DNA of 64,000 nucleotides from Lytechinus pictus (Eukaryota). The notes beneath the pieces are model-generated. The model had not been told where the DNA came from. It did no database searches and worked only from the letters and a program-made list of their open reading frames with translations. Both the position numbers and the translations under genes were made by a program. Shown piece after piece: positions 1-64,000 of this stretch. Every line of letters starts with the position of its first letter. The stretch's first letter is position 1. The stretch is taken from contig NC_087262.1 of the NCBI RefSeq assembly GCF_037042905.1, forward strand, positions 6,944,001-7,008,000, written 5' to 3'.

Positions 1-647
1 TTTAATAAAGTGCAGCATTTATTGCACTTTCTAGTTTGTTATTGAAACTTCACATTTTTTGAGATTAGGCTTTTGTTATCTTTTATGCTATTTTTTAAGA
101 ACTGATAGTGCTGTTAGACTTAAAACAGTAAACAAATAGCACTATAAATAGATTCCCAATCTTAAAGATACAATTATTAACTCTCTTGCGAAATTTGATG
201 GGATTTTCATGGATTTTGACTGAGTAATACAGGTTTAAACACACTGTAGTGCATCTCGTGAGGTCTAAAAATGCCAAATTCTTTTGAATGCGCAATTCTT
301 AAGAACATCCATTTGAGTGAACTTTGAAGCTCTATAGCAAAAAATCAAGCACATGGACCCATGTTAATTTATGCATATTTCGATTATTCAGGTTCTAAAG
401 TATCTTTATGCAAAGTTTGGTGAAAATGACATGGATTTCACTTTAACTGTGGAACGTCCTTAAAGTAAAATTCCAGAAAAAAACTGAAATGAATAAGACA
501 GCCACAAAGCACAAAAATGTTCTAAAAGAAAACATTTTAACTTTATGGCCTATTCTATGCAGACAGAAAGAGTCATGCGGAAACTCAGAAATTTGAAAAA
601 AAGAAAGAAAAAAAGCGATTGTGACAACTGTCCATTTTCTATATTAA

Positions 648-808
648 TACCATGGTCACATTTGTTCTACGGCGGCCGTACGGCGAGTCGAATACAGCCG
701 TTTTATTAATTTTGATTCAAACCACCTATATGTAGTTTGACAAAAAATGTTAAAATGGCTGTTTTCGACTCGCCGTACGGCCGCCGTAGAACAAATGTGA
801 CCATGGTA
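648..808. mobile_element. Palindromic MITE of about 160 bp (PIF/Harbinger-like), copy 1
   Basis: TIR TACCATGGTCACATTTGTTCTACGGCGGCCGTACGGCGAGTCGAA, TAA/TTA flanks, 3 copies in the window. Confidence 0.9.
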
Positions 809-951
809 TTACCGTTATCTGATACTAATCACAGCTTAGATTTTTGTGCCATTTCATTTTCATGTTATTTTGTGATTATTTCTTGCATTTGCTCAGTTTC
901 AAATGATATTAAAGCGCAATTTGAAATATGTGAGCAGTGCAATTCAGAGAC

Positions 952-1114
952 CCGGGGGGCGTTTCATGAAAGGACTTGTTGGACGTTTTATCCGACAAGT
1001 CCCACTTTATCCGACAGTTACCATAGTAACAGTACCTCTCAGCCAATCAACATCAGAGAAAGATGTCAGATCAGACAACTTGTCGGATGAAAATATTGAT
1101 GAAACCTCCCCTGG
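952..1114. mobile_element. MITE with CCGGGG…CCCCTGG ends and a central X-box-like palindrome
   Basis: Imperfect TIR (GTTTCAT…/…ATGAAAC; ATCCGACAAGT/ACTTGTCGGAT). Degraded relative at about 21119-21230. Confidence 0.75.
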
Positions 1115-1410
1115 TTTTAAGTTTTAACAAAAGGCCTGTAGACTTTATGTGCATTATCACTACAGAGTGTAGTGAACCAGTTTTTTCTTTTATATATATA
1201 GAAGTTAATGAGAGTTGTATGCTCAATAAAAGCTAGTGAAGCAAGAGATGACAATCCTACATGTAAAGCAAAACAGTACAGGCCTATTGTGTATGATGTC
1301 AATTTGATTTCTCAGTGAGCACCCAAACCATTCTATTATTATTGGACAGCATTTTACTGTACAATGTACAGTAGGCATATCAGTGGCCCTACTAACACAA
1401 AACTTAGTTA

Positions 1411-1573
1411 TACCTTGGTCACATTTGCTCTACAGCGGCCGTACGGCGAGTCGAAAACACCCGTTTTATTAGTTTTAATTCAAACCACCTATGTGTAGTT
1501 GGTACAAAAAAAAATTGGAACAGCTGTTTTCGACTCGCCGTACGGCCGCCGTAGAGCAAATGTGACCATGGTA
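1411..1573. mobile_element. Palindromic MITE of about 160 bp, copy 2
   Basis: Same family as 648-808, TTA/TAA flanks. Confidence 0.9.
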
Positions 1574-2257
1574 TAACTGACCTTCAGGATGATTATTGTG
1601 ATTGATTGCTTCATCATTTGTATTGACCAATATGCATGATCCTTTGTGCAAATTAGCTGCATAATCAGTGGATACTTCTCTTGTAAGGTCAACGCTTGAT
1701 GCTGATAGATCCTCGCCAACACATTGACATAACTTGAATCAATGGTGCTTTCACACCCACCCCTATCATGAAAATTAGGCCTACATGTGCTTTGTATATT
1801 TTGCCAATGTGAAAGTGAAGTACTCTACTTATATAACCTCTTCCAAAAGAAATTCCTCTGAAATGCAAGATGTACTTTAAGTTTTGAGTATTTTTGCAGT
1901 GAGTTCTAAAGTCATGAAAAAAAATAAATAGATTTTATAGTATGATGCAATATTAAAGCATGTACATGTAGGCCTATTAAGCATCCTTTGCTACTGTATA
2001 TAAGTTGAAAAAAAGTTTGTATGCTAATATTTGTAGTTGTGAGCATTTTGCCAGGTGCAGGTGTGAATGTATAAAAAATATACCTGAATTTAATAAAGTT
2101 CTCATAATTTACTATAAACTGGGCAGGTGTGAATCTAATCAATCTATCTTGTGGGTTTCCATGGGTCCACAGTATGGGCTTACATGTATTGTTCCCTCAA
2201 TGGCATGGCATGCCATTCACTCAACGGGGACACTTAAATATGTGCATTGTATATTAA

Positions 2258-2772
2258 AGGTCAAGTTCACCCCAGAAAAAAGTTAATTTGAATAAATAGA
2301 GACAAATCAAACATGAATAACGCTGAAAACTTCATCAAAATCGGATATAAAATAAGAAAGTTATGAAATTTTCACGTTTCGCTTATTTTCACAAAACAGT
2401 TCTATGCTCTATTCAGTGATATGCAAATGAGAGAGTCGATGATGTCACTCACTCACTATTTCTTTTGTTTTTTATTGTTTGAATTATACAATATTTCAAT
2501 TTTACGAATTCGACAATTAGGACCCCCTTGCTTGAACCACAAAATGTTAAAATAATGGAATTCCACGTGTTCAGGGAAAATGAAACTTTGTTTCACATGA
2601 CAATGATGGGAAAATCAAAATATTTCATATTTTATATATTTATGTTCAATATTTATGAAAATGTTATATCTTTCTTATTTTACATCCGATTTTGATGAAA
2701 TTTTCAGTGTTATGCTTGTTTGATTTTTCTCTTTCTATTCAAATCAGCTTTTTGTTGGGGTGGACTTGTCCT
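2258..2772. mobile_element. Non-autonomous TTAA-TSD DNA transposon (AG…CT termini, Kolobok-like)
   Basis: TTAA|AGGTCAAGTTCACCCC … GGGGTGGACTTGTCCT|TTAA with long TIRs. Second copy at 36901-37500. Confidence 0.85.
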
Positions 2773-2775
2773 TTA

Positions 2776-3181
2776 AGCTCAGCACTCACTATGCGATCAG
2801 ATGCGACATGATTTTCTAAATTTTTTTTTTTTCATCATAAAAACGTGAAGGTTCCAAGAAGTAAACTTTAATTGAAGTTAGGCATTATGTTAGGAATAAT
2901 AAAATCATAATTTTGCTTTGCAGCAAGCCCTACGGTTGGAGTATAGTCCAAAACGGTTTCAAGTCTCAGTCGACGATGAGGTCATTGCGATTTGAATTTG
3001 CTTTTATTCCTACAGGGAGGCTCTAAATAGACTGAATTTTGATGTCAGTAATATTAAGTCCACCACTATTATGAACTCTGATCGCTAAGATTTTATCAGC
3101 TGGAATGTTTGTCACAAATGTTATTACAATACCGGTATTTGAAAGTCGGATCGCAACAAATCGCATAGCGTGTGCCGGGCT
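2776..3181. mobile_element. Degraded MITE (Harbinger-like)
   Basis: AGCTCAGCACTCACTATGCGAT at left versus ATCGCATAGCGTGTGCCGGGCT at right. Confidence 0.65.
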
Positions 3182-6070
3182 TATTAAGCCAGGCATTACT
3201 ATATTGATTGATTGATTGATTTTATTTCTCATGATAAAAAACAATACAAAATATATACATTCAAAGAATAAAAAGTTAATAATTGAATTACATAGTGAAT
3301 AGGTATATGAATTCGAGATTATAAAACTTATAAGAGAAATATGGGAAAAACCAAAGAGCTACAAGGTGCTTGAAGGGGGTTATTCCCAGTTGAAGAATAT
3401 GATTGCGGAAATCTTTTATATGCATAAATTGATAAAATAACATACAAATAAAGCATAAATAAACTTAACTGTATTTAACTTGCCCAAGAGAAATCCTAAA
3501 CACCCGCCCCCCCTTACATGAACAAAATTTACCTTCCGACTAATATGTAGCTAAAATTTGATTTTTTAATTTCCTTTTGAATGCCGATAAAAATGAGTAT
3601 TGCTTGATCTCACTGGGAAGTGAGTGCCAGACATCGGGACCCCGTTGTCTTATTGATTTTATAGATGTTAACAAAGTTCGCAGATTTATTAAATGGTAAT
3701 TTTCCGAGCCTCATATTGTCATCATGACAAAAATAGGAACGTAACTGATGATGATTATAGGAGCCAGGAAAAGAAAAATAATGGGGTCTCGGGCTAATTT
3801 GCTCCAAAATGCCCCAAAGAGCTATGGGAACTAAAAAGAGGACCCTTCAATTTCCTATAGAGTCCAGTGTAAACCTATACAATGAAGCAAATTCTAGCTG
3901 GTGAGCTGTTGAATATGGCAGAGCTCCCAGAAAGTTTGTAACGATTAATTTTCACCTGATGACTGCAGCAAAGAAGATGAAGATGCTGGTGGTAACATTA
4001 ATGACGATGACATACATGTATACCACAGCAACATCAATAAAGATGATAAAAATGGTAACGATTAACATGCAATATTTTATACACGTATGTAATAACACCT
4101 GTGAACATTTTAATCAAAATAAAATACAACATTGCATGCTTATTTTTTGAATACCGGTATGCAGATACATGTAGAACTGTATTCATTTTGGTGATTCCCC
4201 TTTGAATGTTTACTGAACCCTACATGTAACAATGTAGGTAAAAATACTTGGTGATGATAATATTAATATGGTTAAGATAAAAATGAAAAAAAAAATATTT
4301 GACATAACGCATTTGTCTTTATATCTACTTCGATATGAAGTGAATAAGATTTTACCTTGATGTATCGCATTTTAATGTTAATCCATGATTCATGACCTTC
4401 AAACCCATTAACCTACATGTACATGTAGTAGGGAAAGATTGTAGAGCGGTTTACGTGTCAATATCTTTAGTAAGCTGCCTGGGAGCACTTCCATATGTCG
4501 AAGTTCTAATACCCAATTCGTCACCTGCAATAACATTTCATTGAAATGAAATTACACATAATCAATTTCACTTTGAAGAATGAAGTTGTGCATGTATGCA
4601 TACAGTATCCTCTGCGGCTTTTGTACATTGTAGGCCTACATGTATAGTATGGTATCACAATTATTGAGACAATCTATATACAATGTAGCTTGCTCTCATT
4701 TGAATTATTTTGTTATCTTGGCCCCTGAAGCTTGCGCTTGGAGGCCTACATATTTTGCGTGCAATTGAAAGTACAAGCAGCATACTATACAATATGTGGA
4801 TACTGCTATAAAGTGCATTGCGCAAGGGTGTTTCAGTGAAAGTGTTTTGCTATTAAAGAGGACACTGACAATGCTGCTCTTCAGATCACACAGCATTAAA
4901 AAGATAATTCCCTTGCAAGGTCTGACTGAATCTCAGTGGTTCAATGATTCCGAAAGCAGTTAGTCTTTACAAGCTTGGGCTGTTCAATGCAATATCCATA
5001 CAATCACACAAAAGCAATAGAGTCTGGTCAAGTGGGGAACTCTTGTTTGTCCAGAACCAATAGTGTACATTACTATAGTTATGCAAATACATTTGCTGTG
5101 TCCAAGTAATGTACATGTAAAAGATACACACGTCTGTTGTAAACCATTAAACCACAGAAGTTTATTTCTATTTGTACTGTACCTCCATGGTTCTGTGACA
5201 TTACACTGATAATGTGACTTGAAGCCAATTGCTAATTGCTGTAATAAAATTTCCATGAAAACTGTTTTTTGTTGATGACTTGTACAATCACTCAAACAGG
5301 ACAAAAAGGAGAAAAGAATTATGCATTTTGCAAAATAAAACTTCTATGCAGGGAATAATTTTGCTTTTATACAAATATGAATAGCACTTTTGGTCATAAG
5401 AGAAAAGCTCTCAACTAGTAATTTACAGTCCCACATGTATGTAAAAATATGCTATACAAGAGACTTTATGCGTAGCAGTCTTCCAAAAATGTGGAGCAAA
5501 TTGCGATGCGATACCAGGAAAATTATGTACATAAACTTTTGTAGAGAATGGAACCTGTAGATTATAAAGTTACTGTATTCATTTATGTCACAGACCTAAC
5601 TATTATTCAGTAATAATTTGTTATGTGATTCATAAAATTCTCTGCAACACTGACACCACAATATATCCTGCCTACAATGACAAGAAAATCATACATCTCT
5701 ATGTGCATGTTCAGAAAACTTCAAAATGAATAGTAGAGATTTGTTTAATGCCTCTAGTACCTCTACACTCCATCGACCAATCTACTGTACATGTACATAT
5801 ATTACTACAGTTTAGTTGTCGTACAATGCATGCATGCTGATCTCTAATGACCTCCTTCAGACTATTTATTTTGAGAGATAACCAGAGTTAATGACATTTA
5901 GTATTAACTAGCTTTCAACTAAAAAGTAAGTGTATAACCCTCTTACCAATTGAGCAAAGTCCTCTTCCTTTGTCGATCTGTACATTGGAACAACATGAAA
6001 TATCCTGTTAATGATTTGGAAGCTGAATTATTTTGATGGCAATGCAGGGGAAATTGTGATGGTACAACCC

Positions 6071-6579
6071 TACTATTACTGCTAAAACTTACAATGCTAT
6101 TGCTACTGCTGATGCGACTACTTCCACCACTACTACTACTACTTCTTCTTTGTCGTTGTCATCGTCTTCTTCTTTCTTCTTCTTCGTCATCATCGCTGTC
6201 ATCTTTTCTTCTTCTTCATCCTCCTCCTTCTTTCTTCATCTTCTTTATCTTCTTGTTTTTTTTCTTCTTGCTCTTCTTTTCCTCTTCTTTTTCTTCCTCT
6301 TCCTCCTCTTCCTCTCCCTCTTCCTCTCATTCTTCCTCTTCTCCTCTTTCTCTTCTTGTTTTTCTTCTTCTTGTTCTTCTTTTCCTCCTCTTTTTCTTCC
6401 TCTCCCTTCTCCTCTTCCTTCTCCTCCTCTTTCTCTTCTCCTCTTTCTCTTCTCCCTCTTCCTCTTCTTTATCCTCCTCCTTCTCTCTCTCCTTGTCCTC
6501 CCCCTTCTCCTCGTCCTCCTCCTTTTCCGCCGCCTCCTCCCCCTCTTCAAGTCTTCTTCAGTCTTCTCCTCCTCCCTCT
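6071..6579. repeat. Compound (CTA)n/(CTT)n/(CCT)n low-complexity tract
   Basis: Directly visible. It is the source of the poly-S/L/F pseudo-ORFs. Confidence 0.95.
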
Positions 6580-7429
6580 TAAAAGATTTTTGTTCTACTA
6601 CTTTGTATGATAAAGTGACAATGTACATTGTAAATTTACAGGAAATTTAGCTTGCGATACACCTACACGTAAGGTTTGAGAACATCCCTTCGTCCCTCAC
6701 TCTTGATAGAAAAATAGATATCACGATGCATGTACATGCAATCGCTCTGCATGGAAGATTGCAGAAAGTACAATATGGGCTGCAATGTCAGAACTGACCT
6801 TATTGAATTCATTTTTAGCGAGCGAGAGGCACGACTCGCGGTAATACTGGAAAGTAGATCAATAAAAAGCCGCAGAGAGTACATACAATCTAATGTGGTA
6901 AAAGAATGAGGAGACGGGGAAGGGATGACAGAGCCGAGATGTAATCGGAGAAGGTGCATAATTGTGCAGAAAGCATTGCTGTATTTCCTTTTATGATACA
7001 AATCGTACAACATGAACATGTAGGTCTACATGTATATTCCCAAGCATGAGCAAAGAATTTGCTGCATGTTATTGGCACTAGATGATAAAAATTGTTAAAG
7101 AACATTCAAATACTCCGAAATGAACAAGACAAAGTCTGTAGCAAATGCTTTTTCAAGTCGGGAGCAATGATTTGCAATACAAATTTTTTTTTTTAGTTCT
7201 GACTCTGAGATTGAATTTATCTTTTAAAACAACAGTCCTTCCAACTGTGGAAATGGAATAAATATCTAAGTCGAAAAACAAATGTTATGAAGAGATTTTT
7301 TCTGTCTCTTCCCTCCCCTAATATCTTTAACCCCATTTCTCCCTGCACTCTCCCTCACATACTTTTCAAAAGGTAGACTGATTGTAATAGGAACATTTAT
7401 TCTGTATATCCCATCTCATTCCCTCTTTA

Positions 7430-7828
7430 GGCGGTGCTGCACCAGCCCGATTTCGCTCAATCTCGAGATTTTAGCCCGATCGGCCCTCTTCGCGATTAAT
7501 CTCGAGATTCAAGAAACCCCGTCTCCACCATCGCAAGAAGAGCGATTCCTGCTTGAGCGAGGCATCGAAGCATTATGGTCTGACGCCGTGATTAAATAAT
7601 CCTGAGTGCGTCTGCACCTGCGAATTAGCGGGATAATCGGTAAAATAGCGCTCTATTTTGCAGAAAATCCCAAGTTGACTTGGGATTGCAATCTTGAGAT
7701 TAATCCAGCGAACCAGCGCGATAATTGCATCTCCATTACAAATAATCTCGAGATTATTCAGATCGGGATGATTTGCCGGATCAGAAATAGCGCGCTAATT
7801 TGAAAACTGGGGCTGGTGCAGACACGGC
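7430..7828. mobile_element. GC-rich MITE
   Basis: Ends …CTGCACCAGCCC / GGGCTGGTGCAG…, with repeated internal AATCTCGAGATT palindromes. Confidence 0.75.
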
Positions 7829-8681
7829 ACTGATGTCTCTTCTATCCCACCTCTCTCTCCCATACTCCCTCTAAAGAGCTCCACCTCCTCTTCCTTGTTC
7901 TTGTTCCTTTTCTTTCTCTATTTCTTTACCCCTCTCATCTTTGTCCCTCTCTCTTGCTTCATACTATACTCTGTTCTCATCTCATTCGTCTTTCTCCTTT
8001 TCTCTTCTCCTTTCCAGTCTCTTTCTACCACCCTTCCTCCTCAATTTCTTTCTTTCACACATGTTTGGTGCTTTCAGACCGACTAAAAAACTGATAAAAA
8101 ACAGTGACGCTCATGGTGCTAGCGCAGCAACAGTTCCTTTGGATATACTGTAAATATTTTATATATTTTATACATAAAAACAACTGCAAAAATAGAGATG
8201 TATTTAAAATGAAATTGACAAAGATATCTTAGATTACTACAAGTACATATTTGCATCACCCACTGGAATTCCTAGCTACATCCTGGTGGGGCCTGGTTCC
8301 CTTGTGCTTGCTGCTCTGTTCACCAACAATTTAAGGGGCAAGCCGGTCAGCTCAGAACTGACAGGAGCTCTAGCAAATGAAAGGGCACCAACCCCCATAG
8401 AAGCTAGTTAGACCAGTGAGTGATGACAAAAGAGTGTACTTGTATACAAAACAAATATTATTTCTTAAAAAAAGAAGAAAATCATCAATAATCATAGAAA
8501 ATTTGTCTGGGACTGATTGCATTGACTACAATGTACAATCAATCTTCTAAAAATCAAGCGTACCATTTATCATTTATCTTTGTATTATAAGACCCTGAAC
8601 AAGCTCTCATAATTTTTATTTTACGGGTATTATGGTGATCAGGTTGGTTTGAAAGCGTCTAATGTGCTTCCAGAGTTGTTG

Positions 8682-8963
8682 CCTGGGGCCCCGTTTTTAC
8701 AAAGAGTTACGATTGATCCGATCAATCGCAACTATGGAAATCCAGCAAAGTCAACATGTAAAATGCATGTTTGTTAAAAAAATTCTAGATATGAATGTAC
8801 AGTATATCCATAAATTCATTGATTTCTTGACAATTTGGTGTGTTCTCCTTTGTTTACAATTGACATTTTGCAAATTTCCTGCAGAAAAAATAATGACACT
8901 GATGGATTTCCATAGTTACGATTGATTGGATCAATTGTAACTCTTTGTAAGACGGGGCCCTGG
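8682..8963. mobile_element. MITE with long TIRs and CCWGG ends
   Basis: GGGCCCCGT…TACAAAGAGTTACGATTGATCC…CTATGGAAATCC mirrored at 8904-8960. Confidence 0.9.
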
Positions 8964-9450
8964 AGTGCACATACATGTAGCACTGCACTATTTAATGTTT
9001 TCCCTGAGTGGCTTTGCTTTATCAGATGTACAATGGGTATTAAGGCAATCCTGCTAAATTGAATTTCAATTTGGTAATTTAACTCATTATGCTTTGCAAG
9101 GACACGAGAGGATTGGATAGGAATACTCATGAATTCTAAATAAGAAAAACCAAAATACATGTATGAAAGAAAAATGATGTAATGTATGAGTGTCCTCGAC
9201 TTGCATGGTGTCATAATACAAATATTACATTTATAGTGGAAGGTACGTTCTTTGAGTAAATGTAGACCCCTATTGAAACATCCAATGTGATTACACTCAC
9301 TTGCTGAGAGCTAAAAGGTTGTCGGGCATGCAAGTACCCTACGTCCAACATATTACATTGTAAAATCGGTCTCACACTGCAAGTACATCTGAATTCAATG
9401 TCAATCAATTCACTGTCAGTACTGAATAAAAAAAAAAAATCCCCAAATGT

Positions 9451-9668
9451 CATGATGAAATGAATAATTCATAGTGAGTCAATATCCAAGCAAATTATAA
9501 AAGTTAAACTATATAATTATAAACTACATGTATATAAAATGGAAAATATAATGTAAAACGTACAACACAAACAAAACAAAACAAACAAAAAATCATGGTG
9601 AAATGAATAATTCATAGTCAATATCCAAGCAAATAAACAAAATTATGAACCAATGGAAAATATAATGT
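9451..9668 (+). repeat. Local imperfect tandem duplication
   Basis: CATG(A/G)TGAAATGAATAATTCATAG…TCAATATCCAAGCAAAT…ATGGAAAATATAATGTA at about 9451 and about 9594. Confidence 0.8.
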
Positions 9669-11481
9669 AGTGAATGTACATGTATGATCAGTGTACTTCT
9701 ATGCAGTGTAAAACTGCTCCACCATGCATAAAATAAAGGTAAATATTGATATTGGAGACATGGTTTGGAGCATTGTTTACAGAGGAAATATGATTCTGTG
9801 AATATCTTGTGTAGCTGAATAGAATTGTAATAAGAATGAGTCATTAAAGTACATGTATGTACATAATTTGATAATTAGAGATTTATTGTACTATTATGAT
9901 TAATTATTATCCTAGTAGAATAAAATTATATAAAAAAGAATGTATGTGTAGTGTAAAGTTGTATAATTACACATAAATGTATGTAAAGCAATGTACATGT
10001 ACATGTAGTGCAATTTCAACATGTATCCATAGCATTACATCATATATTGAATTATCTCAGATATTTCTAACTATTCAGATACATGTACTGTAATGGAATT
10101 AAGTTGTTCAATGTACATGTACATCAAAATCAAATGACATACAATTATGCATACAATAGCCATATGTTTTTGTAAATTGTTATTAAAATGTAGAATTTCG
10201 GCTATCAATGTTTTTTTATTTTTATGTTCAATATTGACAGCATTGTGATGTACACATCCATTCACTTCTGAAAATTAGGAACTTTTTTTACTGGTACTGT
10301 AGAAGTGATACATTATGTACATCTTCCTATGAATTTACATGTAAGAATTTTTGTATGCACTTTGTAAAGTCAGCATCTCATTTTGTCCCATATTTCACAA
10401 ATTGGCACACAAGTGTAAAGCTAAGAAAAGTTATTCTGAGACAATCACTTCTATCTGCTGTATTAAAATAATAATATCCTTTCTCAAAATTGAACCCCCC
10501 ATTTTTGCCATAATTGATGAAATGAGAGGCAATATCTAACTTTCTACTCATACATGTATCTTTTACATGTACTGTATATTGAAATTATTTAAGCGCCTTA
10601 TTACTTTGTTTTGTTTTATTTCTAAGAAGGGTATTATTAGTCAGACGACAAGATTTTAATTTTACTTGTAGTAATTGATTTCTAAGGTGTTTCTTGTGAT
10701 AATCCCAGATGTTTTTTTTTTCACTGAAATTTAGCCAAATAATAAAGTCTGGTTTCCAGCTGTTGTATGATAAAGCATGTACGTGCATATGTACATTGTA
10801 TTTTACCTCTTCTATATAAAGAAAACACAGATATACATGTATGTAGGAACAATATATGAAAGAATGAATATAAAATAGTAGATGAAAATTAATTTATGAA
10901 TATTTTTTTTAATCCATTTTTACTGCACTCAAGCCAGGTGATATGGCTGCAATTAATTCCCTGAAATGCTTGTGCACTGTAAAAATGCTTTCTAAGCCAG
11001 GGGTAATATCGGGGAAAAAAAAAACGTTTGGAGGCGCATATACATGTACATGCATGATACTATAAAATGAAATGAATAATCAAATATATGAATAAATGAA
11101 TGTATAAAATAATAACTCAATTCTATTCAAATGATTAAGTGAATTAAAATGGATAAATGAACTCTATAAATGAACAACTGATAGGTAATGAAAAGATAGA
11201 TAGAGGAATGAAATTAATATTAATTAAATAGTAAACAAAAGAAACAAATAAATGATAACTCATAACTTTAGTTTTTTCGCAACTGTTTGAAGGCATTTCT
11301 ATTATTTGTTTATTATTGTCTGCTTTGGTACAATCATTGAGGTGACATCAAAGCCAAAGTGCTGTAAATAAATCCAGAAAACAATACACCTGCATCTTGC
11401 CTAGATACACAAAGTTATCCCCAGCACCGAGCAAATTAAAAACCATATGCACATACTCCCAACCAAACCAACCCTTGGCTA

Positions 11482-11706
11482 CACTGTTAATTTTTTTTTA
11501 AGCAATGCTGTTTTCTATGTAAATCACACAGTATTGTTTAAACAAGTGTTTAAAATCTTTAACAACAAAGTGTAATTTATAATCTCAATAAATCAAGCAT
11601 GAAACCTGTAAACAACTCCTGTGCGATTCATATATAAACAGCATTGTTTAAAAAATGTAAACGGTGTTTTACTATGTAATGATTCATCGCATGCTGGTGC
11701 ACAGTG
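11482..11706. mobile_element. CACTG-terminal MITE, degraded relative of 26139-26375
   Basis: Shares TTGTTTAAACAAGTG, TGTGCGATTCA and TGTTTACTATGT blocks with 26139-26375. Confidence 0.6.
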
Positions 11707-12640
11707 TGTACATGTACTTACTGATTATTTTTGAAAAATTTGGAATGATAATAGTACACTAAAATATTGTTGATGTTTGTTTTGTTTTTAGTCATTATGT
11801 GTTTACTATACACACAAAACATTGTCAATTGTAATAATGCCAAGTATACAGATGTGCTCAAAAGTAAAAGTGAACTCCACAAGAAAGAGCACTCCATGCT
11901 GAGTGTTAAAGTATCCAGCAACATTAAAATGTTCAGCAAGTCCAGAGAACAAACTTTATTGAATTTAGTATTTTGTAACTTGACTTCTCAAATCACAACA
12001 TCTCAAACATGGCAGAACTTGAACACTTTAAATTTGTTCATTTTCTGGTGGGGATCACTAATCACTATCTTTGAGCACCCATTGTGAAAATATAAACAAT
12101 GTACAATGAAATTGTATTTGTTGATTGATGTTTAAAATAACTGTACATGTACATGTAGGGCTATAATGTTCAGTTTTATAGGCTTATAAATATGTTGATT
12201 TTTTTTCTCAATTTGTGAACAAATCTCATGTTTGAATTTTGTTTTCCACATTTTAGATAATATTTTTGAATCTAAACTCAGTAAAATGTACATGTAATGG
12301 TTACAAATATGTATTGTATTTTTTTATTATTATTGGATTTCGGTTCAGTGAAATGTAAAGACCAATAAATACCTCTTACTTTGTGCAAGTTCATAGAAAT
12401 TCTTATATTTTGCTCAAGCTGTACTCATTATCAATGATAGTTCATTAATATCTTATGACATTTGTGTGTATTGAATATAATCCGTTGATTTTGAGTTGAC
12501 AATATTAAAGTCCTTGCCAATATAAATATGTATCGTGCATGGTTATTCGATCATCATACCACATATTTACATCAATTATGATTTCAATGTTGCTAAACCT
12601 GATTTATTTTTATCCCCTTCTTCCCCCTTAATTACATCAG

Positions 12641-12702
12641 CTGGTCGTTCATTTTACCCTTAGTATGGGTTCCCTTATCTGCTATATACTTGACACAACC
12701 AA
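12641..12702 (+). CDS. KCNMA1: BK channel (Slo1/KCNMA1-like) internal exon encoding S1, variant A (LVVHFTLSMGSLICYILDTT+AA)
   Basis: Polypyrimidine tract and CAG acceptor (…ccccttcttcccccttaattacatcag|), 62 nt, GTAAGT donor at 12703. Phase 0 in, phase 2 out. Aligns without gaps to the recalled vertebrate Slo1 S1 [21 protein letters not shown], also a 62-nt exon. Splices in frame to 59429 (AA+A = K, then PIERC). Confidence 0.88.
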
Positions 12703-15071
12703 GTAAGTACCAACACGTTGCTTTCACACCGTTGCATTTTTTCTGTTCACCCTTGCTTTCATATAGCGGTACATATATAGCTACATGTAGAAAAGCAAGT
12801 TTATGCATTGGTTTGTATACATGCCCTGTTCACACTTGCACAGTCTGTTCACCTCCAAAAAATATCTGTTCGTACCAATAGCTTTAGATTTGGTGCATTT
12901 GATTTTTCAGGAATGGCTCGCTGGGAATAAAAGAATGGAAGATATTCAAAGACCTTTCATTTGAATTGAAGCGAGTGAACAGACCTTTATTTAGAGAAAA
13001 ACGATTGTGTGAAGAGCCACTGTTTACATTATGGTGTGAACAGTGGTAACGTATTACAAACTCATGATGAAGCTGAGCCCGAGAATGTTGCTTGGATTAG
13101 TATAAGCATGGACCTACTACAGTAGTACATGTAGGTCCATGGTATACATGTAAGTAGCAAGAACTTGCATTTCATATTTGGTCTGTCTCAAGGCATTTTA
13201 ATTAAAACTAATTTGAAAAAAAGTTAGAGAAAACAAAATAAAAAAGCATGGTCATTTTAATAATACCGTTTTTTAAATTATTCTGTTTAAAAGGAAAAAC
13301 ACAGACTCCATATGGGCAGAGTGGAAACACCATGAATTCAGGGAAATTCTTGAATTTGTGAATTTGAGAGCCACCATTTGAAAGATAGGAATAATTCAGC
13401 AGCCTTGATGCAGGCTAGCACAGAACTACATATGTAGCAATGAGCATAATTCCTGTACTGAAGATGAATTTTGCATTGTTTTGCTACATTATAAATGCTT
13501 TATGCATGTTTTTGAACGCTGCATTTTTGTTCATAGCACTTTAAAAAAAATGCATGATGCTTTTAATATGCAATCTTCAACTTGAGTTTTATTGTTTGTA
13601 ACATGTTTTAAACTTTCATGAGCAAGTTGAGCCTTTGCTCAGTCTGGTCCAAGTGTACATTTACAGTGTTGATATATATTTTTTGGTAGCATACGTGTGT
13701 AATGCTACACAGAATTTATTAACATTATAATACATGAAGCCATCTTCTATTATTATTATCTTCAAGTTTGTTTGTTAATTAAACCTCATTCTTATTTCAT
13801 TTGTATCATTACAATATTCAAGTTCACTTCATTATATTTTTATACCACTGTATATATATTCTCTTGGTCAATGAATAACTCTAGGAGTATTATGAACATA
13901 ATTGATTCTGGTTGTTATATATATACTTCATGGTTGATTAATAAAATGTTACTTCTGTCATTATGTTTCTTGTTATACATGTATTTTTCTCTTAATAGGG
14001 AGGCTTTACAGTATATCTAGAGAAGCTTACATTTAATTAATCATGTTATTTCTAATAAAAGCACATCACGTCTGGGTTCATTATTCTGTTTTAAAAATGT
14101 TATATTTACACATGGTCAACGTGTTTCTTTTCTGCTTGTATTGAGAGAAAGTCTATTGACCTGCAGTCATAAATTCAGTTTGTTCATCAATTGAGTGTCA
14201 AATAGTCCTATGTTTTCACTTTATGAAATGAATTTTTCAGATAAGATCTTCATTTCCATTGTGATGTATTTTACAATGTACCGTTTTTTTTCTGTAAGAA
14301 TTTAACGTGTAAGTTTAATAAACAACGCTTCTGGTCGTTGTGAACCAAAAATTGAATATTTGGTGCATACATTGTACATGTAAAGTGAGGGTGTGAAGGT
14401 ATTATATAGGGTTTTGATTATTAAATTCAGTTGAATATACATGTATGATTGTTGTATTATTCTACAATGTAAAGTTCTTTGATTTGATGATGTATCTTTA
14501 TTACTCATAAAAAAGAAGTGTATAAAATCATTCATATATATGTTTGTACTTTGTTTTATAAGCACCAATATGCAGTGTCTTCCAAGATGAGGTACACACC
14601 GTTTTGTTCAGTCATCATACATTCCACAGAATGGATAAATGATAAAATGTTCAGCTTGTAATATGCACTACAAAAATCATTCAAGAACATTTCATGATCA
14701 TGTATGTACAGTATACCATGCTTTGTTATCAAGGTCCTATTTAATGAAACTTGTTTAATATCTTCCATAACTTGATAAAGCAAATTTAACAGTCAAATCT
14801 AACAAGTTTTATTAAAAAGGGTCATGAAATTGATAATGCCAGGTTGTCTCATATACATTATGTGCATAAAACCTCTCATAACATGTATGTACAATATTAA
14901 TGTTTATCCTACATGTAATGTTAACCAATTTATTACAGTTGACAAATACATGTATGAAAATGAAAACAGGATTGTTGGATGTTTTTATGGTTAAACATGT
15001 TATAACAGCAGTACATGTAGATAAATACTATCATTGTATAATTGCACATTCAATTTTCTTAACGTCAAGTA

Positions 15072-15353
15072 TCATTGCAATGCCATTCATTTCCATCTTT
15101 TATCCCCCGCTCGTTTTTTTTCCATCCTCCAAACTACACCATCAACCGTACGCTATTACAGGTGATTTTGGTATTCACTGTAAGCTTGGGCTCGTTCGTC
15201 ATTTACATTCTTCAGCTTAACGAGTAAGTGTCTCGCGATGTCGAGAGATTGGAGTGCCCTAACGCCTTCATCAGAGTGTTGTGTCATTCATTTCTTTTTC
15301 TTCATTTAATTTCTTTTTAATCCATTCATTTCGACATGGTTCCATTGCTTCAT
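15072..15353 (+). promoter_or_regulatory. YCAY clusters flanking S1 exon B (candidate Nova/Pasilla-type splicing elements)
   Basis: 6 YCAY in 15072-15142 and 8 YCAY in 15268-15353. Confidence 0.5.
15162..15223 (+). CDS. KCNMA1: BK channel (Slo1/KCNMA1-like) internal exon encoding S1, variant B (VILVFTVSLGSFVIYILQLN+GA)
   Basis: TACAG acceptor, 62 nt, GTAAGT donor at 15224. Same phases as variant A. Matches the Slo1 S1 pattern V.LVF..S.G..VIY. Splices in frame to 59429 (GA+A = E, then PIERC). Confidence 0.9.
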
Positions 15354-17551
15354 CTTTCTGTGTGCACAATAGGTGTCTTATCAAAACAGAGTGAGATTAA
15401 ATGGTACATAAATGGTACATCTTACACTATGTTCATAGTGTAAGATGCTATTACATACATGTTGATAACGGAATAATTTTGCTTCAAATTTTTCATGAAA
15501 AACAAAATTCCAATGCACTTAGTTGACAAATATATATTAGCATTAGAAAGAAGTGATGTGAAAATAAATAAGTGAATAAATAAAAAAAAAAATATATGTT
15601 CAAATGGCCTTTTTCACTTTTTCAAAAGAAAATTTACTCATTCTTGAATTCTCAATTTGGTTGACTTTTACTACAATTAAAGAGATATAAACAGCACACA
15701 CTGTCGGGATAATGCCAATTTCCAATTTCACATGTATTTGCTTGACAATTTCAACATAGCAATGTACAGTATGTTCTTTTAAAGATTTAATTAGTATACT
15801 AGCTTTTAAATGCATAATTTATTGAAGAGATTGTTCGAGAAAAATTACATAAAAGGTATATCAGGTTAAAGGATTTGTAGACTTTTGTGTGGGGAAAATT
15901 AATATTTTCCGGGGGGGGGGGGGCTATTTTTTGTACTTTGCTAAAACACTCTTTATATTAAACTCAGTAGCAATTTGTTGGGCTCTTTTCCAATAAATGA
16001 GGGCTATGATAATTTTTTTTTTTTTTTTTTTTTTTTTTGGGGGGGGGGCGTGCCAATACTAACCGACATGCATCTTGCCTGCTTGTGTGAGTTAACAACA
16101 GTAGTTGTTTTTAGAGATTGCCATGATTTATATGTATGCGTTTCAGAAAGATGAAGCAGAAGGAACGAATGATTCATTTCATATTCATTCATTGTTACAG
16201 TGATGTCACCTCCATTTGATCATTTGTTCATCGAATGATCATTGTAATATACTGAGAATGAATGCTTTAGTATTAAAGTGACCAATATACATTTATGTAT
16301 ACATAATGGGCTGTATTTGCTTTTAATTTGCAATTATTCTTTTATTACAGACCTCTTTTATAATTTGAAAACAGTTTTTACATTTAATTTCAAATTTGAT
16401 TTTAAAATTTGCTTTTCCCACATAAAACTCCCAATATTATTTTCTAAATTTATGTATTGACCTACTGTAAATGTATTCATTTGAAATGTGAAAGCTAATT
16501 TTGATGTATACAACTGAAAAAAAATAATGGCAATCAACACTTCCACATTGAACATGAAATTTAGTATATTAGATACATGTACATCCAGGTAATTTGTCAA
16601 TTTTGTGTAATTAATGATTTATATTAGAATCATAATAGAGATAGGTACATGAATTTCATTGAGACATTTGAAGAGAGTGGTCTTGTAGTTCAGTTACTAG
16701 TATTCAGCACATTTCTTTTTCAGTTGAAAGTGAAAAAGGGATGAAGTAGGATTTTTTTTTTAATTAAAAATTGATGGATCTTAAGTGCTGAAAACAGAGA
16801 AGAAGTCACGAATGGCAGGGGAACTCCAAAATGTTGAGTATCAACATGATGTCAAATGCACTTTATTTCCTTCCTATAATTGAATGATTTAATTATTTTA
16901 TTACCCCCAGCTTGAGTGGCACATGAATAAATTTAAGTTGAATTAATGGAATTCACAATCAACAGGAGCAACAGATATTTCAGCTAAAAGCATGGAAGAT
17001 TGAATTAAAAATTTTCGTTTGAATTATGCACTTTCTTTATAATGGTTTATGCCTCCTTGAAACATCACATAACAAATTATTTTAGATAAGACTCCCTGTT
17101 CCATGCAGTTCATATATCAGCACAGCTCAGACAGCTGAAATGTAAAGCCTTTGTTAAGCAGTCAATATTCTTGTCAGAAATGGAACGCTTTACCTTTATT
17201 TAGTTTGTAGAACTAGGACACTGTCTAATAAAAAAGATAATATTTCCATTAATATACACATAAATCTTTACCCTTGTTCATACAGGTGGCATGTATCACA
17301 CTTATATGTATTTCCAGACCTTGTTCATTAGCCGTAGGATTGAAATATTTCAAAGGGTAAATTGACTCCAGGATATTTTAGGTAGCGAAAGCTTTCACAA
17401 AATGTTTGAGGAGATATAAGGTACACTTCATTTTAATGTTGTGTCAACCCTGGGGAAATTGTATTTTCCAAGTGTCATAATCCATATCAGTTACCCTTTA
17501 AAAGCAAATAACAAGAAACAAGATTAATAACAAAAGTATTTTTTAAGTATA

Positions 17552-19254
17552 GGGGAGACCGGGGTTAGTTGGAACATTTTTGACAAAAATAGCGGTAAAA
17601 TCCAAATAGACTTTACTCGAGAAACAATCAGTATATCAGCTTGAAGCATATATCGCAGGGCTTCAAATGTACCCCATAAAATTTTTAACTCTATTATGGT
17701 TACTGAAAAAATCCACCTTTAACAAGACCATCGCAAACGTTCCAACTTACCCCCATATCGGGGTAAGTTGGAACATGGTATGGGGTAAGTTGGAACACTG
17801 CATGGTCAATTAAGAATTATACTAAAACTACATAAAACTGTAATATTACATGGTTTTAGCCTATTTGCTTTATCTTATTCAAGTTCAAAATATTAAAGTG
17901 TGGGTTCATTGAACTTTATGTTTCCTTTTATACAGCCACTCACACAAGCAGACTGTGTAGTAGAATTCTGAATATTTGGGTGCATCTGAGTTTACATACA
18001 ATTAAGTGTACATGTACTATCAGCAATTTCATGTACTTCTGCATCAAATTTATAAGACAAAGATTAATTGTTTATATTGTTTTCATAATTAATTATGCAA
18101 ATAAGCATATAAAATTTTCCCTAAACTTTTTTTTATTTTTAAGTTTTTACCTTTAACTCCATATATCAAGCTAGTAGAATGCTAATTTTTGGTGAGAGTA
18201 TCAATTTTCACAAAACAAATATCCACAAAAAAATGCAAAAAATACAATTTCTTATGTATTTTTTGTCTTTTATTTGTATTTTTGTTTTTTCAAACCTTTG
18301 TTTTTTCCGATGGACTTTGTCAGGAGTCTTTTGCGATCATAAATAGCATAAACTTAATCTATTTGAACCAGCAAAAGTAAAAAAATTAATCATACATTTA
18401 TGAGTTTTGGTTGAAAAACACAATTTGCATTGACCTTGTACATGGAATCACGTTTTTGAACAATTTTGGGTCCGAACATGCACATACAATTTGTTGCGTA
18501 ATTTTGAAATCACGTACACAGGCATCGCAAATTTGGTCTCAAATGATGCGCAAGACTTGAAAGTAAAAAGTCAGTGAGCAGTGTAGTAAAAAATTTTGTG
18601 CGATTGCGTAGTGACGAAATTTCTTGAGGGGGGGGGGGGGGCTCAAATTGACACCCCCCCATTTTGATAAGGGTTAATATTGCATTAGGTGCCTACAATA
18701 GGCTTTAAATGCACACTCAGACCTACCTGATAAACAAAACAAGCATGGTATACAATACATGTTCAAAAGAGTGTGAAATACTTTATATATTTTTTTCATC
18801 AAATCCAATGTTTTTATTCATAATTATGTTTGGGGTAAGTTGGAACATGTTCCAACTAGCCCCTTCAACTTTGTTCCAACTAACCCCGGAGGCCCATTTG
18901 ACGTTTATAAGCTTACAGCACAAAAAAGGGACTTCACCATGGCATATCAATAACCTCATTTTGTAGCTTGGTATAAGTGTCTATTATACCCCCAAACTGG
19001 CCAACTTGATCTATAAACTTCTCCGAGATAATCGAACATTTCTGAACAAGAAAAAAATTACTCAGAAGGTAAAAAAACAAAAAATTGTTTCTAACTTCAC
19101 CAGGCTTGTTGCATATGTGTTGTCTGCAATATGGTGGATGGCTGTTGATAATGACAATAAATTGAGGGCAGTATTGCAGAAATTTATTTAAAGACGTTAG
19201 AGAAAATTACAATGTTTCAACTTACCCCATGTTCCAACTAACCCCGGTCTCCCC
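17552..19254. mobile_element. Non-autonomous TA-TSD DNA transposon of about 1.7 kb (Tc1/mariner-pogo type) with a nested piggyBac-like end fragment
   Basis: TA|GGGGAGACCGGGGTTAGTTGGAACA … TGTTCCAACTAACCCCGGTCTCCCC|TA. Internal GGGGTAAGTTGGAACA repeats. Nested fragment ends AGGG|TTAA at about 18677. No transposase ORF. Confidence 0.9.
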
Positions 19255-21355
19255 TACAATGTTTGTATCTAATTCATGTACAAGAAACAGTAAAGGGCCT
19301 ATATCAAGACCTTGGGAAACACCAATTTTTCAATACTCTCATCCAGAAAATGCATTCTGAATCTTAGATTATTGTGCGCTGCATTATGATGCATTCGGGA
19401 CCAAGTTTAGTGCCTTTGTCTTCTATGTTTCATTCATTATTTAAGACATTAATTGTAATAATCATAATATGTATTTGAATTGAAATGCTCGAAGTGATGT
19501 TGAGATTTTAAGCCCCCCAAAAGTGTAGTATTTATTTAGTTACCATGGAGGAGATTGCATCATCATTTCATCATTCCCTAAAGAGAGGATTGATTTTATT
19601 TATGAAAGGATGGAACGGAAATAAGAAATGAAGGAGGATCCAATTGATTAAGAATAGACCCTGCCAGAATAGACAGGAAAAGAAGAAAAATAAGAAAGGA
19701 GAAGAAGCAAATAGAATTTTATAAGATTATTTGGTTATGAGAAATGAAGATTGATGAAAGATACGTGAAGAATAACAGACTGACCTCTGCTCAAGCATCG
19801 TGGATTGTTTCATCTGCTTCTACAAAGAAAGTAGCATAAACCGACGTTATATGGCCTAATTACAGTATATGATTATTTCCTTGTGTATGAAATATTGGTA
19901 ATGAAAAAGCACTTATCAAATTACGGTACAGATAAATCATCGTTATTAGTGTAATTATTGGAGTCAATATCTGATATTTGAGTTTGTTATTTTTTTCCTT
20001 ATGTAGTTGGTGTTCTAATTTCATTCATTTTTTTGATCATCATGATACTAACATATATGCATGGTATACTAAAACATCTCATTTGTGTGGGCTTATTAAT
20101 ACTCAATCTTTTTCTTTTAATGATAATCATACTGGATTTGTAATGTACATGTTTGTTTGTGTTGTGTAGTATTTTCATTGTGTTGTTGTTTTAGTTCAGC
20201 TGTTAATGTTTATAGTACATGTAGTTCAGCTTGTAGATTAAAGATATGCTAGTTTGAACCGTTCCTTTGATCGAGCATGGTGGACTTTCTTTGAATATGA
20301 TGTACAGTGTATACAGTACTATGCTAATATATTCTTACATGTACATACACTACCTTTGAATGCAATTGAAATCTGTCTTTGTTTCCATCAGGTAAATTTA
20401 TTTTGAATACTGGTATTTTTGTACAGGTATATATACATGTATATATCCCAATATGATTCAACCCCAGATTTTTATGATACTCATCCAGCACTGTACTGTA
20501 GTGCATGTTTGGATATTCAGCACGGAAGTGCTGCGCTGTTGTAAATTGTTCAGACCACATGCACGCACGCCTAATTAATATATTTTATATTACATTATTT
20601 TTTGTGTGTTTCTATGAAAACATGCTGATACAAACTGTAACTGCATAACAATGTAGAGTGTAGTTTTGAGAAGTCTTTCCACTCCATTGTGTGCAATATG
20701 CATTGTTGGGGGATGAGCTAGAAAATTATCTTCAAAGTTCCCCTGAATGAGCTTATGTCCTTGGAATATACTCTCTTGGGGGCACAGTGTCATTGTCAAG
20801 ATTTAGAAGAGATTTTTTTTCTTTCATTGGAATAGAGAATGATATTGTAACTGTAATTTCCATGGAAGTGTGTGTGTGTGTGTATGTTTGTTAGGGGTTT
20901 AGGGTTGGGGGAGGGATATGGTCTGTGAAGGGGTATCCCCTTGTTTTTAGTGCATGGACTTTAGAGATGACATGAGGTTAGCGTTGCCTAGGTTGCTTTC
21001 CTCTGTTTGAAGAACCATACAGAGATTACTTTTGTCAATTTGATTTGACGTTTTTCTGGCATCAGTTAATCATGCAGGATGGGGAAGTGGGCTGACTTAG
21101 ACATGTGATGATACAACAAGGGAGCATTTGAATTTGATAAAAAGACTTGTCAGATGTTTTATCTGACGGTTACCATGGTATCAGTCAGACTGTGCTTCTC
21201 AGCCGATCAAAATCCAGGAAAGTTTTCTGCTCTGTCAATTAATCGACCACAATACTGATAGTGGCAACTATCTTCTAGAGCACACTCGCAGTGGTTATGC
21301 TCCAGATGCTTACCTTTATTATGGAGCTTTCGAACCTCTGACCAAATGTCAGCTA

Positions 21356-21607
21356 CACTGTACAAACGCTGATGTTCCTTTAAAACCAGCCTGGTATCTA
21401 CAATGTACATGTATATCGGTCCACACCAGAGAAGCGTTGAAACAACACCAGTTAAGAATCAAACCGATATTGGTTTAACGCTAAATGCTTAAATGCCAAA
21501 TTGGTGTTAGCCTATAATGCCAAACCGGTGTTGTTTCAACACCTCTCTGGTGTGGACCGATATAGATACCAGGCTGGTGTTAAACTAACACCAGTGTTTT
21601 TGCAGTG
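21356..21607. mobile_element. CACTG…CAGTG MITE with TA TSD (EnSpm/CACTA-like)
   Basis: Long TIR ACCAGCCTGGTATCTA…TATCGGTCCACACCAGAG. Inverted second copy at 22920-23122. Confidence 0.85.
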
Positions 21608-22385
21608 TACTATAACTGGACTCTGGAGCGTATCGAGGTTATGCAGACCTCGTTCGTTCTCTCGCAGAAGCGCTTTCAATTTTCACTACGGTGGCTTCGG
21701 CGAAATCTAAAGTCTAAATATTTGTATTTTTAGATAGATAATCTAGATCTTAAGATCTACATGTATGTCGTTTCAGCTGGCAGCATAGGCCTAGTGATAT
21801 TTTAGACATGCCCATAAAAACAATAATTAATCGTACCAATGTTCATAGACAAATTTCAAAAGTTATTTTGGCTAATACTGGCGCTTATAACGGATAGCTG
21901 AGACCACATTGGCTACACTACAGGCTGTGGAGTGATTGTGGATAGCTCGGACCTTGCAGATATACGAAGGGCATATGAAAGGTTTCTATAGTAGATATGT
22001 ACGGTTAATTTGCTGATCTGGCTATATTGTTTGTTAAAGTTGATGGCTGTGCTTTTGAATGGATCATACATTGTCTTTATAAATACCTTGAAAATCCTCC
22101 ATCTCAGTATATCATCAGTTAAAACCACTCATTCAATTTTGTATTAGACATTGAACTAGTGGCATTCCTTAACTAATCCTGAACGCATTAGGTGAAAAGA
22201 TTGTCGATTTGACAAGTATGGATGTCGAGACAGCAGATACATTATTGGGCATTAAGTTTATACCAAATACCAGCAAAAGTCATTGTGTTCTTTTCAGAAA
22301 GGTCTATTGTAGTTGCATCATGAATAATGCCTGTCTGCTTGGAAGTTAGGTTGGTACACCTAGGGTAATATGACAATTAACACCT

Positions 22386-22894
22386 TAGGCCTGGGTGTGT
22401 CCAATGTCAAGTCAAATTTAAACAGCAACATGAATTATGATTGAAAACTCAATTACAAAACACAAACACGATCAGCAGTGCACTGTTCAGTGTCGAAAAT
22501 ATAAAGCTGTTTTTTGTTGATCGTCTTTAAATTTCCTGCTTTCGTTAGCGCAGCTGTATTGCGCAGTTTGACCCATATCACAAGAAAGGTCAATTTTGCA
22601 CCTGCCTGTGTAGGGTTCCACTGCAAGAGCAAATTTAAAGACGTTTCAAAACTCAATCGTGTTCAATGTCGCGATGCTGAAGGCTGTACAATCTGAGGTG
22701 ATCGCGTTTACAAACACATCTTTTTTAATGTCTAAATTTTTTTCTGAATCATGATTTGAAAGACGTTTACGACTGAAAATGGAGGACATTGAACTCACTC
22801 TTTGTTTCTCATTATATTTGCATTTTGTAATCACGTTTTCAATCACGATTCATGTGTCCGTTTAAATTTTGAAACCGACATTGAACACACCCTT
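22386..22894. mobile_element. MITE with imperfect TIRs of about 80 bp
   Basis: GGGTGTGTCCAATGTC…AATTTAAAC…CATGAAT…TGATTGAAAAC…ATTACAAAA mirrored at about 22815-22892. Confidence 0.75.
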
Positions 22895-22919
22895 AGACAT
22901 TCAGCAGAGTGTGTATGTG

Positions 22920-23122
22920 CCGGTGTTAATTCAAAACCAGCCTGGTATCTATATCGGTCCACAACAGAGAGGTGTTGAAACAACATCGGTTTGGCGTAAG
23001 GCCAACACCAATTTAGCATTTAAGCAACACCAATTATCGTTAAACCAGTTTCAATGCTTCTCTGGTGTGGACAGATATAGATACCGGGCTGGTGTTAAAT
23101 CAACACCAGTGTTTTTGCAGTG
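22920..23122. mobile_element. Truncated inverted copy of the 21356-21607 MITE
   Basis: Shared arms. The internal segment is the reverse complement of that in 21356-21607. Confidence 0.85.
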
Positions 23123-25959
23123 AGAGCATTGAAAAGTTGTTTTCCTTTTTGATTTGAGAGATAGAAGTGGATCATAAAGTGTGCCTATCGTCAATTGTGA
23201 TCTGCTACTGTACATTTGAATATAGATGACACTCATTACACCTGCCTTTTCAACAAGTCCTTGATTTCATGCAAGGAGGTCACTGTTTAATGCTCTTATA
23301 CGTTAAAATAATTAGTGGCAAAAAGGAACTACTTCCAGGAAGCCAATGATACAAGTAAATGAAGTCATAATATTCATTACACTTTCGTAAGGCATTCTAA
23401 GCAGTTGATAGCCAAAATCACATCTATATTTCATGCACTCCGTTCTCTTCTTGATGGCAATGCATATTTCATGGCGATGTTCAGTGCGTAGTTCAGAAGA
23501 AGCGCATTATGCGTGGATGCGTTCATCCAGTAGTCCCTCGCCGTTCTGTAGCGGAGATGCCTGTCTAGTGTTTCAAAACTATACCCTCTCGGTCGTGTCG
23601 AGCGGGAGTTGAGTAGGGGCAGAGAGAGCCAGTTTCCTCTCTCCATCTGCGGCCATTGTTGATGTACAGCAAACATTAATCATGACGGGGATTCAGCTCT
23701 ACAGATTCACCTGGCTTGCCACTGAAAAATAAGAGAGAGAGAGTAGGAAAAAGTTTTTTTCTCCTCTTGTTTTTTAATATAGGGTGTTAATGCTGATTTT
23801 CCATTTTGTAAATTCCCCGCAGTGCATTTAATTATTCCTGTACATTTATCAGATTATATGAATGTGTATGTGCCCTGGAATATATATGATGTGGGGATGT
23901 AAAAAAGAAATACCTTTTATCTGATAAATTGTGTGATTTTGCATGATATTTTATTTTTGCTGAGTCCCGATCAAATAGAATAACCATATTCTTATCCCTT
24001 TGATTAAAATAAAACCGCTTCTCAAACAGGGAATTGGCTGAAATTTTCAGGATGTGCTGTACCTCTGTGAAATTCAATTTCATCAAAGAATCAGATTGAG
24101 AAAAAACCTTCAATTGCAACCTCACTTAAATGTGGAGAAAAAATTGCAACTACATTTAAATTTCTGGATGTAAATAAAAGATCATAATGGCCAATCAATC
24201 CCATTCCCCCCCCCCCCAAGAAAGGGGGAGAATATTAATTCTTCAGACCATTGTATTTTGGCAGTCTTTGTCCATTCCATTTGAAGATTTTGCATTTGGA
24301 ATTTTGAGATAAATATACATCTGCTGTTACCTCAGACAGTAGCATATATGTGTACATGTTGGCAGTGGCAATCCGTTAATAATAGAAGGTGTTGACAAGG
24401 TTATACGTTGCCCCTCAGCAAATATTATTCGTCCAAAGAGAAAGTATACTGAAGGAAGAGGCAATGTTTGCTCATATGGAAAAAGCTGTCATTGAAGAAA
24501 AGCTGAGGGGGGGGGGGGTGGGGGGAATATGTCCTTGTCATTCAAACTACAGGTTTTTTTTTTGTTTGTTGAACAGTGTACATTTCCCTGGATCAGCAGC
24601 ATACTTTTAGCATTGGGGTTGTGAAGATGCATTGGGAATTATGAAAATGCACTTGAAGTGAGATTTCATTTTTTTTTAATCTACTGAGTTGATTTTAAAG
24701 AAATTCATTAAGGCTATTCTAAAAAGAAATTGGTAAATGATGTGAGCTTTACATTTAGATTCATGTAGTCTTATGTTGTAGTCTTGCTCCTATACTGCAT
24801 TATCAGCATCTTGACACTTCAATACATATTTTTAAAAACTGCAGTAATTATTTTTTTATAGATTTTAGTATATCAAAAGATGATCCCTTCTAAATTTAAC
24901 TCATCAGGTGAAATTAGAGATTATACCACATAAAAAAAATGTGGAGGACACAATCTGAAATGTGGTATAAGCAGAAAAGATATTGATATCAGAATGTTTA
25001 CAATTAAAAAATGGACCCCTAATACATTTTTTCTTTTAGTATATGGTGGGAAGTAAATTTAAAGATTAAAAAATTGTATTTTGGATTTCTGATTATGCAA
25101 TACCATAAATTGAATGGAGGAAATAAGTGTTTGAAGGAAACTAATAGTTAAACCAAGTAGAAACACTAAAAATACTTGTCTTTTAAAAGAAAAACTAGTA
25201 TTAATCATTGACAAATTTAATTGACATTTTAATAATGATTGAATCTTAAGTAGGTCCGTGATGTAATCTAGCGTTCTCTTGTTACGAACAAAACCAAAAT
25301 ATGATTTAAACTGTTACTTCAAAGTAATACATTAATTAATCTTTTGTGGTTCGTAGGGAGTTTTGAAAACACCCTTTCTTGAGAACAAATCACTATGTTG
25401 ATCCATTTCCATTGGGTTAATTCCTCTTTCACATCAATCATTAACCTCGTCAGGAACAGTGATACACCACGTATCATCTTTTATCAATTAGTTGTGGTAT
25501 CAGAACATTCAATTTATTAGACAGATGATGGACTTTCAAACATTGATTTGTGAGAGGGGGTTTCTATTGGAACGAGGTTAATGAGTGATCTTTGCACGCA
25601 ACCCAGTGCCCTCTCGTTCTACATTGCCTTCAAATGTACCCGATGAATCACAAAGGAGGCATCTACATGTAATATTTGTTTGGAAGCAAAGTGGTGTTAA
25701 ATTAGCTGTTGATCCTTTACAATTCTTTGCTATGAACTTAATTTGTATCATGATGATGACACTTCCAAATCTGAACACCATATGATTGAGTTTCCTAACA
25801 GAACTAACTTTTACTTGATAAGGAGTTTAACTCTTGAAACATGTAAAATGAAGATATTTCTGTTCACGGAATTGCTAGTATACGTGCACAGACCCTGAAT
25901 TGACACCAATATCGATAAGTGGGGTTTTGAGACAACTCTAGCACAAGTTCTAAATCTTG

Positions 25960-26096
25960 CATGGTCCTGTAAGATAAACCTTAGCAATTGATTGTGGGGC
26001 TAATTTCTACGATTGATCATACACAATAATCAATGCAATCAATCATAGAAATCAGCCCCATGATCAATTGCTAAGCTTTATAATACAAGGTCCCTG
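25960..26096. mobile_element. Palindromic MITE family of about 135 bp (other copies at 47055-47195, 49905-50040, 52703-52843)
   Basis: TTAGCAATTGAT…/…ATCAATTGCTAAGCTTTAT motifs shared among four loci. Confidence 0.8.
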
Positions 26097-26138
26097 TGTC
26101 ATATCCATCTGTACAAGTTGCAGTCATGGCCTTTTATA

Positions 26139-26375
26139 CACTGTTAAAAATAATCTAAACAACGCTGTTTACTATGTGAATCGCATAGTAGTTGTTTAAA
26201 CAAGTGAATAAATAAAGTAAACAAAGTTTAATGAATAAACGAAGTTTATATTCAAATATTTGATTATCAATAATTTAAGCATGGTTGTTTAAGATTATAA
26301 ACACTTGTAATTGTTTAAACAACTATTGTGCGATTCACATAGTAAACAGCGTTGTTTCAATTATTTTTAACAGTG
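26139..26375. mobile_element. CACTG…CAGTG MITE, TA TSD
   Basis: TIR CACTGTTAAAAATAAT…AACAACGCTGTTTACTATGTGAATCGCA. Confidence 0.9.
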
Positions 26376-27291
26376 TAGACTTTCAGATCACTTTCTTTAA
26401 ATTAACCATGAATGCATATTGAATACACTGCTCTAACAGTGGGGTTTGTAGCTGATTGTTGAACTACGTGTGAAACCATTCGGTCTTTGAATCTACTGCA
26501 ACAAACACTTCACAACAACTAAACCTTATGGAAAATATTTGTTGGAATTGCTTTGAAGAGGAAACATGCATTCCTCTCAACATCCTTATTAGTAGTACTT
26601 TGAAATTTAATGGTGAATTGCTACTTTATGTACTTACACACCCTTCTGATACAGAAAATATCCTTAAATCAGAAAAATGTGTTCAGGACTCAAATTTATT
26701 ATCTTTAGGTATTGAATAGCTTTAGATATCTGATCGACAGCGCAGAATCTTCTGATTTTATGGAATCGGCTTGAGTAGGCATGCGGGAAGTAGTCCATCC
26801 TGCATCACCAATTATTTCACAACTGTTTTTCGCAAAATAAAATTTCGGTCAAGTTTGATAGCACTATTTCTGTAAAGATGCGTGGCAAGCAGAGTGCGAC
26901 GTTAGGAATGGAAGATTCAGCGCCATGGGCTACGTTTTCAAATTTATAACTCCTTAATAGAAATTTGTTCTCACAATGTGAATGTCTTTTTGACCTTCGA
27001 GGAATCGCACAAAAGTTCCTTTAATTTCCATAGTTGCCTTCTAATTCTTGTTTTGATCGTATCCTGGAATACCAAGAGTATTTGATTTTCAGATGGCAAA
27101 ATTTAATCTGTTTGGGGTAGAATTATGTACCAGGGCCCTATATTGCATATAGGATACTACAATGCTATAAATTATGGTAACTTTGCCATTAATTCAGTGG
27201 TAACTTAATAATTTATGTGATAATCATTCCCAGCAACCAATCCTAATCTTGGATTTGATGAAAGTTACAAGTGGTGGGCAGAGTTTGCCTA

Positions 27292-27513
27292 CACAGCAAA
27301 AACTGTGGTGTTAAGCGGTGTACACATGAGGACCACACCAGTTATTTTTAATATACCGGTGTTAAATTGACAGTGTTATTATAACACCTTTGGTTGTTAC
27401 ATTTACACTATTCGGTGTTATGTTCAATCACTAGGGTGTAATTTTAACACCTCAGGGTGTTGCCTCTATTTACTCCAACTGATGTCAGTTTTAACACCAC
27501 AGTTTATACAGTG
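27292..27513. mobile_element. CAC…GTG MITE, TA TSD
   Basis: AAACTGTGGTGTTAA/TTAACACCACAGTTT TIR with internal GGTGTTA repeats. Confidence 0.8.
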
Positions 27514-29124
27514 TAATATATGTACATGCAATGAGCCCAGTTATTTTTTCTGATCGGGTGGTTGTGAAAGGACCTTCTGCTAGTTATTAAATGACTCATG
27601 AAGTACTTAAAACCCGGATTAATCATAAACCATCTTCTGTAGCATCCCGACTGCATCTGCGGGGGAAGAAGATTCAATCTTATTTCATGAACTCCTAATC
27701 TCGGTAAATGGTCCCATTTGTCAAACTAATGAACCACTACAATCTTGGCCGGTAATTCTTAAATGCTGTTAAAGTATCTTCAGTTGAGAGCTAAAAGGAC
27801 AATGATGGTATATTTTCACATTAAATCAAAGCCCTTTTATCATTCGGCAGGCGATATTTTGAAGCAACTCTCTAGAAAATCTCTAATGAACCAAGGTACA
27901 ATATGGCCTGGCATTCTTCAATGCTTTTATATCATATCCAGTTGAAAACTAGTAGGACAGTAACGATGTATTACCACATTGATTGACTGCACTTTTATTA
28001 TTCAGAAAGTGATATTCTGAAATAATTCTCTAGATTAAAAAAATGTATATTTTAAGTCTCTATTGATTTTCAAGATTCTCTATTCTTGGCAGATGCCATG
28101 CTCTTGGTTGGAACCAAGCTATAGGTTTAATTATTAATCAGGAGGTGAAGGAGGACGGGGGGTCAGACGTCGATCTCCTCTTGGAAGTCGGCCCAACCAT
28201 CAAGTCCCCCGAAATAGCAGGTAGATGATTAATAGGGACCTGTGTTTCTCGATGCGTGGGTTGGGCTGGAGGTACATGTACATGAAAGACGATGCGGGAA
28301 TCTCACGGCGTGAGCAGCTCTCCATCACAATACATGAAAGGAAATGAACGAATGTATGAGGATGCTACGTGGGGTGGGACTAGTCTGCATGCACAGACTC
28401 AAATTGACACTTTAACCAATTATGCCATGTCTATAGAGTGAAGACTAGATTTGAAGCTCCATCCATGTCCGTGTCAAATAGTTAATTTACATCTAGTCTC
28501 ATTACTTCAGACTCTGCATTATGCATCATGCAGATTGCAAAAACCAAAGGTCTGTGCCTGCAGACTAGGTCTGCACTAGGGTACACTGCATTTCGATGGG
28601 GTGTTGGGTGGGGGAGCAATATGATGGATAGGTGACGTCATTATTTTTCTTCATCTGAATAATAATGGTATTCTTATTTAAAGTTAAACGACTCAAACCT
28701 CTCTTTGTCGTGCTCTTTTTTTCTCTTCACTGCTTGAAAAATATTAAGAGCCGGTCACCCCCCTGCCCCCTCTCTCCTGCGGCAACGCCCTTTGAGTGGT
28801 GTGCTATACCACTAGGCAAATTCTCAAGGAACAAGGTATTAATCATAATTGAAGAGGTTTCACAATGAATATGCAATTAAAAAAAGAAGAGTAGTGATTA
28901 CTGTGAAAAAAAAAAGTGTTTATTTCATAAATTTGCTAATTTTTTTATGTAGGTGGGGGGAGGGGGGGGGGGGGGGGGTAGAGGAGAGCGGGACGTGCAT
29001 CCTATGGGAAAACTCAAATGTTTTTTAGCAACATGTGGGGGAGTGCGTCATCCCCTTGCCATTCCAAGAAATTTCCATTTTGTCAAATTTTCCTTGAATG
29101 TACTTCTGGAAAGTCTTACCGGTA

Positions 29125-29397
29125 TGTTTCTGTTTCTGTTTCTGTTTCTGTTTGTGGTAACTCCCGTAGGAACTCGGCAGGACAGCATTTTTGCTGGTAA
29201 ACGCCAAGCTGGTTTGTAACCAATTACCTATGAAACATTTTACGTCTAAGTTTATCAGTCATAGTGGCTGACGTTATAGACGACAGATATCACTCTTGGG
29301 CCTTTTTATCAAAGTGGAGACAATGGCAGAGTTGGGATTCGAACTCACAACCTTGCGATTATGAGTCCAATGCTCTAACCACTGGACCACACGACCC
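29125..29397 (-). mobile_element. tRNA-derived SINE
   Basis: Minus-strand head GGGTCGTGTGGTCCAGTGGTTAGAGC (A box) … GAGTTCGAATCCC (B box). No acceptor-stem pairing. (AGAAAC)n tail. Confidence 0.8.
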
Positions 29398-30505
29398 GTG
29401 TAATAACTGTAATAGAATTGAAAGGCGACGGTCATTTAACATTTTCCATCTTCTTCCAAAATGATAACGGTATTCACTTTTACACTTGAACAAGCCAATG
29501 ATGCTTTGGCTGCGGAAAGGAAGGCGAGTGGTGCCGATGGTTAGAAATCTAACGCAATTGATCTCGGTAAACTTATCCACTTCGAAACTAGGTCGGGTAG
29601 AACATTAAGTGATATGTTTGGGGATCTACAGTATGTTCCAGATAATGGATATGTGTACTCGGATGTACTGTAGGTATACGTACCCTTTTGCTGCTGTAAG
29701 GAATGTTTTTTAAAGGGTATGATATATTGGTATACAGGGAGTAACAACCAAATCTTAGTGCACTGTAACAGAAATACATACAGTCAATATTCACAATCGA
29801 TCTTAATTTTTTTCATCCTTTTAGTTTGTTTTTATTTCTTATTTCCTTTAATAATTAATGGTTTTGTTTATTTTTTATTCATTTATTTTCATTTTTTTAA
29901 ATTTCATTAAATGTATCTATTTATTTATTTATGTATGTATTTATCTATATATGTATTTATTTATTTATTTATTTGTTTGTTTTATTTATTCATTTATTTT
30001 CTTGACCGGGGGAGGGGGGGAGTTTCCATAGACTTATTCTAACATTCTCAGTCTTGTGCCCTGCATATGTATGAAATGAAAATTGATGTCACTTTATATC
30101 ACAAACCGTTTAATAAGGAGTTAGAATTGGTCAAAGATGGATTGCATCTCTTTGTATCACAGAGCCCCTATTCCCTGAAAAAGTATTCCAGTGATACTGG
30201 TATGTGATTGCTGTAGATGGAATGCAATGGAGTGAATAATGTGTACCGTATGTTCATGTCACACTACAAAGTTGAGGACACCACTCGATTGCAAATTCAA
30301 AGTTCTGTATGTTTGTACAATCACAAAATACTGTGTAGACCAACTCGGTGTGGATGATATTTTGTATGGTAATTTCTAAGGGGGGGGGGGAGGGGGGCTT
30401 TAAGTATCGCAAACAAACAGTGATTTACATACAGACATAGCAATGTACCTGGCTCATTGCATAACCCATTGAAAGTGCTTGTGTTTTTCTTTTGATGCCC
30501 CTTAG

Positions 30506-30931
30506 CAGACCTGCCAACCAGTACGTTTTAGCCGTATTTAGTACGTTTTTGCAACCAAAAACTTTGCAACCTTTTTTCTTTGAAAAATATGTTTTTTTTT
30601 TTTACTAAATCGTAAGTTATTGAGAAAAATAATCTCTATATGTCTCTATTTCATAAAACGTACACAAATATGGTTATTAGATCAATGTAATTTCAGGTAA
30701 CTTGTTTTTTTTTTCAATCATTTTGTTAAAACCAGGGTGAAGATATACACAGGTTTTAATGTTTTTTTTTTCATGTGCAAGAGCAGTGCACATTTTAGCT
30801 TGCATGCAGCTTGAGCGCCGCGATGAGCGAGTGCGCCAAGCATTTTATTATGAAATACACTTTTTTGGGGAAAAATACATTTTTTTTAATCACAGAATAC
30901 AGTTTTTCATTCCCAGAGGTTGGCAGGTCTG
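30506..30931. mobile_element. hAT-like MITE
   Basis: TIR CAGACCTGCCAACC / GGTTGGCAGGTCTG. Confidence 0.8.
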
Positions 30932-31342
30932 CATATTTATCTCACATGGTAAAAATACTGATTTTTTGGTCAAAATACTGATTTTGGGGGATAAGAATAC
31001 TGAAAATGCAAAATACAACTTGGCAGCTCTGCCTTAGTAATGTCCACCAATATAGTTAAAGTGCTTTGCTGTTAGATTCTCTGTAGGAAGTTAAAATACG
31101 AGTTATTGTGATTTTAAAGGGTAAAGGTATTTGACTACACTTGGTAAATTATTAATTTTTTAATAGGGGTATTCATGCGTTGGCCTATTACAATAAGGTC
31201 ATCAGAATATTGATGTCGGCCTATGTATCCTGAAATTATCAGTAGTTAGTATGTTTGGTACATGACTTATTGTATGACCGTAAGTACAAAAGCAGGAGAC
31301 CTGATGGCAGCTATGTATCATGTTCATGATTGAGATGGTGTT

Positions 31343-31907
31343 CCCGGGGGAGGGGGGGGGGGCACTTCCATTGACAAGTGGATACCATTCGAGACCAAAA
31401 ACACTTACAAAGGATCTGTTTTTCAAGATAGGTCATGGTACGTACGTAACGTAATAAGGGTGTCACAAACACTAAAATAATGAAAAAGGGCATATATTTT
31501 GCTAGGAAAACTACATGTTTACGGTCCAATTTGCGAGGGTACATGTATAAAAAGACTAAAAAAAAGGATGTACTTTTTGCCCCAACACTACGTGTTTAGG
31601 GTCCGATTTGAGCGAGGTGCGTGGGGTGGTACTAAACCTAATGAAAGTAAAGGTAAAGCTGACGTCCGTGATCATGTCCGTGACATAACAATTAAGATAT
31701 CGTTCTTGTTTAGGGGGTCAATTCAGGTAGTACTTGACAAGGGTACCGTTTTGTTTCCAATACTTGTTAAGGGTAGGGTTTCACACGCCAATACTTGTTA
31801 AGGGGTGCATTTTCAGAACATGGAAAATACTTGTTTAGGGTGCATTTCGAAACCCAATGGTCACGCATGGTATCAACTCGTCAATGGAAGTCCCCCCCCC
31901 CCCCGGG
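31343..31907. mobile_element. MITE with CCCGGG-poly(G) termini and 8-bp TSD
   Basis: TIR …ACTTCCATTGAC.AGT.GATACCAT. TSD ATGGTGTT/ACGGTGTT. Confidence 0.88.
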
Positions 31908-32003
31908 ACGGTGTTGTACTATGTGCTTGTGTGACTTACAATGTGGTAATGCAACTCTTGAAAACAGGAGTCATGCAAATAGCATTGTGGTGATTACATA
32001 GGC

Positions 32004-32268
32004 AGGGGTCGTGGGTTCGAATCCCAGCCATGGCGTAATTTCCTTCAGCAAGAAATTAATCCACATTGTGCTGCACTCGACCCAGGTGAGGTGAATGGGT
32101 ACCCGCCTACCCGGGAGGATTTATTCCTTGAATGCTTTAGCGCCTATATGGCCGCTCAGCTACAGCCGGGGTAATAATAATATACCAAGTATATTTCAGC
32201 GCCTTGAGCACATAATCAATGTGGATTTGGCGCTTTAGAAATACTCTATATTATTATTATTATTATTA
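32004..32268 (+). mobile_element. 5'-truncated tRNA-derived SINE
   Basis: B box GGTTCGAATCCC, core GCTGCACTCGACCCAGGTGAGGTGAATGGGTACC, (TTA)n tail. Homologous to 42973-43244. Confidence 0.9.
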
Positions 32269-32736
32269 TACAGATCCCTTCACAGTATGATTTACCTGAA
32301 GGTTTGTTAACATTAGCCCAAACATGCTTGAGTTTAAAGACATTGGTTAAACATTGCAGATGCCTTGTTAACCCCCCCCCCCAAAAAAGAGAATATATGC
32401 GTTGCATTTAATATTGTTTACATTTATATCGTTACAAAACAGTAACCCAGGAAGAAAAAAAAAAATCAAATTTTGTGCATATACTTTCAAGATATCTGTA
32501 TATGAAATCATGGTCATATTTGATTTCTCTGTGATGAACAAGAATAAGTTGAAATGCATGTACATGTAGTAAATTCAATAAAATTGTCAAAGTTACTCGA
32601 AAAAGAGTCACTTTGACTCAAAACGGAGTCGATTCCCAGCTGGTTTGAAATTTGACTCCTCAGAAATAATGTTGTCCAGAGATAGTGTCAGGGTGCCGTG
32701 CATGGACACTCCACAGGAAGTGGAAAATGTTCATAT

Positions 32737-34379
32737 GGGCTATTCCACGGTTATTCACGTTACATTTGGAGACACCTTGACTCATACTGGGAGCTGTAAC
32801 TACATTATTATTGATAGGAACTAAACATCTCCTTATCACAACAAAGTACACAGTCTGACTATCCTTTGTATAAAAACAAAACTTGGGAAATTTTATTATG
32901 CTCCTGGCAAATCTTTTGAATGTGTCGGTTACTCACGTTACATGATTTGGACATGCATAAAATGAAAAGTCAACATAAGTGAAAAGTCTCCTCATACAAG
33001 GCTTTTATGAAAGTTGATTATATCCATTTCAAAGAAGTATATTAGGGAGACAAACTTTGTACATAATTTAAAAAATAAAGAACACATGGTTTTTACTTGG
33101 GGTGCAGATAATATGGTTACTCACGTTACGGTTACTCACGTTACATTTTGTCCATGTATAATTAACAACACAAATGTCATTAAAAATTCAATGTGTGTAA
33201 AATTCATTGCTAGGAACATCAAAAAGAGATTTTATACAAAAAAATTGGAACAATCGGAGCTTTATTAGAAAGTAAGAGGGAAAAGTATGATTTTGCTTAC
33301 TAATTATGCATAAATTAGCATAATTGCTTAATACCAATTTGCATGAAGTAAATTACTGTATAGTATTGTAGATTATGTCCAAGACAACCTGCATGCAAAT
33401 TTTTGGCGTGATCGTGCAGCCAATGGCCAAGATCTCAAGGGGGGCCTGGGAGGCCCCACCCATCCCCCCCCCCCGGGCCATATTAACTCCCAAAATACCC
33501 CAGCCTAGATAGGGTTACAGGTAAGGACATTCAATGTGTTGTTCGAACACTCTTTAAAGTTTGGTTAATCGAAACCAAGTCTTACTAATGCACTCTCGCA
33601 TTGTGAATACTTCTACTAATATTTAATTTTTGTGTGATTGTATGACCACTGATATTTTGATGAACAAAGAGTCACATCAAAGAGGTGTACCCTCATTTTG
33701 CTTTTAATTAATCAAAAATAACTTCACAACTCACCATGAGACTTAAAACTTGACATCCCACAGAAAATGTTACCTAACTGCATAATTTTTACTGGTTACT
33801 CACATTACATGATGGTTACTCACGTTACAAAGTTACTCACGTTACAGTTTTTCTTCATAATTTTTATTAAAAATTGTACTTTTTAATGATTTTGATAGTC
33901 ATCACTGTGTCAAAGATTGTTTGAAGGAAGAGAATTTAAAATTCCACCAATTAACTGTGAAGAATTTTTCTCTCAGAAAACAAAGTCAGTTTTTTCGGTT
34001 ACTCACGTTACATCACCTTACCAGGTTGCAATATTCATTTTTGAATGAGTACTACAAATTTACTTGAAAAGCTGTTGTGTATTTTAGGTAATTTGACTCT
34101 TCTAAACTTCAGAAATATATAAAGTGGTATGTTGTTGCAATAACAAAATGGTAACAAGGCATATTTCATTTTTCACTATTTTTCTTGTATTTTGGTACAG
34201 AATGGAAGACACAACTTTTGACCATTTTTTTCTAAAGTATAGATACAGTGTATGAAAATAAACTTTTTATTTTTTGTTCCTGAAACTATCATGTATGAAG
34301 GACTTAAAGTATTAAAAAATTCAAGAAAATATTGAATTTGAATTTTTAAGCTCATGTCCACCAACCTGTGGAATTGCCC
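32737..34379. mobile_element. Non-autonomous DNA transposon of about 1.64 kb, ATAT TSD (possibly Sola-like)
   Basis: ATAT|GGGCTATTCCAC.G … C.GTGGAATTGCCC|ATAT. About 8 internal GGTTACTCACGTTAC motifs. Nested piggyBac-like end at about 33297-33517. Confidence 0.8.
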
Positions 34380-34581
34380 ATATATACATGCTTCCCTCTG
34401 AATTAATCTGCTGATATACGTGGCTGCTTTGGAAGTTCTATTCTGTCTAATGTAATGAGGATGAGCCTCTAGCTTGAGCCAGTAATGTGAGATCGATACG
34501 ATAAGAGTTTAAGAGCATTAGGTGATCAAGTGTCCAGCTATTTTCAAAGGGAGGTTCTTCGGGATGTTGAGGGTTTGTTTA

Positions 34582-35663
34582 CAGTCAGTCCGCAAGCCCC
34601 TGTGTTAATGAGCAAATGAGCAAGATTTATCCAAGTCCTCTCGTGGCTGAATTCATGTCCCTGCAAAATCTCGTGAATTGTGAGACTTTCTTTCTCAAAG
34701 AATTTAACCACTTTCTCCTTGAGTAATATTGATTATTTTTGTACCATGGGCAAGAGTAAATGTTCCCCTTTTATATTGGTCATTTCTTTTGAATGAAATA
34801 TTTTGATAAATAAGTGAATTTTTTACCTGAAAAGATGCATCAAACAGAATTTTCTTCCTCTGTTTTCACTTGCAAATTGTGCAACATTTTGTGTTTTAGG
34901 CACCAACATTATTTATATCATCAGAAAGCTCAAACTCTATACTTTCTTACAATGTCACTCTTGATATGTGGCATCTTTTAGATGGGTCAGCAGCCAGTTA
35001 TTTCCATCAAGATGCAAGACGAGATTTCTGAAATTTCTGAGTAACATAAAATCCAGAGTTCTGATTGGCTGAATACTGTTTTCAAAACAAACAGGCGCGG
35101 GTAATTTGAAGAGATTACCACATGGTGAGTGTGACCTTGCAGAGGCCCAGTGTGGGGAACATTGGAATTTGCGTGGGTGTGTGGTCTATGACCAATCAGA
35201 GCGCAGTATTCTTGTTTTCGAGCTGCAAAATGTACTTGGTCTATGAAAAGCTGGCTGCTGACCCATCTAAAAGACATCTTCTTATAAAAATTATATCATA
35301 TTAAAGCTTAGATCTTCAGCTTTATCATGATCTAAAAATCATTTGTGCCCAAACAGAAATTAAGTGTGAAAACAACAACTTTTGTTGCATGAAAAAAAAT
35401 ATTTTGTTTCATGTTTTAGATCAAAAGTTTTTCATATATTACAACATTCTTTTAAAAATCCAAACACATGACCTAAAAGAATAATTCTTCTTCTTTACAA
35501 AGATACCAAAAACATGAAATTTGGTCAATATTTAGAGCAGCAATGGCCGAATAAAAAGAGGTGTTTTGGTTCGCACCAAGCTCATTAACTATGCAAAAAC
35601 CCTCTTGTCATGAATATCACTTGGATAAAAGAAGCTACTTTTTCAGGGCTTGCGGACTGACTG
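34582..35663. mobile_element. Non-autonomous DNA transposon of about 1.08 kb, TTTA TSD
   Basis: TTTA|CAGTCAGTCCGCAAGCCC … GGGCTTGCGGACTGACTG|TTTA, with an internal inverted symmetry (GATGGGTCAGCAGCCAG / CTGGCTGCTGACCCATC). Confidence 0.88.
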
Positions 35664-35977
35664 TTTATCATTAACGGAAAGGCAAGCAGAGAGTGGCCAT
35701 GAGGCTAAATTACAAGACATACTTTTCTAATGAGACAGTAACTGAACTTCCATAGTAAATTGCGGTAATGTACTACATGTATGGGGTACAAGTTTATGGA
35801 TTTATTTTTCTTTTTCCAATGTTTAAGCACTGCTTATGACATTCGGCACAAACACCAATCATGGAGTGTTGGTCTATGTTTTTGTAAGTCCACGGCGTAT
35901 TGACATCTGATGGTGCTGTCCTCTCAAAACACAAATTAGTCTTGTTCTCAACACCATAATTTTCATGGTGTAAATAT

Positions 35978-36128
35978 CAGGGGCTGCGGAAACGTGTGGG
36001 GGGGGGGCTGGATGGGCTTCAGCCCCCATCTTTTTCCTAAAACCATGTACATTAATGTACAAATGACCATCTGATTATTATTTTTTGCATGGTCAGCCCC
36101 CATTTTCAGAACCGTTCCGCAGCCCCTG
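35978..36128. mobile_element. Short hAT-like MITE
   Basis: CAGGGGCTGCGGAA / TTCCGCAGCCCCTG TIR. Confidence 0.8.
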
Positions 36129-36900
36129 AGTATGTCAATTAACCAGCAGAAGCTGTGCAAACCCTTCACTCGAGTTCAGGGTCTGAGTGTCAAGCCTATA
36201 ATGCCTCGTGTACTGAAGGCCTTTTAGCAAGTTTTGAATGTGCTAGTCTTTGCTTGGAGACCCACATGTTGATCAAAGTTTCAATCAGGGTCTGTGTCTG
36301 CAGACTAACCCATCCCATGGTAGTATCTTCCTGACTTCCTCCCACTGTTCCTGTAGTTAGGTATTTCATTCATTAGAATTCATAAAATGGTTTTACATTC
36401 GAAAATAACGATAGATGCCCGCACATTAATGAATAGGCCTACCCTGGATAAGAGAGCAGATTATGAAATGTAATAGTCTATTACGTAAAGGCAATGACAT
36501 CTGTAATGACTTTTTGTTGTAACAGGTACATTCCAGATCATGGTACCTGTACAATATACAAATTTGGGTCCATTCAGTTAATTTTCTTATGCTATATCAG
36601 AAACATGAATTACTATCTAAACGCAAACACATACATCTGGCTATTAAACAGGTTTACTTTTGGAGCATGTTCAATCACACTTTTTCTCCATGTTATCAAT
36701 TCCAAACCCAACATATTACAATGAGTGTGATATTGAAAGTGAAAATCAACTTGGGTCGTAAGCAATACCTGTCCAAATCTTGGGCCTTTTTCAATTAAGT
36801 TGTTATAATATCTAATTTGCAATGACCGTTAAAAGCTGCTGAAATCCTTAGATCGGATTGGCTGATAATGAATTTGTTATAGAAATTTTGTATTTGTTAA

Positions 36901-37500
36901 AGGACAAGTCCACCCCAACAAAAAGTTGATTGGAATAAAAGGAGAAAAATCAAACAAGCATAGCACTGAAAATTTCATCAAAATTGGATGTACAATAAGA
37001 AAGTTATGACATTTTAAAGGTTCACTTAGTTTAAAAAAAGAGTTATATGCACATCCTGGTCGGTATGCATATGAGCAGACTGATGACGTCACCCACTCAC
37101 TATTTATTTTGTATTTTATTATATGAAATTGAAAAATTCTAATTTTCTCATTGTCATGTGAAACAATATTATATTCCTCCCTGAACATATGGAATTACCA
37201 TTATTATAACAGTTTATGGCAAAGTCAAGTTGGTCCTTATTGTCAAATCTGTAAAAATTGAAATATTGAATAATTCAGACAATAAAAAACAAAAGAAATA
37301 GTGAGTGAGTGACAACATCTACTCTCTCATTTGCATATCACTGAGTTGTGCATTTAACTGTTTTGTGAAAAGTAAGTGAAACTTAAAAATGTCATAACTT
37401 TCTTATTTTACATCCAATTTTGACAAAATTTTCTGTGTTATGCTTGTTGGATTTTTCTCCTTTTATTCAAATCAACAATTTTCTGGGGTGGACTTGTCCT
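36901..37500. mobile_element. TTAA-TSD non-autonomous transposon, same family as 2258-2772
   Basis: AGGACAAGTCCACCCC … GGGGTGGACTTGTCCT with long TIRs. Confidence 0.9.
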
Positions 37501-38389
37501 TTGAATATAACATGTATTAATGAAACAGGACTAAAGAAAAATCCATTGTAGAACCATTAGATCTCCATTGTGTTCAAATGAATTTGAACTTCAGTGGTTT
37601 TGAAATAATTCATTTCGAACACCCCTTTTAAGGATTTTTTTGTCTTTGAAGCCAGCAAAAATAGCTTTAACGCAACTGTGAAAGTGGAATTGAATGTGTT
37701 TCAAAACCATGTTTACTTGGTATAGATGTTTTGATAGAACACAGCTGTGCACAGCTTATTATGTAACAGGTGTATTAAAAATAGCAGCTGTCAAATGATC
37801 AATTAAAGTACATGAAATAATGCCTGGTATTAACAATTGGTTCTCATTGTGTTATAATGCAAAATCATGATGTCTATGATATAAAATAGAAACTTGTTTT
37901 AATGTATTTGCGAGTTTACTAATTTTTAAAGAATTTTTGTCTTGGCCAAAATGAAATGAACTTCATCTCCCCCTTTAATAATGAAATACCATTTTCAAGT
38001 ATGGAATCGGCTAGAAAGATATTGGGATATAAATAATTTTGTTTAGCTTTTGCATGCCTGCATGCAATCACTTGATTTGTATAAAGATAAGTGTTTAAAG
38101 GACCGTTCTTTGACAGAATGATAATAGTAATATAAATGATTATGAATATTGATACAGTACTCAATATCTGTGATATATATACAGGTACCATTTATAAAAA
38201 CAATCAAACAGAACCATATAATTCTGATTTTTTATGGACCCAATTCATTTTATGGAATGTGAAGTGGTTTGCATATTTGGTGCGTCAATATGCAATGGCC
38301 TAATTTGATGGTAATCTCTTGAGTACTAGCACACATTGTATTTCAATATATCTTTGAATTATGGGTTTCAGACCAAGTTTGATCTTAAA

Positions 38390-39181
38390 CTAAATCTGGT
38401 CCCTAATCAAACTCCTCTCAAGGTGGTTTCAGACCGCCTTGAAGTTCGCCAGTTCCAGGTATTCTCTGATCGGGAAATTTACCCCGATCAGAAAATACCA
38501 GGTATTTTGGCGGTCTGAAAGCAAACTACGCGTAATATCCCCGAAAGAAAATACCCGATAAATAGTAGGTACTTGGCGAAATTACGAGAACTTTCGCGGG
38601 GATTTTTCCAAGGTCGTGGGTATTTTGGCGGTCTGAAAGCAAATTACGGGAACTTTTAGCCCAGCGTGTCGTTGGGTGCGGCGCCGTGCATGGGTTGCTG
38701 CTGGGCTAGTGATTTTGAATTTCGCGCCTTGCTGCTTATCAGACCATACTGCGCATGCTCGTAACTTCAGGAACTTATCCCGAAGGGTATGTTTCAGGGC
38801 GGTGTGAATGCAGGAATAATTAATGGGTATTTTTCAGCCTAAAAAAGTTCTCGTAATTTAACGGGGATTCTTGTGATCGAGGCGGTTTGAAACCACCTTC
38901 AGAGTGAGACGAGGGACCAGTCCTGATGGAATGAGATTTCAATCTTTTAAGAGTGAATTTTTACATTTTTGGAGTGGAAGTGTGCACATTTTTTAAAAAA
39001 CTCTTTCCTGATGGAATGAGATTTCAATCTTTCAAGAGTGAATTTTTACCTTTTGTGTGCATCTTTTTTACACTTCCACTCAAAAAAGGTAAAAATTCAA
39101 TCTTGAAAGGATAAAATATCATTCCATCAGGACTGGTCCCTCATCTCACTCTGAGAGGAGTGTGATTAGGGGCCAGATTAG
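38390..39181. mobile_element. Palindromic MITE interrupted by a nested MITE
   Basis: TCTGGTCCCTAATCA.ACTCCTCTCA[insert]GAGTGAGA.GAGGGACCAGTCCTGATGGAATG mirrored at 39120-39181. Confidence 0.8.
38421..38898. mobile_element. Harbinger-like MITE, TCA TSD (second copy at 62515-62951)
   Basis: TCA|AGGTGGTTTCAGACCGCCT … AGGCGGTTTGAAACCACCT|TCA. Confidence 0.9.
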
Positions 39182-39913
39182 CTCCTTTGCAGTTAGAGAG
39201 TATACCGGGTATTCTCTGATCGGGAAATAATGAGGTCTGTGAACATTATGTTACACATGTTCCCATTGATAATAGCAATGATTGGTTCATGCCTGGCCAG
39301 TTCCCATCTATTCCCGCCAGAGTGGCAATTAATAATTAATGAAATTAGGCAATTATTAATGGGTATAATGAGTTCAATATTATTGAATAGATTTTTATCC
39401 TTGTTCAAATAAGACCATTCTCGATTGAATCCCCACCTTGGCTAGACGGACGTGGTTGGCAAATAGGCGTTAAAAAATATTTGCATTGCACAGTATCACT
39501 ATCAGTGTCTTATCGTTGAATCTTGTAGAAAATAAATGTGTTTACTTAAAACTGCGTCATGAAAATGATAGGCGTTATTTAATTAATTGTTTCATCAATT
39601 GTGCATATTCCTTTTTTGAAAGCAAAGTGGGTATTGTTTTGTGTATATATTCCTTTTTTGAGAGCAAATTGAGTATTTTTCTACAATTACTATAAATGTA
39701 AGCAACACTTTACATGACAAAGGGGCGCAAATATTATTTTTATTGCAAACTGATGGATATGGAAATATTCAAGCCAGCTTTGTCCATGGTTCATTGTACA
39801 TATCGAAGTATAATTAAAGAAAGTCTCCTAAGGAGTCTCTCAAAAAATATTTTAAACTTTACACTGGTTGATGCATTATGCATTTAGTGATTCTAATTCT
39901 TGCCTGTCAATTA

Positions 39914-40075
39914 TACCATGGTCACATTTGCTCTACGGCGACCGTACGGCGAGTCGAAAACAGCCGTTTTATTAATCTTGATCCAAACCACCTATATGTA
40001 GTTGATACAAAAAATGTTCAAACGGCTGTTTTCGACTCGCCGTACGGCCACCGTAGAGCAAATGTGACCAGGGTA
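39914..40075. mobile_element. Palindromic MITE of about 160 bp, copy 3
   Basis: Same family as 648-808. Confidence 0.9.
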
Positions 40076-40218
40076 GTAGGGTAGAATCTTAAAAGACATT
40101 CCTTTGTTTACATGCCACCAAACCATGGTGAATGGGCAAAGTCCTACAGGTACAGGTCAGATTGGGCCCTGAAATTAGTCTGTTGGGGTTACACTCCATT
40201 CCAGATAATAAAAAAAGA

Positions 40219-40463
40219 CCGGGGGGGGGGGGGCATTTCACAAAGAGTTACATTGTTAGTTTGACTTAAGGTTACGCTTAAATGCAAATGCGCACGTGCT
40301 ATTTAACTCGTAATCCGATTGATGGATCCACTGTAGGACGTGTCCCGTGCGCATGATTTGACCAATGCGGTGATGATTTATATATACTGTATGCAAAATT
40401 GGGAAATTTAATTGCGACTCTACATGTAAGTCACACTTGGATATTTGTGAAACATGCCCCAGG
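40219..40463. mobile_element. MITE with CCGGGG…CCCCAGG ends
   Basis: GGGGCATTTCACAAA / TTTGTGAAACATGCCCC. Confidence 0.7.
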
Positions 40464-40511
40464 AATTAGTTTTGATGTGTGTGTGAGAGAGAGAGAGAGG
40501 GTCAGTGTGTG

Positions 40512-40763
40512 CACTGTTAAAAAAAATATGTGATTTTACAGAATAAAAGAGATTTTGCAGAAGGCAATAACAGAATCCTTCTGTAAATTCATAAAACAGG
40601 AATTTTTCTGCAATTTAACAGAACAGGTCTGTTTAAATTTGTAAGATTCCATACACCAAATACCAATTTCCTGTAAGATTACGCAATCTGGTAAGATTAC
40701 AGGTGTTCTTGAGACTCTGCTGCAGGAACTTCTTTTATTTTAAGGATAAATTTTCTAACAGTG
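40512..40763. mobile_element. CACTG…CAGTG MITE, TG TSD
   Basis: TG|CACTGTTA…TAACAGTG|TG. Confidence 0.7.
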
Positions 40764-42972
40764 TGAGAGAGGGAGTTTGTGTGTGTAATATTCAGGAATA
40801 GGAAATGCCAGCAAGGCACTACTGTTCAGTTTCTTTTCCTGTTTGTAGAGACCTCATTTTACTTTGTCGGAAATAAGAGAGAGCATGGTTTTAATTACTT
40901 TCCGATTTGGGCAATAATAGAGGTAGGATGTTCTGCAATTCGAACATGTCCATAACCTAGTCCTACATTGTGTTCAGGAAAGCTATAGAATCAAGTGATC
41001 TGCCTGAAGACATTGTTCAAGACATTGTTCCAATGTATGAATTATTATAAAAAGCAGAATATTGCTATTATTATTACCATTGTTTGAATTCAATTAAAAT
41101 AAATACATATACCGGGAAAGGCCAAGTCCACCTGGACAACAAGTTCAAATAAGTATTAAAATAGAAAATAAAGAAAAATCAAGCAAGCCTAATGCTAATG
41201 AATGTTCATCAAAATTGTAGTGAGAAATAGAAATAAAAAAATTGTAAATTTTGATGTTTTGCTTAATTAAAAAGAAAAAGAAGACAAAAAAAGAAGAAGA
41301 CATGCTCAGTATGGGTGGTACGCAAATGACGGAACCGATGATATCACACACTATTTGTTTTGAATATTGTGTCATTTTAATTGTGCTATGTGAAATATGG
41401 AATATTTACGTCTTTTTACTCCTATGATATAAGATACTTGGTTTTTAGAGTATCTGAGAAATGGACCAACTGCTTGGAGACCGTATGACTATGAACAGTC
41501 AAATGAGACCTTCTGGTTCTAAGAGAAATTGAAGTGAAGGAATATTCGTATCGAATCCTGTTTCTCATCTCCTTGCATCTTACATTTCGCTCAAGGATGC
41601 TCATCCCTATGATATGAATCTAAATTGAATAGGAATTTTCTCGTTAGATGCAACCCAATCCGATCGATTGCATTTTAATGGAAAACATCTTCTTAGACCT
41701 TCATGCGACAGAGAATATTTCCAAGGGCAAAGGATTAGAAATTCATTGCATGAAACAGGCTCTCAGCAAATTTTTGATATTATTTGAAAGCATTTCCGAA
41801 CATTTCCTGGAATGGTTTATTTCTCCCGGTCGTCTTTCACATATTTATCAGCAAGCTACTGTGTATTGGAGAGAGTTTGGCATTGACATCCTGTTCACAT
41901 CTACTTCCTTGAACTAGTTTGGTGGAAACCAGTTTCATGTGTAATGGGAATGCTTGAAGCGGCCTTGGAAGCAATCTGAAGTGGTCTTGTGAACCAGTTT
42001 GGAAGACCGCCTCGCGATGTGGTTTTCAAAGACCGCGCTTTGCTCCGTGAAACTGGATTAAGTGTAGATGCAGACGCTACCGGTTTTCGGGAAGCGATCT
42101 TTGCTTACATGTAGAAGTACAAGAGTGTGTGCATGTTGGGTGACCTTCTCAGTACACTACCCTGGGTAAATAAAACGTTATTATGATGATTTTATTTTAA
42201 CACACTGTACAGAATGCCCACGCTGCTGTTTCAAATTTTGCGTGAAATATGTGACTCCACTGAGAGTGTTCCCATAGCAGCAGGACCACTTTACTTGAAG
42301 TGGTTCTGGAAACCAGTTCAGGAAAGAAGATGTGAATGGTGTATTTTTTTCGATAGCCCCCTGAAATTACATGCTCATGGTAATCACAGTGCCCCGATAG
42401 CACATTCATGATTTTTTAAAAGGAAGTTTTATATGGGGGTAGTTTGCTGAGCAAATCCTTCACTTGAAGAATGTTGTCTGAATATGCAGCCTTATGCCAT
42501 TGGCAGTGACTGCACTCTGCTCAGGAATTGAAACAGCAGGTTGTAGCTGTGCTAGTCTTGTGGTGCTAAGACCCACTTGTTGGTTTCAATCATGGTCCAA
42601 ACTCCAACGAAAAGGGCTGGGTGAAGTCTCTTTATAGGCCCCTGTTACATATGCATCGGGTTTGAAGCCAAACCCGGTACTGGCTTTGGAGCTGCCTTCA
42701 CACCTACAATTTTAACCCATCTCGAGATCATTATACCCTATTACACATGGGCTGAGGCCCACAATTGTGTGTCTACACTAAATAATACATGGGCCTGCTT
42801 CATATTGCATATTCATGTGATAGTAGTCACCTGACATTACATATAAAATGATGCGTTGTTGCTATAAAGTACTCTTTGCTATCACTTTCACCTTCATGCC
42901 AGCCTGAGTCCACTTGGGGGTGCTATACATCACCCATTCTGGGACCGAGTCCTAAATTTCAATCTTTCAATA

Positions 42973-43244
42973 TAATAATAATATAGGATTTGTATAGCGC
43001 ACGTATCCACCTTGCTAGGTGCTCAAGGCACTCCATTACCCCGGCTAAGCTAGTCTACCGATTCTGGTGCGCACAGCTTTTTGAGGAATTACTTCCTGCC
43101 GGTACCCATTTACCTCACCTGGGTCGTGTGCAGCACAGTGTGGATAAATTTCTTGCTGAAGGAAAACACGCCATGGCTAGGATTCGAACCCACGACCCTC
43201 TGTTTGAAAGGTGAGAGTCAGAACCACTAGACCACCATGCGCCC
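42973..43244 (-). mobile_element. Full-length tRNA-derived SINE
   Basis: Minus strand GGGCGCATGGTGGTCTAGTGG (A box), GGTTCGAATCC (B box), core shared with 32004-32268, (TTA)n tail. Confidence 0.9.
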
Positions 43245-44094
43245 ACATATTCTGTTGTAGTGGTACTCTACATGTAACGGCAATGCATATTTGGTATTGG
43301 ACTTTGGTCTGCGCTTGTTTTCAGTGAAAAAGTGCCGGGCCAAGACAGCGTTCAGAGCTGGGCCAAATGCGCGGTCAATTGTGGTATGGCATTTGGCCTT
43401 TTTTTTTTTCGGCTCAGCCCGGCTTCACTTTAATCGGGCTTTAGCTTTTTTTGAGTACGAACAAGTTTCACTTGCATTTCTTCATCGTAGGAAAAAGGGA
43501 AGGAAAAGGTTCTTTTTCCTTTTCCTGAATGTAATAGTACCAAGCATTTATTGATTTCAATTGCTTCCGGATTTGAATAGGATGGTAAATAGTCGAGGCA
43601 AAAGGGATTGTGAAACTCCTATACATGAATATTAATTGTGTAGAAGTATTAACTGTAGTCCCACATGTAGAGAATATTATATCCTTTTCTTATTATTTTG
43701 TTGAACATTAAACCTAGTATAGATACATGAGGTACAAATACATAAATACACTGTAAAAACTGGTGTTAAGTACCACACCTATGTTGCAAGAAAGTTTGAA
43801 CTTAAAATTTAATGATATTAAAGAATTACAAGCAGAATGGGTGAATAAAGTAAATTGTATGAGAAGTATATGTATTTTTTAGAGTCATAACCTTAAAATG
43901 ACCCTGAGGCAGCAGTCTGAGAAAAAAAGGCAAAATTGTCAATCACCTGTTTTTGCTGGAGCATTGTAAAGGAGTAGTTTCTAATTGATAGCTTTTCTGA
44001 AAAGTCTTAATAATTGATGAAGCAGAGTTGTAGCTGATTAATTACCAAGGTGATCCGTAAATAGCATATTGCGATGCTCTCCTTTCAATAGACA

Positions 44095-44650
44095 GAGGGA
44101 AGGGGTGAGAGATTGCAATTAGTAAGGGAGGGAGAGAGATGGAAGGAGGGTGATGGAGGGAGGGAGGGAGGGAGGAAGGGAGAGGAGAGGGAAAAGAGGG
44201 GAGAGGAGAGGAAAAAGGGGAGATGAGGAGGGGGAAGAGGAGAAAGGAGGAGGGGGAAGAGGGGAGAGGAGGGGGAAGAGGGGAGAGGAGGGGGGGGGGA
44301 GAGGAGGGGGGGGGGAAAGGAGGGGGGGGGGGGGGAAGGAGGGGGGGGGGAAGAAGGGGAGAGTGGAATTAGAGGAATTGAAGGGGAGAGACAGAGGGAG
44401 GGCAATGGAGGGAGGGAGGGGGAGAGAAGGGGATAGGAGAGACAGGGTGAGGGCAATGGAGATAGAGAGGGGGATGGGAGAGGGAAGGGGGAGCTCCACG
44501 AGAGAGTGAGGTGTGAGGAGGAGGGGGAGAACAAGGGTGGGAGAAAGGTAAAGAAGGTGAGTAGAGAAAAAGAGAGAAAGAGATGGAATGAGAGCAAGTA
44601 AGAAAGAGACTAGAATAAGAGCAAACAAAAAGGAAGAGAGGAAAAGGTGT
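44095..44650. repeat. G/A-rich polypurine tract
   Basis: Directly visible, with many G-runs. Confidence 0.95.
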
Positions 44651-45965
44651 AGTAAAGAAATCAACATCTAATGAGAATATTTTACAAAATGCATTTTGAA
44701 AGGAGTTTAATAGTTTTACAATAACAATTTAAATCAGTTGTGCGATTTTACTAGTCTTGGAAAAAATTAATATTTTTTTTCCAGGGCTACTTTTGAGCTC
44801 ACCAGCTCAAATATCCCAATTTGTATCAAAGTTAACATTGGACCCAATATGAATTTCAGGGGCCCTATTTTTAGTTTTCGAGGGTTCTTTAGGGCATTTC
44901 GGGGGCGAATTCGATCCGAGCCCCCTTGTAATTTTTTCCCTGGTCTCTCTCTCTCTCTATTAATCTCTCTATTCTGTATTCTATTTAAATGTAAGTATTG
45001 ATTTAATTTTGAATATTATGATGGCAGTGTACATGTACTGTATGCTTCACCAAAAAAAGGGAAAGATGACGGTTTTTCAAATTGAACATTTTTTCAAGCT
45101 GACCCAGTTGCAATGATGGTGACATTGCAGGCTGATAAATTGATTAAATGTTGTAGATGGTCGACCGAGTTTAAATTTATTGAAAGACTCCAATCAAATT
45201 GCATATCACGTGAATCGATGTATTCCATGGTAACAGGAAACCATCGATTCTAACACCTCCCTGCCTGCTGCATGAAAGCCAAAGCTCAAAGCAACGACAT
45301 CATATCAGAGATTGAAAATTCATCGCTTCTAATATGATGTTACTCATAATGTCTTGTGCAGTGTGATTATGAAATCTCAAATTTTCTAAGGTCTCCAAAA
45401 TAAAATCATGAAATTTTAAAAACTACTACATGTATATGCATTTCATCTTTTGTTTTTGCAAGACAATTCATGGTATGGTTGCAAGAATGCCTTTATCACT
45501 GCATAAATGTTGATGCAAGTTGTCTTTTTCACCACATATTCCCCCATTTTTTCTGATGCCCATGATCAATAAATTTGAGGATAAATTTGCATAATTCAAG
45601 CAGTTATTCAAGCAAATGAAGTAGAAGTATTGTATCGAATTATACAGATTTCTTTTAGTGAAGTCTTCTATTCATCCTCGCAGTACATGCACACATGTAA
45701 ATGGAAACAATCCACAAAATAGCTTGAGCCTTTGTTCAGCGCTTTTCATTTCTGTCCAAGAAAAAAATATATGACCTGGAACTAAAACCCATGCTGTTGA
45801 TCTGTTCAGAACTCTCTCCCGGCTTGTGCGATAGATGTTCCTGCAGTTGTGAATGAGTCGTTTTGGCATAGTAATCACCTAATTAATTAGAGAGAATCAA
45901 ATGATATTGGCTGGAGAATGCGCAAGCTTCATAGAACTCAAGTTTGTCTTGAAATTGGACGCTTA

Positions 45966-46693
45966 TACCCCTTTCATATTGCGCTTTTCACCGGCAAACT
46001 TCACCGGCGAAGTTCGCCAGCGAAGGGGAAAGTGTCCAGAATGAAAGGTAGAATGAAAAGGCCAGTATGAAAGCAAACCGGAGAACTTCTCCTCTTTAAT
46101 GACGTCAGAGGTCAATTTTTTTTCTCTCCCGAAGTCCCCTGTACCGAGATTGCGCGCGATAGTTGCAAGCTCAGCTGAATGCTATGGCCAAGTAGATACC
46201 CTCAAACATTTTTTTTTTTTACTAACATTATTTATTAAAAAGCACTTTTACATGTATAAAATACGCTAAAATATAAAAACAAAGTGATATTGTTTGTTTT
46301 TCTCGTAATACTTCCAAAATATGTTTTAATTAATTTTTGTGTATACCTCTTTGTAATAGGTAATAAGAAATGTTTACAAATTTCTTTCGTTTGGTCTGCA
46401 CGTGCCGAGCACTGACTAAATCAAGGGAATACTGACACTGTTTACTAGATCTAGCCGTCATCTTGACAACTTTACTATAAACAAGTAAGATCTCCACAAT
46501 TAAAGGAATAAATAATAGTGGTGCCGCGGAAATGCCGAATGAGGCCAATCGCCCGTTGACTTTTGCCGGAGAAGAAATGTCAGTGCGAAAGGGTACATTT
46601 TTTTCTTCGCCGGGGAAGTGAGGAATGCGAGGCAGAGAAGTTTGCCGGCGAAGTTCGCCGGTTAAAAATGAAGAGGGCAGTATCAAAGGGGTA
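45966..46693. mobile_element. PIF/Harbinger-like MITE, TTA TSD
   Basis: TTA|TACCCCTTT … AAAGGGGTA|TTA, with subterminal CCGGCGAAGTTCGCC repeats. Confidence 0.85.
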
Positions 46694-49215
46694 TTAGTTT
46701 GTGGTATGCCATGGTGGCATTTTAGCAATGAAATGTAGCACTTAAGGTGTTCTTGCACAAATACAACACAATTATGATAAAAATTTACAAGTGAGAGCAA
46801 CATTTATTCACTGTTTCTATTGAATATGTAGAATATGACCTTGCTCTTCAAACGAATTGATCCACGAGTGGGTCGTAAATAAGCAATAGAGTTGCAATCA
46901 ATATTAGGGCCGTATAATATCAATAATTCAAGCAATATTGATTTTAAAATAATTGAATGATCCTTGGTCAAGGTTGGTTTAGTTTTATAACTATGGTTGC
47001 AATCAATAATCATTTTTTGCATTCGGCTTATGTTCCAGAAGTCTGTTACCTCGACCTGAGGGACATTTAACATGAAGCATAGTGATTGATTGCAGAGCTG
47101 ATTTTTACGATTGATTATGGCCAATAATGAATGCAATCAATCGTAGGAATCATCCCGATGGTCAATTGCTATTAAAGCTTTATGTTACGGGGTCCAATAT
47201 TTCATATTTTATTTTAATAGTTACTAGGGAGTTTTAGCACAGTGGTGCAGAATGAATCCTTCAACGCTGCAAATACATTAAAAATGCAAAGAACTATGAA
47301 GTTTTTGTTGAGGGTCTGTGAATTGGAACAGCGGTTTTGTCTTACGTTTCAGAGGTGACGAAAAATTGCAGATATGCTGTTTCTCCAGATTCACCGACGA
47401 AACTGCTGTTTCGATTCACCAACCCTTGACAAAGAACGAAGCGCAAGTGGGCCACCGCATTTTCTATTTCAGGTGACAACTTCTCAAGATTACCGTGTTT
47501 CCATTTCCTTGACTTATAAGGAATAATGGCTTTCACTTCAACACTTCCACTGCCATCATTAAATAGTATTGATATTGCCTTTCAAAATGTACAATAGCAA
47601 TGGATATTGCATGCAAAGTGCCAGTAAGCTGTTTGATTGATATCTACAGTGTATCTGCCTCCATATGAAGGAAATATGTTTATGTATACAAGAAGAGATG
47701 TAGCCCACTTAAACTGCGCATTTTTAAAATGTCATCTTGCCGCTTTAATGGTGACTACGGCATCCTGGTTCCGTACCCCCCTCTCTCCGGGACAGATTTA
47801 CGGCTCGCGAGTCATGTGCGATGCAGGCCAATTTAGGTCCCGGGCCTAATAGAATAAAAGCCGATACTTGTCATGGCAGATGAAACTAGAGCTGAAAAAA
47901 CAGTGGCGGCTCTGTCGGTTGTTTGTTTGGATGAGTATATTGGCCTTATTTGGGACGATGCATGCAGTCATTGATCAGATGGGCTGACAGAAATCATGAA
48001 ATATGAACCATGGATGTTTGAAGCAGGGACATGTGTAACATGAAATGTTCACTTTATTCTTTCCCCTTGGAAATGGTCAATTTCGATGAATGTTTTGAAG
48101 ATTTCCTCGGGATCCATTTAAGCTGTGATCTAGTATTACTTTCGTCATATTTACTTGGTTCTGGTTATGTCCGACAGGTAAAATCATATCAAATCAAAAT
48201 AGGTTTCTTGTATGGATGCCTTCTAATGAGTTGAAATATGTTTTCATCATCTTCAAAGTAATATTGATCTCAAACTTCCATTAAATAATCGAGTTGGTTT
48301 TGAATCAATCACAACTCTTTAAATGATCTACCCAGGACGTTGTTTCGCAAGACTTTTGTAGCCTTAAATCTGTACAAATTTCAATAGAGACAAGAGCTTG
48401 TAGTTTTATAAAAGTACAGAATGGCTTCTCTTTGTTTACAGTACAGTATGTAATTCTAAGTAAAATTTGCTGGTATATTTTGGCCTTGACATTTGAAAGT
48501 ATCAGATTTGATAATGATTTTGGAGAGACCTTTAAAAAATAATACAGTGTGCTTTTGTATGATATACAGTGTCTCAAAGAATTATTATACAAGTACTATA
48601 CTGTATACAACAATATACAAAATGAGAAGATGAACTTTGGTGGAATTTGTTAGGAATAGTTTGACTTTTGTTCATCCACTCTTTTTACAGTGTTTTTAAT
48701 GTACAGTGTACAAATAATCCCTGTGTGGACTGTATGTATATTAGGCATTCTCAATAGTGGCATATATGTATGAACCTCACAGTGTAACAGGCCTTGTGAA
48801 GTGACACATGTAAGCCCAAATTACATTTTCCCATTTTTTTCATAAATTTTATTTAATTTGTGTTTTCTTTATTTATATTAATTGATAACAGAAGTTTTGG
48901 GGCAATTAATAGGCCCGATATTTGAGCAACAAAATTTTCTTCAGGGTAAACTTCCCCTTTATTGCTTCACCTCCAACATGAGAACATGAGTTGGACAGTT
49001 ACATAGCACATATTTCCAATAACAAATGTGGAGCTTCAACAAAACCAATTGACAATGACTAATATATAACTGATAGGCTTTATATAGCATTGAAATGAAC
49101 ATTCTTTGGAAAATTTGGAATGAGTGTATACATGTAGATTTGTAGACACTGGTTTAGGTTACATGGGCATTCTGTTCAAAATATTTCTTTCACAGTTTGG
49201 GATATTTATAGTCTT

Positions 49216-49373
49216 CCAGGGCCCTGTTGCATAAAAAAGTTACTATTATGGTTAATCTTTGCCAACCAATGGTAACTACCATGGTAACGCTGATCACCAA
49301 CCAATCAAAATCAAGGATTCCAGACAAGTTACAATTGTATGGCAAAAAATACCATTATGGTAACAGGGCCCGG
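49216..49373. mobile_element. MITE with CCWGGGCCCTGTT ends (partial relative at about 27130-27280)
   Basis: GGGCCCTGTT / AACAGGGCCC TIR, central CCATGGTAAC. Confidence 0.75.
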
Positions 49374-50837
49374 AACAGGTTCTTCGATTTTTTTCTTCAA
49401 GATTTTGATTTAAAGGTGTTTCCAGAAAACAAGGATGTTCACATTGAATTGATGCCCTTTAGGGTTATCATATTTCTACGATATCTCTTGTAGTAGAAGT
49501 GTAAGGGAAAGCAGGGTGAGATCACTCAGCAAAGTTGCTGGTGGATTTTGTAATTCCATACCCTACTTAACATGTACTTTCATGTACTTTCCACAACTTC
49601 TTTCCACTTTGTAAACTCCTCAATTTGTTTATAGGCAAGAACCTTCAAATCAAACTTGGGTTGTAGCTGTACTTAGGAGACCTGCTTTGTGTTCTGAGGT
49701 CACATGGTAAAGGTCAAAGGTAATTTTGAGGTCAATATTAAAGTTTACATGTATGCAAGAGTCTTGCGACAAATGTTTTTCCATCCCTGTTATTTCACAA
49801 TGAACTTTTGATACAATTCTGTTGCGTGCCCTTGCAAATCGCGATATTTCTGGTCATTTTCACAAGTGAGCGAGACACATTATCGTTTATGCCTTGTTTT
49901 GTGTTGGGACCCTTTAACATAAATCTTAGCAATTGATTATTTGCCTGATTTTTTACAATTGATCATGCACATTAATCAAATGTAATTAATTGTAGAAATA
50001 AGTCCCATTCATTGGTACTGTGTTATGTTATACAGGGCCCTTTTCTGTCGCAATGTAAATAGTGATGACTCCCCCTTGCCCCCATTCAAAAAAAAAAAAG
50101 AAAGAATCTTGAGCAAATTTAAAATAAAGTGGCCTAAATGCTGTTTGAAATTTCAAAAATGTTGTTTAACCCAGTCACTCTAACAATAAGTTGCTTAAAC
50201 TTTAAAACAATCGCTAGAAAAACCAACTTGTTTAAAACTAAAAAAAAAGTTAAAACTAGTTGTTGAAGTTGACAGGCATGATACACAGTCTTATTTATGT
50301 TTCGCAGAAGAAATTTCTATGAATTGATCTAGATAGAGGTCTCTCTTTTGAGTAATTTATTTTCTTTAATTACCTTTAAAATGTAGATAGGAAAGTTACC
50401 TCATCATTTATAAATGCAGTGTGAATTATGATTGAAATGAGTCGGACATGTCTTGTTCCAAATGGTCGATTTTTCTTTGTAGAGGACTAATGTATGCGCT
50501 AAATTTACAATAATGCAAAATAAGATAAGTTGTAACTCTTCTTTACAAGCTTTTTTTATCTATTTTAGGGTATAAAAGCAAGTTTGTGGTGCATAAAAGC
50601 TGGTTTGTGGTGCTTGGATGCAGACCAATGGCTATATGGGTGAATGGATATGTAAAGAGGATTTGAGCTGAAGCCTGGGAACTTGCAAGATAGGCTTTGA
50701 TTTTTTTTTTGTATTCGAGGTCACTGACATCAATGAGTGTGTACCGGTATGTAGAGGAATGTAGTGAACAGAATGATAGATTGGATGGACTGATGAATGC
50801 AAAGGTATTATGGTTGGATGAATATGTGGAAAGGAAG

Positions 50838-50857
50838 AAAGATAGATAGAGAGATAT

Positions 50858-50918
<61 letters not shown>

Positions 50919-50930
50919 TAGATAGATAGA
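50838..50930. repeat. (GATA)n(GACA)n microsatellite
   Basis: Directly visible. Confidence 0.95.
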
Positions 50931-52124
50931 AAGAAAGCTCAATAAGAAACGTTCTTGTTTTTTCTATGTATGGATAAAAATAATTCAGCTAATAAAAAGA
51001 TTCTTGGTGTTATTCAATGATTGGATCAAGTTTTATTCTATAGATGGATCAAAAGATTAGTGTATTGGATAAGAAAATAGCAGCAAATAAGAGGGATAGA
51101 AAGTTTAATAAGATAATGTACAGTACAGTACATGAAGATGTATATTTTAGGTGAGTTTTAAAAGAGAATTATGTTTTTTGATAAAAAAGGGAGAGTGTGA
51201 GGGATGGAGTGAAAAAATGAAAAGCATTAGTTAAAAAAATGGATGGATAATTTTGTAAACCAGAATAAAACATTATTTGAAACAAGCACCTATTAAAGGA
51301 GTAAAAGGACAAAATCATGCAAGGGCAATTTCCTGTCATAAGGAGTAACACATTCGAGAGGAGAAAGGGGGGGGGGGAGGGAGTAATCACAGCTTGCTTG
51401 TATTCAAAAGGACATTACATTCATGTAAAAGTATGTGCGCTATGCCCTTGTGACACTGAAACAAGCACATGATGAAAGTGCATTGAGTCAATTTTGGAAC
51501 CAAAGAAAGGGGAGAGAGAGCAAGAGATAAGAGCCCATATGCTCAGAGCAATAAGGTGTCAAATCCTTGTCAATGTAATTATGTGCTGTGCTGATTTAAG
51601 ACAAAATAAAACAAGCACAATCTACAGAATGGTATATATCAGTTTAACTGCGAACCCAACGGAAGTAGGGAGGGGTAAGCTAGAAAATAGTCAGAAGAAA
51701 AACTTAGAGTCAGAAGGGTGCTTAGTTTAGTTAAAGGTAGATAGGTCTTTCTTGCGTTCAGCTGAAGAGGAGAGATAGTGAGCATGAGAGGCTAGGTGCG
51801 AGTCAACATACAAGCATTGACATTTGACTGTGCTAATGTCTCAAGTGTCATGTAACAGTGCTGCCTACTAGTGCTGTGTAATGAGAGTGACTGGGAAACA
51901 TGAATGCCAGGTGCAGAGAGTACATCGCCAAGCTGTGGCCCAATGAAAGTGCATGGAGACACAATTAGCCTTTCATTATGATTAGTTCTGTGTGTATTTC
52001 ACTGTGCCTCATTAGGCCCAACAAATTAATTTTGTAAAATGAATTGTTTCTAATTTGTTCATGACATGCATTTATCAATAGCTAGTTTTGAGGCTGCATG
52101 TACAGTATTTTGGAGGGACATGTA

Positions 52125-52425
52125 CCTTGTGAGCACATCGCTATAAAGCTGTAACCCATTGAAAGTGCATGAAGAAACAAAGCGCATAAGCCCCCCCCCC
52201 CCAAACACAATGAATCAACATTGAATTGTGTATACCTGTATAATTGTTACCTTACAGGTAACATATTTCAGGAAAAATGCATAAATGCCTTGTGAGCACA
52301 TCGCTAAGCTGTAAGCCATTGAAAGTGCATAAAGAAACAAATCCCATAAGCCCCCCCAACACAATGAATAAGAATTGTACCTGTTTAATGATTACCTTAC
52401 AGGTAACATATCAGGAAAAATGCAT
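52125..52425 (+). repeat. Two-copy tandem duplication (about 160 and 140 bp)
   Basis: CCTTGTGAGCACATCGCTA…CCATTGAAAGTGCAT…TTACCTTACAGGTAACATA…CAGGAAAAATGCAT at 52125 and 52288. Confidence 0.9.
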
Positions 52426-54821
52426 GATAATATTATCCCATCTGGCGCCAGACTGATACATGAATTTAAACCCACACTTTTATTTCTATAGAGGCCATTT
52501 CGGATAAAGACACCCACTCACTTATTCAAGACCACTTACTGTGAACACTTGCCAGAATACTATGTCACTACAGTTGAGTGATTGCCCTTTTGGTGCTCAG
52601 GAGGGGGGATAATTTGCCCCCTGGTGTCTATTAGGAACATCAATGATTTCACAGATGGGGTAGGGTGTGATTTACACATTAGTTACAAGGCTCCATTGAA
52701 AGCTGGGTCCCTGTTACCTAAAGCCTCACGATTGATTATGGGGCAGCTGGGGCTAATATCTACGATTGATTGCATTGATTATTGCGTATAATCAATTGTA
52801 AGAATCTGCTCCACGATCATTTGCTAAGCTTTATGTTACTGGGAGAACTCTATTCGGATGTTCTTCAAGGCTGCATTCAGTCACCTCTGTTTTTTTCCTT
52901 CAAAACACATTTTTTTCAGAGATGTTTGGTTTATTTTTCTCCGTGTCTCATTTGCATTCAGGTATTTTTCATTGGTCGCAAAATGAATCTCTTTCAGAAT
53001 GCTAACATGAATTGCTGAGAAAGATAGATTTGGAAGATGATTATGCCATCTACTGTATGCCATTTATAAGCACTTGAAGGCTTTAGAGATCGCAATCATG
53101 ATTCTACAATGCGAGCATTTGGTCTGCTTTTGGTTGAGAAATGCATTGCACACACTCCAAGATGACCTTCATGTATACTTCCTGGGTCAAACTACACTGT
53201 GGTGCTCCTAAAAATATGAATGGGCTTGATGAAAGGAAAATGCTTACGGGTGTCCCATAGTTGTGATCCATGTTGTGCCCGTAGCTTAAGAAACTAGTCT
53301 GAACACATCCATGTCTCTTTAACACGTTTCTTCATAGACTAGTGTGATCCAGGAATTAGAGTCTTTTCACATCTACCAAAGATATCAAAATCAAACTGAT
53401 TCTTGAAAAAAAATATTTCTAATTATTTTTTTGTAAATTGTTTATTTCTTTATTATTGTCCTATGATTGATGATTACTTGAGTGAGCATTTCATATGAGG
53501 TGTCAAAGTCTTGTTATCATTTGGTGCCTGTTATTGTTACATTCTTTTTTTAGTGATCAAGATCTACTTAAATATGTTTGCAATATTTTTTTTAAAATTG
53601 AATGCGAACGACTTATTCAAACGACTCCATAATTTTAATTCATATGATTTGTAGTATTACATTTACAGAGCACGAAATGTTGAATGCCTAATGCCTACTG
53701 GTAATCACTTCCATCATTAACCATTCTTCCAGTTCGCAATACATCCTGCTATCTCCTGCTTCTTTGACTCCAAATAAAATTTAGTGAGGGCAAACAAGTG
53801 AGTGATTTAGGATGAGCCGAGTTACCTTTCCTCTGCCTTGATTTAGGGTTATAGTTTTTGATGACGTAGATAAGAACATTAAATCAATTGCCCTCAATAA
53901 AACTATCTGAAGGGATGGCTCGAGAGATTGGAGAAGTTGAACATATTGGCTTTTCGTGGATTGTTCTTGGTAGAGTGGAGTGGAAATGTATTTAATTGTG
54001 CACTGTGTTAATTCCTTTGAAAGTGATTTGAGAATACTCCAAGATACATCATTCTACTTTTTTTTGTCTAGGCTTTGGGCATAAAGGGGGGGGGGTGGGT
54101 TGCTGTTGGCAGTGACCCCCCCCCCAGCAACTGTATCTGTACATTCTTTAATCCCTGGGAATTTTCTGTATTGGGTATTGCACTTTCTCCAAAATCAGTT
54201 AACGCTGGCTTTTGTCCTATTCACCATCCAACTATTGAACCTATGCCAGTGTGTGACTATGAACAGGGAATGAGATTAAGAAAAGGAAAATGGGGGGGGG
54301 GGGGGTGACAGCCGATTCATGTCTACATCATACCTTTAGAATTCTGTATGTTCCTTCTACCTCTTCCTCGAAGAGTTATTGGGACATGTACGTAACCTGC
54401 TATTTATCTAACCTATATCCACTACATATGACATTTCGCATTTGTGTTCGCGTCTACTCCTGTGATAGGTGGATGGTTTATGTGTCGTGTTCTGGGTGGA
54501 AGAAAGTCACTAGGCCTCTGTGGAATGCATACCCGAAGGCCTTCTGCAAATGAAAATGCATTGATTTAGATGAAACATCGAGCCAGCATCCGTGTCTACA
54601 TGTAGAGTGGTGGTGCGTTGTTTGTTATCTTGTAGGCACACGTGATGGCATGGACTTGCGACCTTCTGCTTTTCAGGCGTACCCAAGGCTGGAGACTGGG
54701 AGCAATTAATGTCATGTGTAAAATACATGTGTGTATGGGAACGTCTCATCAAATTTGGATTGTGGTAGATTAAGCTGAAACATGGTGATAACAGAGATGA
54801 TGCAGTAATGTGACCAGAAGG

Positions 54822-54875
54822 ATAGAGAGAGAGAAAGAGAGAGAGAGATAGAGAGAGAGAGATAGAGAGAGAGAG
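54822..54875. repeat. (GA)n microsatellite
   Basis: Directly visible. Confidence 0.9.
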
Positions 54876-56295
54876 CATAAAGTGAGGGGAAGGGGTGGGG
54901 CAGGGATGGAGAAAATTTTTGCTTTTAATTGATAATACTGTCATGGTACTGTTAACACACTTTATAAGACATACATGTATTCAGTTTAAAAGAAGTCAAC
55001 ATAAATTTTTACTTTTATTTGATAGTACTGTTAGCACACTGAAGACGTATTTAGTTTAAAAAATCAACATTTTTGTTTTAAGCTATATTCTCATTCATTT
55101 CTTCACCGGTCATAATATTAGCATCTCTGTGGCCATACCAGAACTGAAGGAGCTGACGACTATCTGCCTCATAGGAGAAAACTTTCATCTCAGCGATCCA
55201 GCTTTCAGTCCGTAATTTTCAGCGAGTCTCCTTTCATTGCAGGAAGGCAGGATGGACAGCATCCAAAGAGCCTTGAATCTAGCAAATATTATTTCCTGTC
55301 CGTCCCCCTGCATTGTTTGAGTTTGTCCAAATCCCCAGCCAATTTCAATGAATATCTCACTACTTGGCCTTTTTGATCACTGTATTATTTACTGCTCAAT
55401 TTGATGGAGGTACAGCCTTGGGAAAGCGGCGCAGTTTGGTGGACAGTCGCAGCTTTTAGACCTTGGTTGAGATAGCTACATGTACAATAGCTGGTGTTTC
55501 ACTATTAAAGCTATTCGTAACTTACACATGACTTTTATAATGCTGATCAATGAATTTTTACAATTGATCATATGCAACAGTCATTGCTTTCCTTTGTAGA
55601 AATCCAAATTATTTATGATTTTTAGGTTTTGCATAGTATAAATATATCGTGATTATCAAAACTTACAGAAAATACCCAAGGACAAATTGTGCCGTATTGT
55701 ATTTCCTCAGATGTTTTATTCAGATTTGTATGTTACAATGAGTTTCTGTCAGGAGTTCACTTCTCTACAGCCCACAAGAGAAATTTTGGTAAAAGTAAAG
55801 TGCAATTTTGATTGGTTCCCGGTCAGTCTAGTGAGCAAATGCTTTGTACCAGTGATCTTGATGGGCTATGGTTATTCTATTTATAAAATGCAGATTTTTG
55901 TGGTGGCCCTGAGGGAGAATATCAAAACTTCAGTCAAACCTGTCTGGGAGGCCTCGTGTTTATTCACCAAAACCTGTTTTTAGTGGCCACCAAACTTGTC
56001 TCGTATTTAAAAGGGATGTGTGTTATAGATAGAACCTGTATATAAGGGCCACTTGTTTTCAGTGGCCATCTTTCTGATTCCTGTGGATGGCTTTAATCGA
56101 CAGTTTTGAATGTATTAAACTAGGTTTGATTTTTCACAAGTTTTTTTTTGATTGCGTCAAAGGTCTACGAGAGAGACTAGAACTGAGGAAGAGGGCAAAT
56201 ATCCCCGGTTTCGTTTGCCATGACGGCATACCTCCAGTATCAATCATCAAAGACACTGCTTCTCCCAATGACGTAGCTTTTGAGATGGGATGCAG

Positions 56296-56309
56296 GTTAC
56301 CATAGCAAC
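56296..56309. promoter_or_regulatory. RFX X-box-like motif GTTACCATAGCAAC
   Basis: Matches the X-box consensus GTNRCC-AT-RGYAAC in apparently non-repetitive intron. A second near-match lies at 56989-57002. Confidence 0.45.
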
Positions 56310-57353
56310 CCCTCCAGTCCTATACCCAGTAGCCCTGCATTAACCTCCTCATCGCCGATGACACCCCCATCCCCAAACCACCACCACCGTGACCAAGAGA
56401 AAGGAAATTTGCCAGAGGAAATATGAGTGGGCTGTCAGAGGCGAATCAAGCTTGTGAGGGGGAGGGTGCATCCTCATCATTGAATACTCCCCACCCCAAA
56501 CAGAATTGTAGATATGTTTTTTTGACAGAAAGTATTTATGTTTACAACATTCCTATTGAGTCAGAATTGTTTGTTTCTTAATTTTCATCTGCATTTATAA
56601 TTAATTCAAATCTTGTCAACTTTAATACATGATATGTAATTCCAAGGTATAAATTTCAATATCAAATACAGTAAAACTACTGTAGAGTAATCGTAAAAAC
56701 ATACAAATTAACTGTGTACATTAAAGCAGTTCATCCTACATTGTATAATTTGAGTTTTGTGTTCACTGTTTAAGAGCATTATCATACATGTAATTTAGAC
56801 TCTGGCTGGCCGCGGGGGATTGATCCTTCTTAGAAATCGTCCACAGCGGACATGTTACATTGACGATCTCGCAGGAAAAAAAGCAAACTGCAAACCACTT
56901 GCCCTGTTCCACGATACCAGCTTTAGAACTGTCAGGAAGATGGGAACGATCTCTTCTCCAAGTTCACGATGACGCTCGAGCCTTAATCATTGCCATGGCA
57001 ACTGGGTATATCCGAAAATGTGTTTTTTATTGTATGTGTATTGGGTATTCATTGTGAGATCCTCTCTGTAAATGAGAAGAGACGTAAAAGGGAATGGAGA
57101 AAATTCAATTGAAATGTCAAAATGCTCTTATTTAATCATGAGACAGCAATATCATGCTTGCACAAGTTGTTCGTCTAAAATGGTGTAATGAAAACATGAG
57201 ATGGTCGGAAGATGGGAAAATGAATAAGAATCAGATGCAATAACTGCATTTTATAGGTGACTCATCAAAGATTCATAATTTCCAAAGTGCTGTATTTTGT
57301 TGAGCACATGTGATATCCCTACTGTACTTCTTAACATTGGCACTTTACACATG

Positions 57354-57679
57354 CACTGCAAAAAAAACCCAGTGATGTTAAATAGTAAAACTACACCAGT
57401 GTTTACAAAGGACAACACCAAGCATTTTGTGCCAGCGTTGATTTATGGTGTAAGCTGGACACCCATTGATATTGAAACACATTCTGTTTGTTTTTATTTA
57501 ACACCAAGCATTTTTCACCAGTGTTAAAATTCATGGTGTTCAACACCCATTGGTCTTGTAAGACCACATTCTGTTTGTGATTTCCACTCTGTTTGGTGTT
57601 ACATCCAAGTGTATTTGAACACCTGAGTGAGTGGCCCTCTCAGAACACAGACTGATGCATGATCAGAGTGTTCACAGTG
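57354..57679. mobile_element. Degraded CACTG…CAGTG element, TG TSD
   Basis: TG|CACTGCAAAAA…CAGTG|TG, with internal ACACC/GGTGTT repeats. Confidence 0.6.
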
Positions 57680-59428
57680 TGTATATTTCCCAGAGGTGTA
57701 ATTTTTTCTAGCAGTTTAAGAGTACATGTATATCTTAGAGATTTATCGAGTGTCTTTTGACATTGATGGCAGCTGACCGAAAGTGGCTGTCCAGTTTTCA
57801 TTTCATCTTATTTTAAATAAGTTCATCCTTCAATCGCAATATCAAGTTGATTTAGCTCTGAACACAGAATTTCCTGTCTTCATAATGGACAATTTCTATT
57901 TTTATTTTGAATTGTAACTTATTTCAGTGGCGGATTGAGGGGGGGGGGGTGTGGGCAAGTTATGCACCTCCCTTTATATTTTAAAATCATCCATTAATAA
58001 TGATAAATCCTGGATACACCTCTGATATTCTATTGTTTTTCCGAATTTATGAGGATATTACCCAGAACTGCTTTCCACATATATATTGCCTTTCTTACAT
58101 CCAATGTAGTTAGTAGTATGCTGGTTTCTTTCATATTATTTTTTTTGCATGAATATTGAATGCTTGCATTGATAACTTGGCATTATTTAGCATTGCATGT
58201 ATTTTTACCTTTACTACTAATCTTCACACTTTTGATTATTTAGATATATTTCAATATTTGTTGTTTCATTAATCACATATCTAAACGTCACCCTTATATT
58301 AGGCATGCTTATATAATTTATATTCCATTTATTGTCTGTTTTTCTTTGTTGTAATGCTGTGACTTTTCACATAACTTGCATCTTTATAACATGAATAATA
58401 AACACTTGTTTTGATGTGATTTCAAGATCCCTTAAAAAAAACCCTCATGCTGTGTCGTGTCTACCATAATAATAACTGTAATATGTAATCCATCTCCAAA
58501 CCAGGAGATGTTACTCCAATAGATAGAGATACAAATAAGCATGTTCCCTTCTGCAGCTTTTAGCAAAGATATCCTTGGCAAAAATTGATGTGTGTTCTTT
58601 CATTTACATACAGTGTAATTTACCCAGGTGCCAAATTTTAAATCTTGAAATAATTTGGGGGATTTTTCAATCATATCCTAACACTGGCATAAATCCTTGT
58701 CACACCTTTTGTCCAGGGGAGGGGGGTGGGGATGATCTATTGTTCCATCCCCCTAGCTGAACAATATGTGTGATGCAATGATTTACTCCAGTGATATCTA
58801 TTAAAACAGGCCATGACTGCCTTAAATAACTCTTCCAAAATTCAAAAATTATTTTTCATGCTTTGATCTCATCTTGATATCAATTGAGATGTTGTATACA
58901 CTATGATGTACAACCCAGTAGAGATACATACATGTATGAACTTCATAGTTATTGATGTTTAATAAGCTGCTAAAGTGCTTTTTAGGATACATCATTAACA
59001 AGGTATGCTTCATCATTACTTTTATTACTTTATCCTATGTCAGGATAGGATGGAGACCTTTTAGTTTGAACTTTTGCATGTGAGTGTTGCAAGTATCTAG
59101 GCACCAACTCATAAAGTTGCAATTTCAAAGCATCTAAAACCTGATTTGAAAATACTTATCCAGTTTAAAATTGATGTTCTCGTATTGGTATATATATATA
59201 TTTTTCTATAAGAGATTGTGCTAATAATGGAGCGTTAAGAAATACCTCCCCCCCAAAAAAAAACATTTTCTTAAACTTAGTATTATCAAAGACTCAAATT
59301 ATTTTTTAACCCTGAAAATTCTATCAGTAAATTGTGTTTATCATTTATTCACTTTAGTTATACTTGTTTTGCTTTGAAAATAATAAGGATAGTTTGTCTA
59401 AAACTTGTCTTTGAATTTTTTTCTTCAG

Positions 59429-59522
59429 ACCAATAGAAAGATGCTTCAGTATAGCAGAGGATCATATCTTCCAGGTGGACCTTGCCTTCAATATATTCTT
59501 TCTCCTGTACTTTATTCTGAGG
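59429..59522 (+). CDS. KCNMA1: BK channel (Slo1/KCNMA1-like) exon encoding the S1-S2 loop and S2 (PIERCFSIAEDHIFQVDLAFNIFFLLYFILR)
   Basis: ttttttcttcag| acceptor, 94 nt, AGG|GTAAGT donor. Phase 2 in, phase 0 out. 18/31 identical to recalled human [31 protein letters not shown], keeping the C141, D147, Q151, D153 and R167 equivalents (mSlo1 numbering). Confidence 0.96.
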
Positions 59523-59549
59523 GTAAGTATGTTCTTTTGATCTCAATAT

Positions 59550-60216
59550 TTGATGATGGTGATAGTGGTGCTGGTGGTTGAGGTGATGATGACAATGGTG
59601 GTGATGGTATTGATGAAGATGATGGGCGGTGATCGTGGTGGTGGTGGTATTAATGAAGACGGTGATGATATGATGATGATGGCGGCGGTGGTGGTGGTAA
59701 TGATGATGGTGGTGATGATGATGATGGTGGTGATATTGATGAAGATGATGATGATGGTGGTGTTGGTATTGATGATGACGGTGATGAGATGATGATGATG
59801 GCGGTGATAGTGGTGGTGATGATGGTGGTGATATCGATGAAAATGATGATGATGGTGGTGGTGGTGGCAGTTGAGGTAATGAAAATGATGATGGTTGTGA
59901 TGNNNNNNNNNNNNNNNNNNNNNNNNNNNNNNNNNNNNNNNNNNNNNNNNNNNNNNNNNNNNNNNNNNNNNNNNNNNNNNNNNNNNNNNNNNNNNNNNNN
60001 NNNNNNNNNNNNNNNNNNNNNNNNNNNNNNNNNNNNNNCGATGATGGTTATGATGGTGGTATTGATGAAGATGACGATGATGATGATGATTGTGCTGATG
60101 GTGGTGGTGGTGGTTATGATGATGGTGCCTGATGGTGTTGGTGGTGATGGTGGTAAAAATAATGATGATAATGACAGGTGATGATTGTGGTGGTGGTGGT
60201 GATGATGATAATGATG
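59550..60216. repeat. (GAT/GGT)n compound microsatellite containing a 136-N assembly gap (59903-60038)
   Basis: Directly visible. Confidence 0.95.
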
Positions 60217-60324
60217 AAAAAAAAATGTTGGTACCGGGTAGTGATTTCATGGTATAAATAAATGATTGATAATGATTGAGAAGACAATAATTTATGGTGG
60301 TGATGATTTAGGCGATTGCATTGT

Positions 60325-61131
60325 TAGGGACAGTGATTTTCCGCGATCGCGGAAAACGGACGGAATTCATGGAAAGGGCCTTTTGAAACGGAAAGTGGCA
60401 TTTCAAACAGAAAATCACGGAAAACGTATCTTCCCTCAAAATACACAGAATAGCAACAGAAATTACTCCAAAATCACAACAAAATGAGAATATTAAATGG
60501 CCACAAAACCCCAGAAAACACGATCTCACTTCGCTACTATCATGACAATTTACACATCGTGACTGCTCTCGAAATCAGCACACTCGATTGTACCCCGGCC
60601 CCGCACCCGTACCCGGCCGGCCGGCCGGGTTGGGCTTCACATGCACACATATCGTTCAACTACACGGTCGTGTGTTGCTGCCCTCTACGTTTGAAGATGT
60701 AACAGCACGATATCATGGTCCTAAAATCCAAGATGGCGGATTGGCAAAAGCCGTTGACTGATGATAACGATGTCCAAAAACCCCCAAAATTATTGATGAA
60801 ATATCATTTCACCGTGAAATAATGCTAATAATGTGAAAGGTGAGGATGTATGCATGCTAAATGGGCTTGTAAAAATATTTTATGCACCCGTATAGATCCG
60901 ATTAGAACGGATTCTATTGTGTTGTTGGTACAGTAGCAGATACAAATTTTGAACAGTGCGAGTGTACGTGTTGTGATTTTGCTATTCAATGTGTAAACGG
61001 AATTGTCACTTTTCCGTGTGTACAAAGTCTATGGGGAAACGGAATTTCCGTTTTCTGACATGTTGAAACGGAATTTGAGATTTTCTGAAACGGAAAAGGC
61101 AATTTTTTGAAACGGAAAATCACTGTCCCTA
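60325..61131. mobile_element. hAT-like non-autonomous element of about 800 bp
   Basis: TIR TAGGGACAGTGATTTTCCG / CGGAAAATCACTGTCCCTA. CATTGT duplicated at the flanks. Subterminal ACGGAA repeats. Confidence 0.88.
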
Positions 61132-62514
61132 CATTGTTGATAATGATGACGGTATAACATGAATGAAGGTAATTGAGGAAGAATAAGAAGACAACGAAGA
61201 AGATGAAGAATTAAACAACAATGAAGAAGAGGAAGATGATGATGAAGGAGCATGATGATGCATAGGAGTAGAAAACAAAAAAATCTCTCAGATAATATGC
61301 TTTTATGTGCAATGTATTCATATTCTGTGCTCGCATATGCATTCTCTATCATGTACCTGACGTAGGCCTCTATACCAAGGGTCTGGTAACAAATAGAGAA
61401 GGTCAGTGCGAAACACCCTCCTTCATATTTACTTGAAATGGATCACTGCCGATAACATTTCCGCTAATCTCATTTACCACTCAAGAGCCGCCTTCGTTTT
61501 AGAATGAGAGAGGGAGAGCCAGAGAGGCAGAGAGAGAAAAGGAAAGAAGAGAGGCAAAGAAAAAAAGATAAAGAAGAGCAGGAAAGAGAAAGAGAGAGAG
61601 AGGGAAAGAAAGAAAGAGGAGAGAAGGAGAATGATATATACACCGTTTAATAACATGTGTGAGATAGCTAGGGATTTGTATGAGACAATGTTTCAATTTC
61701 ACAAAAGTTGCTAAAATGTGTCCGATCTATTCATTTGCAATAATCTCAGAACAGTCAAATTTTAACCCCAAAATTTATTTCCTAGCCTTAATTTTTATTG
61801 AAGTTAATAAAAAATAGCAAAAATTTCACACACTCACTTGGCAGTACCAGTATTTTATTCAGGAGACAAATGTTTTGGATTAAAAACTAATATATCAAAA
61901 TAAATCCTGAAACTGCTCACATTGGTGAGCCAGGATTTAGTTATTGGCAGTTCTAGTACAACAATGTAGTGTTCCATATTACCCCGTCCCCCTCCACCTT
62001 GCAGGGCCCTAGGAAAGATTTTGTTTACTGTGGGTGCTGAAGTAAATATGAAAAACAAAGAAAAATAGGGTTTCACTACAAAATGGAGGTCAAATTAGTC
62101 CTGAGAAATTTGAAAAGAAAAAAAAGTTTTTCACTACAATATGGAGGTCATATTGGTCCTGAGAAATTTGAAACCCCCCCAAAAAAAGGTTTTCACTATT
62201 AAATGAGGGCCATTTTGGTTACATTTTTCAATTTTTACACACCTTGGGGTGCTGCCTATGGAGAATAGCATACGTAGCACCCCCAAGGACCCCCGCTTCC
62301 CAGGGTCATGCCACCTCGTCAGAAATAGACTCCTCTAAAGCCAGGCTGTGCCTCTAACAGAGGATAATAGGAATATCCAATTGTAGGAATTAAATTCCCT
62401 GGCATTTAGAGTGCTGTGTCTCCCCATGACAGCTAAAAGGGCTCAAAAGTCATTTCTTTAGACGCAGCATTGGCGCCCTTCTGGCTGTAATACTACAGTC
62501 ACACCAGCGAAAAT

Positions 62515-62951
62515 AGGTGGTTTCAGATGGCCTGGAAGTTTGTCAGTTCCAGGTATTTTGACAGCGTGAAAGTAAATTACGCGTAATCTCCCCGACAGAA
62601 AATACCCGCTAAATAGTACATGTAGGTACTTTCCAAAAGACGAGAACTTTCTTGGGGACTTTTCCAAGGTCGTAGGTATTTTGGTAATGTGAAAGCAAAG
62701 GAACTTTTAGCCCAGTGCGTAGTTGGGCGCGGGTGCCGTGGGTGCGGCTGCTGAGCTAGCGATTTTGAATCTCTCGCCTTGCCTTCTTATCAGATCATAC
62801 TGCGCATGCTCGTAACTTTTGGAACTTATCCCGAAGGGCATTTTTAGGGCGGTGTGAATGTGGGAATGATTAATAATGGATATTGTTTAGCTTGAAAAAG
62901 TTATCATAATTTATCAGGGATTCTTGGGATTGAGGCGGTTTGAAACTCCCT
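62515..62951. mobile_element. Second copy of the 38421-38898 MITE
   Basis: Colinear homology (CATACTGCGCATGCTCGTAACTT…GGAACTTATCCCGAAGGG). Confidence 0.9.
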
Positions 62952-64000
62952 ATTGACTGTAGACCGACAAAAAAGGCTATTGCGTCATTACCAATGATAG
63001 ACCATTGGTCCGGTTGGAGTCAGTTTTATCGGTGTGACTGTTACCATTATTGCCTGAATTCATCTCCTGAAAGCAAAAAGGGCTTTAATAAAGTCATATT
63101 CATTAGCACTCATATACCTCTCTAGCTAAAAGATAGTGCCATCCAAAGAGCAAAAAAGATCTTTGAGTCTTATCATATTGAAGTTAGTCCGTGCATAGTC
63201 TGGATCCAAGAGACAATCAATTTTCTTGAGAGCTAGAAGGGCTTTAAGACCTATCTGATGATACAGTCTAGAGTTATTACTTGGCTGTATCACTTTGTCT
63301 ATTCAGAGTTAAATGACACTACGTCAACTATCATTTTACTTTACTTGGGACCTACTTGCTATATGGGGACAATCACATCCCTTAGAGCTAGAAGGGTTTT
63401 ATTATTCAACTCAGATTCAATGTCCTGCTGGCTCTAAAGGAAATACCATTCTGAGAATCATTAAAGTTGCAGGAAGAGCTTTCTTTAAAGGCCAACTCTG
63501 TCTATATGCCAAATTCAATCGTTAAAGTGAAAATTAAAACGCATCAAACAGTAAAATAATAAAAGAAGAACCAGGAGAAAACAAACTATAGCACTTGTTT
63601 GCATTATTTTGCTTTACTTGCAAAAGAGTGAGCTGTGATATTACAATAGATATTTCTTGTATTATATGAAATCTACTTGTGTAAATTTAAAAAATAATTT
63701 TTGTGCACATGTACTCTAATTTTTACGGTGTCACTTGGCTCATAATTGCAATAACAGCGAGTCAACTCTATTCCGGTTACAATTCAGAACCTTCGGAATA
63801 AATGCCAGAAATGTTTGGATTAACACACCCTTTTTCACTTTGGTCTGAAGAACATATTTAATCTGTAATGAACCTTCAGAAAAAAAATCTATACCCATAA
63901 AGACATTCATTTTCCATGCTGTATATGTACATATAGGACAATAAGGTCCTTCTGGCTGTTGAGAGTTGAGACATAGTACCTGGGCATTATCCTTAGAGTG

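What the first reader, a model, noticed from the sequence alone, without database searches (positions are those of the whole stretch)
12701..15165. Built-in frame lock: including both exons makes an immediate stop, skipping both shifts the frame
Exon A ends in AA and exon B begins GTGA, so an A-to-B splice reads AAG TGA, a stop in the first full codon of B. Because 62 is not a multiple of 3, skipping both exons also destroys the frame. The 2.46-kb spacer rules out steric hindrance, and both exons have ordinary U2-type sites. Exclusivity is therefore inferred to rely on NMD plus trans-acting or RNA-structure control.
Basis: partly seen in the sequence, partly recalled or inferred. Interest (0 to 1): 0.7.

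Follow-up and report, generated by a model that had tools for sequence, protein, structure and literature searches.

The report
Either-or BK channel exons, frame-enforced
Two tandem 62-base exons of a BK (Slo1) potassium-channel gene are used one or the other in mRNA, and using both or neither breaks the reading frame; this is real, but it is the ordinary consequence of duplicating an exon whose length is not a multiple of three.

Summary
Exon A (12641-12702) and exon B (15162-15223) are homologous 62-nt exons encoding alternative S1 helices of a Slo1/BK channel.

- **Gene model.** The upstream exon lies 20.5 kb upstream, outside the window, and ends on a full codon. The downstream exon (59429-59522) needs two preceding bases.
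- **Frame arithmetic.** A+B reads AAG TGA, a stop at codon 131. Skipping both shifts the frame, with the first stop at codon 234 in exon 6.
- **RNA evidence.** Reads from three libraries, plus contigs of a fourth run, show exon1→A, exon1→B, A→exon3 and B→exon3. No A→B joint was listed among about 70 spliced reads. The A share ran 66%, 46% and 30%.

The "frame lock" is not a special device. Any duplicated 3n+2 exon has it, and an early stop after a shift is expected by chance. NMD policing of non-3n exclusive exons is established (C. elegans, PMC4165533). NMD was not tested here, and I found no specific RNA docking structure.

Verdict: a new instance of a known kind, of low interest. Sibling notes of this scan (s1-317471, s1-317597) cover the same exon pair.

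The parts
12641..12702 (+). Exon A, 62 nt. It encodes S1 variant LVVHFTLSMGSLICYILDTT plus AA, which forms codon AAA (K) with the first base of exon 3.
   Evidence: Sequence and translation. RNA loose ends at 12640 match the end of exon 1, and those at 12702 match the start of exon 3, in X18-X20. X22 has a 121-nt contig over the exon.
12703..15161 (+). Intron between A and B, 2459 nt, GTAAGT...CAG, U2-type. No RNA depth was seen over it.
   Evidence: The last AG upstream of B's acceptor ends at 15069, giving an AG-free zone of 92 nt.
15162..15223 (+). Exon B, 62 nt. It encodes S1 variant VILVFTVSLGSFVIYILQLN plus GA, which forms codon GAA (E) with the first base of exon 3. After exon A, its bases 2-4 (TGA) fall in frame.
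   Evidence: RNA loose ends at 15161 (exon 1) and 15223 (exon 3) appear in all runs.
12701..12702 (+). The last two bases of exon A (AA). With G of exon B they make AAG, followed by TGA (15163-15165).
59429..59522 (+). Exon 3, 94 nt: one base completing the split codon, then PIERCFSIAEDHIFQVDLAFNIFFLLYFILR (S1-S2 loop and S2). It is the common downstream exon for both A and B.
   Evidence: It matches BK channel chains only, at human residues 137-167, E 1.8e-5. Its first 30 bases are the loose-end consensus behind both A and B.
12608..12617 (+). TTTTATCCCC in the pyrimidine tract 33 nt upstream of exon A. It is one of only two copies in the window.
   Evidence: 2 matches, 0.25 expected, and 4 of 100 shuffles reach 2.
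15098..15107 (+). TTTTATCCCC 64 nt upstream of exon B, the second copy. It is preceded by a block (15063-15082) homologous to 12572-12591. This is either a remnant of the duplicated unit or a shared cis element.

Best explanation
A and B are tandem-duplicated, mutually exclusive exons that each supply the 21-residue S1 helix segment of a Slo1/BK channel alpha subunit. Each exon is 3n+2 long, the upstream exon ends in phase 0, and the downstream exon starts in phase 2. Only transcripts with exactly one of the two exons keep the frame. A+B terminates at the junction (TGA, codon 131, 58 nt before the next exon junction and far from the 3' end). Skipping both terminates at codon 234 in exon 6. Both would be typical substrates of nonsense-mediated decay. 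I judge that the choice between A and B is made at splicing by regulated, probably trans-acting, control, because the A:B ratio differs between samples. NMD would act only as a backstop that removes the occasional double-inclusion or double-skip product. The frame rule is a by-product of duplicating a non-3n exon, not an evolved lock. Shown: the exons, their phases, the stops, and single-inclusion mRNAs in four runs. Inferred: NMD clearance, and that splicing itself is coordinated.
For: - Exon anatomy and the stops.
- Exon 1 aligns to BK residues 18-115 and exon 3 to residues 137-167. The gap is 21 residues, exactly what one 62-nt exon supplies.
- Exon 6 carries the TVGYGD pore and matches BK at E 1.4e-23. 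BK_channel_a exons lie downstream on the same strand.
- RNA: in X18, X19 and X20 every laid read (24, 24 and 23) is spliced. Loose ends before A and before B equal the end of exon 1. Loose ends behind A and behind B equal the start of exon 3.
- No joint A to B was listed, and no alternative splice site was seen. X22 holds two 121-nt contigs that differ only in the exon (depth 40 and 32).
- There were 24 A-donor and 26 B-acceptor reads. If none joins A to B, the A-to-B fraction is under about 11-12%.
- The A share is 66%, 46% and 30% in the three libraries (chi-square p 0.047), which fits a regulated choice.
- The genome encodes UPF1.
- In C. elegans, 19 of 29 exclusive clusters are non-3n, and in 14 of those the aberrant forms rise in an NMD mutant (PMC4165533).
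Against: - NMD was not tested in any way.
- Read numbers are small, and the tool lists a joint only from 3 reads per run, so one or two A-to-B reads per run could be hidden.
- The exon1-to-exon3 skip junction could not be assayed, because those exons lie 20 and 44 kb away and only one 6-kb lay was allowed.
- Steady-state absence of A+B fits either efficient NMD or a strict splicing choice, so it does not separate the two.
- The differences in A:B ratio rest on about 20 reads per library of unknown tissue.
Confidence: 0.7

Rival explanations
1. NMD is the main enforcer. The two exons are recognised largely independently, many primary transcripts carry both or neither, and decay hides them.
For: Both exons have strong, similar sites: all donors are GTAAGT and both have good pyrimidine tracts. 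No structural device was found that would prevent A's donor from using B's acceptor. The stop in A+B is placed ideally for NMD. UPF1 is present.
Against: With A and B near 50:50, as in X19, independent choice would make at least half of all transcripts out of frame. NMD rarely removes substrates completely, yet no A-to-B joint reached 3 reads among about 20 informative reads per library. This would also be a costly arrangement for a gene of more than 160 kb.
Confidence: 0.12
2. Exclusivity is set by competing RNA structures (a docking site and two selectors), as in Dscam exon 6, 14-3-3 xi or ATE1. The duplicated upstream element (TTTTATCCCC with its flank) would act as the two selectors, and a purine-rich tract as the docking site.
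For: TTTTATCCCC occurs only twice in 64 kb, just upstream of each exon, and the upstream flanks keep residual homology. This is what the duplication model of PMC6071210 requires. 12604-12623 can pair over 20 bp, 9 of them G-U, with 58716-58735, which lies 700 nt upstream of exon 3. The score was 37 against a shuffle maximum of 31.
Against: The partners are low-complexity G/A-rich tracts (28950-28999, 44100-44500, 58716-58735, G13 at 15911-15923). They pair equally well with the downstream flanks and with any pyrimidine tract. Duplex energies between flanks are within shuffle range, z from -1.2 to +1.6, for the 8 of 15 pairs scored. No conservation test was possible. The shared motif may simply be a duplication remnant inside two polypyrimidine tracts.
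Confidence: 0.08
3. The frame property is irrelevant in practice. Splicing is strictly either-or through trans-acting factors, for example repressors on the pyrimidine tracts. Out-of-frame forms are essentially never made, so NMD has nothing to police.
For: No double-inclusion joints and no aberrant sites were seen in any run. The A:B ratio depends on the sample. In C. elegans, 5 of 19 non-3n clusters showed no NMD dependence.
Against: Splicing is rarely error-free. Most tested non-3n clusters do show NMD-sensitive by-products. The depth here is too low to detect forms at the per-cent level.
Confidence: 0.1

Closest known systems
Non-3n homologous mutually exclusive exon clusters policed by NMD in C. 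elegans (Kuroyanagi et al. 2014, PMC4165533)
   Same: These are tandem homologous exons of equal length that is not a multiple of three. Double inclusion or skipping shifts the frame and creates a premature stop. The introns are too long for steric block, and no U12 introns are involved.
   Different: In C. elegans, NMD dependence was measured in a smg-2 mutant. Here it is only inferred. The gene, the animal and the protein segment (the S1 helix of a BK channel) are different.
Tandem duplicated exon events in KCNMA1, Drosophila slowpoke and C. elegans slo-1 (Martinez-Gomez et al. 2022, PMC9741552; Lagrutta et al. 1994 as cited there)
   Same: It is the same gene family, which repeatedly evolves homologous either-or exons that tune channel properties.
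   Different: That paper maps its events on the cytosolic gating-ring structure 3naf. The present pair swaps the S1 transmembrane helix of the voltage-sensor domain. I found no paper in the held library that describes an S1 exon pair.
FGFR2 IIIb/IIIc and similar vertebrate non-3n exon pairs, where out-of-frame double inclusion or skipping is removed by NMD (my own knowledge, not checked here)
   Same: A frame-based safety net is added to regulated splice choice.
   Different: In FGFR2 the regulators (ESRP, PTB, Fox) are known. Here none is identified.
Alpha-tropomyosin exons 2/3 and OGDH exons 4a/4b: steric or distant-branch-point exclusion (PMC7969005 for OGDH)
   Same: It is a two-exon either-or choice.
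   Different: Those cases need a branch point close to the upstream donor. Here the intron is 2459 nt and the AG-free zone before exon B is only 92 nt, so this mechanism is excluded.
Docking-site/selector RNA competition (Dscam exon 6, 14-3-3 xi, ATE1; PMC6071210, PMC7797038)
   Same: A duplicated intronic element lies upstream of each variant exon, and a possible complementary tract lies elsewhere in the flanking intron.
   Different: No specific, above-chance or conserved docking site was found. The only candidates are purine-rich simple sequence.

Membership tests
Slo1/BK (KCNMA1-type) channel alpha-subunit gene | An extra N-terminal S0 helix and an S0-S1 linker ahead of the voltage-sensor domain | tested here: met
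   Exon 1 (109 aa, YWYVFLSSSLITFFGGLLGILAV...) matches only BK chains. It aligns to residues 12-102 of the Aplysia channel at E 3.3e-11 and to residues 18-115 of the human channel at E 1.1e-7.
Slo1/BK (KCNMA1-type) channel alpha-subunit gene | A K+ pore with the TVGYGD signature in a BK-like S5-P-S6 region | tested here: met
   Exon 6, VENSGDPW...TMSTVGYGDVYAKT..., matches human BK residues 256-312 at E 1.4e-23.
Slo1/BK (KCNMA1-type) channel alpha-subunit gene | A cytosolic tail with the BK_channel_a domain (PF03493) | tested here: met
   Two exon hits over the cut-off lie on the same contig and strand, 136 and 159 kb from the window start: C18:7080180 and C18:7102808. The Ca bowl and full RCK domains were not examined.
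Tandem-duplicated mutually exclusive exon pair | Adjacent homologous exons of equal length and phase | tested here: met
   Both are 62 nt and start in phase 0. They share 31 of 62 identical bases and 8 of 17 identical residues in the tblastn alignment. No third copy was found in 244 kb.
Tandem-duplicated mutually exclusive exon pair | mRNAs contain one or the other exon, not both | tested here: met
   All four single-inclusion junctions are seen in three RNA libraries and in one contig set. No A-to-B joint was listed. Limits: about 70 reads, and a listing threshold of 3 reads per run.
Tandem-duplicated mutually exclusive exon pair | mRNAs do not skip both exons | not testable with these tools
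   Exon 1 and exon 3 lie 20.5 and 44 kb from the pair.
NMD-policed non-3n exclusive exons | Exon length is not a multiple of three, so double inclusion or skipping gives a premature stop upstream of later exon junctions | tested here: met
   62 = 3n+2. A+B stops at codon 131, and the skipped form stops at codon 234 in exon 6. Many exons follow.
NMD-policed non-3n exclusive exons | The aberrant isoforms accumulate when NMD is disabled | not testable with these tools
   This needs an experiment. The only evidence here is the presence of a UPF1 gene.
Steric-hindrance exclusive exons | The donor-to-branch-point distance in the intervening intron is too short for a spliceosome (under about 60 nt) | tested here: not met
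   The intron is 2459 nt, and the last AG upstream of B's acceptor is 92 nt away, so the branch point lies near exon B.
U2/U12 spliceosome-incompatibility exclusive exons | One flanking intron has U12-type signals (an RTATCCTT donor) | tested here: not met
   The donors of exon 1, A, B and exon 3 are all GTAAGT, and all acceptors are YAG with pyrimidine tracts.
Docking-site/selector RNA competition | One docking sequence is complementary to a selector next to each variant exon, above chance and conserved | tested here: inconclusive
   A shared upstream element exists, but its only partners are nonspecific purine-rich tracts. Conservation could not be tested.

The most novel reading that the evidence does not exclude
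The duplicated intronic element upstream of both exons (TTTTATCCCC with its flank) would act as a pair of selector sequences. They would compete for a purine-rich docking tract in the 44-kb downstream intron. That would make the two S1 exons exclusive from the moment of duplication and allow tissue-specific swapping of a voltage-sensor helix in a BK channel. NMD would be only a silent backstop. This would be an S1-helix exclusive exon pair in a deuterostome Slo1 gene with an RNA-structure mechanism, and I found no paper describing such a case in the held library.
Probability: 0.07. Interest if true: 0.55.

Novelty: new member of a known kind. Interest (0 to 1): 0.25.

Why it matters
The frame rule explains why only single-inclusion mRNAs can make a channel. 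It also predicts which by-products should appear when NMD is blocked, so it is a useful annotation and a simple experimental handle. It adds no new principle. Non-3n exclusive exons with NMD-sensitive by-products are well documented, and the property follows from the length of the ancestral exon. The more interesting biology is covered by sibling notes of this scan: a BK channel here can swap its whole S1 voltage-sensor helix, and the two forms are used in different proportions in different samples.

Tried and rejected
1. **Exons A and B against PDB.** Searching the 20-aa exon peptides alone found nothing, because they are too short. The gene identity rests on exons 1, 3 and 6 instead.
2. **Representative-library search.** The 31-aa exon 3 returned only one mis-predicted 131-aa fragment, P0001. 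It was of no use for full-length relatives.
3. **Homologue search with exon 1.** This gave three genomic exon-1 ORFs from relatives, at 90, 72 and 50% identity. They confirm that the exon end (GK[CF]L|gt) is conserved. The length window of that tool prevents reaching full-length annotated BK proteins from single exons.
4. **First regex hunt for the upstream exon.** A search with DWAG-type motifs failed because this linker reads REYSASLISAQT. A looser search found exon 1 at -8247..-7921.
5. **Third S1 exon copy.** None was found in 244 kb. A 9-aa match at 63716-63742 (E 0.19) has no splice sites, lies after exon 3 and has only about 52% base identity to exon B (counted by hand). I rejected it as chance.
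6. **RNA structure.** One duplex script timed out. Flank-to-flank duplexes are within shuffle range (8 of 15 pairs). The longest stems are low-complexity sequence. A sliding docking-site scan returns only G/A-rich simple repeats.
7. **Splicing-factor motifs.** Rbfox-type (U)GCAUG and PTB-type motifs are not enriched around the exons.
8. **Close paralogue.** I looked for one to date the duplication. Exon 4 matches only itself, and the second BK_channel_a locus on C15 is too distant.
9. **Literature.** Searches found no description of an S1 exon pair in any BK gene.

Full report
**What is at the coordinates**

On the + strand there are two 62-nt exons with canonical sites.
- Exon A is 12641-12702 (...ttacatcag|CTGGTC...ACCAA|gtaagt).
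- Exon B is 15162-15223 (...ctattacag|GTGATT...AACGA|gtaagt).
- The intron between them is 2459 nt.

In the same frame they encode LVVHFTLSMGSLICYILDTT and VILVFTVSLGSFVIYILQLN. These are clearly paralogous hydrophobic segments, with 31 of 62 bases identical. Joined A to B, the sequence reads ...ACC AAG TGA.

**Which gene, and what fixes the frame**

- The next exon downstream is 59429-59522. It matches only BK chains in the PDB, at human residues 137-167 (S1-S2 loop and S2), E 1.8e-5.
- The upstream exon is not in the window. I fetched 100 kb upstream and found it at window -8247..-7921 (L011:1753-2079). It runs from an ATG through an S0 helix and linker to ...ISAQTKSGKCL|gtaagt.
- That exon matches only BK chains, at human residues 18-115. 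Three relatives keep the same exon end.
- Exons 4, 5 and 6 follow at 66003-66114, 75488-75639 and 78740-78910. Exon 6 carries TVGYGD and matches BK at E 1.4e-23.
- BK_channel_a exons lie further downstream on the same strand.

BK homology therefore leaves a gap of exactly 21 residues (116-136) between exon 1 and exon 3. One 62-nt exon fills it. Exon 1 ends in phase 0, and exon 3 starts with the third base of a split codon.

**The frame arithmetic**

- Exon1-A-3-4-5-6 and exon1-B-3-4-5-6 are both open through the pore.
- Exon1-A-B-3 stops at codon 131. The TGA sits at bases 2-4 of B, 58 nt before the B/exon-3 junction.
- Exon1-3 (both skipped) is shifted. It stays open through exons 3, 4 and 5, and the first stop is a TGA at codon 234, bases 15-17 of exon 6.

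Both claims of the finding hold. The detail to add is that the skipped form has a late stop, not an early one.

**RNA evidence**

Three stranded, rRNA-depleted RNA libraries of the same species label (X18-X20, about 6% of each read) and the contigs of a fourth run (X22) were laid on 12300-15600.
- Depth is confined to the two exons, and all 24, 24 and 23 laid reads are spliced.
- The loose ends before 12640 and before 15161 have the same consensus, which is the last 30 bases of exon 1.
- The loose ends behind 12702 and behind 15223 have the same consensus, which is the first 30 bases of exon 3.

So exon1→A, exon1→B, A→exon3 and B→exon3 all exist, at exactly the predicted sites. No exon lies between B and exon 3.
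- No A→B joint, no shifted site and no intron retention was listed.
- X22 holds two 121-nt contigs that differ only in the exon, at depths 40 and 32.
- There were 24 A-donor reads and 26 B-acceptor reads. An A→B fraction above about 11-12% is unlikely. However, the tool lists joints only from 3 reads per run.
- The A share is 66%, 46% and 30% in the three libraries (chi-square p 0.047). This suggests a regulated choice, on small numbers.
- The first mates all lie on the - strand, as expected for a + strand RNA in a standard stranded library.

Neither is met.

Both exclusions are correct.
- *Steric hindrance.* It needs a branch point within a few tens of bases of A's donor. The intron is 2459 nt, and the AG-free zones ahead of the acceptors are 130 nt (A) and 92 nt (B). 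The branch points therefore sit near the acceptors, and even the distant-branch-point variant described for OGDH (PMC7969005) does not apply.
- *U2/U12 incompatibility.* All four relevant donors are GTAAGT, and none resembles a U12 donor.

NMD was not, and cannot be, tested with these tools. The genome has a UPF1 gene, and both aberrant forms have stops far upstream of many exon junctions, so they are plausible substrates.

The principle is well known. In C. elegans, 19 of 29 validated exclusive clusters are non-3n, and in 14 of those the double-inclusion or skipped forms rise in an NMD mutant (PMC4165533).

The "lock" is also not evidence of design.
- Any duplicate of a 3n+2 exon has this property.
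- With this exon composition, a stop in the first two shifted codons has a chance of about 10%, and some stop within the 21 shifted codons about 67%.
- The TGA arises simply from a GTG (Val) codon followed by an A-initial codon.

**RNA structure**

I found no specific docking/selector arrangement.
- Inverted repeats around the pair are low-identity or built from the ACATGT-type simple sequence common here.
- Flank-to-flank duplex energies are within the shuffle range (8 of 15 pairs done).
- The longest stems are homopolymer-like.
- A sliding scan for a site that pairs with both upstream flanks returns only G/A-rich simple tracts (28950-28999, 44100-44500). These pair just as well with the downstream flanks.

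One lead remains. TTTTATCCCC occurs only twice in the window, 33 nt upstream of A and 64 nt upstream of B. The upstream flanks also keep a second homologous block. The duplicated unit therefore included upstream intron, as the model of PMC6071210 requires, and 12604-12623 can pair (20 bp, 9 of them G-U) with 58716-58735. Without orthologous loci this cannot be told apart from a duplication remnant inside two pyrimidine tracts.

Rbfox-type and PTB-type motifs are not enriched.

**Comparison with what is known**

BK genes of human, fly and worm each carry their own tandem-exon events. The events discussed in PMC9741552 are mapped on the cytosolic gating ring. I found no paper in the held library on an S1 exon pair in any BK gene. 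The library is partial, and genome annotations may already list both isoforms.

Other notes of this scan name the genome as the sea urchin Lytechinus pictus. I did not verify this. They report many other tandem exclusive exon sets in the same genome, so this case is one of a common class there.

**Verdict**

The exclusions and the arithmetic are right. The NMD role is plausible but untested. There is no support for structure control. The "built-in lock" is a by-product of exon length.
- Best reading (0.7): regulated splice choice, with NMD as a backstop.
- Novelty: a new member of a known kind. Interest: low, 0.25.

The N stretch at 59903-60038 lies in the intron after exon 3 and was left untouched.

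Noticed in passing
window 12608-12617 and 15098-15107 (also 12572-12591 versus 15063-15082): The 10-mer TTTTATCCCC occurs only twice in the 64-kb window, once just upstream of each S1 exon. A second homologous block precedes it. This is either a remnant of the duplicated unit or a shared cis element in both pyrimidine tracts.
   Followed up: partly
window 15418-15447: A perfect 13-bp hairpin (CATCTTACACTAT / gttc / ATAGTGTAAGATG) lies about 195 nt downstream of exon B's donor. It sits next to a short direct repeat (aatggtaca twice). I saw it by eye. It lies inside the stretch of a sibling note (s1-317655).
   Followed up: no
window 12633-12743 and 15075-15296 (RNA depth): The share of exon A against exon B differs between three RNA libraries (66%, 46%, 30%; chi-square p 0.047). 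This suggests sample- or tissue-specific choice of the S1 helix. The tissues are not known to me.
   Followed up: partly
window 44050-44730, 28950-28999, 15911-15923, 16030-16048, 58716-58735 and 59245-59263: Long purine-rich or G-run simple tracts lie in the 44-kb intron. One pair, T9G10 and its complement (16030-16048 / 59245-59263, 19 bp), sits near the two ends of that intron and could bring them together. This is low-complexity sequence, barely above the shuffle maximum (46 against 42).
   Followed up: partly
window 6000-6650 and 7800-8150: Strongly pyrimidine-rich simple sequence on the + strand (GC skew -0.27 in 6001-8000) lies in intron 1 of the BK gene.
   Followed up: no
G000:C15:4024333-4032825 (- strand): A second locus has BK_channel_a (PF03493) exons. 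Its S2-S3 exon does not match that of this gene, so it is probably a distant Slo-family paralogue.
   Followed up: partly
window 12650-12652 (His codon) in exon A: The exon A version of S1 has a histidine and a cysteine inside the hydrophobic helix (LVVHFTLSMGSLICY), where exon B has Val and Ile. This could matter for function. It is the subject of sibling note s1-317597.
   Followed up: no
window 63716-63742: A 9-residue match (LIFTVSLGS) to exon B lies in the intron after exon 3. It has no splice sites and about 52% base identity. I judged it a chance match (E 0.19).
   Followed up: yes
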